Positions 1 through 64,000 of a stretch of 64,000 nt of DNA are shown in pieces. Origin of the DNA: Octopus sinensis (taxonomy: Eukaryota); contig NC_043016.1 of assembly GCF_006345805.1 (NCBI RefSeq), forward strand, positions 12,586,001 to 12,650,000, given 5' to 3'. Both the position numbers and the translations under genes were made by a program. Numbering within the stretch: the first letter of the stretch is position 1; each line of letters begins with the position of its first letter. The notes under the pieces were generated by a model, which saw nothing but the letters and a program-made list of their open reading frames with translations, did not search any database and was not told the origin of the DNA.

Positions 1-272
1 ATCTTCTTCTTGACATATGGACTCTTAGCTGACTCATGTGTATGTGTATATATAATATATATATATATTATATATTATATATATAACAACATATATATAC
101 ATATATACATATATATATATATACATATATGTTATGTATTTGTATGTATGTATGTATGTATGTATGATGATATATAGTTCAAATTTACAAAAAAACAAAA
201 TACAAATACAGGTGAAGGAACAACAAGCAGGTGTATTAGTTTATGCACCTGAAGAATGGAAAAGTCTTTATA

Positions 273-1501
273 CAGGATCTTGCAGATAAATTGAGACCAA
301 TTTTAAACAGTTGACTTCCTGAGTTTAACATTAAATTTTGTAACAAAACCTTGCTTGCTTGAGAATCTGATCCTCCTCTTTATTCTTCAGCTAAATAGTG
401 AACTGATTCAACACCAGAATCATTCTGCCATTGTTGTTTTGGCACGCGCTGAGCACACTGCCAATAGAATTAAGTTGATGAAACTTCCTAAAGCAACAGT
501 TTATTGTGTGTATAAACAATTTAAAGAAGTGGGAAAGATTAATAGAAAAGAACACAAGACTCAAAGTGATTCCAAATGCAATCCAAAGTTTCTCACTGGC
601 CTCAAACACTTGACTGAAGCCAATCTATCCACATCCATGACAACTCTTGCAAAGGAATGTAATGTGTCCCTTTCCATGGTGTCCAGAGCTGTGAACAGAA
701 ACCTTACCATGACTAGCTATGTTCGATGATGCTTGCACCTCCTAACAGCCAAGGCCAAAGCAATCAGAGCCGAGAAATGCCCAAATCTTCTGTCATCATC
801 AAGCACCAAGGTGCAGGAAAAACTTGAGAAGTTCACTGTGGATGCTGAGGTGAATCACAGAAATTCTTGAATGATTGCATACAACCCTTCTGATACCCCA
901 CTGTGTTTGAGACTAAGAATCCTGCCTCAGTGATAGTATTTGGAGCTGTGGTAAATGATGGAAGTGTCATGGATTCACACTTCATTGAGTCTGGCTTCAA
1001 GATCAGCACAAAATAGTATCTGGACATCCTGAAGAACTCTGTTACCTTGGATTGAGAAGAAGTTTTGGCTTGACAATGTGGTACCTATCCAGGATTCTGC
1101 ATCATGCCAGGTCTTCCTGAGTGAGAAGGTGTCATTTTTTTGTGAGGGTCAACATCTAGTCCAGTATTAGCCTAGATTTAAACCTTCTTGATAAATTTTT
1201 ACAGGACATACTTTAAGCAAGGACCAATGCTTTACCACACTCGAGTGTCAACAGTTTGAAGACCTGCATCATGCATGCGACATGCAAAATCAAAAAGACA
1301 CACGGTTGCAACAGCTGCAAAATAATTTCATTCTCGAGTGGAGGCAGTAATTGCCCAAAAGGATGGCCATATTGATTGATAAATGTTTTTGTTGTAACAA
1401 ATGTTACATTAAATTTATATTCTGTCTACTACCATTATTTTAGTATTTATAACCAGTTTTATGCATTGTAAAAATTGCTTCAATGTAAGTGCAAGACCCT
1501 G
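273..1501 (+). mobile_element. Degenerate Tc1/mariner-superfamily transposon, DD37D (maT) type
   Basis: TA-flanked TIRs (CAGGATCTTGCAGATAAATTGAGACCAATTTT ... AAAATTGCTTCAATGTAAGTGCAAGACCCTG). HTH-like ORF at 355-729, then frameshifted ETKNPASVIVFGAV, QDSA and SPDLNLLD motifs. Confidence 0.88.
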
Positions 1502-3061
1502 TATATATTTAAATATGTATACTTCATTTTTGTATCTCATTCGCAAGATTCTTTATATGAATTTGTGTGTTGAAACAAATTTTGTTGTGTTTGGGGAGAG
1601 TCATACTGCCTTAATGCCATAAGATGTAACACACTTACTGGTTCAATTTTCATTCATTTATTATTTATAATTCTTTTCTTCCAAACTTTTTGTTGCTCTT
1701 TGCAACCTTGCCAAAGCATGTTGACTCTGTCCATTACTGGAGCTACGTTCCTTTTTGTCTGCGTGCATGTGTGAGCGTCAGTGTGCATGTGTATGTATGT
1801 GTGTGTGTGTGTGTTTCCATGTATGTAGGTATGCGTGTATGTATATAATCTGCATATTTATGTGGTGTGCGTGTATGTACTTGTGTGTGTGTGTGTGTAT
1901 TTGTGTGTGTACCTCTGTCTCCTTGTGCGTGTTTGAATGTGTCTATGTGTATGAGTTTGTGTGACTATGTGACTATATGAGTGTATATCGCCATGTCTTT
2001 GTATGCATGTATAGTCATGTATGTGTGTATGCATGTATGCATGTATAGTCATGCTTCCATCTCCTTTTGTGTGTGTGTTTGCTTGTCTGTTCGTATTGCC
2101 TATGTAACTATCTATCTTCTTACTTATGTATCTAATTGTTTACCTACTTATCCAGTTACCTACTCATATATCAACTACATATGTGGAAATCTGTGGGTGT
2201 GATCGTTTATGGAGTTGTTACCTAACTCCTTCTATATCGTTTTATCGATTATGATGAAACTTGACACGTGAGTAGAACTCATGTCTGGAAAACTAGTGAC
2301 ATACTTAGATTGTTGAAAAAATCGATAATAGGGCCCCTGGAAAGGAATCTTATATCTATTAATATATTATTTCTAAACATTCAAGGGAAATAACCCATTT
2401 GCTCCTGAAAGGGATCCTTAAAATAGCCAAGGGAAATAATCCATTCATTTTCGTAAATTATTTCATATAAATCAAATTGAATATGCCTATTTCTTAGTAT
2501 TTCAACTGTTTGAGTTACTTTCACAATTTATCCAGTACAACACTTAAACAGGTAAATAGTATTTTCCTAAACAATAGATCCACTTATTTTGGTTAGTGAC
2601 TTATACAGGAATATACCAACACTAGCGCCGCTGAGGGTAATATTCTCTGCAAACACAGAAAAACTTTTTCCAGAGTTATTAACTTTGAATTGTTATTATC
2701 TCATATCTCATTAGCCAGTTATTATGTAACATACTTCACGATTTTAGTATACATACCTTATTAGTATTTCCTCCTAAGTTCTATATACTCTGGGAATGTA
2801 TTAAAGCCCTTTTTGGGGCTATTTTATTTGAATTCTTACTATTGGGTAATTAATTTCATGTTATTACATAACTGACTTCACAATTTGAGTATTCATAACT
2901 TATTGGGAATTCCTAAAAACAAGATTCTGTGTAAGACAGATTGGTATTCTCTATAAATGCACAACAACTGTTTTAAGGGCTACATACTCTGTATTGTTGT
3001 TACTGGATTATTGAAACAATTACGAGAATGGAACCAAGGGATAAGCCCTGCTTTCCTGGGA

Positions 3062-3268
3062 ATTCTTATCTGCTAACCCTCTGGCTTGATAGACCTGTCT
3101 CCTAGCTTCCCTTTTGGCAGTCTGATACAATTCCCTGCTACCACCATTCTTCCAGTCCTTCCAAGCCTGTCTCTTTTCTCTAATAGCCCTGTCTACAACA
3201 CTGTTCCACCACCACGTTACCTTGGGACGAGAGGGGACTTTGCACCAGCCACAGATCTGGTCAGTGGC
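3062..3268 (-). mobile_element. Internal fragment of the same RTE family
   Basis: ATDQICGWCKVPSRPKVTWWWN...YQTAKREARRQVY closely matches about 30078-30285. Confidence 0.9.
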
Positions 3269-3777
3269 TACACACATACATATATAAACACATACATTCA
3301 AAGACATCTATATATGTACATGTTCATATTTGTACACACACACACACACATACACACACACCACACATACATAAGTACACGTTTTGATTTTTTAAAAAAA
3401 TTAATATAATTACAGATACATCTCTATGGTTAAATAAATTTGGAAAATTTTGGTTATTCTAGCCACTACACTTGATTTGTGTCCAAGTATTTGTCCTTCA
3501 GACTGCAAAATGGAATTTTAAAAAAGCAATACACAATGCTGTCACAATTATATTTCCAAATTCACATATTTCTGGTTGGCTGTTTTTGTTTTGAATATAT
3601 TTTAAAGCTCTAATCTAAAATTTTCTAAAGGAGAAAGAGAGCCAAGTACAGAAGAGAGAAAGTATCTGTTCTTATGGAATTTCAGAACCTGGAGTGTTTT
3701 GCAAGGTCCAACAAGAAAGTGGTTAAAAGTTTTTAGCAATGCTTTGAGATCATCTTTAATAGATATACGATCAAATA

Positions 3778-4010
3778 AGATGGCGAGGTGGCAGAAACAT
3801 TTGCGCGTCGGGCGAAATGCTTAGCGGTATTTCGTCTGTCATTACGTTCTGAGTTCAAATTCTGCCAAGGTCGTCTTTGCCTTTCATCCTTTTGGGATCA
3901 ATAAATAAAGTACCAGTTTCGCACTGGGGTCGATGTAATCGACTTAAACCGTTTGTCTGTCCTTGTTTGTCCCCTCTATGTTTAGCCCCTTGTGGGGAGT
4001 AAAGAAATAT
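3778..4010 (+). mobile_element. tRNA-type SINE family A
   Basis: A-box-like TGGCAGAA and B-box-like GAGTTCAAATTC, with core GCCTTTCATCCTTT...GATAAA.TAAGTACCAG. Other copies at about 13170-13425(+), 21660-22105(-, two) and 27865-28080(-). Confidence 0.8.
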
Positions 4011-4214
4011 ATATACGATCAAATTCATATTTAATTCTCATAGGTGGAATTTCAAAAAAATATATAGGTAAGTTAATTTTTGTTGAGGACTTTTTTGTGA
4101 AGAATAGTTCTGTTATCTTTCGGAACTTTGAATTTTCCTTCACATATTTCCTAATTTTCCTTATTTCAAGTGTTTTGGTGAGAACTTCTTTATGAAGTGT
4201 AGCTCCATTGTTTT

Positions 4215-4480
4215 TCAGAAGTTTGGGTCGTTCCTTGTGCATTTGTAGAAGGGGAAGGTTTTGAATTTTCCTTCTCCACATATTTCTAAATGTTTGCTCA
4301 GTGGAATTTTCCATAGCTCCTCCTGTAAAAAGTGCTGTCTGTAGATTCTTGTGTGTTGACAAAGGGAATTATTGGTTTTGCCAATATAATTCTTCTTGCA
4401 TTTGGGGTAAATAATGCAGTATATGAGGTTTTGTGTCTTGCAGTTCATATTTGCACTTACTTTGAATAAGAATCCACTCT
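4215..4480 (-). mobile_element. Penelope-like element fragment encoding a GIY-YIG endonuclease
   Basis: NCKTQNLIYCIIYPKCKKNYIGKT...R...H...SKHL matches the PLE GIY-YIG pattern (N.IY...C..C...YIG.T). Confidence 0.8.
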
Positions 4481-4769
4481 TAAGTTTTTATGTGGGTGTC
4501 CCCCATCTATATTGTTATTATTGTTGTTGCATATTCCACATTCCTTTATGGAGAATTTTGTTTCATTCTCTGATGTGAATTTTGCTCTTGTAAGTTGTTT
4601 TTTTTCTTTCTTCTCCCTTGCATAGCAAACCCCAGAAATCTTTTATATATAAAAAGGCCAAGAAATCTAGCTTTAAACCACTTTTTGATAAATTTGATAA
4701 TGGAAGAAAGCACTAAAAGTCTAAATAAAATGTAGATAATATATATATGAAATCGAAATTTGGTGACTG

Positions 4770-5190
4770 GCACCCATGCCCGTGGACTGCTAACAGCTCC
4801 ATCCGAGCGGGATCACTGCCAGAGCAGTTGTCTAGCTTCTGTGCCGGTGGCGCATAAAAAGCACCATTTGAGCATGATCATTACCAGCGTCGCCTTACTG
4901 GCACGTGAACAAAACATTCTAGTGAGGTTGTGACAAGTGCCGCTAGACTGTCTCCTGTGCAGGTGACACAAAAAAAACATCATTTGAGTGTGGCCATTGC
5001 CAGTACCACCAGACTGTCACGTAAAAGCACCCACTGCATTCTCGGAGTGGTTGGCGTTAGGAAGGGCATCCGGCTGTAGAAACTCTGCTACAACAGATTG
5101 GAGCCTGGTGCAGCCATCTGGTTCGCCAGACCTCAGTCAAATCGTCCAACACATGCTAGCGTGGAAAGCAGACGTTAAAAGATGATGATA
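4770..5190 (+). mobile_element. RTE-tail repeat (truncated LINE 3'UTR or SINE sharing the tail)
   Basis: GAGTGGTTGGCGTTAGGAAGGGCATCC...CATGCTAGC...GATGATGAT, as at 32630-32785. Further copies at about 15748-15945(-), 17390-17560(-), 18670-18960(-), 44370-44505(+), 48657-48905(-), 56507-56790(-) and 62058-62300(-). Confidence 0.85.
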
Positions 5191-5281
5191 TATAATCATC
5201 CAGCATTCTGACTTCCTTATTATTTTAAATATACAATATCTGCACATCACTTCAAAAACTCTCTGTCTCTGTCCGTTTTTT

Positions 5282-5317
<36 letters not shown>

Positions 5318-5329
5318 TTTTTCCAACTT

Positions 5330-6300
5330 AATTTTCAACAAATACACTTCAGATAGTGTAGATTCCAATTTTATCTGAATTCGTTGTGTAAGAAATTTGC
5401 TGTGGGAGGGAGGAGTTTCGCAAAATTCACACAAGTTAGTTTTGTTTTCTGATAATCTTTAGAAAAATTGGGTATATTTAATGAAATCTCCTACAAACAC
5501 TTTTCAGAGTATGTAAACTACAAATATATCGTAATTTGATATGAAAAGAAAAGTAGTTAACACACACACACACACACACACATACTGACATGTATTACAA
5601 TTTATTTTTCGAAATTTCTACTTTCATTTTGTATATATATATGTGACGTGTGTCAGTGTGTATGTGTATAAGCCTACCAAATTTATTTTTTCATATTAAA
5701 TTCCGATTTAATCGTAATCTGCACACAGTGAAATGTATTTATAGAAAATTTCATATAAAAGTATTAATTTTTCTGAACGTTATGAGGAAACAAATCAGAC
5801 TTGTGTGGATTTTTCGAAATTCCTCACCTCACTCACCCTTGGAAAAAAAAAAAAAAAAAAACTTTTTGAACACATATTCCGATAAAATGAGAATCTACAC
5901 CATCTGAAGCATATTTGTAGAAAATTTCATTATAAAATATCTATTTTTCTGTAATTTATGAGGCAAGAATGTCACGGAGGGAGGGAGCACATATCTGTAG
6001 GAACGCCCGCATGGCCAGACTTACTTTTGTACCCGCCAAAAACACCCCTTTTATTTATTTATTTTATACTCAAACCCCACGTTTTCGACTACGGAGAATA
6101 CAAATCTGCAAAAAAATTGGCAAAAATTGGCATTTTGAAATTACTCCTTCCCCCTCTAAATTCTTCATTTTAAACTTTTTTTCAGAATTTTTTTTTCTTT
6201 CAAAATATGCGGAAAAATATGGAAATTATGATTTTGAAAATAAAATTTCCCAAAATTTTTGTAAAATCTTTTTTTTGTCAAAATATGCGGAACGCATACA
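5330..6300. repeat. Unclassified repeat with degenerate internal subunits; related copy at about 13830-14230
   Basis: Recurring TATTT(G/A)TAGAAA.TT.CAT...TTTTTC...TTATGAGG(A)AA units at about 5735-5795, 5910-5965 and 14140-14200. Confidence 0.5.
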
Positions 6301-6401
6301 TATATACACACACACATGTGTGTGTGTGCATATATATCCTTGGGGGGGGGGGATATAAATCCGGGGAAGCGTACTCTTAAGAAATACAGCAGTCTATATT
6401 T

Positions 6402-6485
6402 ATTACTGGTGAAGGCCAGTTTATAGGGTTACCCTTTATGGCGAGAAAACCAAGGTAACCCTATAAATCGGTTTTCATCAGTAAT
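6402..6485. repeat. Hairpin with 32 bp arms
   Basis: ATTACTGGTGAAGGCCAGTTTATAGGGTTACC versus the reverse-complemented arm ATTACTGATGAAAACCGATTTATAGGGTTACC (27/32). Confidence 0.85.
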
Positions 6486-6839
6486 ATATATATATAGTTC
6501 CATTCTTCCGGTTAGCATAACCATATATATATATATATATATACATATATACATAGATATATATATATATGATGTATACATATATGGTGTATATATATAT
6601 ATATGGTGTATATAATATACATATGGTGATGCAAACCGGTAAAATAGAACTCAAAACACGAGTGTATATTTTTATTAATATTTAGCAGAAGCAACTCAAG
6701 GGTCGAGAGTTCTGTGCGTTATCAAAGGCGATCCGTCTGAAGGCCCTCAGACGAGACGTCTTTGCAGATAAGCAACTTGTGGGTGCGAAACCGGTGGTCA
6801 CTGACCGATCATAACAAAAAACCTTATTATATGTGTATA

Positions 6840-7235
6840 CTAGCAGTATCGCCCGGCGTTGCTCGGATTTGTAAGGGAAATAACTATATAAGCATTTTTA
6901 GAGAGTTATAGCCAAAAATTAGCAAAAAAAAATGCATTAAAAATGGGAAAAAGAATAATGGTAAATTTTTTTTTTAAATCGTTGACTCCTCGTAGACATA
7001 CTTAGAGAGTTACTTCCCTTAGCGAAAAAAATGCATTAAAATGGAAAAAAATGATGGTAATTTTTTTTTTTAATCGTAGACTCATCGTAGACGCACGCTA
7101 ATACCCAGAAGGGTTCGATATGAATCACGACTATAAGATACCTGGTTTTGGTTAAACTGCACCGCAAAATGTGGGAGTAGTTAGGAATCTAAATCGTAGG
7201 AGACAGACACACAACTTGACTTTTATATATAAAGA
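6840..7235 (-). mobile_element. Non-autonomous Helitron
   Basis: Minus strand starts A|TCTTTATATATAAAAG and ends CCGAGCAACGCCGGGCGATACTGCTAG|T. This gives 5' TC, a GC-rich subterminal segment, 3' CTAG, an A/T target and no TSD. Confidence 0.8.
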
Positions 7236-7356
7236 TTTGTGTGTGTGTTTGGTCAATTAAGCCTTTCAAAGCGTTGCTCCAGCATGACCGCAGTCCAATG
7301 CTTGAAACAAGTGAAAGACGAAAGAAATATACACATTATAGACAGACACACACACC

Positions 7357-7388
<32 letters not shown>

Positions 7389-7489
7389 ATCTTTCTATGT
7401 AAGTATTTTGTGCAGAAGAAACAAATGGGAAAAATAGGCAGTTGCTTGCTGAAACGACATTTAAAGTTATTTCGCTCTTTTCATCAGCT

Positions 7490-7530
7490 CCGATCACCAC
7501 CTGATCACGTGATCCGCAGCTGATTCCTTA
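7490..7530 (+). promoter_or_regulatory. Putative BCKDK proximal promoter with E-box cluster
   Basis: CpG-containing unique sequence about 1.2 kb upstream of the ATG. Contains CACCTG (7498-7503), the perfect palindrome GATCACGTGATC (7503-7514) and CAGCTG (7517-7522), followed by GA-rich 5'UTR-like sequence. Confidence 0.45.
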
Positions 7531-8558
7531 ATTCTCTTGCAGCAGCGAAGAAGGATAAAGAAAACAGAGAGTGTGACCGGTGAGTGGAGGAAAGAAGAAG
7601 AAGAAGGAGAAGACGTCGCTTGGTTCGAAAAGCGGATAAAAGTGTTGGAGAGGGGGGGATAAAAAGAACTGCTGAGAGAGAGAGAGAGAGACAGCGTGAG
7701 AGGGAAAGACAGAGGGAGGGAGAAGGAGTGAAAAACTGAGTGTGAGGGAATTAAAGAGAGAGAGAAAATCTCAAACTGCAAAAAAGTGAAAAACTAAAAT
7801 TTATACACATATATATATATACATATACATACACACACACATATATATTTATATACATATACACACACACACATATATATATATATACACACACACAACG
7901 TCCACTCACACCTATATATATACATATATATATGTAAATGTACAGATGTATATATGTATATACAATCACACACTAAACACTGTGCGCTGGAAACTTATTG
8001 AGTTCTGAAGTAAATCTTTAACGGGACGTATTGATATTGAGGAGGGAAAAAAAAGTACGTTTATTCGCTCCAGTGTTTTCTTAACAGAAAAGGAAAAAAA
8101 AAAAATTATAGCAAGAAAAAAAGAAAAAAGAAAAAGAAAAGAATTTTTTTTTTTTTTTCCAGAATTTTAGATTTTCAGTTTTTCTGGGTTGAAGCAAGCA
8201 ACATTTGAATTACTGCTCGTATTTGCGGAATTCTTTTCTTTTAAATAATTCACTGTGTGTGGTGTTTATTAATAGATGTGAGTGACTACGTGCGAGTCTC
8301 TTGATTATTTTAATCGCCATTCCATGCAAGTTAAGGAGGATTCCTTCTTTGGTCAGCTCTGAGAGAGAAGAAGAAGAAAGCCAGAAAAAAAAGGGAAAAA
8401 ACAGAAAGGTGAAAAACAGCCCAGAGACATTACATAAGAAGGATACCAAGAAACGGGACCAGGAGGCAAGCAGCGAATACGAAATAACGATTAGCACACC
8501 TTACTGTCTTTTGTTTCGGAGTGTGAACTGAGTTTTATTGTTTAATTTCTGTTCTTTT

Positions 8559-8666
8559 ATGTATACACACATATATAAAAGGCAGTTGATGTGTTGGAGC
8601 GATCATCATACAGGAAAACCAAAGATGAATCCGTCGCGAAATAATATCCCTAGATATTGGTCATAG
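8559..8666 (+). other. Upstream ORF (35 aa) in frame with BCKDK
   Basis: ATG 8559 (also in-frame ATGs at 8589 and 8625) gives MYTHIYKRQLMCWSDHHTGKPKMNPSRNNIPRYWS, ending at TAG 8664-8666. Same frame as ATG 8727. Inclusion in the mRNA is unverified. Confidence 0.5.
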
Positions 8667-8726
8667 TACTTGGTGAGTACTTGGTGGTTTGTTGGAGGAT
8701 TTTTAACGACCACTGTCCTCTGCAGC

Positions 8727-8930
8727 ATGAGGGTCATATCTCAGGGACTACCACAAAGGGACATATTGTCCAGGACTACTAGCATCGTCCTGAAAAATGT
8801 CATCGGCACCACTCAAGGAAGGAAAGCTTTCTCGGATGAAGCTTATTACCAAGCTCCAGAAATTCGCGAAAGGTCACGATCTGTTGCACATTTCTACAAC
8901 CAGAGTGCCATAGACAAGGCTGTAAATAAG
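8727..8930 (+). CDS. BCKDK: BCKDK coding exon 1 (putative mitochondrial presequence and start of conserved region)
   Basis: ATG at 8727 gives MRVISQG...EIRERSRSVAHFYNQSAIDKAVNK, matching vertebrate BCKDK 'RERSKTVTSFYNQSAIDAAAEK'. AAG|GTGAAT donor at 8931; 204 nt, phase 0. The start codon choice is an inference. Confidence 0.9.
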
Positions 8931-9204
8931 GTGAATACCCAGTCTCATATCTTATCTTCCTTTTATCTGTATTCCTCATTTGTTTATTTTAAATGTTTAC
9001 AATTGAAATGATTATCTTAAAATAATTTGCTTTTTTTTTTGTCTTGAAATGGTTTTTTCTTTCTGTCTCTGTCCTTACTTTCAGTGCTTCAAAGTATAAA
9101 TTCATTGTTTGTTCTTCTGTAAGTTTACAGTAAAGATAGTTTATAAGACAGCTTTGCAATGATTTCAAACATTCTATTAATTTATGATACATATATGTAC
9201 TATT

Positions 9205-9233
9205 GTTAGTCTTATATATATAATATATATATG

Positions 9234-9267
<34 letters not shown>

Positions 9268-10644
9268 TGTATATATGTATGTATATTATGTATGTATATA
9301 TGTATGTATGTATGTATATATATGTATGTATGTATATGTATTATGTATATGTATGTATGTATATATATATATATGTTTGTATGTATATATATATATGTGT
9401 GTATATATATGTGTGTATATATATGTGTGTATATATATGTGTGTATATATATGTGTGTATATATATGTGTGTATATATATGTGTATATATATGTTTGTAT
9501 GTGTATATATATATATGTTTGTATGTGTATATATATATATGTTTGTATGTGTATATATATATATGTTTGTATGTGTATATATATATATATATATGTTTGT
9601 ATGTGTATATATATATATATATATGTTTGTATGTGTATATATATATATATATGTTTGTATGTGTATAATATATATATATGTTTGTATGTGATATATATAT
9701 ATGTTTGTAGTGTATATATATATATTTTGTATGTGTATATATATATAATGTTTGTATGTGTATATATATATGTTTGTTATGTGTATATATATATGTTTGT
9801 ATGTGTATATATATATGTTTGTATGTGTATATATATATGTTTGTGTATATATATATGTTTGTGTATATATATGTTTGTGTATATATATATGTGTGTGTAT
9901 ATATATATGTGTGTGTGTATATATATGTGTGTGTGAATATATATGTGTGTATATATATATGTGTGTGTTATATATATGTGTGTGTATATAATATGTGTGT
10001 ATATATATGTGTGTGTATATATATGTGTGTGTATATATATGTGTGTGTATATATGTGTGTGTATATATATATATATGTGTGTGTATATATATATATATAT
10101 GTGTGTGTATATATATATATGTGTGTGTGTATATATATATGTGTGTGTGTATATATATATGTGTGTGTGTATATATATATGTGTGTGTGTATATATATAT
10201 GTGTGTGTATATATATATGTGTGTGTATATATATATATGTGTGTGTATATATATGTGTGTGTGTATATATATATATGTGTGTATATATATATATGTGTGT
10301 GTATATATGTGTGTGTATATATGTGTATATATATATATGTGTGTATTATATATGTGTGTATATATATGTGTGTGTATATATATGTGTGTGTATATATATA
10401 TATGTGTGTATATATATATATGTGTGTATATATATATATGTGTGTGTGTAATATATATATATATGTGTGTGGTGTGTGTATATATATATATATGTGTGTG
10501 TGTGTATATATATATATATATGTGTGTGTGTGTATATATATATTATATGTGTGTGTGTGTGTATATATATATATATGTGTGTGTGTTGTGTATATATATA
10601 TGTGTGTGGTGTATATATGTGTGTGTGTAATATATATGTGTGTG

Positions 10645-10675
<31 letters not shown>

Positions 10676-10860
10676 ATATATATATGTGTGTGTGTGTATA
10701 TATATATGTGTGTGTGTATATATATGTGTGTGTGTATATATATGTGTGTGTGTATATATATGTGTGTGTGTGTGTATATATATGTGTGTGTGTGTGTATA
10801 TATATGTGTGTGTGTATATATATATGTGTGTGTGTATATATATATGTGTGTGTGTATATA

Positions 10861-10900
<40 letters not shown>
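9205..10900. repeat. About 1.7 kb compound (TA)n/(TG)n microsatellite
   Basis: (GTAT)n, then GTTTGTATGTG(TA)n units, then (GT)n(AT)m units. This is the source of the long C/V/Y/I/M artefact ORFs. Confidence 0.98.
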
Positions 10901-10901
<1 letters not shown>

Positions 10902-12597
10902 GTTCATGTATAATTGCATGAATGGAACATGCATATATAATTACGTTAATAGTGCATTATTATTATATCATGTTTCAGCAAAGTTCCTTTTATGATTTTG
11001 ATTCTTTGCCACATTTTTGTATTTACTTTGCTTCTGAAGTTGAAATGGTTGATATAAAAATGTCCCTTAACCGTTCTTCCTTTCTCTCTCTCTCTCTTTG
11101 AAATTTGGTTTCGTTTTCACTCAAACTACTTCGATTTAAATCTTTTCTAATAATATAAACCCAACAACTAATTTCATTGACTGCGTATTTTATTTCAAAC
11201 GAATTTTGAATAAATCTAATACAAATTTTTTTAGATGAAAACTAAGAATTAGTTGGTGCTGCTAATATATTTAAAAAAAAAATCTATTTACATTTTTCCT
11301 TAATTAGACACAAGGTACCCCCCCAAAACAGTCTGAGCCCATTGTTGAGAATAAAGGCAATGTCTATATTTATTTACAATATATTGTTTAGCATTGTCTT
11401 GTGTATGTATATAATATATATGTGTGTATGTATCAACTTAGCTGGGAAGTCTACACGTGTGGGAATGAATATATTGTAAGGATGTGGAATTAGAAAAGAA
11501 TTTTTTCCCCCCTTCTTTTAGTTTCATATTGAAAAAAATTAATGAAGTTATTTTATAAAAGTTGCTGCGGTGTAAGACTAGAAGTTTCGACTTTAATGCG
11601 AAATATGTCAATATCCATCATAGATCATATTTTTTTTTTTATGAGACATCGAGGCAAATTTTCATGGGAGAACAGGCAAAGTTAATTAAATACCCTCCCT
11701 CTCTAAACTAATTCTTAATTGGCTTCTTCTGTTCGTTTTAGATATTTACAATATTTTTGTTTTCATAAACCTCTTTACACATTTATTTGTTTTTAATAAA
11801 CTATTTTTTTTTCTCTATATACAACAAAAGGGAAATGAGATTGTGTGACGTTCATTCTTTTTCAAGGACAATAAACGTGACTGACGCAAAATTTGTGCAG
11901 CCGAGTATCGAAACTAACACCGTAGAATCGGCCTACTTCAATCTACCACATTTTTGTGTTTTTAATCCAAAGATGCCATTATATTATACTGAAATAAAAA
12001 ATATATATATATTTTCCCCTTCTCATTTGAGTAATCTTAGAATAGCTAGTACCATGTTCATCTCTGTTTAATGCCATCCTTAGTAGAGGCCTCGTTGGGT
12101 TGTATGTATCTGGAATATTAAACCTTACAAGGCTGCACATGCTATTATAGCGATTAATTGCTGTACTAATTGTGTTGGATTAATTAAACAGGATGGCTTT
12201 GGTTTAGCTGCCGTGATTATCACATGTTGACTTTCATGGAGAAAGCACTTTAGAAATGTCAGTAACGTTTTCATTATTTTTTTTTTTCTATTGGGGGTGG
12301 GTGGGTTATCCGGTGAACATTTTCAATATTTTACGCAAGCCTCCGCTAAATCAGTCGTGCATGGGTCTGCATAGACGACTAGAGCAGACAAGTCAGTTCT
12401 ATTTTGGGAGGGAGTTATGTAACCATCCGTCCAGTAATTGGTACTTTTCCTCTACATCAGAAAATAAAAGGCGAATTAAACTTGCCAAAGAATTTGAGTT
12501 CAGAACTTAAATGGACGTAATTCTAAACATCTCAAGTCATTCATCGAAGGCTCTACTGATTTCATACATTCATACAATCGTGCACGTGTATACACGT

Positions 12598-12635
<38 letters not shown>

Positions 12636-15600
12636 GCTTGTTGCAGAAGCTTTATTTTTTTTTTTATTATCTTAAAGTCAGTAAAAGTTACTATTACGTA
12701 AGTTACTAAAATGAACGCACCACACCACTATTTAAAAAAAAAAATTTTAACAGGTAGTTTGATGGAGGGTATATGGTTGCCTCGTGTAGAGGTTGCCGGT
12801 TCTGTCTGACGTGCAGATTGATCGGTGTGAGAATGCACACACGCATATTCAGACACATATTCAGACACTCATGCACACGTGTACAAAAACGTGCGGACCG
12901 GCACAGATTGTGCGATGTGGGGGAGTTCACCTTTCGGCTCTGTACTATGCTCTTCAGGCTGAAAGACGATTATTCGGCGAAGAAACACATATATAAGCGT
13001 GTGTGTGTGTGTGTGTATGGAAGTGTGGGGGATTAGTGGTTAAAGTGTTGGACTCCTGGTCATGAGCTTAGCTAGCAAGAATAGGTAATCCTGCGACGGA
13101 CCGGCTTCTTGAGCAGTGGAGGTAGTATACAATCGCCAACCATACATACATATATGTTTGTTATTAAGATAAGCGAGCTGGCAGAATCGGTAGCACGCCG
13201 GGCGTTTCGTCCGTCCTTATGTTCGAGTTCGAATTCCGCCGGAGTCGACTTTGCCTTTCATCCTTTCAGAGTTTATAAATTAAGAGCGGAGGTAAAGAAT
13301 ACGTACACCACACCTTTTTGGTTTAACAAAATCCCTAAACACCGGGTGTACGTATTCTTACACTGGGGTCGATGTAATCCTCTCCCCTCAAATTTCACTC
13401 CTTGTGTCTTTAGTAGAAAGGATTAAACATACATATATATGGTTTACATTTATTTGTGCAGCATTCAGTACTTATTTAATACTGAAAATGATCCTTCCTA
13501 TAGACACACATTTAATGTTCAAAGATATTTTAAAATTAGACCAGTCTATATATTTACTCCTTCCATGTGTGAGGGGAAATATACGAGTTTGTTTTAAATG
13601 TGGTGTAAGTATCCACAAGCACCATGTGGTGCAACACTCGAATTTTTTTTTTTTTTCTTCTATTAAAAATGTAACTAGAGTATTTTGGCTGAAACGCATA
13701 AAAGAATAACCGTTAATACGTAGGGTTTACGAAAGACAAATATCTCCAGAACAATGTTTGATATATTTGAAAACTGAGAAAAATCAGTTTCATTCGTCAA
13801 CAGCAACCTTTCTCAATAAGGTGCACTATGAAGTATACCTACACAAATGTGCATTCATTCCCTCCACGATTTGGTTTTCTCAAGACTTTTAGAAGAATGG
13901 GTACTCTGTAACGAAATTTTCACAAACGTCTTTTAGAAGTTGTAGATTCCGATTATGTTGGAATTCAATGTGGAAGGAAATTGATGGGTGCGCACAATAT
14001 ATATTGACACATCACAATTTTATTTTCAAAATTTCAGGTTTCATTTATATATATATATATGTAGAGCGTGTGAATGTGCCCACCAGTTTTTTTTTCTACA
14101 TTAAATTACGATATAATCTTAATCCACTAGACTTGAAAGGTATTTGTAGAAAGTTACATTAGAAAATATATTTATTTTTCGAAAGTTATGAGGAAACAAA
14201 GTCGATTGGGGGCAGCACACTTGTGTAGGAATACCCCTTATGAATGCTCCGATTTCATATATATTTACGAAAAATAAAACTTTTCTCTTTTATTTCTAAG
14301 TTGATGTGGCATTTATGTCTCGCAAAATCTACGTTTATAGTAAAAACTTCACTCTCACGAAAAGGAAATTTGTATTTTAAACATTTCCGCTGCAAATATT
14401 AAATATCAACTTAGTCTTAATTTTATTGTGAACTTCGTAAAAATTGAAAAGAAAACGAAAACAATTTGTCCGCTGAAGATGAATAAACACTAAAAAGGAA
14501 TTGGTAGAGTTCGCATGATTCCCCCCTCGGAGGTCACTTCCGGATGCTGCTACTTCATTCAGTAATCATCAGTAATCATCAGTTTAACCTCAGATTACTC
14601 TTAAATTCCTCTAGAACTATATCAAAGACTTTCCGCACATGATCATCCCATCTTTTTTAAGAATACATAAAAACAATGTGTCCTTTAGATTTATTTCAAG
14701 GCGGCAGGGTGTGATATAGGAGGGAAATTTCGTTGCTACTTCTAACAGGTTGCGCGATGATGTAGAGAGAAAGCTTAGCTGTCGCTTTCGGTTTCCGACT
14801 GTTTTCGTTGCTCTATCGTGGATTGAAAGTACAGATTTAGACTTTTCTATCTATTTTTAGAACGTAACCTGTGGCCGTTTATTATCAGCTTATACCATTC
14901 TCTTATTCTCTTGCTTCGTAGATAGGGCAAGTAAAGGAAAGAAGTTGTTTTTCTCCAAGGACATACGTTTTAATGGCTCTGAGTCAAACTTACGAGTTTT
15001 GCATCAGAAGATCGAATTAATTTATCTGTAATAAATTTTACCGATCATTTTATTTAGAAAGAAATCACACAAACTCGGTATAATTTAATCTTGAAATCTT
15101 TCATCTTCGTAACTTATTCATATAAATGCTGTTGGTACCGCCAATTCCTCTGCTTCTTTTATGATGGGTAGTGTGTGTTATTGAGAAAGGGGTGTTCCAA
15201 GCAGACGAATATTTCGATAAATCAAAGAAAAATGTAAAAATTTAGCTTATGAATGTACGATGTGTAGAATATTGAGTATAATATGTATTTGTGTATAAGT
15301 TGCAGATTTTTGCAGAAGGCTACACATTTGGAATGTGATGGTTATGCCATCTCAAGTCGTGTGTACAATGGGCAGTTTCCCGGGGAGCTCACGGGTCTAG
15401 GACCCTAAATCTGATCTATGTATGCTGTTACTTGCTTTCAATAAAAAAGAAAAAAATCAATACGGTCCAGTACATTGATTTTGCTCAGATGGTTGTGGGT
15501 GAGGGTGTAGTCAACTGGACTGACACACTACTTGAATGGTATTTTGTCGACTCAGTAAAATCGAAAGATTGCCAATTCCTTTGGATTCGAATTCAAATTT

Positions 15601-17027
15601 GAGCAATGTAGCTAATGCATGCTGTGAAGTTTTGTTTCTTCACCCATTGTTCATGTATTGGAAATTAAGTAGCCTGGATTTTTATTTATCTTGTTTGATT
15701 TACATGCATAAAAATAATTGAACCCCGTGCGTATGTAAACATATATGTCATCATCATCATCGTTTAACGTCCGCTTTCCAGGCTAGCATGGATTGGATGG
15801 TTCAACTGGGGTCTGGGAAGCCCGAAGGTTGCACCAGGCCAGTCAGATCTGGCAGTGTTTCTACAGCTGGATGCCCTTCCTAATGCCAACCACTCCGTGA
15901 GTGTAGTGGCTGCTTTTTATGTGCCACCGACACAGGTGGCAGACTTACATGTGGCCCAAGGAGTGTGCAGTTACAATACTGGTACAAAGTAACGCCATGG
16001 TCCTTGGAGCAAAATATTTGGACACATAGTTATGTGTCCAAGTATTATTTCTGCTGGGCCATTGTGTTTCATTGCTGAACAAGACCTATCAACTTATTCT
16101 AGTTTGCACTATTTGGCAAAATAAAAGCTCAACTCCTTAGTTAATTGCAGAAAGGACATTCGGCTTTAAAATCAGTTATCTCTTCATGATTTATTTACAT
16201 TTTCGTTGGTTTTAGAAATTGGACTGTGGCCATGCTGGAGTACCATACTGAAGCATTTTGTCAATCATATCACTGCAGTGCTTATTTAATCTGCTTTTAC
16301 TTTTGAGCTGTTCAGTTCATGGGACATAAAGGGTCATGTAATAACATTTATTTGTAGATCGATATAAACCTAATCATAGACACACACATGCATCCATACC
16401 ATTTTAATCACTTTGTTGTGTCCACTTTTCCAAGCTTGCATTGAGTCATTCGAAATTCATTGAGGTTTTTCTATAGGTAGATGCCCCTTTTTGTCTCCAA
16501 CACTAAACCTGTTTTGATGCAAGTGAGCAATATTTCCTCAAGTCCTCTGAACACAAATGATGCAATGGCTGGACATAGATTACATGCGAGTAATATTGTT
16601 TGTATAAATGAATGGTGTCTTTTCTTTTTTCTTTCACAATTAGCTTGCAATGTGATGTCAAGGAAACAAAAATATAAACACATGTGCATACACATCATTA
16701 CCTGCTTCCAAGCAAGGTTATTGTATTTCCCATGTCCAGACATGCTCTTGCAGAACAATAGAAATTAATGACACTGTTTGCACGACCGTGACTCTCACTT
16801 ACAACTATCATGCAGTGTCAAGGCAAGACACACACATACACATGTCTCTCCAACAAACTTCTTTCAGTTTCTGTCTACCAAAACCACTCACTCACAAGGC
16901 TTTTAGGTGGCCCAAGGATTTGGAAGGTGCAATAACAGTTGAATTGAACTTGAAACTGTTTTAACCATGCAGCCACACCTGTTAGCTATGTAGTTCAATA
17001 TATACATATATATAAGATATTTTAAGA

Positions 17028-17258
17028 AGGCGGTGAGCTGGCAAAAACGTTAGCACGCCGGGCGAAATGCGTATCCGTATTTCGTCTGTTGTTACGTTCC
17101 GAGTTCAAATTCAGCCGAGGGTAACTTTGCCTTTCATCCTTTCAGGGTCGATAAATTAAGTACCAGTTACGCACTGGGGTCGATGTAATTGACTTAATCC
17201 CTTTATCTGTCCTTGTTTGTCCCCTCTGTGTTTGGTCCCTTGTGGGTAGTAAAGAAAT
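17028..17258 (+). mobile_element. tRNA-type SINE family A, well-preserved copy
   Basis: Co-linear with 3778-4010 over about 230 bp. Confidence 0.85.
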
Positions 17259-19148
17259 GTATATATTGGATATTTTACTTTTCAACTACCAAATCACTCA
17301 CAAAGCTTTGAATAGCTTGGGGGCTATAACAGAAGGCACTTGCCTAAACAATGGGGCTGAACCTGAAACCACGTGGTTGGAAAAATAACCATCATTTAGC
17401 ATCCACTTTCCATGCTGGTATGGGTTGGACAGTTTGATAGGAGTTGGCTAGGCAGAAGACCACACCAGGTTTCAGCCTGTTTTAGTGTGGTCTTTCACAG
17501 CTGGATGCCCTTCCTAACACCAACCACCACGCAGAGTGGACTGAGTGCTTTTTATGTGGGCATATATTTATCTTAGTGCAGACCACTCTAAAATCACTGT
17601 GTCCCTTTATGTCCTGTAATTTATATATAAATAGGTGGCTACAATGGGGCTCCTGCACATTTTTGTTGCCAATTAAATTCCACATGTAAAGATTAGTAAC
17701 CCTAGGCTAAAGTAAATTCTTTTCAATGTTTCATATTATGAAATCAAACTAGAACTGCACAAATTTTTGAACTTTGTTTCATAGCGAACACTTTCAGTTT
17801 TTCTATTAAGATTCAGACATTTTTCTATGGAATTTAAATAACATTCTTATTTATTTTGGTATCTTATAAGATTGCAAGAAGCTTCCAGTAGATGAGAGAT
17901 AGATAAATGTCAGTCGTGCAGATTTGCTTGGAGATTGTTGTACTAAGTTATAATAAGCTTTGCTGATGTTGAATGCAAACAACTTTTGCCAACCTTCTGA
18001 AGGGCATGAATCCACTGGAGAATGACATCATCATCATCATCGTTTAGCGTCCGTTTTCCGCGCTAGCACGGGTTGGACATAGGAAGGCGAATATCTCTCT
18101 CTCTCTTTCTCTTTTACTTGTTTCAGTCATTTGACGGCGGCCATGCTGGAGCACCGCCTTTAGTCGAGCAAATCGACCCTGGGACTTATTCTTTGTAAGC
18201 CCAGTACTTATTCTATCTGTCTCTTTTGCCGAACCGCTAAGTGCTGAAATTTCTTTAACAGTTTGTAATTTTCTGGATGTTTTGACAAAATTTGACACTG
18301 TGCATGTACCTGAACACTGCAATATAAACATCCAAAAAGCAAAAGTGCCTTCTAAATCCATCTTGCTAAATCTCTACAGTAGATCTGGCTCTACACAAGC
18401 TACACTTGGTGGTCATTGAGGAACTAGAGAGACTTAAGATATTGGCAGTATATGACGGGTTGATATTTGGCACATAGATTTATGGATCCAAAGATTGGTA
18501 TAGATAGTTGTAAGAGAGAAGCAGAATGCAAAGTTTGGCAAGGGCCAGTCTAACTCTAGAGCATCCTACTTGAGATGTGGCTTTGTTGATTTGATGTAAG
18601 GTGAAAGTGTTTCCATGTTTGGTGTGTGAGAGAATGAACCTGATAAAAGGTGTTAAAACGTGATTCTTCATTATCATCATCATACATCTGTTGTCTGTGC
18701 TGGTATGGGTTGGACAGTTTAACCAGAGCTAGCAAATTGGAGAGATGTACCAGGCTCCAGTCTGATTTAGTATAGTTTCTATGGCTGGATGCCCTTCCTA
18801 ATGCCAACCACTTTACAGTGTGTGCTGGATGCTTTTACATGGCACTACATGTGTGCTTCTATGTGGCACTTTTAAATGGCACCTCACAGGTGCTTTTACA
18901 TGACACCACACAAGTACCTTTATATAGCACCACCACATGGTAATTATGTGGCACCTTTGCAGGTCAGTCTTCTCCTTCAGAGAGACAAGGCTTAACTTAA
19001 CACTTCTGCTGTGGAGCAGGGTCTTGGTGCCAGGCATTCTGGTCCTTTGTCTTTAGTAGTGCTGTTAGATTAATCTTTAACTTTTTTTGATACCATTTTG
19101 TTTTAGACCACCTTTGGTTCTATGGTTACAAACTTCATATTTTAAAGT

Positions 19149-19505
19149 GATCATCATCATTTAGCGTCCGCTTTCCATGCTAGCATGGGTTGGACGGTTC
19201 AACTGGGGTCTGTGAAGCCAGAAGGCTGCATCAGGCCCAGTCTGATCTGGCAGTGTTTCTACAGCTGGATGCCCTTCCTAACGCCAACCACTCCGTGAGT
19301 GTAGTGGGTGCTTTTTACGTGCCACCTGCACAGGTGCCAGACGGAGCTGGCAAACGGCCACGGACGGATGGTGCTTTTTACGTGCCACCGGCACGGGGCC
19401 AGGCGAGGCTGGCAACGGCCATGAACGGATGGTGCTTTTTACGTGTCACCGACACGAGGCCAGTCGGGGCGGCGCTGGCAACGGTCATGAACGGATGGTG
19501 GTGCC
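19149..19505 (-). mobile_element. Young RTE-tail repeat
   Basis: Closely matches the reverse complement of about 32480-32785; the ORF-track peptides at 19190 and 32438 are almost the same. Confidence 0.9.
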
Positions 19506-21204
19506 TTCAAAATGTTCCATTAAGATTTTATGTTAATTTGTTTCAAACTTCAACATAACAACTGCAGTTGCTTTACTAAATTCTTCAGTGTGTTTCAAGA
19601 GAAATATTGTAACACAAGGGTTAAGAGTGGTGGGTAGGAAGATTCCACTAAGTTGGTAGCCTTCAGCCTGCAATGACTGGAGGTGCTTTTTGCTTGGGTA
19701 GTAATCTTACAAGTGTTGTGATGACTGTTAGAAGCCAACCTGTTGAATGAATAGCGTTCCCATTGTATTGGTAAACAAACATTTTTCATATTTATAGATG
19801 CAAAATAGTAAAAAACTGTAATATATTGATGCAGCAAAGTATAGCGTTACAGAGCTGTCCTGGCTATTCTCTGTTGCAGAGCAGGTGATATGATGTGAAG
19901 ATTAAATCTTTATAGATTGTCTGTGTAACATCTTGGCTAATTGCAGCTGTAATTCGCTTGACACATTACACCCCTGCAAATATTTGTTATAAATAGTTTA
20001 ATATTGTGTTACCCACTCTTGAAATATCACTCTAAGCTTCAACCTCTTTTCTTTCTCCTTGACTGAATGCTGTTAAACCTATTTAAGGCATATTTCTGCA
20101 CTTCTAGTGTGTTAAGTGTCCATTTCCAGCCAGTAATGTTGGTCACTCTATTACTTAGAGCAAATAATGTGTTAAGCATTAAGTGTTTGGCTATTAATAT
20201 TTCAGCTATACACCAAAATAAGAGAGTGTATGGTAATTGCAAATAAATGTGTTAACTTTATCTGATTGGACAAGCCAACTGCATGGAAACAGAATTTAGA
20301 TAAATTTAATACAGTTGATGTCTGTAAATTTTAAATAGCTTGAGTGTTAAGAGTGCCAAAATGTATTAAGAATGTTGAGTTTTGTTGGATTTTTTTAAAG
20401 TCATTAGGTACTAGATAATGAGTCTGAAGTTATTTGAAAATTTTAGTAACAATATTAGAGAAATAAAATGATTGAAATTTCGGAAAAATTTAAGTAGTAA
20501 AATAGGTGCATATGTGGCTATGTAATAAGCAGCTTGCTTCCCAGTTGCAAGGTTTCTAATTCAGTTCCACTGCATGATTCCTTGTGTATATAGTGTCTTC
20601 TACTATAGCTCTCATGAGTAGATTTCTTGAAAGGAAATCAAAAGAAGCTTGTTCCTCCTCTTGACTTCACATGATGGTTGTAAATTAGTGTCACACTTTA
20701 CGAATGGTCCTTCATTCCCAATCTTCTGTGAAAACCTGTCTGGCCATACAGAAACAGATAAGAGTTGGTGATAGGAAGGGCATCCAGCCATAGAAAAAAT
20801 CTGCTTTACTGAATTTTGTCATGTGCACACACACACACACACACATATATATGACAGACTTCTTTCTGTTACTGTCTACCAAATCTATTCACAGGGCTTA
20901 GGTTTGCAGTGGGCTTGAACTTGAAACCATGTTGGGATGCAGACAGCCACTCAGCTGTGTCTGTTCCTGATTGTATTTCCTAATTTGGGAAGTTGTTAAT
21001 ATTTTCCCTTTAATCATCATCATCATTTTTACATTCATATTTTCCTCATGCTGACATAGGTTGAACATGACTTCTTGAGGCCAGCATTCTATGACTGGAT
21101 GGCCTTCCTGATCCTAGCACTTGTCCTTTTGAATGATGTACATTCACCAGGCTGCTAGTTTTACTGTTTTTGCAGAATGTAAACAAAAAGTATCAGTGCC
21201 AATG

Positions 21205-21410
21205 TACAGTTCTATATTTAAGAGATGAGTAATTATGTATATTATTTACAATTGACGGATATTTGTCCTCATCTTGTTTGTTGTTAACATGTTTTGGCTG
21301 ATATACCCTCTAGCCTTCATCAGGTGTCTTGGGGAAATTTTGAATCTGGGTTCTCATTCCTAAGGTATTTTTCAATGTTATTATTATTCAGGTCACTGCC
21401 TGGAATCAAA
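21205..21410 (-). mobile_element. Short repeat with a B-box-like remnant and a hammerhead-like motif
   Basis: Minus strand reads TTGATTCCAGGCAGTGACCTGAATAATAATAA ... CTGATGA-A-GGCT-n12-AGCC-AAAA-CATG-TT. Confidence 0.55.
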
Positions 21411-22530
21411 AAACTTAATCCTGCAGATATGCCTCCGCTCAACAAGAAAACAAAATATCTTTTGTTAAAATGATTATTTTCTTAGTAAAATCATAATAAA
21501 AATTTTATGATAATTAAAAAAAACATGAGATAATTAATAGATCTCATTTACAATGTTTTCATAATTCCATCACTTTTACTATTCTGGATCTTATTTCAGT
21601 TAGATGAGTTCTCAAGCTGGAATATGAAATAAATGAATCTAGCATTGTTTATAATAATAATGATAATGCTTTCTACTATAGGTATAAGGCCTGAAATTCT
21701 GTGGAAGGGAATAGTCATTTACATTGACCTCAGTGTTCAACTGGTACTTATTTTATCGACCCCAAGGGAGTGAAAAGCAATGTTAACCCCAGTAGAATTT
21801 GAACCTAGAACATAAAGAGCCAAAAAAAAATGTTACTAAGCATTTTGTGTGGTGTCCTAATAGCTCTTGCTAGCTTGCTGCCCTTTGTTTAATAATGGTT
21901 TTGAATGTTTAGCACAAGGCCAGCAATTTCAAGGAACAGAGTAAGCCAATTACATGATTCCAGTACTCAACTAGTACCTTTTTTTTTATCAACCACGAAA
22001 GGATGAAAGGCAAAGTTGACCTCAGCAGAATTCAAGCATAAAAACAGACATAATGCTGCTAACCGTTTTGCATTGCATGCTAAAAATTATGCCAGTTTAC
22101 CACCTTACTCCCTTTGTTTAATAATAATAATAATAATTTCTTAAATTACTAGACTAAATTTGTAGAGGAAATTTAATCTAGCCTGAGGGCAGTGTTTCTA
22201 CTAGTCACTAAATATTTGATTCCCAATTTGTGTAACTTTTCTGATGTGTTATGTCTAATTCCCCTTTGTATGCTTTCACTTGCTTAATAACTAAATTTAG
22301 AATAGTGGTAAGCAATGAAAAGCAATGTTAGAATTTAGGAAGAAATCAGGTTTTATGTTGACTTAGCTAGGTGCACAGTTTATCATATATACATATCAGA
22401 TTTTATACCTTTTGTATGATAGTGGATTGAATTGCACCTGGTATATACTGGAAAAAAAGTCATTGAAAAATTTGTATAAGTTCAAATATGTGCAGGGGTG
22501 GCTGTGTGGATAATTTGTATAAGTTCAAAT

Positions 22531-22930
22531 AGGCGCAGGTGTGGCTGTGTGGTAAGTAGCTTGTTTACCAACCACATGGTTCCAGGTTCAGTCCCACTGC
22601 GTGGCACCTTGGGCAAGTGTCTTCTACTATAGCCTCGGGCCGACCAAAGCCTTGTGAGTGGATTTGGTAGACGGAAACTGAAAGAAGCCCGTCGTATTTA
22701 TGTATATATATATATATGTGTGTGTGTTTGTGTTTGTCCCCCTAGCATTGCTTGACAACCGATGCTGGTGTGTTTATGTCCCCGTCACTTAGCGGTTCGG
22801 CAAAAGAGACCGATAGAATAAGTACTGAGCTTACAAAAGAATAAATCCCGGGGTCGAGTTGCTTGATTAAAAGGCGGTGCTCCAGCATGGCCGCAATCAA
22901 ATGACTGAAACAAGTAAAAGAGTAAAAGAG
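22531..22930 (+). mobile_element. tRNA-type SINE family B, full length
   Basis: Head with A box TGGCTGTGTGG and B box GGTTCAGTCCC, internal TA/TG tract, and tail GCTCCAGCATGGCCGCA...GAAACAAGTAAAAGAGTAAAAGAG. Partial copies at about 18100-18245(-), 20505-20650(+), 33660-33860(-), 34510-34850(-) and 43450-43640(-). Confidence 0.85.
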
Positions 22931-24174
22931 TATGTGGTTGTATAATTTATCATTTCCTCTGTATTGCTTTTCCATCAATATACATTTGTTCATTTTAGTA
23001 ATAATAACCTATATAAAAATACAATAACAGATGTACAGAGATGGGAAATATATTATTTTTATTACCATTCATTGCATGAAATATAACATGAACAGTGGAG
23101 ATCTCATGGAAGGAATCAACTGTAACAGACTTCATGCTATAGTCCTTGTCATGTTTTGTGACAGTCTCCTATAATGACCATTATTTTAAAACATTGTGTG
23201 CTTTACAATCAAATAGTTTAGAAAATGAGTCTAGTTTGTATTTGGCACAATTGATATAGGTAAACTAAAACCATTTCTCTTCTTTTGCTTTTTATTTCTT
23301 CAAAAACATCCAACAAATGTGAAAGGATACTGGAATTAAGATAATTTGGCTGTTGCTCAATTGAGCTTATAATTTGGAGAAATTTTTTTACTGATATTTT
23401 AGTAGAAAGTAGCATCATGAAGTGTATGAAAGAGAGAGAGAAAAGACAAAAGGTGAGCAGTATCCTACATGTGAATTAAAATTAGTTTTCTGTAGTTGAA
23501 ATCTTTAGTAATAAAAAACACTTGAAAAACCACATTTTAATAGAAATCTATTTTAAGAATTTTCTAGACAGTGTAAACTTTAATAACTATTTCTGATTTT
23601 TTTTTAGTAAAAGCTATACACACCCATTAATTAATAAGCAACAGTTTTCGTCATTATGCTGGTGAAAATTCAGAGCACTGTTATTTTATTATTTGAGACA
23701 TATAGATTAAAACTAATAGAGCCATAAATAGAAAAGTGTCAAAGAATTTGGTCTGTAATGTTGCATTTGATGATTGGAGAATTAGCAGCTTAGGTGTGAA
23801 TACATTTTTAATTGTTGCTGTTTGATAAACCCAATCTTAATTTCAAATTTTGTCTGACCCTTCAACCCAAGTATAGCTAAGGTTTAATCCGAAATAGCAA
23901 GACTTAATACATTTCCATGTAACTTTGTGATCAATTCTTATGCTTTCATAATTTTTGTCAGTTGTTTATTTTCTGTATTTGTGCAGAATTCTAGATGATC
24001 TCTTTTAGATGTGACTACTTGCAAAACACCACTCTTCCAAATGCTAATCACATTTCATACAAATTTATTGAAAGATACTTTACAGCAAGTCATGCAAATG
24101 TTTCATTGTCTTAAAAAGCGAATGGTGTGAGGGATGTACTGAAGGATCCATTTCATCTTGCAGCGCTTGTTCTT

Positions 24175-25045
24175 CATCATCATCATCGTCTTTTAATGTC
24201 TGCTTTCCATGCTGGCATGGGTTGGACGTTTTGACTGGGGCCTGGCAAGCCAGCAGCAGCACCAGGCTCCAATCTGATCTGGTAAGGTTTCTACAGTTGG
24301 ATGTCCTTCCTAATGCCAACCATTCTGAGAGTGTAGTGGGTGCTTTTTATGTGCACAAGGGCCAATCAAGCGGTACTGGCATCAACTACACTTGAATGGT
24401 GTTTTATTACGTGCCACCAGTCAGGGGGCACTGGCATTGACCGCATTCAGATGATGCATTGGCCACAGCTACGATTTTGGTTTTACTTGACTCAGCAGGT
24501 CTTCTCAAACATATCATATCGCTCGATGCATCAAGGATAATTTTAAATGTGCTGGATATGCAACACTGGCATCGACCATGGCTGCGATCTCACTTTAGTT
24601 GCCAGGTCTTCTCAATCCCAGCATATCTCCAAAGGTCTCGGTCTCCTGTTGTTGCTTCTGTGAGGTCCAACGTTCGAAGGTCATACTTCACCACCTCATC
24701 CCATGTCTTCCTGAGTCTACCTCTTCCACAGTTAGTGGTGGCACTTCTACACAGCTGTCCTCAACCATACATAACACATGACCATACCAGCACAGTCATC
24801 TCTCTTGCACACTACTATTGATGCTTCTTATGTCCAACTTTTCTATCAGGGTGCCCACAGTCAGGCATTACACATCCAGCAGATCATACTAGCTTCATTT
24901 CTTTCAAGCCTACACATGTCCTCAGCAGTCATGACCCATGTTTCACTACTATGTTGCATGGCAGTTCATACACATGCGTCATACAGTCTACCTTCCATCC
25001 TGAGCGAGAGGTCGTTAGTTGCCAGCAGAGGTAGGAGCTCTCTTA
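24175..25045 (-). mobile_element. Older 5'-truncated RTE copy (ORF2 C-terminus, 3'UTR, tail)
   Basis: The reverse complement resembles about 31720-32150 (GRLYDACV...KTWDEVVKYDLRTL) and ends in the shared tail with (CAT)n. Confidence 0.8.
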
Positions 25046-28000
25046 TAGATGGCAATCTCTATTTCAATCAACCTGATTTAATGAGGTGGTTAGCTTGCAA
25101 TCCTCAAACCTGTTTGATGAGGAAGTCTTGAGTTTGATGCACTTTTCACCAAGTTGCCTTTGGAGAAAGCATCTCTGGTTGCATTTTAAAGTAAAGACTT
25201 GTGTTATACTGTGAAGTCTTTTGCCTCCCTCGCAATTTAGCCCCACTGGCTTCAATTGTAAATGAAAAGACAGCTTTTTCCAAACTACCAATATCATTGA
25301 ACTACTGTAGGCTTGCAACCATTTGTGTCATTCACAGATCTGAACTCTGAACCTGTGTAATGCAGGCATTCTCAGATGGATAGCAGCTATTTAACCCACA
25401 GAATTCCATCATTGCAAAACGAAATGTTTGCATACGTCAAAATTGTGCTGGCAATGTTTTTAAGTCAACCATGTTGAAACAGACATATGATAAAAAATAT
25501 TCCAGCTGTAGCTATCTTTTTTTTTTTTTGTTTTTGTTTGTTTTGTTTTCAAACATTTATTTTTATCTGGAGTGCACTTTATGTAACATATTTTTTAAAG
25601 ATGGTTGACTGATTTGACTGAGATTTAGTAACTACTACAGCAGGTTTTCCCCACCTCTCTCTCTCATTACCTATATAATTTCACTTTTTTTTTTTCTTTC
25701 AGGATTTGCACTTTTTTCTTGAAGTAATTTTATATTTCAATGCATTTCTTAAAATAATTTTTGTGTACAATTTGCATTTCACCATTTTGTTGCTTTCTTT
25801 GAATTTTAAGTTTCATTTATGCCTTAGAAGTTCTCTTTTGAAAACATTTAGTAAATTATTTTCATACCTAAGATGTGCTTTCTTTGGATTAAGTATTCTA
25901 TGTCATAGTTTAAGAAAAGAAATGTTTTTCAAATTATATTTAAGCATTCAAAATCCCACAAACTGTTTTAACAAGTAAGAGCACTATTTTTATATTAAAC
26001 TTTTGAATTTACCATTATTATCCTGTGTTGATGCTTTCCACTTTAACATTTTTTTTTTCAAAAGGTTTTCATTTAATTTCTCCTTCTCCCTACTAATAAT
26101 CCATTTTGCATCTTCCTTACATTTTTTCTGTTACAACCAAAATTTCCTCGCTTTTAAGATCTTCAACCAATGTTGCCATTCTTTTAACTCCTGAAATTTT
26201 CCACTTTGATTTATATACCATTTGTTTCTGATACCTTATTCAGCAATTTCCCCTCAGGTTTTGCTTGTAATATACCCTTCATACTTCATGTTTCTTGCTT
26301 CTAATGCTTATGTTTGCATTATGCTGTGAACAAAGTCGAAATTTCATACAATATCATGTGGATGATGTCCAAAAAAAAAAAAAAAAAATTTTTTTGATAA
26401 AATTCTTTTTATATTTCATTCTCTCATCACAATAGCACTTAACATCAATTGTTTGTATGGATGGTTGAAAAACAAACCTGAATTTGCAGAAATACCTAAT
26501 GTATATTACCAAACCACTTCCTTACATATCAAATGCAACTAAACTAATATATTTTTACAGTGTATATAATTTAGATTTGTAAACTTCTTTACATTTTACT
26601 TATCGTTTCACTGTAAAATTTTTAAAATATACATACTGTTTCACGGTTAGATTTTCCTTGCATTTTAACTGCAATGGCCAGTTTATATGAAACTCAAAAT
26701 CAATTGTATGATACTCAAATTGTATACATATTGCATTCTGGGTATGAAAGTTTCACAACACCTGGACAAAGAAGAAAATTACAAGGTGTTTTCTGTTTGT
26801 TTGACCCATTTCAATATTGTTAGAAGAAATTTGATATGATTCTATAATCTACTTTTATGTTTGAATGTTAGTTCAGAAAAAGAAAAACAAAAATTAGAAA
26901 TCAATATGGTATGGAGAGTGTTTGTTGGGAATTTATTCTTCTAGTTGTGATCTTTATCTTAGATGACATGGTTGGAGAGATAAAGGTGTTGGGTTTTGTA
27001 TTCAGAGATAATGATTTCAAGTTTCATTGCAGACATTTCATTGTGGTCTCTAGACAAAAACACTTTAAAAATACCTCCACTAAGGTCAGATGGATAAGGT
27101 GTTGGATTGAGTACCCAGAGGTAATGAGTTCAAGTCTCACTGTAGATATTTCATTGTGATTTCTAGACACAACACCTTGTTATCTGTTTACCTTAGCTTA
27201 GATGGGAATAAGAGGTCCAAGACTTTCTGTCAATATTATTGATCTCTTATAAAAAAAAAACTTCTGACCCCACAATATCAAAGAAATGATTCTATTTATC
27301 AAAATACTGTGAGTGAATTAGATAGATGGCCGTTGTTTTTTTTTTCTTTTTTTTCATATCCTTGATGGAATTAGCAAGCTGAAGGGGTTGATGCCTCCAA
27401 TGTGTCATGTTTTCTTCCTATTTATGGTAAAACAGAGTTAGTGGAACAAATAAAGTTTAAAAATAAAAATCACATTTTATTTCTCAGAATTTAGTTTTCA
27501 GGATCTATTTATGCTAATAAAACTGTCCATTTTTCCATATTAACGTGTTGGATGGATCTGTTCCAGTAGAATTGATTGGATAGAGCTGTGGTTATTATTT
27601 TATTAATTCTGGTGGGGTTTCATCTTAAACTGTAGACAAAATTGAAGCATTTTAGCCAGGACTCTGCTTAATGTTTCTGTTTTAATAATTGTTTTCAACA
27701 TACAAGAACAGGAATTTTGAAGGTAGGGGTTAGATGATAAAAATGGACCCCTGTACTTGACTGGTGCTTTACTTTATCTTGGATAAAAAAATGGAAAAAA
27801 TACTGCTTGGCATTTTGTCTAATAATTATGCCAAACTACCATTCATGTTTCTGCTATGATGATGATCCTTTCTGCTATAGGCACATAGCCTGAAATCTTG
27901 TGGGAGTGGACTAGTTGATTACATCGACCCCAGTGTTCAACTTCTACTTATTTTATCAACCCCAAAAGGATGAAAGGCAAAGTTGACCCTGGTGGAATTT

Positions 28001-28379
28001 GAACTCAGAATGTAAGGTCGGATGAAATATCACTAAGCATTTTGCCCACTGTGCTAATGATTCTGCCAGGGCACCACCTTGATGATGATGATGATGGTGA
28101 TAATAATCCTTTATAATTTTTGGTACAAGATCAGTAATTTTGGAGGAAGTGGATAATTGATTGTATCAACCCTAGTGCGTAACTGGTACTTATTCCTATT
28201 GACCGTGGCAAAATTTGAACTATTATTATCAATATCTTAAATAGTTATATTGATAGGTAAACTAAGATTGTTGGCATTGATTTAGGATTCAGTGAAATGA
28301 AATTTAATGGAAGTCAGAAAGTATTTTATTTTTCTAGGGAATATTTGTGAGATTTGAAAGGGTTTTAGGTGTTTAAATT

Positions 28380-28900
28380 CATCATCGACGTCATTGTTTG
28401 ATATCTGTTTTCCACGCTGTTATGGCTTTGATGGTTTGACAGGAGTTGGTCAACCAGAGAGCTGTCTAGACTCTAGTTGTTCGTTTTGGGATGGTTTCTG
28501 TAGCTGGATGCCCTTCCTAACACCAACTGCTTTACCGATTGTGCTGGGTGCTTTTTATGTGGCATCGGCACCTGTGAAGGACAAGTCTGTATGTACAGAT
28601 GGCTGTGGTTTTACTTTGCTTGACATATCTTCTCAACTTCAGCAAATTGCCAGAAGTCTTGGTCCCCTGTCATATACTCTGCGAGGCCCAACATCTGAAG
28701 ATCCTTTCTCACCACTTTGTCCCACGTCTTCCTGGGACTACTCCTTCCACAGGTTTCCTCCACAATTAGAGATCAACACTTAAGCAGCTGTCCTCATCCA
28801 TATGCATCACACGACCAAACCAGCACAGTCTTCTCTTTTGCACACAACATCTGAAGCCTCTTATACCCGGTTTTCCTCCTAAATCCCTTACACTTTATCA
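28380..28900 (-). mobile_element. Older 5'-truncated RTE copy
   Basis: The reverse complement contains GAAGACGTGGGACAAAGTGG (KTWD motif) and the shared 3' tail. Confidence 0.75.
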
Positions 28901-29069
28901 TGATGTTGCAGGATAAACATTTTGAAGGTGGACTTGATTGAATCTTGTGTCTATTGAGTCCTTATAATCCCAGTCATTCATATTATGTATGTATATGGCA
29001 GGAAATGTAATGTCTACACACACATGCACATATACAGTGTATGATTATGTATGTTTATGAAAAAGATTG

Positions 29070-29311
29070 AAAATTAGATACATTTGAATATCTTTATATA
29101 AATACATTAAAAGAAAAACGTTTTTGTTTTACATGTTTCTGTTGTTGAAAAACCTTATCAAAAATATATACTAAAATGGAATTTGTTTTTTTCTCTACAT
29201 ATTCCATTTTAGTATATATTTTTGATAAGGTTTCAACAACAGAAATTTGTAAAACAAAAACGTTTTTCTTTTAATGTATTTATATAAAGAAATACAAATG
29301 TACCTAATTTT
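29070..29311. repeat. Foldback inverted repeat, about 110 bp arms, 18 nt loop
   Basis: 29070-29182 is the reverse complement of 29201-29311 with few differences. Outer pairing TTTATGAAAAAGA/TCTTTTTCATAAA. Confidence 0.92.
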
Positions 29312-29384
29312 AAAAAAGTAGCATTTTCATTCTTTTTCATAAATATTTATTTGTGTGTTACCTCTACATTAAAAAAAAAAAAGA

Positions 29385-32300
29385 TATAAAGTAATTGAGG
29401 TAATCAGAGTAAGTGACAGAATACTTAAGATTAGATTAGTGCTTCATCATAGTTTAGCAACCATTATATCAGCCTATGCTCCTCAGTCGGGGCTACCCGA
29501 TGGACAGAAAGACCGATTCTATGACACTCTACTGCAGACTACCTCATTGACGAACGACAGAGACCTAATCTTTGTGGCTGGTGACTTCAATGGTCACGTG
29601 GACGACATGCTGGGGGCTTCCATGGCGTACATGGAGGCTATGCTATGGCTCCCGCAACGAGGAGGGAACCAGGCTGCTGGAGTTCTGCGATGCAAATAAT
29701 CTTATGATTTGCAACACTAACTTCAGGAAACCTACCAGCCACCTAGTCACTTACCAATCGGGCCAACATACCAGCCAAATTGACTACATCCTTACAAGGC
29801 AAAGGGAGAGATGGCTGCTTATAAATGCCAAAACCTTCCCAGGTGAAGAATGTACCCCACAACATAGACTGGTAGTTAGTGACTTTAGGATCAGGACTAG
29901 GAGGACAACCAGAAGACGACAAATAGGAGGAAGAAGAAGGATCTGGAAGCTTAAAGATCCTGCAAATGGACAGAGATTTAGGGACATATTACTTGAAGCC
30001 TCTGACGAAGTAGAAGGGGATAGAGCATCACAGGGGTAGAAGACAGCTGGACGTTTCTAAGGGACAACCTGCTGAGAGCCACTGACCAGATCTGTGGCTG
30101 GTGCAAAGTCCCCTCTCGACCTAGAATAACGTGGTGGTGGAACAATATTGTAGATAGGGCTATTAGAGAAAAGAGACAGGCTTGGAAGGTCTGGAAAAAT
30201 GGGGGTAGCAGGGAATTGTATCAGACTGCCAAAAGAGAAGCTAGGAGACAGGTTTATTTAGCCAGAGGGGAAGCAGATAAGAAAAAATTTGCCAATGTTC
30301 TGCGCCGTGAGGACCAAAGACTGGAGGTGTTTCGTGTTGCAAGACAGTGTGTGAGAGAGAATCGTGATGTGGTAGGAGAGAAGTGTGTTCGCATGGAAGA
30401 TGGTTCACTTGCGCTAAATGAGGATGCAAAGAGAGAGGTCTGGAGATGCCACTATGAAAGGTTGCTGAATGAAGAAAATGAATGGGATAAGAGAGTCTGC
30501 CGCCGATGTGACCCAACAGAGGGACCAGCTATCCGAGTTGATAGTTCTTGGTAGCTAAGGCAATTAGAAGCATGAAGACAGGGAAAGCCCCAGGCCCATC
30601 AGGGATCACTGCAGAGATGCTCAAAATGTCTGGTAGTGTCGGCTATAGCCTAGTCACCCATATAGTTAATCAGGTGATACACAAAGGGGTCATACCCAAT
30701 GACTGGTGTAGCAGTATAATAGTCAACTGCTACAAAGGTAAAGGTGATGCCCTAGATACAAATAACTACAGAGGTATCAAGCTGTTGGACCAGGTGATGA
30801 AGGTTACGGAGAGGGTCATAGCCCAACTAATTAGAGAGAGAGTTAGTTTAGATGAGATGCAGTTTGGGTTTGTGCCAGGGAAAAGTACTACTGATGCTAT
30901 ATTCCTGGTAAGGCAGCTGCAGGAGAAATACCTAGCCAAAGATAAGCCCCTGTACCTGGCTTTTGTTGACATGGAGAAAGCCTTCGACAGGGTCCCCCGA
31001 TCCCTTATCTGGTGGGCAATGAGAAAACTAGGGATAGATGAATGGTTAGTGAGAGCTGTGCGGGCCATGTATAGGGACGCCGCTAGTAGGGTGAGGGTTG
31101 GAAATGAGTACAGTGAAGAATTCCGGGTAGAGGTAGGGGTCCACCAAGGCTCAGTACTCAGCCCCCTCCTATTTATCTTAGTCCTCCAGGCAATAACGGA
31201 GGAATTCAAGACAGGATGCCCTTGGGAGCTCCTCTATGCTGATGACCTTGCTCTAATTGCTGAGTCGCTCTCAGAACTGGAGGAGAAGTTTCAGGTGTGG
31301 AAACAAGGATTAGAATCGAAGGGCCTCAGAGTCAATCTAGCTAAAACCAAAGTCGTAATCAGTAGGAAGGTAGACAAATCACAAACACCTTCAGGTAGAT
31401 GGCCCTGCTCGATCTGTAGAAAAGGTGTAGGTAGAAACTCTATAAGATGCACCAAGTGTAAGCTATGGACACATAAGAGATGCAGCAATGTCAAAGGAAG
31501 GCTAACTAGGAAGATGGTTTTTGTATGTGGCAGATGCTCAGGAACAATAAACACTGAAAATGCTCTGAGACCAACTTCCGTCACTTTCCAGGGAGAAAAA
31601 CTAGAAATAGTTGATAGTTTCCGTTACCTAGGTGACCAAGTCAGCAGCGGGGGCGGGTGTGCTGAAAGTGTAACTGCTAGAGTAAGAATAGCTTGGGCAA
31701 AGTTCAGAGAGCTCTTAACTCTGCTGGTGACAAAAGGCCTCTCGCACAGAGTGAAAGGCAGACTGTATGATGCGTGTGTACGAACAGCCATGCTACATGG
31801 TAGTGAAACATGGGCCGTGGCTGCTGAGGATATGCGTAAGCTCGCTAGAAATGAAGCCAGTATGCTCCGATGGATGTGTAATGCCGGTACTCACACTCGG
31901 CAGAGTGTAAGTACCTTGAGAGAAAAGCTGGACCTAAGAAGCATCAGTTGTGGTGTGCAAGAGAGACGTTTGCGCTGGTATGGTCATGTGGCGAGAATGG
32001 ATGAAGATAGTTGTGTGAAAAAGTGCCACACCCTAGCGGTTGAGGGAACCTGTGGAAGAGGCAGACCCAGGAAAACCTGGGACGAGGTGGTGAAGCACAA
32101 CCTTCGAACTTTAGGTCTCACTGAGGAAATGACTAGAGACCGAGACCTCTGGAAGTGTGCTGTGCGCGAGAAGACCCGGCAGGACAAGTGAGTCCACAAA
32201 CCGTGGCCTTCTACATGGGATGGAGCCAGCCTACGTATGCATACCTTCCTTCTTGGGACACAAAACTCTACTTGTGAAGACGTGTTGAGGCAAGTGAGGA

Positions 32301-32785
32301 TCAGAATCGAAATCGATCAATGGAAATTGCGGATGTGCTACCAGTGCCGGTAGCATGTCGAAACTCTGCTTGTGAAGAAGACCATTGAGGCAAGTGAGGA
32401 TCAGAATCGAAATCGATCAATGGAAATTACAGATGTGTTACCAGTGCCGGTGGCATGTAAGAGAACTTTCCGTTTCGCGACCGTTGCCAGCACCGCCCCG
32501 TTTCGTGTCCGTTGCCAGCCTCGCCTGGCCTCGTGCCGGTGGCACATAAAAAGCACCATCCGTTCGTGGCCGTTTGCCAGCTCTGTCTGGCACCAGTGCG
32601 GGTGGCACGTAAAAAGCACCCACTACACTCGCGGAGTGGTTGGCGTTAGGAAGGGCATCCAGCCGTAGAAACACTGCCAGATTTGACTGGGCCTGATGAA
32701 GCCTTCTGGCTTCACAGACCCCAGTAGAACCGTCCAACCCATGCTAGCATGGAAAACGGACGCTAAATGATGATGATGATGATGA
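29385..32785 (+). mobile_element. 5'-truncated RTE-clade LINE (partial APE endonuclease, RT, PHD finger, 3'UTR, (TGA)n tail) in BCKDK intron 1
   Basis: APE motifs IISAYAPQ, AGDFNGHV, SQIDYIL and QHRLVV across frameshifted ORFs; TWWWN linker; RT motifs GKAPGP, QFGF, AFVDMEKAFD, GVHQGSVLSP, YADD, YLG; RTE C-terminus RLRWYGHV...GRGRPRKTW. Ends in a TGA microsatellite. Confidence 0.95.
30548..32191 (+). CDS. RTE LINE ORF2 reverse transcriptase portion, uninterrupted for 547 codons
   Basis: Complete RT domain with YADD. C4HC3 motif CSIC...CTKC...HKRC...CGRC at 31406-31537. Confidence 0.9.
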   Translation: MVAKAIRSMKTGKAPGPSGITAEMLKMSGSVGYSLVTHIVNQVIHKGVIPNDWCSSIIVNCYKGKGDALDTNNYRGIKLLDQVMKVTERVIAQLIRERVSLDEMQFGFVPGKSTTDAIFLVRQLQEKYLAKDKPLYLAFVDMEKAFDRVPRSLIWWAMRKLGIDEWLVRAVRAMYRDAASRVRVGNEYSEEFRVEVGVHQGSVLSPLLFILVLQAITEEFKTGCPWELLYADDLALIAESLSELEEKFQVWKQGLESKGLRVNLAKTKVVISRKVDKSQTPSGRWPCSICRKGVGRNSIRCTKCKLWTHKRCSNVKGRLTRKMVFVCGRCSGTINTENALRPTSVTFQGEKLEIVDSFRYLGDQVSSGGGCAESVTARVRIAWAKFRELLTLLVTKGLSHRVKGRLYDACVRTAMLHGSETWAVAAEDMRKLARNEASMLRWMCNAGTHTRQSVSTLREKLDLRSISCGVQERRLRWYGHVARMDEDSCVKKCHTLAVEGTCGRGRPRKTWDEVVKHNLRTLGLTEEMTRDRDLWKCAVREKTRQDK

Positions 32786-33545
32786 TATATATATACCCCA
32801 CTACACACACACCACTTTTATTTTTATTTTAAATCTTGTATAACTGTTAATGTTATTTAGCATAAATAACATTTTGTTTGGAAATTACAAGTGTTACTAA
32901 ATTTGGATATTTCATTATAATAGAATTTTATATATATGTATGTATTTTCATTTTTAGCTTTTTTTTTCTTCTGTATTTCTTCTGTTAGTAGTTACTATTA
33001 AAAAGAAGGAAAGTACCTTACCAATCTTGGAGGTAGCCTTTGAAAGGCCTCTAAGGTTAGTAAATAAAAGGTAGGAGAAACTATGACTTCTGGGTTATTG
33101 CAGTATTGGATCGATTTATTTGCAAAGTGAAAAATCTTGTCCAGTCAAAAGGACCAGGTGGAGTCCGCTTTGTTGTAGACTCCACCCGGTCTCTTAGATG
33201 CCTTTGGCAATGTTAAAGTGGTCAATGGATTAACTCTACTACCTAAGTATAGGTTCATTCCAGTTGACTTGCTTCTCTAGTGTTTCCCTCTCTCCAGTTT
33301 CACTTGCACGGCTCAAGTCAGCTTTGAGGCTTATGCCAGAAGGTGTCGTGCAGAAGGATTGCATCCAGAACTGTTTGATTGTAAAGTGAATTTTTTAACC
33401 TCACAGCCAGGCCTGTGGCAATGTTAACTGAATCAGGAGGGGCAGACACAAGATGTTACTACAATTAGGGGATTTAGTGCTTGAATTATAAATATTGCTG
33501 TATTTAAACTGACTTTCCCTTTTCTTTTTTTGTTTTCATTTTTAG

Positions 33546-33614
33546 CCATCTGTTCGTTTGACTCCAGCAGCTATATTATATGCAGGCAAGAATCGAGATG
33601 GAACTCACATACTT
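33546..33614 (+). CDS. BCKDK: BCKDK coding exon 2
   Basis: Polypyrimidine tract and TTTAG acceptor, then PSVRLTPAAILYAGKNRDGTHIL, then GTAAGT donor. Matches BCKDK [23 protein letters not shown]; 69 nt, phase 0-0. Confidence 0.95.
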
Positions 33615-35239
33615 GTAAGTATACTCTCTCTTTGTGTGTGTGTGTGTAATGTAATTATCTTTTTTATCTTTTACTTGTTTCAGTCATTAGTCTATGGCCA
33701 TGCTTGAGTACCACCCTGAAGGGTTTAGTCAAGCAAATCAACCCCATTACTTATTTTTTTAAGCCTGGTACTTATTCTATCAGTATCTTTTGCTGAACCA
33801 CTAAGTTACAGAGACGTTAACAAAGCAACAACAGTTGTCAAGTAGTAGGAGGACACACCCACACAAACACACACCCACGCAACCACACACACACACATGC
33901 AAACACGCAAACGCACGCACATACCCATGCAAACACATGGAAACATGCACCAACGCATGCAAACATGTACACACACACACCATTTAATGTCCAGCTTCTA
34001 TGCTGGCATATAGATGTATGTGTGCGAGTGTTTAATTGTGAATAATAGAAAGAAAATGTTTTTTCGTGTAAGCAAAAGAAATGAAACAAAATACTTTGCA
34101 CAAACCAAGTCCTGGTGACATTGAATCCGGCAGCATATTGCATTTCATGGGTGCAACTGAAAATTTCATCTTGAAGAAGTGTGTATATCTAGGTCATGTG
34201 AGCAAAATTTTTTTTACTAACCCTAATTCAGAATGTTTTTTTTTTTTTCGTTTCCATTGAATATTGTCTCAAAGGAAATCAAAAATCCATTTTCAAATGA
34301 CAGTTTCTGACAAAAAGATTCCTCTTATTTGAAGTTTCTGGCTGTTTATTTTTATTTGATCTTGTATATTTGTCAGGACATATATAAAAATACCATCATT
34401 ACAAATACTGCTGCTACTGCTGCTACTACTACTACTACTACTACTACCTATCTACCAGTCATTGTTTTTCTTTCTTGCTCATCAGAAACAAAAATATAAA
34501 TTTCAGTGGTTTACTCTTAGTTGTTTGTCATTTGACTGTGGCCATGCTGGAGCAGTGCCTTAAAAGAAATTTTTAATTGTAGAAATTGACCCAGGATTTA
34601 TCCTTTGTAAGCCTAGTACTTATTCTGTTGGTCTGTTTTGCCAAATTGCTAAGTTATGGGGATGTAACACACCAACATTGATTGTCAAGTGATGTGGAAG
34701 GGCAAACACAGACACAAAGACAATACATGCATAAATACGCACATACACACACACACACACACACACATATGACAGGTTTCTTCCAGTTTCTGTCTACCAA
34801 ATCCACTCACAAGGCTTTGGTTGGCCCAAGGCTATAAGTAGAAGACAATAACCCAGTACCAAGAGGTTGGGAAGCAAGCTTTTTTTTTTTTTTTTATATA
34901 TACTAAAATGAAAAATCTCCCTCCACCCACAAAACACAACATAAAACCTCGTTGATAGATAAATTGTATTCACCTTTATAGAAACTAAGGTATGTTCTCA
35001 TTGTAATGTTCAGTTTGAACTTTGCACATTTGGTTTGTATGAAACTTGTGAAACCTACTTAGATACACACTTATGTTCCTCCTGTGTCTCTATAATGGAA
35101 TCCTATTTAACCTTTTTTGATACCAAGCTGCCTGAAACCACCCTCGGCTCTATGATATAAACTGTCTATTTTAAAGGGATCTAAATTCAAACCTTTCATC
35201 AAATTTTCTTTTATGTTCCAAACATGCATTTAGTAAAGG

Positions 35240-35510
35240 CAAGCACCATCTGATTGTGGCCGTTTGCCAGCCTCGCCTGGCCCCCGTGCTGGTGGCACGT
35301 AAAAAGCACCATCCGCTCGTGGCCGTTGCCAGCCTCCGGTGGCACTTCAAAGCACTCACGGAGTGGTTGGCGTTAGGAAGGGCATCCAGCCGTAGAAACA
35401 TTGCCAGATCAGACTGGGCCTGGTGCAGCCTTCTGGCTTCCCAGACCCTAGTTGAACCGTCCAACCCATGCTAGCATGGAAAGCAGACGTTAAACGATGA
35501 TGATGATGAT
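35240..35510 (+). mobile_element. Young RTE-tail repeat
   Basis: Same tail sequence, ending in (GAT)n. Confidence 0.9.
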
Positions 35511-36127
35511 GAATTGTAATTAAGGAAATGTATTTCAACAGAAAGGGTCGAACAATAAATGGACAATGAATCTGGATTTGCTTTAAGTTTAGTTTGTTTT
35601 CCATGCTGGTTACAGAAGCAGTGAAATAAATAACTAAATAAATATATAGTTCAAATTGTACAAAAACCAGAAGACAGTAACAGATGATGAGGGGACAACA
35701 GAACAAGGTATATTAGTTTGATGCTCAGGAAAACTGGAAGAGTCTTTGACATTTTGAGCCCGTACTCTTCTTCATAAAGGAATGAAGTGTGAAAACAGAA
35801 GGAGAGAGGAAAGAAAACGGAGAAATAAAGATGTGTCTGAACACATATGCACACACATACACATAAAAGATTTTATCATTTCTTGTAATCTAACTCCATA
35901 AACGTGACTGACAAACATGGGTTCGTTCTTATATGTCAAGATAAATGTTTAGTGGTTAAAAACTAATACTCTTCTTGAACGCATTGCACAAGTGTCAGGA
36001 TATGATGAATAGATATTGTGTGTGGTGGGTTTCTTTATAGCTTGGAAAATGTTTTGATTACTACCTGTTGAATTGGATACTGATTTTAAATCCATTACAT
36101 ATGTATATATGTATGTACGTATATATA

Positions 36128-36397
36128 TATCATCATCATTTAGCGTCCACTTTCCATGCTAGCATGGGTTGGACGGTTCAACTGGGGTCTGTGAAGCCGG
36201 AAGGCCGCATCAGGCCCAGTCTGATCTGGCAGTGTTTCTACGGCTAGATGCCCTTCCTAACGCCAACCACTCCGTGAGTGTAGTGGGTGCTTTTCATGTG
36301 CCACCGGCACAGGTGCCAGGCGAGGCTGGCAACGGACACAAACGGATGGTGCTTTTACGTGCCACCGGCATGGGGGCCAGGCGAGGCTGGCAACGGA
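36128..36397 (-). mobile_element. Young RTE-tail repeat, inverted relative to 35240-35510
   Basis: (CAT)n then TTTAGCGTCC...CATGCTAGCATGGGTTGGACGG. Confidence 0.9.
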
Positions 36398-36918
36398 TAT
36401 ATATATATATATATACACACATACATAAATGTATATGTGTATGTACATACACACACACACACATATATATCAACAAAACAGGAAATTGGAAAAATTTTGA
36501 GTGTTTATTTACCATTACACATGTTTCATTTGCTAATAGAAATTACCAAGAAATACTTGAAAGTGTTTATTATCCTCCTTACTTTATATATATGAGGGAG
36601 AGAAGGAAAATGGGGGTTGAAGAAATCCAGGCAAATACTTTGGTGAGCACTTTCTGCAATAATACTCCATCCCACTTCTACAAGTTTTGCTTGTAGCAGA
36701 CTGTAAAAAAAAAAAAAATCTATCAATATTTTTCATACTTTCATGAAAACGATTGGGGGAATTACTGTTCAATTAATTAATTGATTGATTATCTGTGCAA
36801 ACCATTTTATGATGTGGAAACAGTTTCTCCAGCCATTCAAAACATACAGAAGACAAAAAAATTATTGTGAAAGAATATAATTCTTCATTTTTTTTGTTTG
36901 ATTGTGTGTGTATATATA

Positions 36919-36976
<58 letters not shown>

Positions 36977-37379
36977 GCACACATACATTATATATTATTA
37001 ACACATGTTTAATATATATGTATGTATGTATAATGATATGTAAAAGTAATATCCAAGGATTCAGGTGTAGGAAGTTAGTAAGCTTCAAGCAGCTGGTTAG
37101 TTAAAAAGTTCCATTTTCAATTCCCTGTTGACCCAGGATATCACCTGGAAAATTTCAATTCAGAAATATTAATAGCATGTCCAAAGATCAGGAAATCCTT
37201 CTGAAAACCGATATCACTTATCAGAGTTATGTAGAATAATTTTATGAGAAATTGCAGTTTATGATTATAACTTAGCATTTTGCTAAGAAGGTTGCACCAA
37301 TCAAAGCCTTTATTTAATTTAATTTTTTCTCTCTTAGAAAAGTTAACCAAATACTGGCTAAAATTTGGCTGGTCTTGTG

Positions 37380-37585
37380 CCTCCACCATTCTGGCATCCC
37401 CATCCCATTTGTTATTCACCTCCACATCACTTATGGAGCACCTAACCCTCTTGCTTCTTCACTAACCATTACACTCCAATCCTTGTTCCCCAGAATACCT
37501 TCTCTCTGGAATCTCCTTCTAGCTCGTGTCTTTCTTGTAGGGTTTGACACACAATGGCTTAAATGAAGCATTTAAATAAAAAATC
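37380..37585 (+). mobile_element. Short non-LTR retrotransposon 3' remnant (CR1/Jockey-like)
   Basis: SLFPRIPSLWNLLLARVF...K resembles the FFPRT..LWNSLP..VF C-terminal motif. Confidence 0.45.
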
Positions 37586-37604
37586 AAATCACAATAAAAA
37601 ATGG

Positions 37605-38050
37605 AAATTGTAGTTGTGGCCGATGCCAGTGCTGCCTTCCTGAATCTCGTGCTGGTGGCTCACAGTAAGCACCATTCATGCATGGGTCATTACCAGTGCC
37701 ATCTGACTGGCTCCCCGTGCCGGTGGCATGTAAAAAGCACCATCCGAATGTGGTGGATGCCAGATCCCCTGCCCTGACTGGCTCCTGTGCTGGCAGCATG
37801 TAAAAAGTACCATCTGAACGTGGCCAATGCCAGAGCCGCCTGACAAGCTCCCGTCCCAGTGGCATGTAAAAGGCACCTATTACACTCTTAGAGTGGTTGG
37901 CATTAGGAAGGGCATCCAGTTGTAGAAACCTTGCCAGATCAGATTGGAGTTTGGTGCAGCCTACTGGCTTGCCAGTCACCAGTCAAACCGTCCAACCCAT
38001 GCCAGCATGGAAAACGGATGTTAGATGATGATGATGATGATGATGATGAT
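37605..38050 (+). mobile_element. RTE-tail repeat with several internal GTGCC-GGT-GGCA(C/T)GTAAAAAGCACC units
   Basis: Shared tail and (GAT)n end. Confidence 0.85.
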
Positions 38051-38868
38051 TGACAACATCAAACTCACCCGGTCTCAGATGACCTGCAGAGGTCATGAGT
38101 ACTTTCAAAATCATTAAAGGACAAATGATTATTTTCTAAAACACACACACACACACACACCTTTTTCTCCTTTCCGTCTCTCTAATCCTTCCATTCTATT
38201 TCCTTCTGTTTTACCTGATCAATACATACATATTTACCTGCTGCAAAGTGCATTTCTATTTTGAACGCTATGCCATGCAGTACATTTGAGTAAGCTGTGA
38301 TTAGCATATTTTGAATTAACTGTTAAGTATGCATATCGACATCCAACAACTGAAAATAACCTTTCGCTCGTTTGAGAGAGACAGAGACTGTTCCCCAGTT
38401 TGGACATTTGAACATTTAGACAATCTGTGAGCTTGAGGTTTGCAAGTTCTTAATTAAACAAAATTTTGATTAAATTTTCAACTGTTAAAATGTCTTTTTT
38501 TTTTTTTTGCTTGCTTTTAAATTGTTAGTGTAACTGAAACTCTATTGCATAATGTGTGTGTGTGTGTGTGTATAAACATCAAACAATGGGAATGAGTGCT
38601 CAACACTGCCATTGGTGGATAAAGATTATTTGTGTATTAAGGCTACCATTGATTCATGTTAAGGAAATATCTTAACAAATCTTCAAACCAAACGCATAGA
38701 AAAATTGGTGTTCATCTCCATTTTGGGTTTAATGAGAGAGAGAATATTCTTTGTCATCAACCATTCCACTCCTCCACTCTTGAATACTATAGCTACATTA
38801 ACTCCTAATTCCTTCTCCTCCCCACACCCTTCCAGCCATTAATTACCAACACTTCCTGACCATCAGTT

Positions 38869-38913
<45 letters not shown>

Positions 38914-41413
38914 TCTCTCATCTACCTTGTGGGCACACTCGGACAGCTCATCATCACCAGCTTTAGCCGTCTTTCCTGCGCCATCTCTATTCTCCCTCAC
39001 TCTTAAATAATACAAGGTAGCCATGTATCTACTTGTGGAAAGATTCTGACAACTCCCTAATTGACTAAAGGTGGACTGACTCATTGTTAAAGAACTGTAA
39101 TTGGCAGTTCATTTTGGTAGCAGTTCACTGTGATCCTTTGATAAAGAGCATTGAGTCTCATGTCATAGTAATAGTAGTTGTGTATATACTACCCCCCCCC
39201 CCCGCTTCAATATATTATATATTCAATACTAGGATATAAAACTACCCTACAGTAGAAAACCTCTTCTGGTGTTTTGTATCATACTTTAACCTCTCAACAT
39301 GTAACATAAAGCCACCTCCTTTTCTACTATATGTCTCTGCGCCCACTCAGGCTGGAGAATTCTTTAGTTTTATGAGTTATTTGGTGACCTCTCTAATGCT
39401 GGTGCCTTGGAAAACAGAATGTATACACTGTAAAAGTGTAGTTGGTGTTAGGGGGTTGAGCCATGCTCAAGCAGACACAGGAGTATGTCTCTCTACTCTG
39501 ACTCATTGGATCCTGTCAAACTGTCCAATCCATGCCAACATGGAAAATCGACTTGTGCATTTATAAATGAAATCTTAAAAGTAGGATTGTCCAATGCCTG
39601 TTATTGTAAATAAATAAATAAATAAAAAATACTTTTAGAGCGGATTAATTTTATATTCAGCTCTTAGGCTCATATGCACGTACGCACAAACACCCACCCA
39701 CACACGTGCATGCCTTAATACACACTCGATTAAATTAATTTTGGTGCTTAGCTGTTTCATATTATTTTTTCGTTTGTTGCATTTAAATGTTAATTAACTG
39801 AAATCATTATTGTCTTTGTCATTGGATAGGTGGGTGGGTGGATGGCCAATTATTTGGAATGGTGGTGACAATTAAAAATTGGTCCATGTTGTTAATATCT
39901 CTATCATGGCCTAAGTTCACATAACTTGGTATTTGTTAACTTTTGCAGTGCTATTTACGCTAGTGAGCTATTTGCATACTAATAATGTCTACTTGTGTCT
40001 AAGTGGTCTGGTAGCTTGAGAATTTATTGTTCTGGCTGTGTATATTTCCTATAACTAGTAAACATGATATGATCAGTTGCCTCCTTGGCTGATTGTTTAG
40101 TATCAACTTTATCAACTTAGCCATCTTTGTTCTCATACTTGATCTAAAGAGCATGTGTAGCCTACTACAGAGTTTTCCCTTGGCTAACAAGCTCAAAGCA
40201 GAAATGTTATCAGCAACAAATTGTTATAGTTTCAGGAGAAATATAGCCACATTTATTATAAATTAAAACTGTCTACTCTTCCAATCTAAAACTGGCGCCA
40301 CTATGAGTCAACCTCATCCATTTTTTTTTTTTCATTTCTGTATTTTACTCTTATTTAGAGCATCTCCTTTACATTTGTGGCAGTTAATAAACTTATTATA
40401 AAATATGCATAATTGAGGGATTCTTTTCAGCAGCAGTTTTTCTTTGAAGAATTTATGGGTTTTTCTTCCTTGATTCATTTTCATAATGTGAGTGTGTGTG
40501 GCCTAGTGGTTAGGGTGTTCCATGCACAAACTGTGGTTTCGATTCCTGGCTTCGGTGTTCTTGCACAAAACACTTCATTTTGTGTTGTTTTAGTATACTC
40601 AACTGTAAATAACTTCTCAGCAACAGCAGAGAAATTAACTCTGCAATCAACTGGCATTCCATTCAGGAGGAAATCTGTTTTAATCTCGGACAAACATATG
40701 CCCCATGGAAATTGGTTTAAGCTTCGTCCTTATACGAGTCCTGGGGATCATGACAGATTGAAGCTATTTTCCTTAATTGGAAACCTAGATAGAAATTTTG
40801 GGGTAGGTAAGGGATTGAATCTGGCTGGTTTGAGCATAAAACAAGTAGAATATTTAGGTTGGATATGGACAGTTCAAATGCTAAAGGGTTGATTGCTTGT
40901 CTTGTATCTATTCCTGCTTCTACTGTTACTTCAGGGAGGTAAGTTTTCTTTTTGGTTGAATATGGAATCCATTTCTCCACAGAAGTATCTCAATTAGTCG
41001 AGATAGTTTCAAATCAAATGTTACCTCTAAATGTTGATTATTTTCATGTCATAAATAATTCCTAAATGAATGCTAATTTATGTGCAATGGTTGGTACTTG
41101 TGGAAAATAGATTTGTGGGATAATATTTATTTGGCCACTACACCAAATAAGCTTTGTTCAAAGCTGTGAAAACCAAAATTAAATCCCACGAAAATAAACA
41201 TAAACAATAGATCTTTGGGTGAGACAACTCTCTAAATAGTCTCCAAAGTGATTGGCTTTAAAATTCAAAAGTATATGAGCAGCTATATTAACAGCAGCAT
41301 ATGATAAAATGCATTGTGTGGCACCACCACCACCATCATCTGCTTTCTACATGCTAAATTAACTATAATGAGAAGTAGTATAACTTGTATGGCTTACTTT
41401 CTCATATATATAT

Positions 41414-41445
<32 letters not shown>

Positions 41446-41913
41446 ATATATATATAAATAAATGTTTTTAATTATAATGATAATAATTATTATTATTATT
41501 ATTATTGTTATTATTAAGCCAAAATAATGCAAATTATAAAAGTATAGGTTGGTGATTTTACCTGGTATTTCAATATTTCAAGGTTAGCACTTATTCTTCA
41601 GGAAATCTTTGGAGTAAAGGTGTTGTTAGCTGACTTCTCTCATCATTTTCATAACTTGCATTGTTTTGGTTTAAACAGAAAATGTTTTAAAATAGTAAAA
41701 TGTAACATTTTTATTAGTAGAGATTATTAATTGCATTATTAACCAAATTGTCTTTTGTTAAGATTTACCTTCTGTTTCTACATTAATATTTTCTTATAAT
41801 TTTTATAAGTAAAACCCCAAAGTCATTATTTTCTTATTTGAATGTATGTTTTTCTATTTCATCAAATCCAGCTTTAATATAAAATTTTTTTTTTTTTTTT
41901 GCTTTCTCCACAG

Positions 41914-42024
41914 AGAAGTGCCCAGTATCTTCATAAAGAACTGCCCGTTCGAATTGCTCACAGAATTGGCGGCTTCAGAGGACTGCCATTTATTGTTGGC
42001 TGCAATCCAACAATTTTGCAAGTG
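41914..42024 (+). CDS. BCKDK: BCKDK coding exon 3
   Basis: CACAG acceptor, [43 protein letters not shown] donor. Carries the BCKDK signature [22 protein letters not shown]; 111 nt. Confidence 0.97.
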
Positions 42025-42088
42025 GTAAGTTTTTTTCTTTTTTTTTCTTTTCCAATGGGACACTCCAATCTGCTCTTTCCTCCCTCTA

Positions 42089-42119
<31 letters not shown>

Positions 42120-42121
<2 letters not shown>

Positions 42122-42970
42122 GGCTAGCTGGCAGAATCGTCAGCAGTATTTTGTCTGTTGTTACATTCTAAGTTCGAGTTCCGCCAAGGTTGTCTTTTAT
42201 CTTTTCAGAGTTGATGAATTAAGTACCAGTTGAGCACTGGGGTTGATGTAATCAATTAGTCTCCTCTCCCTAAAATTTCAGGCCTTGTACCTATATTAGA
42301 GAGGATTATTAATATTAAGGTGACGAGCTGGCAGAATTGTTAGCACACTGTGCAAAGTACTTAGTGGCGTTGTTTTACGTTCTGTGTTCAAATTCTGCTG
42401 AGGTCAATTTTTGCTTTCATCCTTTCGTGGTTGATGAAATAAGTACCAGTTGAGCATTTGGGTCGATGTAATCGACTAGTCCCCTTCCCCAAATTTCAGG
42501 CCTTGTGCCTTTAGCAGATAGGACTATTATTATTATTATCGTTAAGGGGGTGAGCTGGTGGAATAGTTGCATGCTGGGTAAAATACTTAATGGTATTCTG
42601 TCTGTTTTATGTTCTGAGTTCAAATGCCGCCGAGATTGATTTTTGCCTTTCATCCTTCTGGGGTTGATAAAATAAGTACCAGTTGAGCACTGGGGTTGAT
42701 TTAATTGACTTACCTTGTCTCCCAAAATTGCTGGCCTTGAGTCAAAACTTGAAGCCAAAAAGCTGGCAGAATTGTTAACACACTGGGCAAAATGCTTAGC
42801 GGTATTTTGCCCATCTTTACATTCTGAGTTCAAATTCTGCCGAGATTGACTTTGCCTTTCATTCTTCTGGGGTTGATAAATTAAATACCAGTCAAGTACT
42901 GGGGTTGATGTGATTGACTAGTCCCCTCTCCATAAATTTCAGACCTTGTGCCTAATGTAGAAAGGATTTT
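42120..42970 (+). mobile_element. Head-to-tail array of about four family A SINE copies
   Basis: GCTGG(C/T)(A/G)GAAT...TTCAAAT...CATCCTT...TACCAGT...GGCCTTG recurs at about 42127, 42327, 42553 and 42762, mostly separated by (TTA)n. Confidence 0.85.
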
Positions 42971-43851
42971 TATTATTATCATTATTATTATTATGATCAT
43001 CATCATGTATCTTTTCTAGAGAGGTACAATGGATGCAAGGTGCTGAATTCTTGACTGCATGGTCATGAGCTCAAACAATTATAGAAACCATTGTATTGAT
43101 TTGCGCAAAACTTTCGTTTTCTTCAGTCACTCTGTTGAGTAGGCTATTTGAAAAACAATTGCTCCAATAAACACTTTTTCACCCATGAAGCCAAAAAGTG
43201 AATGAGATAAAAGAAGTCTTTAGCTTATAGCTTTTTCAAAGTTTTGGATTGAGAAGGAAAAGTTGTAAAGTATGGATATATGTGACACAGTCTTTGAATG
43301 CAACGTGTACATTTTTTGGCTGTGTGATTAAGATTAGTAACTGTGTTTCTCAATATATGGCACTTTAGGTAAGTGTTCTCTACTCTAATTTTGGGTAATC
43401 ACTTGTTTGTAGGATTTGGTGCATACAAGCCCTTAATTTGTGTGTCTTTTATTTGTTTCAGTCATTTGACTGCAGCCATGTTGGGGCACCACTCCTCTGA
43501 AGCGTTTTAGTCAAACAAATTGACCCCTATACTTATTTTTCTTTTTAAGCCGGGTATTTATTGTTGGTACCTTCTGTGGAACGCCTAAGTTACAGAGACA
43601 TAAACAAACCAAGACTGGTTGCCAAATTATGGTGGAAGGACAAAGGAACACGCACACGACTATGAGGTTCTGTGATTGATGCTGCATTATACCTTGGACA
43701 AGTGTATTCTACGAAAGCTTTAGGATTGACTGGCAGATTATTTTGTGTGTGTATACATATCATCATCATTTAACATCTGTTGTCAATAAATGATGATGAT
43801 GATATATACACACACATTTATATTCAAATATGAATGGGAAGCAGCCCAAGG

Positions 43852-44126
43852 GATATAAACAATATTGAACACACATACACAAGGCATGTGTTTTGCCAGT
43901 TACCAGTTTGTGGGCAGGCTGTGATTATAGGCATAGGAGAATTTATTCTCCCTAATTCTGCTGGTGTTAAGTCACCTAGAAGTAATAGAGGGGACTTGAT
44001 ACAAGTCATCTTGCTTTTCTATGACTTCCAGGTGTTTTAACACCAGGTGAATTGAAGATAATATATTCTCTTATGCTTAACTGCCAAAACATGTGCCTTG
44101 TGTATGTGTGTTTGATATTGTTTATA
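43852..44126. repeat. Diverged foldback inverted repeat
   Basis: ATAAACAATATTGAACACACATACACAAGGCATGTGTTTTGCCAGTTA pairs with about 44079-44125. The inner arms also pair around ACTTGATACAAGT. Confidence 0.85.
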
Positions 44127-45109
44127 CATACATGCATACACATACAAAACAGGCTTCAACATAGTTTCCGTCACAAGGCATCAGCTGACCCAGGTCTCTC
44201 GTGGAAGACACTTGTTCAAGGTGTTGCATAGTGGGACTGAACCTGAAACGATGCGGTTGCAAGGAAAGCTTCTTAGTAAACTAAGAAACCAACTACTTTA
44301 TAAACAAAGTCCTTTGATGTATCATCTGCATTGAGTTAACTTGCTCTTATCACTGTTGTGGTCATAAATACAGTAAAGGCATCCAGCCGTAAAAATCCTG
44401 CCAAAACAAACACAGAAGTCTGGTACAGTCTTCTCCCTGGCCAGCTCCTTTCAAGCTGTTCAACCCATGCCTGCATGGATGTTAAACGATGATGATGATG
44501 ATGACAATAAGCTAATGACTAAATACCCTGCTCCTTCCTGGAAACCTGTAACCAAATATGCTGTTGTCTATAAACTATGATATTAAATAAATACCCCATG
44601 TTGGCACTTTGTAGGAAGCACTTGTGCCAGTGCCACATAAGGAAATTTTTATCAGTGCTACATAAGGAAATTTCTATCAGTGCCACATGAGAAGAGCCTG
44701 TGCCATGCCATACTGATGTCATGTAAAAGCACACCCTGGAAAGTGGTTGGCATAAGGAAGGGTATCTCTCCACCACCACTTGACAACCAGTGTTGGTTTG
44801 TTTATGCCTCCCATGAATTAGTGCTTCAGCAAAAAGAGACTGAGGCAGGCTTTAAAAAAATAACTACTGTGTCAGTTTGTCCTACTAAACCCTTAAAGAC
44901 CGGTGTAGCCCCAGCATGGCCACAGTCCAATAACTGTAATTAGTAAGCATCTGCCCCTTTTTGGGGGAGCGGGGTATATCTAAAATCTTTTATGAATCAC
45001 GTCATGAAAAAAAAAGTCACAGAAAGCAAAAAATATTCACTATATTTGCTTCTTTTTCTTTTCTCTAATATTTTATCATTAAATGATTACTTTTGTTTTC
45101 CTCTTTTAG

Positions 45110-45157
45110 CATGAAATGTACATTCGGGCATTCAACATATTAACTGAATTTCCAAGT
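45110..45157 (+). CDS. BCKDK: BCKDK coding exon 4
   Basis: TTTTAG acceptor, HEMYIRAFNILTEFPS, GTAAGT donor. Matches HELYIRAFQKLTDFPP; 48 nt. Confidence 0.95.
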
Positions 45158-45550
45158 GTAAGTCATTTTATTTAAATTTATCTGGTAATAACTTTTATTC
45201 TAGGTAACATCATATAAAAATCTATCAAAACCATACTTCACACTGAACCACTCTATCAAAAGCATTAAATGCCAAATAAACAAAACTCATCAATTATTGA
45301 TGGTACAGTTATATGTTCCCTAACATTATATTAGTAAAATTGTTGTGATAATTTTAGAGGTTAATTATTGCTGACTGACTTTTGCACTTTTGTATCATTG
45401 CACTATAAGCATTCAATTCACTGTAATTTCATTACTTTCTGTAAATTCTGGATGAATAAATGTTGCAGAAATTTTAATTTCTTTTACCTTCTGGCATTCA
45501 GATTATTCTGTCAAATGCAATGCTTATTTATTCACATTGTTTTGAATTAA

Positions 45551-45711
45551 CCCATTTCAACCCAGGTTTTTCAATTTTGCAATTTATTGAAATTTTGAAG
45601 ATAGTTATATAAATAGGGATAACAAACATACGGAAGCGTCCAGTTAACCTTTATTGCAGTAAACAAACCAAATACAACTGTCCTCAAACAAGGATAGTGG
45701 GTTAAAATGGG
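45551..45711. mobile_element. piggyBac-type MITE
   Basis: TTAA|CCCATTTCAACCCA ... TGGGTTAAAATGGG|TTAA: 13/14 TIR with TTAA TSD. Confidence 0.8.
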
Positions 45712-45877
45712 TTAATTATGCATTATCTCATAGTTGCAAGATTGCGATGATGTGAAATTTTACTTTTAGAATGACATTGTAGGGTAAATGTGAAAGGCCA
45801 GATCTGGCCAATTTGAGCATAAAAGAGGTTGACTATTTGAGCCAGATATGGCTGGTTTGAATGCTAAAGGGTTAGGA

Positions 45878-46109
45878 CAGTGGTTCTGAACCAGGGTCCA
45901 CATGGCCCCTGGGTGGGGGTCAAACAAAATAGTAATTTGGAGATCAACTGTATTTCTCTAACGTTTAACATAGTTCAACATGTTTCTTGCTAATGTGTGA
46001 AAAACTAAATAGGAATTTTGAAAGAAATATCTTTAAGACTAGCTTTTAAACATTGAATAGCTATGGGGGTCTGGAGGACAATGGATAAAACAATGGTTGA
46101 GGACCACTA
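45878..46109. mobile_element. hAT (Charlie-like) MITE
   Basis: CAGTGGTTCTGAACCA ... TGGTTGAGGACCACTA TIRs; 8 bp flanks GGTTAGGA/GGTTTGGG (6/8) as a decayed TSD. Confidence 0.72.
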
Positions 46110-46224
46110 GGTTTGGGAAATGCTACACAGTAAAGACTCATTTACAAAGAGGACACACACACACATTATAAATGATAATTTGATTTTTTTTTTTGAAGTG
46201 TACTTTTCTTTTTATTATTTACAG

Positions 46225-46344
46225 ATTCATAACTTTGAGGATGAGCAAAAATATAGTCAAACGTTGAAAAGTCTTTTGGATGATCATAAAGATGTAGTCT
46301 CTTTATTGGCTGAAGGTCTTGGAGAATCTCGCAAACATATCAAA
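46225..46344 (+). CDS. BCKDK: BCKDK coding exon 5
   Basis: TACAG acceptor, [46 protein letters not shown] donor. Matches [23 protein letters not shown]; 120 nt. Confidence 0.96.
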
Positions 46345-46675
46345 GTAATTTGAATTAATTTTTAAAAGTTCAACATAAATGACATTAAACTTTATAAGCA
46401 CCAATTTCAGCTAAGAACTGAGCAACTGATCAGGTCCAAACCTGAATCTTATATATATACATATATATATATATATATAATATATATATATTTGCCCTGA
46501 TTGATCACTGGCCACTAAATCTTTTTTATTTTCTCTCTGCTTATTTCTGTGTTCCTTTCTGTGTAGTGTAGGCTCGAAACGTAAAAGACTTTCTCACTTT
46601 CCGAGCGTTAAACTAATACATCTGTTTGTTGTTTTACACACGTCTTTGTCTTATGTTTTGTATTGTGTAAATCCC

Positions 46676-46744
<69 letters not shown>

Positions 46745-47034
46745 TCCTTCTTGACATTATAACCTGTTACTTTATGCTTTCGAAGGATCTGTGAAATAGA
46801 AAATCCTTTACTTAGATAACAAGTAATGATTGGCAATTGGAAGAGCAACTAGCCATAAAGTTCTATTGCTAATAAGTCCCAGTCCAGCTTATGCTAGCTT
46901 GGAAAAATGGGTGTCAAATGAACAAATAAGCTTAAGATATACTTGCAGATGCTCAGAAATACATACATGCAGCGCTTTTATTGATATATTATTTTCTTCT
47001 TTGTAATTTTGAATATTTTATTTTTTATTTTTAG

Positions 47035-47133
47035 GATGACAACTTGATAAAAATCTTTCTTGATCGTACTTTAACTTCAAGACTGGGTATTCGAATGTTA
47101 GCAGAGCATCACTTGGCAATGCACGAAGAAAAG
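47035..47133 (+). CDS. BCKDK: BCKDK coding exon 6
   Basis: TTTTAG acceptor, [39 protein letters not shown] donor. Carries the [17 protein letters not shown] motif; 99 nt. Confidence 0.97.
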
Positions 47134-49411
47134 GTATGTTTCTTTAAATGACAATTGGATAAAAACTATTTCTTTCCTCTTGAAAATATCTTTCAATTTT
47201 TTTTTTCCACTCTTTACTATTTTAGTTTAAATGGATCCTCACTACTAAGAATGTTAATGGGACTGTTAGAAAGAAATTTAGAATCTTAGAATTATGTTAG
47301 CTTTTGGATATCTAAGTGAAAATATATTTAATTCTTGGATTGTATAGCTTCATTAAGCCATCATTGCCTTTTTTTTATTTTTTCGTCTTTAGAGTAAGTC
47401 TAAGTTATTTTTCTGTGATATTTCTATGCATTATCTTTATTCTTTCTCAGTACTGAGGTATTATTTGCACAATATTTCAAAGCTCACATGTTATTCTAGT
47501 TGAACAAAAATAAATATATACATATATTAGTTGACTTATTTTAATGTTGATATATTGGCTAATTAAGGGGAAGAGGGATATTTGGGTTTTTGTATGGAAA
47601 TGAGAGAAACACAAATTGGAGTTTTGTCATCATTTGCAAATCATCATAAGAAGATAAGTGTTTGCTGTTCTGTTTCGCAAAATAGTCAAGTGAGTGACTG
47701 TTAGATATTGGGTTTCATTTATTTTGTAATGTGTGATTTATATGAGTTATTAGGGTTTTGGAGTTGAGTAAATGAGTATTAAAGTATACAGTCAGTTTAT
47801 CAAATATATTTAGGTTTTATAGGTGGTGGTAGAAGGAATGAGGTTTGGATGTTGTGCTATTATAGTATCTACAATGAATACCTTTGTAGAGAGACTGGTT
47901 TTGGTGTAGTATAGATGTATGTGTGTGTGTGTATTATAGCGATGTGATAAATATAAGGTGCAAAGTTATGTAATGAAATGCAAGTTTTTCTGCTCAACTT
48001 TTAATGAAAAAATATTAAAACTATTCTAAGACTTTAGTTACCAAATGTGAAATGTGTTTTTGGAATATCCAGGGTAAATTATTTTTATTAAACCTAACCA
48101 TGAATTTATGTCTGTAGAGCAGCATTTACACTGTATTAAGCACAGAATAATTGATAATCATCTTTGATATTATCCAAAGAATAGCTTCTTTTACATTTCT
48201 GGGAAGTTTTCGTTCTACATGCAAAAAGAACAAAGCATTTTTTTAAACATTACAATACTTTAATAAGGTTTGATGACTTGTTTACTTGTCATATCCTACC
48301 ACTTACTTATTTGAATAATTTTAGACTGTTTTCTTCCAATAGTAGTTGGGTCAAAGTGGAGCTCTCGTAATGAAATTCTTATACAGATTGAGTTTATCTT
48401 TGATTGGTTCTATATGCTTCTAGTTGAATTAGAATAACTTGTTTTCACCAAGCTTAGAAACTCTTGTAGCATTGCTGGCCAAATCAAACACTTGTATGTT
48501 TCTTTCTAATTGAAATACTTGTTTTACTTTTTAAATTGCAGACAATGTAATATTACTCAAGCAAATGGCATTATGCAAATTAGCTCGTCTCATTACTAGC
48601 TAGTCTTAGCAGTCTTTAATCTTATTTTCTGATATTTAAATAATTTAACTTTGGCTCATCATCATCATAGTCATTTAACGTCCGCTTTCCATGCTAGCAT
48701 GGGTCAGATGGTTTGACTGAGGGCTGGCAAGCTGGGAGGCTGCACCAGGTTCCAATCTGATCTGGTAAGGTTTCTACAGCTGGATGCCCTTCCTAACGCC
48801 AACCACTCCAAGATTGGGTGCTTTTTATGTGCCTCTGGCACAGTAGCTCGTCAAGTGACACTGACATTGGCTATGCTCAAATAGTGCTTTTGCATGCCAC
48901 CAGCTCAGTTTATATTTTCGAGTTATTGCAGATATTTTGTTATTCTGATTTATTCCAATATTCTAAAATTTGAATGAATGAATGAAATTGTCTATTAGAC
49001 TGTAGATTATTTCAAAAGTTGTTGACTATAATTTTTTTTTAAAGTTATATTTATTTTCCTGATAAAATTTCAGTTACTGAAAATGACTTCACTTTTACTC
49101 TCAGCGTTGGATCCTAGTTAACACCAGTTTATCCAAATCGTTGGTAACTTTTAATAAAAATTTTTTTTTTTTCACTGTGATAAGGTTCGTAGTAATTCTC
49201 CTGACACCCCCTTCTTTTGTATCTTTATAAATAGGAATTAGTGAAATTGGAAGCTGTGTTTAATCGTTTTTCAGACCTTGAAACTTTTGTGATACAATTT
49301 TCTGCGTTTATTTTAAACAAAAACCATTATTCATTGTATTGTAAACTCATATCTCTTCTACCGTGCCTTTTTTTTTTTCCCCCAAGGCCTATTTCTGATG
49401 GCATAGTTTGT

Positions 49412-49446
49412 GTTGAGGGTCTTAGAGAACCTCGCAAACGTATCAA
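49412..49446 (+). pseudogene. Diverged copy of the 3' end of BCKDK exon 5 inside intron 6
   Basis: 30/35 identity to 46309-46343, all differences transitions. Translates VEGLREPRKRI versus [11 protein letters not shown]. Confidence 0.7.
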
Positions 49447-50216
49447 TTTCTTGTTTGAAACTCATTTGATTTAGTTTTGAATCCTTCAGTAGAAGAAAGG
49501 CCGAGTGGGTTTAATTAGCGTAAAGCACAAATGGGCCTCAAAGTGGGACAAAATTCTAGACGAGTGTCACAATCTTAACCTCGATTTGAAAGTAAGGTGG
49601 GTGTAACGGGAGATAACTCTCAAGTTATAGATAAGTTTTTCTTTCTGAATTTCTTTATTGGTTGTTAGGTTTAACATTGTGAACAAATGTTCGATAATGT
49701 TCTTTGCGTTAGAAAAAATGCCTCAGCTTTTATTTAAAATGTTCAGTTAATGAAAATATTTTATCAGAATGCAATTCCATTTATATTAACTATTAATTTT
49801 GTCATTAGTTAGATTAAGTAATTCTTTACTTGTAGAACGGTTCAATGACAATAATTATCTTTTCCTATTTATATTATTTAAAAAAAAATTCTTGTTCTTA
49901 GATTTAATGAGTATTCTACCAATTCTCGTATTTTAAAAGTAAAAGTCATATTGTTTTGATCTTAGAAAATGGATATTACTATGGAAATATTGATAAATTA
50001 CAATTTATAGGAAAGAGACGTACAATCTCAGACCCACTTTCTGATTTCATCTTATATATACTGGCAAAACTATATAACAATTTTCTTTGAAATATTTTCG
50101 TTGTTTATAAATACAGTTTTTGTTAACTCTTAAACCACCACAGACGTTCAGGTTTTCTAGATGTGTTATGTGTAGCTCTAATAAACTCTTTTCTACCTCT
50201 GTGGTCTCGACTGTAT

Positions 50217-50310
50217 TCTTAGTCGTCTTTTGTTAATTCTCAGATTCTGTAAAATATAAATGATCTTAGTCGTCTTTTGTTAATTCTCAGATTCTGTAAA
50301 ATATAAATGA
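50217..50310 (+). repeat. Exact 47 bp tandem duplication
   Basis: TCTTAGTCGTCTTTTGTTAATTCTCAGATTCTGTAAAATATAAATGA occurs twice in tandem. Confidence 0.95.
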
Positions 50311-52398
50311 TGTTTGTATCATCTGCTTGCATATATTATCATTTTTTTCCTTCTTCCACTAATAATCTTAAATAGTAGTATAAATTAGTTGAACCTCGTC
50401 ACTGAGTATTTTACTAGCAATCTCTAAGTGTAGATTGCAAAGAAAATTTCCATAAAGAAATTTGATTCCTGGCACTGGAGTTATGGGTTGCCTTCTACAG
50501 TGCAGCACATTGGGAAAATGTCTTCTACCATAATTTCTGGTTGGCTAATACCTTCTAAGTAGAATTTCATTCATGGAAACTGTACATATCCTTTTACCAC
50601 CATATCTGCTGTCTTTGCAGATATTCCTACCTTTATTAAATGTGGGGTAGCCATCATATAGAAAGACACATGCTTGTTTCTGTATTGTAATTTAGTCTCC
50701 GAACACTTAGCATAAAGCCATCTCCTCCTTTCTTATATATCCTCCTTTCAGTCGAAGAGCTATTTCTTTTCCCTTTCCTTGACTTGCAAGTACTTAGCCT
50801 CAGTAATGTTGGTGGTATCAAAAAAAAGCACCAAGTACACAATGTTAAAGTTGACAGTGGAACTCAGTGTAGTATTGCATTTCATTAGATCCTGTTAAGC
50901 TGTTCAGCCTATTCCAGCATGAAAAACTGACATTAAATGATAATGATGATATATTTTTGGTGATGTATATTGGCAAAGGATATAAATATTGTCTAGAAAA
51001 CCAATAGGATTCAGAGTAAAAAATACTGTGGGTTGTTCGAATTGCCCAAACACTAATTTACAATATAAGATATAGAAAATAAATGTTCCTTAATGTGTAG
51101 GAACTGGGGTGGATTTATTCACTCCTGATTATGCTGCTTTATAAGTTATGTGTGTGTAATGATTTTTAATGTTCAGTTTTTCCATCCTGGCTCAGGTTGG
51201 AAAAGACTTACTGAGATAATATTCTCTGGCTGAATACTCTTTCTAACTCTAATTCTTGGTTTCAATTAAGGTGTTTCATTTCATGCCTTTGCAACACTGA
51301 GCTACTGAGCCGTGCAACCAAAGATATGAGGAGACACACACACACACACACGGAGGCACACATACAAGAAGCTATACATACATATATACATGCATGCATG
51401 ACCATAGGCTACTGTAGAAAACATTTGCCCAAGTGCTCAAAACCTTGTGTTTGCAAAGCAAACCTCCTGACCGCACAGAAAGTTAGGTTTGCAACCTTGT
51501 AACTCCAGAATTGACCATGCTGCATGACACCATCTTTTCTATCAATATGTTAAGAAAATATGTCACATATTTTCATACAAAGGCATAAGGGATACAGTTA
51601 TTTGAACCTTTTGCAGACTTGTGATAGATGCGTCTTGCTACTACTCAATAGGATCTATTATACTTTGATATGTTTAGGGAATAGTAAAATGAGTTAGTGA
51701 TTAACTGCTTAAAATCAAAAGTGTTGTGAAAACAAGAGTGGAGTCTTTCTGAAAGATGAAAATTTAAGAACCATCTAAGTTTATACATCCATTCTATAAG
51801 TTTATATTTTAAATACAGATGGGGAATTCATGAAATGTACACAAGTGTGAACGGGTGAGGAAAGGTATATAGATTTAAGAGTTCTCTGTTTTTCTGAAAT
51901 ATATTGGTTTCTTGTTTGATGAATTATATATATATATCAGGTTTTTTTTTTATTTCTTAGTTTTATTTGAAATTTAGTTTCTATTAATACTGTTAATATA
52001 AACGTGTGTCTGGACAATACTGTGGTGTATATATGCATGTAAATTCTGGATGTAAAAATTTGCTTTGTATCAAGTTAGTTTCTTCCCTTTATGATTTATT
52101 TGTCTGTTCTTAGAGTTTCTTTTGTAAAATAAAATTTGCAAATTTGGTTTAAGTTTTTGTGTTGTAAGAAATTAAGAATCTGATTGTTTTAAAGCAAAAT
52201 CTCTTTGTAGTGGGAGGATTTCAAAAAAGGCGAAATTGTTATCAGGAATTTAATAAGCTTGTGAAAATGGGCGGATGAAGAAAGATTGGGTAACTTAGGA
52301 ATAAAGGATGCTAATGGGGTTTCAAATTCCAGAATTTCACTGAATTTCATGGAGATGTGAAAACATGTTTTTGGGGTGAATTCCTAAATTTATCTTCA

Positions 52399-52432
<34 letters not shown>

Positions 52433-54479
52433 TTGTTTTCATATTCTGTAGATAATTGTGAGAGTCTAAATTTTATTTCAAATTCAAATGTTCTTAATGA
52501 CATATGTTCACAATTACAAAAATATTAGAAATATCTTCGGTTATCATTTAAGTAAATACATAGACCTGTTCTCAGATAGCTTGCTTCAAAAATTATGAAA
52601 ATGACTATCACTACTATTTAATTTATATTTGATATCCTTCCATGCTGGCAAAGAAAAAAATCATGATATTCCAATAATACTATTTCATAATATTATTATT
52701 CTGTGATTTTGGAGGATTTGGTGCAAATGATGGTAACATTTTTTTTTTCTTTCAAAACACACTTTAGCTGATATTCTAATTCATTTGTCTTCAACTGAAA
52801 AACAGACGAAAGTCAAAAAAAGCAACAAGCAATATTTTGTGGTTCAGTCAGTCGGAAATTTATTCCTATAAATTTAACAAAAGGATCGTCGTTAATACAA
52901 AATTGTGCATTTTCTTGTAATGTTGTAGATCCGTTTTCAAAACTTTGAGATTTATTTTATGTCGTCTTTGCATAATCCTTTAAGCAACTGAATATAAAGA
53001 ATGAAACAAAAACAAGTTCAAGAACACTAAGCAAATTTCAGGACAAACTGGTGGGTTGGTGGGAGGGGTTATACAGATACTGCTTCTTTTTCTTTTTCCT
53101 TTTAAGAAGTTACACACACACACACAGATTCATACATATACAATTATTTATGACTAGCTCCTGTTTTTGTTTTTCTTCTTTTTTTTTCATGTTTTTCATG
53201 CATATTACATTTGTCATTTAAACATTTTTTTTTATACACTGAATATTGTGTGCAAGTGTGTTTCCCTAATTGGTATTTGTCATGGGTCTTCTTACAGAGT
53301 TCTAAAAATGTTTAAGTTTATGTTTTGATTGATTGTTTGTTTGTATTTATCTGTGTTCTTCAATTTTTAATTTAATTTTTTCTTTCTTTTGCACGATAAT
53401 AAGATTGATTAATCTAATTTCAAAAACAAGCTTACTGGCATTAACTAGAATACATTATCATTTCACTTTCAGGGTTTAATAATATTTCATCGTTTAGAAT
53501 TGATAAATTATTTGATGGAATTTTTCATTATATTTTACACAACATGTGTAATTTTATTTTTAAGTGCTTTGAAAAGTTTTTTTTCCTTTCAGATAGTTTT
53601 TCTTTTTCCTTCTTGATATTAATTCAAATTAGATTCTTTATTACATCATACTTTAAAGTGGGAGAAAAATTCTACGATTCAATCATTAAATTGGAATAAG
53701 TACTTAACGATATTGATACATTTTAGGAAAAATATTTGACAAAGTTCATTAACTAGTGAAGTATAAAATTTAGTGGGGGGAAAATCTGATCTTATGAATT
53801 TGATGACTTTACAATTTTATTTTAGTCGAGATATTAATGTTAGGTATACATACAGTGCTTATATGTGTGTGTGTGTATGGTATAATTATTATATATCTAC
53901 ATATAGTTATACATCACGTTTATATATATATATAGCAATAAGAAAATGGAGGGGATCAATAGGTGGTTCATCAACTTTTAGACATTATATTATGTCAACT
54001 TATTTATTTATACCTATATATGCATGTGTATATAAATGAATATACTAGGTGTGTGTATGTATGCATGTATATATAATATATATTCCGTTATGGTGTATCA
54101 GCTGGCTGACTGAAATAAATTAAAAGCATATTGTGTATGTGTATATTGAACTGTTACCAAAGGCCACTTTGACTTACATATTTTTTGAAGTTGATAGAAT
54201 AATTACGGCTGTTGATATAATTGACTATAAAGAAGATGGCACCACAGACAAGTGGGTGGCAGAAATCAGCAAGGGGAATATAAGACTATATAATTTGTGT
54301 GTGTGTCTGTAATTGAAACAACAGAATCTGAAGAAACTAGGGAAATTCTCTGTCGGCAACTAGTGCAAAATGTTTGCAAAGTGGAATTATCTTTTTGTGA
54401 ATAAACGAGAAAAGTGTAACTGTTTCGGGGCAGGGTCCCTTGACTGATGTAGAGTCCCACCTGTAATATTAGGCTCCTC

Positions 54480-54534
<55 letters not shown>

Positions 54535-54782
54535 GCAGCCAAATTAGTATTATTGTTATTATTTTTTTTCTATTTTACAAACTACATATAAGTTTGGGTG
54601 AGTAAAAACAAAGTCATGTATATACATATATATTTCTGCGAGAGAAATTCTAGAAGAAAAGAACACTTTTCTTCTCTTCTGTTGAAAAAAAAAAAAAAAA
54701 AAAACCTCTTTCTTTCTTTTAATTTTTTTTTTGTTGCCATTCTGTTGCCCACGTTTTGCCTATAGGTTCTCATTCTCCACAG

Positions 54783-54856
54783 CCTAACCATGTTGGGATC
54801 ATCAATGTGAATTTCTCTCCTCGCAAACTTATTGAAAAGAAAGCAGAGTTTGTAAG
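54783..54856 (+). CDS. BCKDK: BCKDK coding exon 7 (gene continues beyond the window)
   Basis: CCACAG acceptor, PNHVGIINVNFSPRKLIEKKAEFV(R), GTAAGA donor. Matches [25 protein letters not shown]; 74 nt, ends phase 2. I found no GHKL ATP-binding-domain exons before 64000. Confidence 0.92.
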
Positions 54857-55894
54857 GTAAGATATAAAACTGCATCCACCGGGACACTGTTAGGTTTCAC
54901 AACTTAAATGCTATGATTATATACATATGTATTTTTTTTTTTTAATTGTTCTGACTCTGGCTGATTTTTATTTATTGATATTTTTGCTTTTTATTTACTT
55001 TTTAGGTGTGGTTAGATATGTGTATTTAAGTGTGTGTGTGTGTTAGCTTTAAAGTGTTTTTGTTTGTTGTTTTTCCTGACTTGGTTAATTTAGTTAAGGA
55101 ATATTTTTAAGATTTGCCCAATATTTATTGCGTGTATATGTATGTGTGTGTGTACGTGTGTTTTATTACATGAACTGCAATTACAATAATAATTCTTCTG
55201 ATATTCAGATGCTCTCTCTCTCTCTCTCTCTCTTTGTTTGTTTGTCTGTCTGTCTCTTTCTCTCTCTCTCTCTCTTGAACTAAACTATTATCATTTAGGA
55301 CTAATTTTTAAACAAATACAAAATGAAAATATAATAATGATCTTTTAGCTTAGAAATTAAGCGTGGCAAAGAAAAGACGGGGCTTGTGCCCAAGGATGTT
55401 TAAACTTTTAAATTAATGTTGTAATATCAAAGGAATAAGACGTATTTATTTGACATAGCATTTCTGAGGATTTAATAAATACCTGGTATTGAGGAAAAGA
55501 TTGTACTTTGTTGTCAGAAATAATGTGTGCTATTACTCTTGATAAAAGCATGGAAGTATCCACTCTGGAATGCTATATTATATAAAAGCTATATTATATA
55601 TAGTCAAAACTATATTATATGACTGAAACAAAGGAAAAAAATTAAGTGATTGTGATAAGAAGGAAACATGAAGAGATTAGGCAAAAGATAGCTTAGCCAT
55701 TCACTTCTATGCCCTGTTTTTCTACACTTGGCATAGCTTATGTAGCTTTGGTGACTGCTTATTAGAGGCATTATTTTGTGGCTGGATGCTTTTCTGGTCA
55801 ACGACCTTTACCTGTTTTTCAATTTAGGGATGTTGATTCTCTTGTTTGCACAAAGCACAAAGTTTCACAATATATTGTTTTATAGGTGATTTAA

Positions 55895-56096
55895 CCCTTT
55901 AATATTTAATCTGGACATATCAGGCTCAGTTATTCTATTTGCTTTATGTTCAAACTGGCCGAATCTGGCTTCACATTGTCATTCTAAAAATAAGCAATCA
56001 CATCGAAATCTCAATGCTACAAGATAATGCATGATTACTTAAAATCAATGTGAATAAACAAGCAATACATTTGATAATAATCTGAATGCTAAGGGG
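55895..56096. mobile_element. piggyBac-type MITE, second family
   Basis: TTAA|CCCTTT ... AAGGGG|TTAA. Related partial copies at about 40790-40892, 45716-45874 and 63880-64000. Confidence 0.7.
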
Positions 56097-57647
56097 TTAA
56101 GTGTGACATCGTTTTGTTCAAAATATGTCATGCAGATGCGCATATATGATGGGCTTAATCTAATTTTCAATTACCAGTTCCACTCACAGTGTATTGTTTA
56201 ATCTAAGGGTACAGTAGAGAATATTACCCAAGGTGCCACACAGATAGAATCTGAAACCATATCCTCACAACCATTCACACGCTTAAGTAATATAATTACG
56301 GTTATAAAGTCGGTAAAGATTTTAGGATTGTCCAAGTAGTTATCTTGATTGAAATTTTCAATAATAGTTTTATCCTGCAACCACACTATTCTACTATTAG
56401 CATTGTTGTATTGGAATTAATGCAATTTGTTATATCCTCTCCACCTGCAGAAACACTCATTTGTCTGACTGAAAGCAAATTATTAATGCATAATGCAAGG
56501 GCAATGCATCATCATCATCATCGTTTAACGTCCTCCTTTCATGATGGCATGGGTTGGACAGTTTGAGGGGAACTGACCAGTCAGAAGACTGCACCACACT
56601 TCTGTGACTGTTTTGGCCTGGTTTTTACGGCTGGATGCTCTTCCTAACACCAACCACCTCACAGTGTGGACTGAGTGCTTTTTACTTGGCACCAGCACAG
56701 GCTAGGCCAGTTTTGGCATGGTTTTTACAGCTGGATGCCTTTCCAAATGTCAACCACTTTACAGTGTGGACTGGATACTTTTAATGTGACACCATGTAGT
56801 AAAGGGTAAAATTATAGAAAACTTACTAATTAATTAAATAATGAAGTTGAGAGAGAGAGAGAGATACAGGATACATTTTAGAAAGATACCACGTGTTGTT
56901 TTACAATGACTTAGAATTACAGGCCTTTTTTTGTGTGCGTTTGTGTGAGAATTGGCAAAAAGCAACTTTAGATTTGTTGACCAAAAGAAATCCTAATAAG
57001 ATCCTGTATTTTGTAGTTTAGCAGATTGAATGAATAGTTTATGAAAAGTTGAGTATAATCTAAGGAGTTGTAGTAGAGTCTGGCTTTAAAATGTGATGCT
57101 TTTCAAATGCTTTGATGTTGACTCAAGAAAAATGTAAAGTATTGCATACACTTCCAGTCTGTACCAACAAAAGAAAAGTAGATATTAATTTGAATAAAAA
57201 CAATCATAATAATACCAAAGGTTTATAAAAGTATTGATTCAAGATGCATGACAAAATATTAATCATGGTATTTCAATTCTTATTTTAATATGTCTAACAG
57301 AAACAGAATTGCTTAAATCTAAATATTAACACTTTTATTCACTTTTATTCACTTATCTCTGTTGAAATTCACTGACTTCATTTTAATTTATTTTGAAAGT
57401 AATGAAGAATTTAGTAAAGTAAATCTATCATTATTAAGCTGGTGTTTGGAACATAAATTAACATGGAATTTTGATGGAAGGGTTTAGTTCAGATCACTCT
57501 GAAACAGAAATTTTTTTATCATAGAACCAGGAGTGATCTCAGGCAGGCTGGAATCAAAAGAGTTAAAGACCAATATATAGCTGTTTTATTTGTGGAATGG
57601 TTGTAAGGAATATCCTCTCTCACTGGATGTGTGTGTGTGTATGTATG

Positions 57648-57691
<44 letters not shown>

Positions 57692-57880
57692 ACACACATA
57701 CACATGCTTCTCTCAGACTATTCTTTCCCTTATAAAGAATTATGCTTGAAATGTCATGCCCCCTTTTTTATCCATCATAAACTGCGCGCCAACCTAATAC
57801 ATTCACTGTGTACGTCTTTTTGAATTTTATTCTTTTTTATTTTTTATTTGGCTATATACACACACACACACAAACACATA

Positions 57881-58742
57881 CAGGGTGCAGTGAATAAATT
57901 GTCGTCTAAATTATGCAAAATTGAAAATAACACTGACATCTCATTTTTACAGATATAATTTATCAAAATTACATAAAAATATCTTGAAATACTAAAGAGT
58001 AGATTTATTCAATAAAATCGCCATTGGCTTCAACCACAGCCTCCAGGTGACTTCAGAATCTCCTGCAACACTTCTGGACGGTCTCCTTGTTTAAGTTTAT
58101 GATTGCTGCCATAATCCTTGCCTTTGGTTCATCTTTGGTGTTACAAGGAGTTTTGTTGGTCTCTTGCTCAACTGTGCCCCACGCATAATAATGAAGGTGT
58201 TTGCAGTCTGGGGAGATAGGTGGTCAGATGTTAGGGGTGATGTGGTCACAGCTATGACTTTGTTCTCTTGCTTGTTGTGGCATGGTGCAGAGTCCTGTTG
58301 CCAGACATAGGGCCTTCCAGCAGCCACCCTCTTGATCCAGAGTAACACTACCTCGTTCATGCCCTTGATGCAGGCCTCCGTCTTGAGTCTGAGGCCATGT
58401 GGGAAGGTGAACGGAGGCATAACATCCCCATCACTAGTGATCACTCCAAACATCATGGTGTTGACTGGATGTTTGATTTTTTATCACTCTCGGTACGTGT
58501 CTTCAGATTGACACCAAAACACTCTGAAGTGTTCATATTGGAGCTTCCGGTGCAAATGCCAAAAAGTACAACATGTCATTTCCAAATTTCTGGCAGAGTG
58601 AATTGTGCCATGGTGCTGTTTTTCTTACAGACAGTGCTCAGCTGACCCTACCATACTGTGTAGTCAACAAAATCAAAAGCAAATAATGCACTTGCACGAA
58701 ATTAAAAATATAAAATGGCGTCAATTTACCCATTGCACCCTC
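57881..58742 (-). mobile_element. Internally deleted maT/mariner-like transposon, different subfamily
   Basis: TIRs CAGGGTGCAGTGAATAAATTG ... CAATTTACCCATTGCACCCT. ORF 58097-58456 has MMFGVITSDG...YVWQQDSAPCH transposase motifs. Confidence 0.82.
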
Positions 58743-58752
58743 TGTGTGTATG

Positions 58753-58795
<43 letters not shown>

Positions 58796-59399
58796 CCATA
58801 CATAATTTTCTATCAAAATTTCCTTGTATGTATTTTTTAACAAATTTTGGCTTTCTATTACATTTCTATCATCACCACTTGCTTTCTTTTTTCTCTTCTT
58901 CAGACATTTGTTCTCATTCCTCATGGTGGTGGTGGGGGGGGGGTCAAAATAAAAAAATCTGTATTCTTTTTTTCATCATTTTCATATAAACTACAAAATT
59001 CTATTAACAAAATATATACATGTTATAGGATTTTTAAAAAAGTTTTCAATAATTGATGTTTTTAATTCTTGTTCAGAATCATCTTATTGTACATACATTT
59101 TCATACACACACACATACACAGTGAGTTTTCTGCTGTTTATCTGTCTATCCAAATCCATCATAAGGTACTTGTTGACCCAGAGCTACAGTAAAAGACATT
59201 TACTCAAATGTGGTTGTGGTGCAAGTAAATTTGCTTATTTATGTAATGGGTCTTTGTGAACGTAAACAGTGTGAATTCATAACCTGATTTCTATTGTTAT
59301 TCGGTCAAAGACACACTTGGTCGATCATCAGTTCTTTGTTTATCCAGAACTACACCTTACATTGGTGGCTACTTTTAGCAGCCCTTTTGCCCATCTCTA

Positions 59400-60165
59400 T
59401 GGCTTTCTGTTCAGGTTTTTGCCCTATGCTTGTGTCATAGGAAAGGTACACACATCTCAAAAATTGTTGAGAAAGCCGAGAGTGTCTTAGCATCACTCAG
59501 TAAGACCTTTGTCAGCCACTCTCCAGCCATCTATTTAAAGCTGTATATGATTGTGGTATGTCCACGCTTAAAATTTGCATCACCAGTCTGGAACCCCTAT
59601 TTTGCTTAGCTTATCAATCTCCTGGAAACTGTTGAGAAATGTGCAACAAGACGAATACCTGTCATCAGGCATCTACCATATTCTTAATGCCTTGCTTCTC
59701 TGCACAATGGATGCATTAAAGCTCTGACATCTGGCAACTAACTTGGTAGACGCCCACAAGGTTATCCAATAACAACCTTGGGCACCTTATTGAATTCCAT
59801 ATATAATACATGTGGACATGCTTACAAAATCCAAAAGTTGCACCCATGACTTTCGAACACATTTTCTCATGCTCTGAATTGCTGAATAAACTACCCACAT
59901 CATCCGTTAGCTGTCGGGACACTACATCCTTCAAAACTGCCATGCTTCCTGATGTTTGCTAGCAATACACCTGATGCCCCCCCCCCACTCACCCACCTCC
60001 CTCCTTTTTTTGTTATTGGCTCATTCACTGTTCACTTCCTGTGCATTATTTTATGTACTGTTCATGCACTTTTGGCCACATTTTTTTCTTTTTCCGATGA
60101 GTTGTAGTGCACCTGAGCACTGCATATGTTCATTATATTATATCAATTGTGCTCTTCTCTGTATA
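59400..60165 (+). mobile_element. Degenerate CR1/L2-group LINE 3' fragment
   Basis: Frameshifted translation LKLYMIVVCPRLKFASPVWNPY...VEKCATRRIP...TCGHAYKI...NKLP...TSFK resembles the CR1 ORF2 C-terminus (LY..LVRP.LEYA..VW.P; TRGH..KL; WN.LP; SFK). Confidence 0.68.
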
Positions 60166-60306
60166 ATTTAACCCTTTTGTTATCACATTTCTATTGAAAA
60201 CTCATTATTAAGCTGGGGTTTGGAACAAAAGAGATGCACGAAATTTTATTGGAAGCTTTATTTAGATATCTGCATATCTAAGTGTGTGTGCATATATATA
60301 CACATA

Positions 60307-61423
60307 CAGGGTCTTTTAAATAAATTGAGACAGTTTTTACAATGCATAAAACTAAATAATGGTAGTAGACAGGATATAAATTTAATGTAACATTTATTAC
60401 AACAAAAACATTTATCACACTAAACAGCCGTCCTTTTGGGCAATTACTGCCTCCATGTGAGAATGAAATTTTTTGCATGTTGCATGCATGATGCAGATCT
60501 TCAAACTGTTGACACTCAAATGAGGTAAAGCATTGGTCCTTGCTTGAAATATGTTCTGTAAAAAGTTATTGTGAAGGTTTAAATCTGGGCTATTACTGGG
60601 CCAGATGTTGGCCCTCATGAACAATGACACCTTCTCACCAAAGAAGGCTTGTGTTATTTTTGACCCATGGCATGGTGCAGAATCCTGGATAAGAACCCCC
60701 CATTGTCAAGCCCAAACTTCTGTTCAATCTGAGGTAACAGAGAGTTCTTCATGATGTCCAGATACTCCTTTGTGCCAATCTTGAAACCAGACTGAATGAA
60801 GTGTGAATCCATGACCCTTCCATCACTCACCACAGCTCCAAATACTATCACTGAGGCAGGATTCTTAGTCTCAAACACAGCGGGATATCAGAAGGATTTC
60901 TGCGATACACCTCAGTGTCCATGGTGAACTTCTCATCCTCAAACATGAGAGTTTTTCCTGCTCTTTGATGCTTGATGAATGACAGAAGCTTTGGGCATCT
61001 TTCGGCTGATTGCTTTGGCTTTAGTTGTTAGGAGTTGACCACATCATCAAATATAGCTAGTCATGCTAAGGTTCTTGTTCACAGCTCTGGACACAGTGGA
61101 TAGGGACACATTGTGTAGATTCAATTGAGCGTTTGGGGCCAGCAAGAAACTTTGGATTGCGCCTGCTTTCTTTTCTGTCAATCTTTCCTCTCTTTTTTAT
61201 ATACACAATAAACTGTTGCTTTTGAAAGTTTCAGCAACTTAACTATTTTATTGGCAGTGTGCCTGGCTCATGCCAAAACAACAATGGGGGAATGATCCTG
61301 TTGTTCCATGACTTTCTGTTGTCAAATCAGTTGGCTATTTACCTGAAAAATAAAAAGGATTAGATTTTCAAGCAAGCAGGCTCAACTACTTAAAATTGGT
61401 CTCAATTTATCTGCAAGACACTG
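60307..61423 (-). mobile_element. Second copy of the same DD37D (maT) family, inverted relative to 273-1501
   Basis: Same TIRs. Minus strand reads MFETKNPASVIVFGAVVSDG and IQDSAPCHGSKITQAFFGEKVSLFMRANIWPSNSPDLNLHN, with 37 residues between the QD aspartate and the last catalytic position (D in copy 1). Confidence 0.88.
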
Positions 61424-61459
61424 TGTATATATATCTATATGCATATGTATAAGTGTGTG

Positions 61460-61504
<45 letters not shown>

Positions 61505-61525
61505 TATCTTTAAGTGTGTGTGTGT

Positions 61526-61912
61526 TATCTCTACAAAGTTTCTATAGAAAGTTTGTAGAGATAATACACACACACACTGAAAGTTACGTTTCATATCTGA
61601 ATACATCTATGTAAACAATGTAATCAGAGATAGAAAAATAGTTGATGAGTGTATATGCATATTTCAGGAATTCTTGTTCTTTCTTCAGTACCACATCCAA
61701 CCCATTAACCATCCACAAACACTGCTAGTGTGTTCATGGATGGTGAATGAGTTGGACATGGTGTTGAAGAGAGTGTAATGATTCCTGAAATATGCATATA
61801 AACCCATGAACTATTTTTCTACCTTTATTTGCATTGTTTACATAGACATATTCAGATATAAAATGTAACTTTCAATGCATGCTCTGGTTTCTACAGAGAA
61901 CCTGTAGAGATA
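61526..61912. repeat. Diverged foldback inverted repeat, about 140+ bp arms
   Basis: GAAAGTTAC...ATATGCATATTTCAGGAAT...ACCATCCA pairs with TGGATGGT...ATTCCTGAAATATGCATAT...GTAACTTTC. Ends TTATCTCTACA/TGTAGAGATAA. Confidence 0.88.
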
Positions 61913-62321
61913 ATTTTAAAAAGTGACTGAATTGCACTGCTAACACAGGTGGGACACAGCATTGACATATCAACCTTTAATTTAATTAGTGGTATATTTT
62001 GGTTGCATAACAAAATACAGTGTCTCTACCAGAAATGTATGTTTATGCATATATGCGTATCATCATTTAACATCCGCTTTCCATGCTGGCATGGGTTGGA
62101 CAGTTTGACTGAGGGCTGGCAAACCAGATGGCTGCACCAGGCTCCAATCTTGATCTAGCTGGAGTTTCTACAGCTGGATGCCCTTCCCAACACCAACCAC
62201 TCCGAGAGTGTAGTGGATGTTTTTACATGCCACCGGCATGGGGGGCAGTACTGGCAAAAACCTCGCTCGAATCTTTTTACACATGCCACCAGCACAGGTC
62301 ATATGTATGTGTATATGTGCG

Positions 62322-62352
<31 letters not shown>

Positions 62353-62392
62353 GATAATGATACATACACACACACCTATATATATATTTATA

Positions 62393-62643
62393 CAGGTGTT
62401 GCCAAAAGTTTGCAAAATAAAAAAAATTTTAATTATGCCCATGTACAATTCAATTCAAATATATAGAACATAGAGATATTCTTACCCAATAACTGATCGC
62501 ATGGTTCAATATCCTTTAATTGAACCATTGGATCAGTTATTAGGTAATCATACCTGTGTTGTGTATATTTGAATCAAATTGTACTTGGGCATAACAATTT
62601 GAATTTTTTTTTTTTTAATGTTCCAAGCTTTTAGCCACAACTG
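62393..62643. mobile_element. Tc1-like foldback MITE
   Basis: TA|CAGGTGTTGCCAAAAGTTTG ... CAAGCTTTTAGCCACAACTG. The arms pair imperfectly almost to the centre (TGGTTCAAT/ATTGAACCA). Confidence 0.78.
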
Positions 62644-63134
62644 TTCGTATAAAAATATTTTATATGATTATCCAGTATTTTTTTTTTTTTTTGGTTGAAT
62701 AAATTTTCAAGACCACTTGTTTACTATCTTCTTGGGGTCCATCAAACCAGGTGAACAATGGCCATGCTGGAAAGTTGCCATCCACTTTTATCTGTACTAA
62801 ACATGAAAAGTACACATGAAAATATTTTAATTACTATTGATGTATTTTATAACTTTTTTAAAATCTTATTCAGCAATTGCATATTGATCATCTGAAAGAT
62901 ATTGATCATTGTGTCTCCCATTTAACTGACGCTTAAGCGAAAATGTGCATAAGATTTGTCGAGCAGCTGGTTGGAGTAAATATATTTTATTAAAAACAAG
63001 AAAATAAAATCAATTGTAATAAGTTTAGGTAGCAGCTCTTCATAACATGCATTTGCTGATATTTCAGAAATCAACTGAAATTGGTTTTGCATGAGCATGC
63101 ATTTCTAAACCTTTTGTCCTTTTGTACAAGTGTG

Positions 63135-63202
<68 letters not shown>

Positions 63203-63203
63203 C

Positions 63204-63490
63204 GAAAGAAGGTTTGAAAATGCAATTTAAAAGATGTTTATTTACTTTACCGGTTTCACTCTTTGGAAAAAGATTGTCAAAAGTAACATGTAGAAGTTTG
63301 GTTGCGTTAATTATTGGTTGTTGCAAATTGCTACATTACATATATACAGTCTTTGGTGACAGGGACATGGCAACAACCAATGATTAACGCAACCAAACTT
63401 CTATATGTTACTTTTGACAATCTTTTTCCAAAGAGTGAAACCGGTAAAGTAAATAAGCATCTTTTAAATTGCATTTTCAAACCTTCTTTC
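63204..63490. repeat. Near-perfect foldback, 121 bp arms, 45 nt spacer
   Basis: 63204-63324 versus 63370-63490 shows 3 mismatches by eye. Pairing resumes beyond a (TA)n expansion (about 63125-63145 with 63491-63510). Confidence 0.95.
63408..63452 (+). ncRNA. Minimal type I hammerhead-ribozyme-like motif (Penelope type); mirror copy at 63242-63286 (-)
   Basis: Stem I TTACTT/AAGTAA; core TTGACAA; stem II TCTTT-TTCC-AAAGA plus GT; GAAA; palindromic A-CCGG-T; putative cleavage triplet GTA. Activity unknown. Confidence 0.5.
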
Positions 63491-63533
63491 ATATATAATT
63501 CCACTTGTGCAGTACCCCACAACTCCACTTTGT

Positions 63534-63568
<35 letters not shown>

Positions 63569-64000
63569 TATATATATATTGATGTGTGTACAACGATGAA
63601 TTTCTGATAAGGTTTTCAGTTTTTCCCAAGCTGTGTTTGGTGTTTGTAGTAGTTATAACTTATTAGTAATTTAACTGTTTGGATTGAGTTCTTTGACACT
63701 ACTTTCTGTGAAGACCATTTAATTAGCACGCTGGTGGTTTGAAAAAAAAAATACTATATGATTAATGAAATTTAACAACTGTGCATTATGTTCATAAAGA
63801 AATATAAGGTTTATATATTTATTTATCATAATATCAAAATATTATGAGACATTTTGGTGCCAAGTAGAGAATGAACAGGCATTTAAACTGCCTATATCCA
63901 ACCAAAATATTCTGTCTGTTCTATGTTCAAAGTGACCAGTTGTAGCCTCTCATACCTACCCTACAATCTAATTCTAAATATATACAATCACATCATTAAA

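What the first reader, a model, noticed from the sequence alone, without database searches (positions are those of the whole stretch)
63204..63490. Young foldback element whose two arms each carry a minimal hammerhead ribozyme motif with a U3-A8 core
Seen: 121 bp arms with only 3 mismatches, all of which are G-U pairs on the BCKDK sense strand, so the pre-mRNA can form an unbroken duplex. Each arm contains TTACTT-TTGACAA-TCTTT(TTCC)AAAGA-GT-GAAA-CCGG-TA-AAGTAA. Established: Penelope-like elements carry minimal type I hammerheads with a palindromic loop 3 (here ACCGGT) that work as dimers, often have inverted terminal repeat copies, and C3-G8 is a tertiary pair that tolerates U3-A8. Inference: this is a non-autonomous PLE or retrozyme-like element in which the antisense arm would mask the ribozyme inside the host intron. 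The 2 nt insert before GAAA is non-canonical.
Basis: partly seen in the sequence, partly recalled or inferred. Interest (0 to 1): 0.75.

Follow-up and report, generated by a model that had tools for sequence, protein, structure and literature searches.

The report
Penelope stump with fossil ribozyme cuts
This intronic hairpin is two shortened tail ends of a high-copy Penelope-type jumping gene joined head to head, a known layout; its hammerhead-shaped motif is conserved across related families, and copies of a sister family fused to U6 RNA exactly at the predicted cut suggest such ribozymes likely do cut in cells and that both arms are likely copied from one RNA.

Summary
The arms are real, but this is not a foldback or retrozyme family. 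It is a 5'-truncated insertion of a young Penelope-like retrotransposon (RT, Neptune-type zinc finger, GIY-YIG): a 3' end plus an inverted copy, with a 36-nt tail on one arm, in a (TA)n tract in a BCKDK intron. That layout is published. The hammerhead is a true homologue: seven families (55-65% protein identity) keep it at the same site, stem I covaries (36 of 42 pairs, 1 of 5040 permutations), and positions 3-8 are U-A or A-U. Stem II more likely opens with a U·U mismatch than with a 2-nt insert. Activity is untested. Fossil hints: U6 snRNA is joined exactly at the predicted cut in 4 loci of a sister family, in two on both arms; in this family one donor end sits at the cut and 5' ends pile up there (12 of 20, p about 0.01; not repeated in the sister family, 12 of 44). 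29 of 32 pairs have one long and one short end. The scan noted such pairs in this genome, and U6 at ribozyme cuts in other genomes, before.

The parts
63138..63202 (.). (TA)n microsatellite, left part of the target site; no target-site duplication can be read in it
   Evidence: sequence
63197..63369 (-). Left arm: inverted 5'-truncated copy of the element's 3' end, ending at the proximal TATATA ('short' end)
63242..63286 (-). Hammerhead motif of the left arm; antisense in the BCKDK pre-mRNA
63325..63369 (-). The apparent loop: element sequence carried only by the left arm; the head-to-head junction is 63369/63370
   Evidence: same sequence precedes the arm in longer copies
63370..63541 (+). 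Right arm: 5'-truncated copy of the element's 3' end, ending at the distal TATATATA ('long' end)
63408..63452 (+). Minimal type I hammerhead motif: stem I 63408-63413/63447-63452, core U3-A9 63414-63420, stem II 63421-63436 (U·U mismatch, then 5 pairs, 4-nt loop), GAAA 63437-63440, palindrome 63440-63445, H17 63446; predicted cut 63446/63447
63492..63497 (+). Proximal TA motif, inferred first reverse-transcription start site
   Evidence: short ends of the family stop here
63498..63533 (+). 36-nt one-sided tail; holds the 5' strand of a hairpin that closes only in tandem copies, just before the ORF1 start
63534..63579 (.). Distal TA motif (inferred second start site) merging with the right part of the (TA)n target
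41878..47148 (+). Upstream BCKDK exons (four exon-bearing frames); the next exon found lies near 71.6 kb, outside the window

Best explanation
The hairpin is two 5'-truncated 3' ends of a coding Penelope-like retrotransposon joined head to head in a (TA)n tract, likely made when the element's enzyme cut both target strands and copied one RNA twice from two start sites 36 nt apart. Shown: the arm is the terminal repeat of a family with RT, zinc-finger linker and GIY-YIG domains; copies end at two TA motifs; pairs nearly always have one end of each kind; the hammerhead motif is conserved with covariation. Inferred: priming by pairing of the nicked (TA)n with the two TA motifs around a conserved hairpin; one template for both arms; occasional self-cleavage after 63446-equivalent positions, leaving a 5'-OH end that a ligase such as RtcB can join to U6 or other RNAs. 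This copy is a dead stump; in the BCKDK pre-mRNA its one sense ribozyme would be locked in the duplex, as a by-product.
For: Family: 1230 first-look candidates; 729 exact matches running through the cut and 431 of an older subfamily. 38 of 38 endonuclease loci have the arm downstream on the same strand; L081 and L106 are repeat-ORF-repeat tandems; ORF with RVT_1 and GIY-YIG. Ends: 29 of 32 head-to-head pairs long plus short, 3 long plus long, 0 short plus short, p 1.3e-6. Hammerhead: seven families, stem I 36 of 42 Watson-Crick pairs, 1 of 5040 permutations; 3-8 is U-A in six and A-U in one; palindrome kept in three versions; H17 is A, U or C. The three common polymorphisms among 126 arms fall at outer stem I, loop II and H17. 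Cutting: U6 ending in five T joined at the exact cut of family B in L308, L392, L393, L394; the same 11-nt donor end at the cut in family B (L310) and in this family (L242), the only two distinct loci of 409 that hold it. One template: both arms carry the same foreign 5' junction in L392, L394 (U6), L311 and L246/L247, one arm short and one long. Literature: PMC4209133, 10.1101/2021.04.23.441226, PMC11167929, PMC6789731.
Against: No cleavage or RNA-end data. No U6 fusion was seen for the window's own family (0 of 32 hits; 0 of 409 loci; only the first 100 of 318 U6-end matches were listed). The pile-up of 5' ends at the cut rests on hand classification (12 of 20 events; 12 of 21 if one partner arm is counted) and was not repeated in family B (12 of 44, p 0.43). 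Far more arms run through the cut (729) than stop at it (about 12), so cutting is at most occasional among templates. Family D has GCAA for GAAA in all 7 motif copies and still spread. This family's stem II is weak and lacks the canonical G10.1-C11.1 pair. L392-L394 could descend from one fusion event. The window's arms differ at 3 of 121 positions. Three long-plus-long pairs do not fit a strict rule.
Confidence: 0.8

Rival explanations
1. Same retrotransposon and same insertion, but the ribozyme of the window's family is a decayed relic that no longer cuts; only sister families with canonical stem II do.
For: U·U mismatch and C-G in place of G10.1-C11.1; monomer fold no better than shuffles; no U6 fusion seen in this family; 729 arms read through the site; cleavage is dispensable for Poseidon insertion in vitro (PMC11167929); family D spread with a changed core.
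Against: Core, stem I and palindrome are kept across three subfamilies while H17 varies among A, U and C; L242 and L246/L247 join foreign sequence at the cut; excess of 5' ends at the cut, p about 0.01; U3-A8 and U10.1-U11.1 are each known from natural ribozymes (PMC3088659).
Confidence: 0.35
2. The two arms come from two separate RNA molecules, or the second arm is copied from the first arm's new DNA, and the fusions arise by template jumping of the reverse transcriptase at a cut RNA end rather than by RNA ligation.
For: In L246/L247 the sequence next to the cut looks like an mRNA in antisense orientation, which ligation of RNAs would not give (the protein was not identified). Arms differ at a few positions.
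Against: Two independent RNAs would rarely both be U6 fusions (L392, L394) and would not give 29 of 32 mixed pairs. U6 ends in five T, the mature cyclic-phosphate end that RtcB joins to 5'-OH ends (PMC6789731). Either route still needs an RNA that ends at the cut.
Confidence: 0.3
3. A non-autonomous foldback, MITE or retrozyme family with terminal inverted repeats, or a hairpin selected to silence the ribozyme or regulate BCKDK.
For: Near-perfect 121-bp arms between TA runs; all mismatches G-U on the host sense strand.
Against: No fixed element length (gap between arms 200 to 6725 bp); arms lead into RT and endonuclease coding sequence; ends are asymmetric; no tandem monomer arrays of this unit were seen; the G-U pattern is 1 in 8 by chance.
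Confidence: 0.04

Closest known systems
Endonuclease-bearing Penelope-like elements, Neptune/Nematis type, with inverted 5'-truncated copy and one-sided 30-40 bp tail (Craig et al., 10.1101/2021.04.23.441226, passages read)
   Same: RT plus C-terminal GIY-YIG, CX4CxxC linker, partial tandems forming pseudo-LTRs, inverted truncated copy, tail on one end, microsatellite target
   Different: Here the tail is bounded by two TA motifs and the one-long-one-short rule is counted; the N-terminal ORF overlaps the RT ORF in another frame
Minimal type I hammerheads of PLE terminal repeats, including the U3-A8 variant of Schistosoma Cercyon (Cervera and de la Pena 2014, PMC4209133, parts 1-2 of 4 read)
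   Same: Minimal core, palindromic 15.2-16.2 region, place in the terminal repeat, U3-A8, opposite-strand pairs 100-700 bp apart
   Different: Stem II opens with U·U and C-G rather than an unpaired base and G10.1-C11.1; a sister family has A3-U8; that paper gives no in vivo evidence of cutting
Poseidon of the green anole, in vitro (Frangieh et al. 2024, PMC11167929, parts 1-2 of 4 read)
   Same: Both target strands cut and extended; two adjacent internal start sites define the tail; start sites in a stem-loop; ribozyme dispensable
   Different: There the start sites have no homology to the target and lie inside the ORF; here they coincide with TA runs just upstream of ORF1. There no RNA ends were found at the cut; here genomic fusions mark it
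U6/LINE-1 chimeras made by RtcB ligation (Moldovan et al. 2019, PMC6789731, passages read)
   Same: U6 3' end with its U tract joined to a retroelement RNA and then retrotransposed
   Different: The acceptor 5'-OH here would come from the element's own ribozyme, at one fixed base; seen in sister family B, not in the window itself
Animal non-LTR retrozymes (PMC7229834, passages; 10.64898/2026.07.22.740005, part 1 of 5)
   Same: Type I hammerhead, link to PLE terminal repeats
   Different: Retrozymes are non-coding head-to-tail tandem units; this is a truncated end of a coding element in inverted arrangement

Membership tests
Penelope-like element, endonuclease-bearing | RT and C-terminal GIY-YIG endonuclease in one ORF | tested here: met
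   776-aa ORF in L085: RVT_1 E 7.8e-8, GIY-YIG E 9.6e-6; linked to the arm in 38 of 38 loci
Penelope-like element, endonuclease-bearing | Partial tandems forming pseudo-LTRs around the ORF | tested here: met
   L081 and L106
Penelope-like element, endonuclease-bearing | Inverted 5'-truncated copy and one-sided 30-40 bp tail | tested here: met
   window; 29 of 32 pairs
Neptune clade | CX2-5CxxC linker before the endonuclease, CCHH in it, DKG motif (shared with Nematis) | tested here: met
   read from the translation
Neptune clade | RT groups with reference Neptune rather than Nematis sequences | not tested
   no reference sequences were fetched; 'Neptune-type' rests on motifs only
Minimal type I hammerhead | Core 3-9, GAAA, U16.1, H17 not G, paired 3-8 | tested here: met
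   H17 is G in 2 of 126 arms
Minimal type I hammerhead | Covarying stem I and palindromic helix III region | tested here: met
   36 of 42 pairs, 1 of 5040 permutations; 7 of 7 palindromes
Minimal type I hammerhead | G10.1-C11.1 at the base of stem II | tested here: not met
   U·U then C-G in this family; met in families B, C, D, G; U·U is a reported natural exception (PMC3088659)
Minimal type I hammerhead | Self-cleavage after H17 | not testable with these tools
   only indirect genomic junctions
Non-LTR retrozyme | Non-coding head-to-tail tandem units each with a hammerhead | tested here: not met
   coding parent and inverted layout
MITE or foldback DNA transposon | Fixed termini with symmetric inverted repeats and uniform length | tested here: not met
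   variable truncation, asymmetric ends

The most novel reading that the evidence does not exclude
In this clade one RNA molecule serves as template for both arms of an inverted insertion, read from two fixed TA start sites around a conserved hairpin, and its non-canonical U3-A8 hammerhead cuts in vivo, as recorded by U6 and other RNAs ligated exactly at the cut and then copied onto both arms. This would explain the inverted repeat and the one-sided tail of Penelope-like elements in one step.
Probability: 0.5. Interest if true: 0.72.

Novelty: new member of a known kind. Interest (0 to 1): 0.48.

Why it matters
The hairpin itself is an ordinary dead insertion. The family around it bears on two open points named in the papers read: whether the weak minimal hammerheads of Penelope-like elements cut in cells (no RNA ends at the cut were found for Poseidon), and how the inverted copy with a one-sided tail is made. 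Fusions at the exact cut, present on both arms of a pair, give a DNA record for both and a direct design for an assay. They also suggest that U3-A8 cores are working natural variants.

Tried and rejected
Rfam: no hammerhead match in the window region. Folding the motif alone: not better than shuffles. MAFFT alignment of the motifs did not respect the stems, so pairs were counted from parsed motifs. Excess of 5' ends at the cut: seen among ORF1-bearing copies (6 between -2 and +5) and in family A, not in family B; control windows were dominated by indel variants and gave only rough background rates by eye (about 13-15 and about 20 breaks per 10 nt; one search was not classified). Sequencing runs: no RNA holder listed; all laid runs were contigs, which cannot show ends and broke at the TA tracts, so neither expression nor an empty site could be judged. 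The GC-rich donor of L310 was not identified: no metagenome match, no Rfam match. A two-template origin for the window's arms was considered from shared alleles and left open: the 63382 allele recurs in another subfamily. Selection for G-U pairs rejected as a 1-in-8 event. No RT tree and no paired-arm variant count were made, because the script machine was lost.

Full report
Observation. The arms, the three mismatches and the motif are as described. The + strand folds into one duplex of -207 kcal/mol. BCKDK is on the + strand, with exons at about 41.9-47.1 kb and one near 71.6 kb whose peptide matches solved BCKDK structures at E 2e-13. All three mismatches are G-U on that strand, which three transitions give 1 time in 8. 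The genome is 2.72 Gb; earlier scan notes call it an octopus, a label I did not test.

What the element is. The right arm has 1230 first-look candidates, 40 scored. Longer copies continue through the supposed loop sequence, a low-complexity 3' region and coding sequence. I fetched 38 loci around the 40 best endonuclease hits (725 candidates); all 38 have the arm downstream on the same strand, and by my reading 23-24 also have an inverted arm on the 5' side. L085 holds a 776-aa ORF with RT, a CX4CxxC linker and GIY-YIG. L081 and L106 are repeat-ORF-repeat tandems in which the arm continues through the tail into the ORF1 start. So the window holds two truncated 3' ends joined at their 5' breaks. 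Craig et al. describe this layout, with a 30-40 bp tail on one end (passages), and Cervera and de la Pena note opposite-strand hammerhead pairs 100-700 bp apart.

Two fixed ends. Of 132 distinct arms in loci L001-L146, 69 end after the tail, 50 at the proximal TA motif, 10 continue in tandem and 3 were unclassified. Of 35 head-to-head pairs, 3 involve a tandem arm and were dropped; of the other 32, 28 are long plus short, 1 is long plus an arm that is short by eye, 3 are long plus long and none short plus short (p 1.3e-6 against a coin toss; a few pairs may be one insertion assembled twice). Both ends coincide with TA runs in the element. Between them and the ORF1 start a hairpin closes in 7 of 8 families (z -2.07 for this family). 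Frangieh et al. showed for Poseidon that both target strands are cut and extended and that two adjacent internal start sites define the tail. I infer the same here, with priming helped by TA pairing.

Is the hammerhead real? A search with the ORF1 N-terminus gave sister families at 40-48% identity; their RT regions are 55-65% identical. Six of them carry a hammerhead-shaped motif 120-210 nt upstream of the ORF1 start. With one representative each for seven families, stem I has 36 of 42 Watson-Crick pairs and only the true assignment of 5040 permutations reaches that; positions 3-8 are U-A six times and A-U once; the palindrome is ACCGGT, ACTAGT or ACATGT; H17 is A, U or C. Families D and F have only 4 of 6 stem I pairs, and D has GCAA for GAAA. 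An eighth family (L231/L312) was truncated and showed no motif. Among 126 arms of the window's family the common polymorphisms in the motif are at outer stem I, loop II and H17, with rarer ones at N7 and 10.1. U3-A8 and U10.1-U11.1 are both reported natural variants (passages), and U3-A8 is reported in Schistosoma PLEs. The genome also holds canonical-core motifs: 403 matches against 59 for the reversed control.

Does it cut? Not shown. 729 arms matching one exact pattern run through the cut. Of 32 arms that leave the consensus near it, I classed by eye 10 as indel variants, 2 as second arms, 12 as starting at the cut (0 to -2) and 8 at +3 to +6; p about 0.01 against a simulated uniform null. 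The same test in family B gave 12 of 44, p 0.43, so this signal alone is weak. The junction partners say more. In L308 a full U6 (106.9 bits) ending in five T is joined to the first base after the family B cut. Among the first 100 of 318 U6-end matches (part of three contigs), three more loci show the same junction and none that I recognised joins elsewhere in that repeat; most others are a U6 gene cluster or precede SINE-like sequence. L308 belongs to a different subfamily from L392-L394, so at least two events are likely. A 355-nt GC-rich donor sits at the cut in L310 (family B), and its last 11 nt sit at the cut in L242 (the window's family); no other distinct locus of 409 has them. Mature U6 ends in five U with a cyclic phosphate that RtcB joins to 5'-OH ends (passages), the end a hammerhead leaves. 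No U6 fusion was seen in the window's own family.

One template. In L392 and L394 both arms are U6 fusions, one with the short and one with the long end. L311 and L246/L247 also repeat one foreign junction on both arms, and L289/L290 one internal deletion. Rare templates appearing twice in one insertion, with the mixed-end rule, point to one molecule copied from both start sites. Copying of the second arm from new DNA, or template jumping, is not excluded; the antisense mRNA-like piece in L246 favours jumping in that case.

In the host intron. Only the right arm is a sense ribozyme in the BCKDK pre-mRNA, and its complement is transcribed first, so it would be paired (-207 against -5 kcal/mol). 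Nothing suggests selection for this.

Novelty. Layout, motif type and U3-A8 are in print. A search for Penelope, U6 snRNA, chimer and ribozyme together gave 0 papers; one for hammerhead ribozyme, retrotransposon, RtcB, circular RNA and Penelope gave 3, of which I read passages of one, on retrozyme circularisation; octopus, Penelope and hammerhead gave 5, none on this by the 4 listings shown. The library lacks most subscription papers and I saw no supplements. The scan had noted head-to-head Penelope ends and swapped 3-8 cores in this genome and U6 at ribozyme cuts in other genomes; I found the fusions here before reading the latter. Verdict: new member of a known kind; interest 0.48, carried by the fusion evidence rather than the hairpin.

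Noticed in passing
window 29067-29314: A second head-to-head pair in the window whose left arm carries a U3-A8 hammerhead-like motif with an ACATGT palindrome, probably another family of the same clade
   Followed up: partly
window 61575-61877: Older foldback, 148-nt arms, 82% complementary, next to a TA tract
   Followed up: no
window 6395-6492 and 6714-6830: Small foldback and a nearby CGAAACCGGT motif, possibly another decayed hammerhead
   Followed up: no
window 35264-36393, 43854-44126, 62382-62658: Further inverted repeats of 64-83% identity
   Followed up: no
L106 2920-2930, L085 2850-2860: ORF1 and the RT-endonuclease ORF overlap at a TTTTTTA run, a slippery-site pattern (recalled) that would allow a -1 frameshift; sister-family translations fit the same overlap
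   Followed up: no
L179, L181, L184, L200: Family D has GCAA in place of GAAA in all 7 motif copies found, yet has near-intact young copies
   Followed up: partly
L143, L315, L326: Family G carries an A3-U8 core with perfect stem I
   Followed up: partly
L362-L391 and list: A tandem U6 gene cluster on contig C1, and many dispersed U6 3' ends directly followed by two kinds of SINE-like sequence
   Followed up: no
L246 1530-2047: About 490 nt of mRNA-like sequence lies between two arms that both start at the cut, antisense to the element; no Pfam family passed
   Followed up: partly
L310 1531-1885: GC-rich 355-nt donor joined at the cut; perhaps ribosomal spacer or expansion sequence, unidentified
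   Followed up: partly
L029 1100-1215: A piece resembling 5S rRNA (recalled, not tested) in antisense at the 5' break of a copy
   Followed up: no
L085, L106 and others: Older subfamilies have 160-250 extra bases just upstream of the hammerhead, made of internal sub-repeats, that the window's subfamily lacks
   Followed up: no
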